From: Anthoceros angustus
Taxonomy: Eukaryota > Plantae > Anthocerotophyta
Length of the DNA stretch: 7,993 nucleotides
Direction of reading: 5' to 3'
Assembly: GCA_010909165.1 (NCBI GenBank)
Contig: VJWM01000432.1
Location: forward strand, 1 to 7,993
Part shown: in pieces, positions 1-7,993 of the stretch
Position numbering within the stretch: the first letter of the stretch is position 1
Layout: each line of letters starts with the position of its first letter
Translations under genes and position numbers: made by a program
Notes under the pieces: model-generated
What the model was told of the DNA's origin: nothing
The model's input: only the letters and a program-made list of their open reading frames with translations
Database searches by the model: none

Positions 1-1184
1 TGCCCATCTCCCAAGAAGCCCTGACGGAAGAGCCAGCTGTGCTGGCTAGCTACTCGCAGGCAGTCCAGTGACATTTTGGAGATTGTGGTCAGCTTGCTCG
101 TCTTTGGAAGAAGGATCTACCTCTGCAAGACTCTGTTTGGGCTACTCAGGGTGGCTTTTGTGCTGGATGCCACCGATGCTTGCAAAAAGCAACTGGAGCT
201 GAAGATTGGGACTCAGTTGATGCGGCCACCCTCGATAATATTCTGGTCCCTTACGCTTCCCCCGCGCAATTGCGCGCCCCTGTATGACGTGGACCTGGTT
301 TTGATTGGTGATTGTTTCCTCAAGGATCGGAGAGGCTTTGTTGGAGGCTTCGCTGGCTGCTGAGAAGAAACAGGAAAATGGGTTCCTTGCTTGGTTGTTC
401 GACACCCATAAGGACAATTCCAGGATGTTGGATGAACATATTGGTCCCTTCGGAGTGCAGAAGGCCTTGTACGCGGTGGGGATCTTTTGACAAATTTGAG
501 TTGAGTGAAATCGCTGCGGATGTGCACCTGAACGCCCCTAAGTTTGAAGCACTTGCTGGAGCACTTCCAGACTTTGCGAGGTGTTGTCATGATGGACTGT
601 ATAGAGCCATCGATATTTATCTCGAGGTAATGTCACTCATTCCATCATCCTGTCAATGCTTCCAACCAGTTCAGACAATCCTGGATGGGAAGTGCCTTTT
701 CATTGTTATGCTCTTGTTGAGACTCTCTGCTGACGACTGTGCTTCCTATGTTTTTGCAGGCGCATCCCAACGTTGATGAGTCCGAAGCAGGTGAGCCTGT
801 GGGGTCCTCAATCACAGAAGCTATCCATGGACACTTGCAAGCATCTTACCAAGAACAAAACTTTCCGCCTTTGCTGAGTTTGCAAGTATTACTGGCACAA
901 CAGATTCAGCTAAGGTCAGCAGTTGCAGCTGTTTACACAAGGAAGAAGAAAAAGGTGGCCTGGGCAACAGTGGACTGGTGGGCAAGATTTTCGATTCTGG
1001 TAACCTTGTTCCCGACGGAGGTGCAGGAGTCCACAGAATGAGAGATGTCTGTCAGCAAAACGACGACTTGAAGCTCAATTTGAGGCAAGTGCAATCCAGG
1101 GTTGATGAGCTGGAGAAGTTGTGCAAGAGAATGCGTCTGGAGATGGCCAAACACACGAAGGCCAGGAGGCGACTTATCTGCTGA
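1..1184 (+). CDS. NPH3/RPT2-like (NRL) family protein, 3' part (NPH3 domain plus C-terminal coiled coil), most like the At3g22104/At3g19850-type subgroup; 5'-truncated by the window; multiple frameshifts; exons <1-626 and 760-1184
   Basis: Stitching frames gives the NPH3-domain motifs in order: DILEIVVSLL, KTLFGLLRVAF..ATDACKKQLELKIGTQL, DAATLDNILVP, LYDVDLV, LSEIAADVHLNAPKFEALAGALPDFARCCHDGLYRAIDIYLE|AHPNVDESE, CGVLNH-KLSMDTCKHLTKN, FPPLLSLQVLLAQQ. A coiled coil QNDDLKLNLRQVQSRVDELEKLCKRMRLEM follows, ending ARRRLIC* (TGA 1182-1184). The phase-0 intron between YLE and AHP is at the position typical of NRL genes. The subgroup call rests on recalled motifs (KHLxxNxxFP), not on a search. Confidence 0.93.
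627..759 (+). other. Spliceosomal intron (133 bp, phase 0) of the NRL gene
   Basis: GAG|GTAATG donor at 627 and TTTTTGCAG|GCG acceptor ending at 759. Removing it joins IDIYLE to AHPN. Confidence 0.9.
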
Positions 1185-1499
1185 AGTTCTCCAGAGTCTG
1201 CTTTTTCGGATTTGCGGAAGCACACACATTTAGCTGCGGCTATGTACATACATTTGAGCTGACGATAGGATCGACATGCTTCTGAAAAGTAGGTCAGTAG
1301 GTCCCAAAGGACAAATGTTACAGCACTCCTTGTAAGATATAAGATATCAGGCACCTTGCCATCACAAAGAATTTTCCGCATAACTCCGTGTTTTGTTTTA
1401 GGTAGTACTTGACAGGCTCTTGCCGTATGAACGAGTGACGTGTAGCTGCAGAGATATGTTCGGGTTTTTGTCCACGAGAAAGATACGAAAAGACTTTGT

Positions 1500-3163
1500 T
1501 CAGCCTAACTGTTTTAGGTTAACAGTGGTCAGAAGCTGGCATGATGTTGCCCAGGCCAGAAAGGAGCTCATCTCATGCAGACTGCATGGCTGACAAAAGC
1601 AGTGACATTCGCTGGGGAATCTACATCAACGAAAGCGTCTTAATATAGACTCTCTCCTCCATCCAAAGGGATAGGAACGCCTTGGAAGCGCATGAAAGGA
1701 CAAATGCTGGGCTTTAAGGTGCATACATATGTGTAGAGACCTGATGCTGTTCCACTTGCAACCGGAGCCTCGGAAAACCCCCTCGTGCGTGTGACTTTCA
1801 AGAAGTGTCAGGCCATGTGTTGGGATGAAAGGGTCCTGGTTGACTGACAGGTCTACCAGTCTTCATCATCCTGTGGCACCATCTATAAGGAGGACTGTGT
1901 TCGGCAGGCCACTAGTTCAGGAAATGCGTTCTAAGAGTACCTTGGATCAGCAGGCCCCGCCTTGTCATGCTGCAAAATTTCCTCCAATTGCGAGCTGGGT
2001 TGGCATGAAAATCGGTGACCAGTGTGCTTATGAACAGATTCCCAGATTCCACCTCTATGTGGTCGATGGAGTACTACTATGGAGACGACAGCGCTTCCTG
2101 GTGGAAGAGAGAACTTGAAGATGGAGTCAGGCACCTCCATAGAGGAGTGTGATCCGTCAGAAGGTAGGCCCACTGGCAGTTAAAGGAGAGTTCCAAGAAT
2201 GTGCAAGCCAGAGCGTCACCTCAGGCAATCGCATTTGCAGCGTCAGCAGTACGTGATCAGCGTGCACCCATTCTTCTTCTTGTCAGCCAAGCACAGACAA
2301 GCTCCAAACTGGATTGTGTACAAACTTCAAGCTGGAATTGCAGTGTATTGATGAACAAGCTCGCGTTTGATGGTTTGATGGTGACCTGTAGACGCTTCCA
2401 ATGGGAGACAGAAGGCGGAGGTTAGGTCTTCACCTGGATTCTTGTTTCTCTGCACAGTTATCTTTTGAAACACTGCCCTAATAGCTGTCCCTCGCCACCA
2501 GACTTCTAGTTGAGCTGAATAACTACCCATTTCACGTGAACTTGGTCACCAAAGGACATTACTAAAGAGCTGGCGGTGTTCAAAGCATCCTTGAACGATT
2601 TCTCCTCATGGGTCCCGATCCCCTACAGTGCCGACATTCTCCAGGTTTTGAAGCTGGTACAACTCGTTCGTTCAGTCAGCATTCCTTGTATGCAACCAGG
2701 CGAGACTTCTCGTCAACAACGCTGCTGATCAAGGGAAGCAATACAAGTGCTCAATTCCATCTCCACCAAATGTGCACTGCTGAAACGAAAACGCAGCGAG
2801 GTGGACAGTGAAGGGTCGAATCGGTGTTCTTGATCATGAATTTGCAGCATGGATGGCTGAGCTCCTTGCATCATGGCTTTTGGATAGACAACATGCTACT
2901 GGCCAATGCTGGATGCTAGAAGCTGCAGCACCTAGTAGTCTGTGCTTAGCACATACTGCACCGAAGTGAGCAGAGATACAATGTGCAACCATAAGTTATG
3001 CGTGGAATTGGTTTGAGATGAAAGCAGGGGCTGGGGGACGTGCCTACATTGCAAATTACCGGACCAGGTCCGACTCGATGTTGTTTGAGGGCCTGCGGTT
3101 AGATGCTGCAGAGAGGGCTTTGAAGGCCGCGCGCCGCTGACAAATCATAAGTTGAAGTATCAT
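1500..3163 (-). CDS. Putative multi-exon protein-coding gene of unknown function (about 6 exons: ~3163-3060, 2955-2434, 2385-2220, 2172-1941, 1882-1741, 1680-~1500), frameshifted
   Basis: Five candidate GT-AG introns on the minus strand: 3059-2956, 2433-2386, 2219-2173, 1940-1883 and 1740-1681. Most have pyrimidine-rich 3' ends. Protein-like segments lie between them, e.g. RPFTVHLAAFSFQQCTFGGDGIEHLYCFP, LISSVVDEKSRLVAYKEC, THEEKSFKDALNTASSLVMSFGDQVHVKWVVIQLN, EEEWVHADHVLLTLQMRLPE|WAYLLTDHTPLWRCL (in frame across intron 2219-2173), LVDLSVNQDPFIPTHGLTLLES and GVPIPLDGGESLY. Start, stop and several phases are uncertain, and no family is recognised. Confidence 0.55.
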
Positions 3164-3191
3164 GCACCTTATAATTCCTCTGCAGGCGACC

Positions 3192-4540
3192 ATGGCGGGG
3201 GCAGCCAAGAGAGCTGCTAACATAGCCAAAGAGAGAATGGTTGAGCTTGAATACAAATTCACACATCTCCAGTTATGCTCAAAGGCATACCACACAGCCG
3301 CAGAGATCAAGATCCAGAGAAACAGGACGGCCATCAGAGCAGCCAAGATCGAGAATCGGCACATGAGCGTATTGAATGCCCTGTTGGAAGCTGAGCGATG
3401 CAGCTTCAAGAAGCGACATGAACAGGATGATTGAACGAGTGAAGCTACTGCAGAGTTTACGACGAGCAGAAGGATCTGGTAATGAACAAGCAGAATCAAC
3501 TCGAGAGCCAGATCACAGAGGCGAACTGCGCGGACCTTGATTTGAAGGGAATTGAACAGACAGGGGCCCAATCAGTAGGTTTGAGGCGCTCCTTTCATTC
3601 ACAACAAGATCAAGGCATCTCAGGATTTGCGCAAGAGCTACGGGCACAGTGACCTGATGCGAAGACTGCGCTGCATTTGAGCTGCAAATGGCAGCGCTGG
3701 AGACGACTTTGAAGAGAAAAGAGTACCAGCTGACACAGCTCATTCTTGTACTGCGACTCGGAAAGGGCTCGCAATGCATCCAAGATCGAGCTTGATGAGC
3801 TGCTGTTAGGCTACTGCTTCTCAGAGAAGCGGGTGCCCGACACTCGGGCGGAGCAGAAGGAGATGGATGTGGAGATCTCCAAGATCGTCAAAGAGTTCAA
3901 CGAACCGAACATGAGGGAGGTTGTTTTGCAGCCCTGGAGCAGGAGAAGAGGTCGCAGTACTACGCCAAGATGTACAAGGAGTTGATGGAGCTGCAAATGA
4001 ACCCAACACAGCGGAGCAGAGACGGTTGATGAGGAGGAACATCGTGATTCCCAAGTGATGGATGATGATGGGAATCGAGCCCGGTAGCAGGCCTTCTATG
4101 CCGCCACATTGGCGTCCACGGTGTCGCACACTCAGGAGACGATCCACAGGATAGACCGGACGTGGCCTGAAGAGAGCCAGGCACTCCGGGAACCTTATCT
4201 CCATGCTCACCGGCACCAAGCGGCTGGTGGACAAAATTCTGCTCGGGGAATTCTACAGGCGTGGACGAGAACTCAGAGAGTGTTGAGGTGCAAGAGGGCG
4301 CTGGTGGTCCTGCTGAAGGAGGTGTACAACAAGGTGAAAGCGACCAAGGCCGAGAAGGATAAGAGAGATAGTGAGAAGGCACGCGAGGAACGGTACAACC
4401 AGCCGCGGAATTCGACCCTCACCGTGCAGAAATCGAGGCCGAAGTGCACAGTTGGCTCAACCTGCTGAGAAGAGGCACTGGAAATGCAAGAAGGAGGCTT
4501 AGGGCTGAGGCCTTGGCGCCACCACCAACCTGATCAATGA
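3192..4540 (+). CDS. Long coiled-coil protein resembling the CCDC151/ODAD3 (Chlamydomonas ODA10/DC1-type) outer dynein arm docking family; apparently single coding exon; frameshifted
   Basis: ATG at 3192 (accATGGCG). The stitched translation includes ERMVELEYKFTHLQLCSKAYHTAAEIKIQRNRTAIRAAKIENRHM, which fits the recalled family N-terminal pattern ELxxKfxLLxxxxKAY/F...IxxNxxtIxxlkxEN. It also includes ISRFEALL..IHNKIKASQDLRKSY, AAFELQMAALETTLKRKEYQLTQLIL, DSERARNASKIEL and ISKIVKEFNEPNMREVVLQALEQE, collinear with the central coiled coil of that family. The stop is at 4531-4533 or 4538-4540 depending on frame. Coding status is well supported; the family assignment is by eye and coiled coils can mislead. 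Confidence 0.6.
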
Positions 4541-4917
4541 ACATAGCGGGAAGTAGGCTGTGGACAGGAGAATTGAGAATTACCCTTGTACGATTGCTGC
4601 ACCTGGATTCATGACAGAGATCGAATGTTTGGTGCAGTATGTAACTGACACAAGCCAGTTGCGTGATGCTTCCGAGCGGAGGACAAAGGAGAGATATTCT
4701 ATTGCGCTAGCGAAGTGACCCACCATTTCATATTCTATCAGAAGGTTTGGATATCCCTCAAAGGGGTCCACAAAACTTTAGGCACAGTACGCTGAGATCA
4801 CGGAGATTGCAGCCTGACACTTTCCTATGTGACACTCTACACCAGAGTGTGTGCTCACTCTTACGCTAGCCACTGACAGCTGCTGCAGGCAGATGTGATG
4901 TTACCTTCTCCTCCAGC

Positions 4918-6450
4918 CTACAGAAGCTTGGGTCCAGGCTTGCTATTCACAAAGTCCCAGTGCTCGTAAATTCCATTCACGAAGTCGTAATATGCACCGT
5001 GAAGTTGCACACCGCCGTCTTCGAGAGCCTTGGTATGGAATGGGCAAGTAAGCGTTGGCGAGCGACAGATTCACCGCTTCCTGCCACACACAAAACACAA
5101 GGCCAGCGGATGAGAGCTTGTGATGAGGCATCCTGAGCCGTATCATGTCGACTTGCAACTATACTGGTACTGGTACCGGTACCCACCCTTTCTGCGAACC
5201 GCAGCTTTTCGTCCTTGGGAGCATCCTTGAGCCCTCCTCCGTCTTGGTGTAGACGTCGGCAATGTTGGTCCAATCCTCAACAAATTCGTGACTGATGCAC
5301 CAGCAGGCCAAAAGTCAGTGAGAGCAGACCTCTGGCGTTTGAAGCATGGTCAGTCGACTGAGCTGAAAGCAATAGCACTTACTTGCAGTTGGCCTTGCCT
5401 CCTGCGTGTGTAGGAGATTGGCGATGCCCCTACAGCTGTGGTGTCCATTCACTATGATGTGCTGCACCTGGAGATTGATAACAGGATAACAGGAGGAGGG
5501 GAAGGAGGATCAGCAGCAGGACAGAGAGAGTTGCTGACGAGCTTCATCGCATTTGAAGACTGTTCTCACCTTGAGGTGCTTGACAGCGTATTCGAGAGCA
5601 GAACTGACGCTGGGGTATCCGCCCTGCAAAACCCAATCAAAGCCCCGTTTGTGTGTGAGTTGCTAGCAAGGAAGCAGGGGCCAGCTCAGCCAAAATTCTC
5701 ACACCTTCTCGTAAGCGGGAACCAGGTTGGCGACATTGCGGATGACGAAAGCTTCCCCAGGCTCCAGCCCCAGGATGGTGGCAGGGCCACACGGAGTCTG
5801 CGCACGTGATGATCATGAACTGAAGGCAGACAGACAGTACAAACATGTCTTTAGAACATGGGCCGCCCGTATCGTATCGATCGCACAATCAAGAACGTCT
5901 GTAGTATGTACTTGCAGCAGTTTCTCACCTTGGGCCACTGCCCCGTCTTCAAAGTCTGGTACCTGTCCTCCTTCCTGAAAGGACACAGCAACACCGCCAA
6001 GTCCAAGGGCAGCTGATGAGTCACCTTCACCAATGCACCAGTGCTAGCAACACCAGCTCACATCGAATGAAACGGCAGTAACTTTGTACAACAACACGTA
6101 CGAGAACTTCTGTCTTGAACTTGCTGAAGGCCGCCGCCAGGTCCCCAATCGGGTGCTTGATTCGGTTTCCTGCGGGGCCGGGGCAGTCTCCGCTCCAAGC
6201 TTTCAGCAACTGCCAGAAGCTTCTTCGCTGCCACATCCGTAGATGAGGGGCCGCCCTGCATTCCACCCCAACAAATTGCTGAGCTCTGAGACTCCCGCAT
6301 TCCGCCCCACGTGCAACAGCAACAAACCACCTGAGGCATCGCCACCCGCAATCGCACACCACAAATTCAGCGATGGTGGCACTGCAGTGCTTACTTGATG
6401 CGGGAGAAGATGCGGGCCTGAGCGTCGAAGAAGGAGTCGGAGCCCGCCAT
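4918..6450 (-). CDS. BCA: Beta-class carbonic anhydrase (plant type), 8 coding exons: 6450-6395, 6255-6102, 5974-5929, 5819-5705, 5623-5570, 5467-5383, 5291-5187, 5080-4918; several 1-2 nt deletions
   Basis: Spliced, frame-corrected translation: MAGSDSFFDAQARIFSRIK..DVAAKKLLAVAESLE..AFSKFKTEV|KEDRYQTLKTGQWPK|FMIITCADS(R)V(C)PATILGLEPGEAFVIRNVANLVPAYEK|GGYPSVSSALEYAVKHLK|VQHIIVNGHHSCRGI..|HEFVEDW..FAER|EAVNLSLAN(L)LTCPF..LHGAYYDFVNGIYEHW..KLL*. The Zn ligands Cys (5804-5802), His (5443-5441) and Cys (5434-5432) are present. All 7 introns are GT-AG and fall at positions typical of plant beta-CA genes. Confidence 0.96.
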
Positions 6451-6483
6451 TGCCGTAGTAGCGCTGCCCCTGAGCCGCGAAAT

Positions 6484-6918
6484 CTGCGAGAGCCAAACCA
6501 AGATCAGAAGGCGATTTCACACCCCACGACACGACACCGCAGCTGCTGCCGCTCCTGCTCCGACGATCCCTCTAGGTCGGAACATTCCGGATGCGAACAA
6601 CCGGGCTCGGGCACCGCGAAGAGCCCGCACTCAGAGACAAGCAGAAACTGAGGCTGCACCGATTGAAGCCGACGGAACCCATCGGCCATACGGCCGTGGC
6701 TCGGTCAGCCTTCCGTCCGGCAAGACTGCCGTCCCATCAGTCACTCACTCACTACAGTCAGCCAGCCACTCAGTGAAGTCAGGCAGGCACGCAGTCAACA
6801 ACGGCGATGGCAATGCCTGGCTGCGCAAGAGCAGAGGGGAAACGCGGCAGCTCGGAGGCTGGATTTGGAACGCAGCTGGTGCAGCTGGTGCAGCTGGAAT
6901 TGGGTGCAGATGAATCAC
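6484..6918 (-). other. First intron (435 bp) of the beta-CA transcript, in the 5' UTR or leader
   Basis: CCAG|GTGATT donor at 6918 and TTGGCTCTCGCAG| acceptor ending at 6484, 33 nt upstream of the ATG at 6450. Confidence 0.65.
6872..6897. repeat. Tandem 9-mer (GCAGCTGGT) x ~3
   Basis: Directly visible: gcagctggt gcagctggt gcagctgg. Each unit contains the palindrome CAGCTG. Confidence 0.9.
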
Positions 6919-7059
6919 CTGGCGAGGCGAGGGAGGCAGCGCAGCACAGCACAGCTGAGCAGCAAGAGGCAGAGGCAGAGGAAGAGGCAGAAGGCAGAGG
7001 CCTGAGTCACAAGTGAAAGCCAGGGAGGCCGGGTCCTTTTGTCCTGCCAGCCTGTCCAT
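6919..7059 (-). other. Upstream exon of beta-CA: CT-rich 5' UTR, or coding for an N-terminal extension from ATG 7059
   Basis: Pyrimidine-rich Y-patch-like sequence on the minus strand ends at a good donor. The 141 nt from ATG 7059 to the donor are stop-free and in phase with the main ATG after splicing. Confidence 0.5.
6965..7001. repeat. Imperfect (AGAGGC)n hexamer array, CT-rich on the beta-CA sense strand
   Basis: agaggc agaggc agagga agaggc agaaggc agaggc, about 6 units. It reads LPLPLPLP in the putative extension frame. Confidence 0.85.
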
Positions 7060-7499
7060 CGTCTATCCCGACCGGTTGCACATGTGGCTCCCACGGTCGT
7101 GCCGCTCGTTCCGCGACAATGAAGCTCGATTATGGATTACCCATCCCGTTCGCTCCAAGCGCCAGACTGCCGCCAGATTACATCAAAGGGAAACGCAGCG
7201 TGATCCGCTTAAAATGGTATCCGACGTTAGTGGCGGGTGGATGTCCTGGTATCCTGACGTGCCGCCTCAATCGCGCCACTTTCACCAATTTTCTTAGCCA
7301 CTCTGCTGATGTTACGGTACTGCCACTGCCACCCACTTGCTGGCTCACGTGAACTCCTCCATCCCTCCATCGCTTCGGGAGATAGGGACTATCACACTTT
7401 CCTTACACAATTTATTTAGCAATTTCAAATTTTCAGCATTTAAAACAATCCAGCAAATATTTAAATTTGATGATTGCACCTTTTTATGCCCACGGCTTG

Positions 7500-7993
7500 C
7501 GTTTGATTTGACACATTTTGATCTTGGCCAGATTCAATAAATTTTATATTTCTCCCGATCTTGGCATTTTGGTGTGGCCGGACTTGATGGTGGATCGCGA
7601 GGATCGGTAGCGGTGGAAATTTTTGATGGGATGGATTTGGGCGGAGATCGGTAGCGCGAGATCGAGATGATGCACCGAGGTGCGGAGCCTGATGCGGGGA
7701 GAAGGCGGTTTTGTCTCCCGTTTCGTACCGGAAGGCGGCCGCTAGCGCAACCGCCTACCGCGTTCACAAGGCGCGAGAGGGGGCGATTTATAGGCCCGAA
7801 ATGGGCCTATCCTGTTTTGGCTTTTATTTATAGGCCATTTTGTGGCCCCGTCTATTTTATTTTCCATTTTCTTTATGCCTATATTAAGTCCTTATTTATG
7901 ACTTGATTATATGTTAGATGCTTAAGTTTTTAAGACCTTTTCTTAAGCGATAACTTTAGGTTTAGTGGGAGCCTATTTAACATTTAGGCCTCA
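7500..7993. mobile_element. Possible transposon terminal or LTR-like fragment (unclassified), running off the window end
   Basis: Abrupt AT-rich / GC-rich / AT-rich block structure, short direct repeats (GATCTTGGC at 7520-7528 and 7557-7565; GATCGGTAGCG at 7602-7612 and 7646-7656) and an internal TATA module. No transposase, TIR pair or TSD is visible, so support is weak. Confidence 0.25.
7786..7836 (-). promoter_or_regulatory. Candidate minus-strand core promoter: two copies of GGCCTATAAAT (TATA box) flanking a site II-type inverted repeat
   Basis: ATTTATAGGCC occurs at 7786-7796 and 7826-7836 (reverse complement GGCCTATAAAT). ATAGGCCC-gaaat-GGGCCTAT at 7790-7810 is a perfect 8-bp inverted repeat containing TGGGCC. 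A C/T-rich tract follows downstream on the minus strand. Function is inferred only. Confidence 0.4.

Follow-up and report, generated by a model that had tools for sequence, protein, structure and literature searches.

The window, the 7,993-nt stretch of DNA that was analysed, carries an NPH3-family gene, a beta-carbonic-anhydrase gene on the opposite strand and, between them, a coding-like stretch on the plus strand that extends from position 3192 to about 4470-4533. The stretch is described here as ODAD3-like, after ODAD3 (CCDC151), the coiled-coil anchor of outer dynein arms in cilia. The positions of the genes and of the pieces of the ODAD3-like stretch are given in Table 1.

Along 3192-4540 the reading frames follow one another in the order 3,1,2,(1),3,1,2,1,3,2,3,2. 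The motifs quoted in the earlier note were all present on the plus strand of this interval and in the order given there, but they were spread over three frames: frame 3 encodes ELEYKF..KAY..IQRNRTAI..KIEN and IHNKIKASQDLRKSY, frame 1 encodes FELQMAALE, and frame 2 encodes ARNASKIEL and ISKIV..MREVV. With a strict penalty the frameshift-tolerant alignment needed at least nine frame breaks; inspection by eye gave 11-12. With a low frameshift penalty the same alignment introduced 19 events and was overfitted; for this reason the floor was taken at the strict penalty, and the count is quoted as at least nine, or 11-12 by eye. The description of the stretch as a protein was thus overstated, since as assembled it has no single open reading frame and must be read across at least nine breaks. 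Stop codons at 4056 and 4085 separate two of the ODAD3-like segments, and the 374-codon alignment path contains at most one in-frame stop. The window was searched as separate pieces, and reading through from one frame to another was used only as an alignment path.

The ATG at 3192 aligns with the N-terminus of a family of bryophyte proteins, and the segment that it opens was 41-47% identical in tblastn to proteins of Marchantia, Sphagnum, Ceratodon and Physcomitrium. A plausible acceptor site of a 5'UTR intron lies directly upstream of this ATG. The core at 3556-3662, whose frame path was read by eye, is the counterpart of the family-invariant LDPNTPPL..IR.LE.RL block; its LDPNTPPL part is degraded, and the invariant DPNTP is not recognisable. 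The C-terminal end is uncertain, as frame 1 is open until 4533, the end adopted in the earlier note, and the alignment path stops at 4384, in column 397 of 409. A search of the whole window against Rfam gave no match.

Table 1. Genes and coding segments in the window, with the stop-free segments matched by the family profile (HMM)
Feature	Position	Strand	Frames and content	HMM-matched segment (strand)	Profile columns	E value
NPH3-family gene	1..1184	+	intron 618-758; roughly 7 frame changes over about 1 kb of coding DNA; control for assembly noise
Segment 1	3192..3410	+	frame 3; ATG in ACCATGG context; ELEYKF..KAY..IQRNRTAI..KIEN motifs	3156-3431 (+)	4-75	2.2e-15
Segments 2 and 3	3412..3553	+	frame 1 3412-3456, frame 2 3458-3553 (HMM match in frame-2 part); frame changes near 3411 and 3457	3443-3649 (+)	93-122	8.5e-5
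Degenerate core	3556..3662	+	frames 1 and 3; ends with IHNKIKASQDLRKSY	3585-3677 (+)	145-160	weak
FELQMAALE segment	3664..3750	+	frame 1; collinear, on alignment path	3658-3792 (+)	168-197	0.17 (alone)
ARNASKIEL..ISKIV..MREVV segment	3752..3931	+	frame 2; tblastn to P0001/P0005	3734-3982 (+)	197-255	8.4e-7
Segments to TGA at 4056	3934..4055	+	frame 1 3934-3994, frame 3 3996-4055; tblastn to P0016 252-268; on alignment path	3799-4026 (+)	260-278	0.46
Segments after TAG at 4085	4088..4283	+	frame 2 from 4088, directly after the TAG (assigned by eye), frame 3 about 4170-4283 with LISMLTGTKRLVDKI; tblastn to P0005 314-338 and P0014 305-355	4155-4283 (+)	322-346	0.003
C-terminal segment	4280..4468	+	frame 2; stop 4466-4468	4088-4465 (+)	357-403	0.0014
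Beta-carbonic-anhydrase gene	4918..6456	-	several introns; four exon pieces match Pfam Pro_CA; exons hold at least 4 frame changes

Bryophyte relatives and branch assignment

When the 80-residue piece encoded by 3192-3431 was compared by phmmer with 1.84 billion representative proteins, two relevant proteins were retrieved. One, P0001, is the Marchantia polymorpha protein MPTK1_8g01800 (Mp8g01800), annotated as a 'hypothetical protein', which matched with an E value of 3.8e-5 and 44% identity to the piece. The other, P0003, is a UniParc-only sequence close to the Physcomitrium proteins. The family was recovered by word searches with P0001 and a four-sequence profile. It comprises proteins of the liverworts Marchantia (two paralogues, encoded by Mp8g01800 and Mp6g13140), Riccia and Calypogeia and of the mosses Physcomitrium (P0010 and P0011), Ceratodon and Sphagnum, together with two unlabelled short contigs; P0007 is a longer isoform. 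Bryophytes usually have two or three paralogues. All members are unnamed, and a Pfam domain was absent in all 11. Searches of 1.84 and 5.8 billion proteins yielded relatives from liverworts and mosses only.

The ODAD3-like genes of three liverworts and three moss genera are intact and contain introns. Those of Marchantia, Riccia and Sphagnum have six to nine exons with matching boundaries, and seven intron positions, near residues 25, 104, 172, 215, 288, 346 and 368, are common to the liverwort and moss orthologues. Marchantia and Riccia (385 codons compared) share 84% amino acid identity, with a pN of 0.095, a pS of 0.70 and a pN/pS of about 0.14, indicating that the bryophyte family is under purifying selection. 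The dN/dS ratio called for in the earlier note was computed on this pair and is nominally 0.05, with synonymous sites saturated. These coding sequences support the view that the family is functional and retained in plants. 'Divergent but retained', as the gene had been characterised, is accordingly apt at the level of the family, with its intact genes; the window copy, which is intronless and frame-broken as assembled and has kept about half of the invariant residues, may not be functional.

A profile HMM built from the 11 bryophyte members was run against every stop-free segment of the window's six-frame translation, 325 in all, and gave eight matches, all on the plus strand and strictly collinear (Table 1). 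Frameshift-tolerant alignment of the profile to the DNA covered columns 1-397 of 409 over positions 3192-4384 with a score of 202, compared with 26.4 ± 3.0 for 20 shuffled sequences (z of about 59). The same aligner scored 23-26 on the reverse strand and the reversed sequence and 24-28 on the remaining parts of the window. The window copy was 28-31% identical to each bryophyte member overall and 41-47% over the first 80 residues, whereas mosses and liverworts within the family are 40-45% identical. Invariant stretches of the family include ARTQNMLLH and LDPNTPPL; the window copy keeps 32 of the 61 family-invariant columns, although some of the losses adjoin frame breaks and may be noise; liverworts keep 75-78% of the moss-invariant columns. 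On this sequence evidence the window stretch is almost certainly a member of the bryophyte ODAD3-like family. Its nearest relatives, the liverwort and moss proteins, are all about equally distant from it, which fits a third lineage of bryophyte grade.

The window pieces were uninformative by themselves. Pfam gave nothing relevant on nine pieces, and phmmer searches of the PDB with three pieces gave chance matches only. With the piece 3192-3431, a word-index search of proteins of 44-140 aa, a range outside which the full-length relatives lie, was blank, and an Atlas search returned nothing usable. As the pieces alone match no docking-complex protein, the link between the window and ODAD3 is transitive and runs only via the bryophyte family.

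The family, searched against 177,635 PDB sequences, had DC1/ODAD3 orthologues of ciliates, kinetoplastids and mammals as its five best profile matches. P0001 alone matched Tetrahymena DC1 (7moq_X, 1.3e-9), a kinetoplastid 'distal DC1' (9e78_5B, 7.4e-7) and bovine ODAD3 (7rro_H4, 0.0067). The E values were 5.3e-11 for 7moq_X, 1.9e-10 for 9e78_5B and 7.6e-8, 7.8e-8 and 1.5e-4 for mammalian ODAD3 with a 4-sequence profile, and 8.7e-13, 2.1e-9 and 3.2e-7, 1.3e-6 and 0.012, respectively, with an 11-sequence profile. The alignments were collinear, spanned ODAD3 residues 64-300 and included the block IR.LE.RL..K...Q....YE, whose counterpart in the window is the region around IHNKIKASQDLRKSY. After the DC1/ODAD3 chains, the next matches were unrelated short helices. 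No ODAD1/CCDC114/DC2 chain was matched at an E value of 10 or below by P0001 or by either profile, and the Pfam family PF21773 (ODAD1_CC) did not match any of the 11 members at an E value of 1 or below. In the Atlas, P0001 lies among clusters with PF21773 (29 of 30), a neighbourhood that identifies the superfamily and does not separate the ODAD1 and ODAD3 branches.

In the AF2 model of the Marchantia orthologue (mean pLDDT 70), residues 2-109, 128-217, 249-283 and 352-399 are helical. A Foldseek comparison of this model with the PDB was not significant, and its top two matches were bovine sperm axoneme chains (E 0.12-0.35); the lack of significance is expected, because the fold consists of long helices. 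This result and the failure of the window pieces to match Pfam or the PDB would suit a generic coiled coil unrelated to docking-complex proteins. Such a resemblance is nevertheless very improbable, as it is contradicted by the 4- and 11-sequence profile searches, in which the five best matches were all DC1/ODAD3, were collinear and covered the equivalent N-terminal region, with myosin, SMC and similar proteins absent. Placement of the bryophyte family in the ODAD3 branch, as opposed to the ODAD1 branch, is probable. The preference of the earlier note for ODAD3/ODA10/DC1 over ODAD1/DC2 was thereby supported, the family profiles having matched only DC1/ODAD3 chains; searches with the family were specific in this way, and those with the window pieces alone were without a match.

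Frame breaks and missing introns

The genes on either side of the ODAD3-like stretch are also broken. In the NPH3-family gene, Pfam positions 63-144 are encoded in frame 1 (25-360) and positions 190-232 in frame 3 (312-773), and no intron separates the two parts. In the beta-carbonic-anhydrase gene, one frame change, near 5790-5830, sits inside the zinc-site C-x-D-x-R motif: residues 58-85 of the pea enzyme (1EKJ) align to 5702-5812 on the minus strand, and the preceding FMIITCADS, in the same exon, is read in a different frame. The density of frame changes was 5-7 per kb in these two neighbours compared with 7-9 per kb in the ODAD3-like copy. With breaks about as dense in the neighbours, the frame breaks are best ascribed to assembly noise, and most or all of the 9-12 probably represent indel errors in a noisy assembly. 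The longest homopolymers in the 7,993 nt do not exceed 5 nt. The breaks also showed no excess over chance at ancestral introns, with 3 of 10 lying within 6 columns of an intron position and about 2 expected. If the breaks are mostly indel errors, the product of the real gene is probably all-helical and about 430 residues long.

At each of the seven conserved intron positions the window copy reads on as uninterrupted coding sequence, whereas both neighbouring genes keep their introns. It may therefore be a processed pseudogene, a decaying retrocopy of the mRNA of an intron-containing ODAD3-like parent, in which case some of the frame breaks would be real and the working gene, if any, would be located elsewhere in the genome. 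Besides the loss of seven of seven introns in intron-bearing surroundings, this origin would account for the higher divergence of the copy (28-31% identity against 40-45% within the family), its 32 of 61 invariant columns, its degraded DPNTPPL core and its 9-12 frame breaks, and the two or three paralogues usual in bryophytes are in keeping with it. The frame breaks carry little weight here, however, because they are equally dense in the NPH3 and beta-carbonic-anhydrase genes. The alignment path holds at most one in-frame stop, where decay matching the extra divergence would be estimated to give roughly seven. Moreover, the window shows neither a poly(A) remnant nor flanking direct repeats of at least 9 nt, and the candidate 5'UTR intron acceptor directly precedes the ATG. 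A decaying retrocopy is on this evidence rather unlikely, and an intronless working gene hidden by assembly noise is the fairly probable alternative. The intronless state of the copy raises the question of whether its lineage uses a retrogene.

Possible role in sperm flagella and comparison with known systems

In animals and ciliates, ODAD3/DC1 and ODAD1/DC2 together form a coiled coil on the A-tubule that sets the 24-nm spacing of the outer arms. The ODAD1/DC2-ODAD3/DC1 heterodimer sits on protofilaments A7-A8 of this tubule. The statement of the earlier note that Physcomitrium and Selaginella lack outer-arm heavy chains agrees with the literature, in which these chains are reported absent from all land plants, the hornwort Anthoceros angustus included (PMC9237703). 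The same study reports that Chara and Klebsormidium retain the beta and gamma outer-arm heavy chains and that, among land plants, the dynein-2 heavy chain occurs only in hornworts and liverworts (PMC9237703).

In bryophyte sperm flagella, the ODAD3-like protein could pair with an ODAD1/DC2-like protein, and the two would then form a periodic coiled-coil scaffold that follows the A-tubule in every doublet. This scaffold would carry no dynein any more, as in eel sperm, and would perhaps stabilise or space the doublets. Such a docking coiled coil without its motor, the simplest reading for bryophytes, is proposed tentatively and by analogy. That the complete ODAD1-ODAD3 docking coiled coil has been kept in bryophyte sperm for a dynein-independent job, with all outer-arm dyneins lost from the genome, would be a further step and is somewhat doubtful. 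If true, the docking complex would stiffen or space the doublets or carry a structure other than dynein. Such a non-dynein structure could underlie the 'outer arms' that are marked in certain electron micrographs of Physcomitrium sperm (bioRxiv 10.1101/728691).

A functional gene need not encode a docking scaffold, and an assembly role has to be taken seriously. The Chlamydomonas CCDC151 orthologue ODA10 is an assembly factor rather than a docking subunit and does not bind DC2 (PMC4603930), and the bryophyte proteins are shorter than ODAD3 by about a third; both points suit a protein that acts as ODA10 does in dynein assembly, in the cytoplasm or proximal axoneme, but now for the inner arms, or one that works on a different microtubule array, for example the spline of the multilayered structure. 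The ODA10 partner ODA8/LRRC56 is, however, reported absent from Physcomitrella and Selaginella (PMC4361367), and the best PDB matches of the family are axoneme-bound docking subunits, so that a role of this kind seems unlikely. It is far less likely again that the host is a streptophyte alga, or another organism with outer dynein arms, and the gene an ordinary docking subunit. Chara and Klebsormidium, with their retained heavy chains, would be hosts of that sort, but only liverwort and moss relatives were found among the 1.84 and 5.8 billion proteins, and an NPH3-family gene adjoins the stretch. The best explanation overall, to which we lean slightly, is that the window holds a functional family member, broken mostly by noise, that may serve as an arm-free docking scaffold.

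Phylogenetic profiling has reportedly treated CCDC151/ODA10 as lost in land plants along with the outer arms. What is new here is a divergent, unannotated family, assigned to the ODAD3 branch and under purifying selection, in liverworts and mosses as well as in this genome; the contribution of the window copy is mainly a third lineage in the range of the family. This reading suggests that the docking scaffold outlived the motor that it docks. A 2013 paper described Physcomitrella as being without an ODA10/CCDC151 orthologue (PMC3842995). The Physcomitrium proteins P0010 and P0011 qualify this statement, as divergent homologues that BLAST would easily miss. No paper naming plant ODAD3-like genes was found in a literature search.

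Among known systems, ODAD3/CCDC151 (bovine 7RRO chain H4, human 8J07) is like the bryophyte family in being all-helical, and the family profile aligns to bovine residues 64-300. Tetrahymena DC1 (7MOQ chain X) aligns over residues 100-231 and shares the IR.LE.RL..K...Q....YE block. The solved ODAD3/DC1 proteins are 555-675 aa long, whereas the bryophyte members, which have no Pfam match, are about 400 aa, indicating that part of the ODAD3/DC1 protein is missing. In addition, the lineages of the bryophyte family are reported to be without outer-arm heavy chains, and the window copy has neither introns nor, as assembled, an open frame. ODAD1/CCDC114/DC2 belongs to the same coiled-coil superfamily, as the PF21773 annotation of the Atlas neighbours of the Marchantia protein reflects, but differs in that no chain of it was matched and PF21773 itself was not found in the family.

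Chlamydomonas ODA10, placed in the same orthologous group in the literature (PMC3842995), is the nearest studied relative in the green lineage. It is an outer-arm assembly factor that works together with ODA5 and ODA8 (PMC4603930), whereas the plants are without outer arms. In eel sperm, the outer arms have been lost, and the docking complex including CCDC151 and the 24-nm structure on A7-A8 have been kept (bioRxiv 10.1101/2023.07.16.549168). The likeness to bryophytes is that a lineage without outer arms retains the docking protein CCDC151. The eel, however, is an animal and still has genes for the outer-arm dyneins of other cilia. From bryophyte genomes the outer-arm heavy chains are gone, and retention of the docking protein is therefore not explicable by its use in another cell type.

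Neighbouring genes and assembly quality

The NPH3/RPT2-family gene has a single clear intron (618-758), and its product ends in a C-terminal coiled coil. As assembled, the gene contains about seven frame changes, and its NPH3 domain is divided over frames 1 and 3. In the beta-carbonic-anhydrase gene, at least four frame changes lie within the exons. One of these hits the C-x-D-x-R motif for zinc binding around 5790-5830; its apparent cause is the loss of single bases from CCC and GTGTG runs. Homopolymers in the whole 7,993-nt window never exceed 5 bases, while even a random sequence would be expected to contain around 6 longer runs. This shortage and the many indels in the genes suggest a long-read assembly that was not polished, or truncation of homopolymers. 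The sequence immediately upstream of the carbonic-anhydrase start (6746-7001) has a GC content of around 62% and carries short tandem repeats.

Features neighbouring the ODAD3-like gene in the window
Feature	Position	Strand	Details
NPH3/RPT2-family gene	1-1184	+	Pfam NPH3 domain
Beta-carbonic-anhydrase gene	4918-6456	-	several short introns
Tandem repeat	6746-6795		21-nt units
Tandem repeat	6872-6897		GCAGCTGGT x3
Tandem repeat	6965-7001		AGAGGC x6

Gene neighbourhood and the second Marchantia paralogue

A Ten1-family (PF15490) gene adjoins the ODAD3-like gene in both Marchantia (L001) and Riccia (L003), and local synteny is therefore conserved between these two liverworts. In contrast, the neighbours in the window are the NPH3 and beta-carbonic-anhydrase genes, a difference that would fit relocation of this copy.

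The second Marchantia paralogue (P0012, MPTK1_6g13140) is 725 aa long and, unlike the other members of the ODAD3-like family, has a C-terminal extension, of 325 residues. The extension opens with a charged Glu/Lys/Arg/Ala-rich stretch, followed by repeated Ser/Ala/Glu-rich units resembling AEVSAVAASSSQDESTSQHAAHS.

Outer arms in land plant sperm

Genome surveys found outer-arm heavy chains in no land plant (PMC9237703). In contrast to these surveys, a TEM study of Physcomitrium sperm labels "clear outer dynein arms" in its sections (bioRxiv 10.1101/728691). Part of the outer density in the sections could be a retained docking complex.
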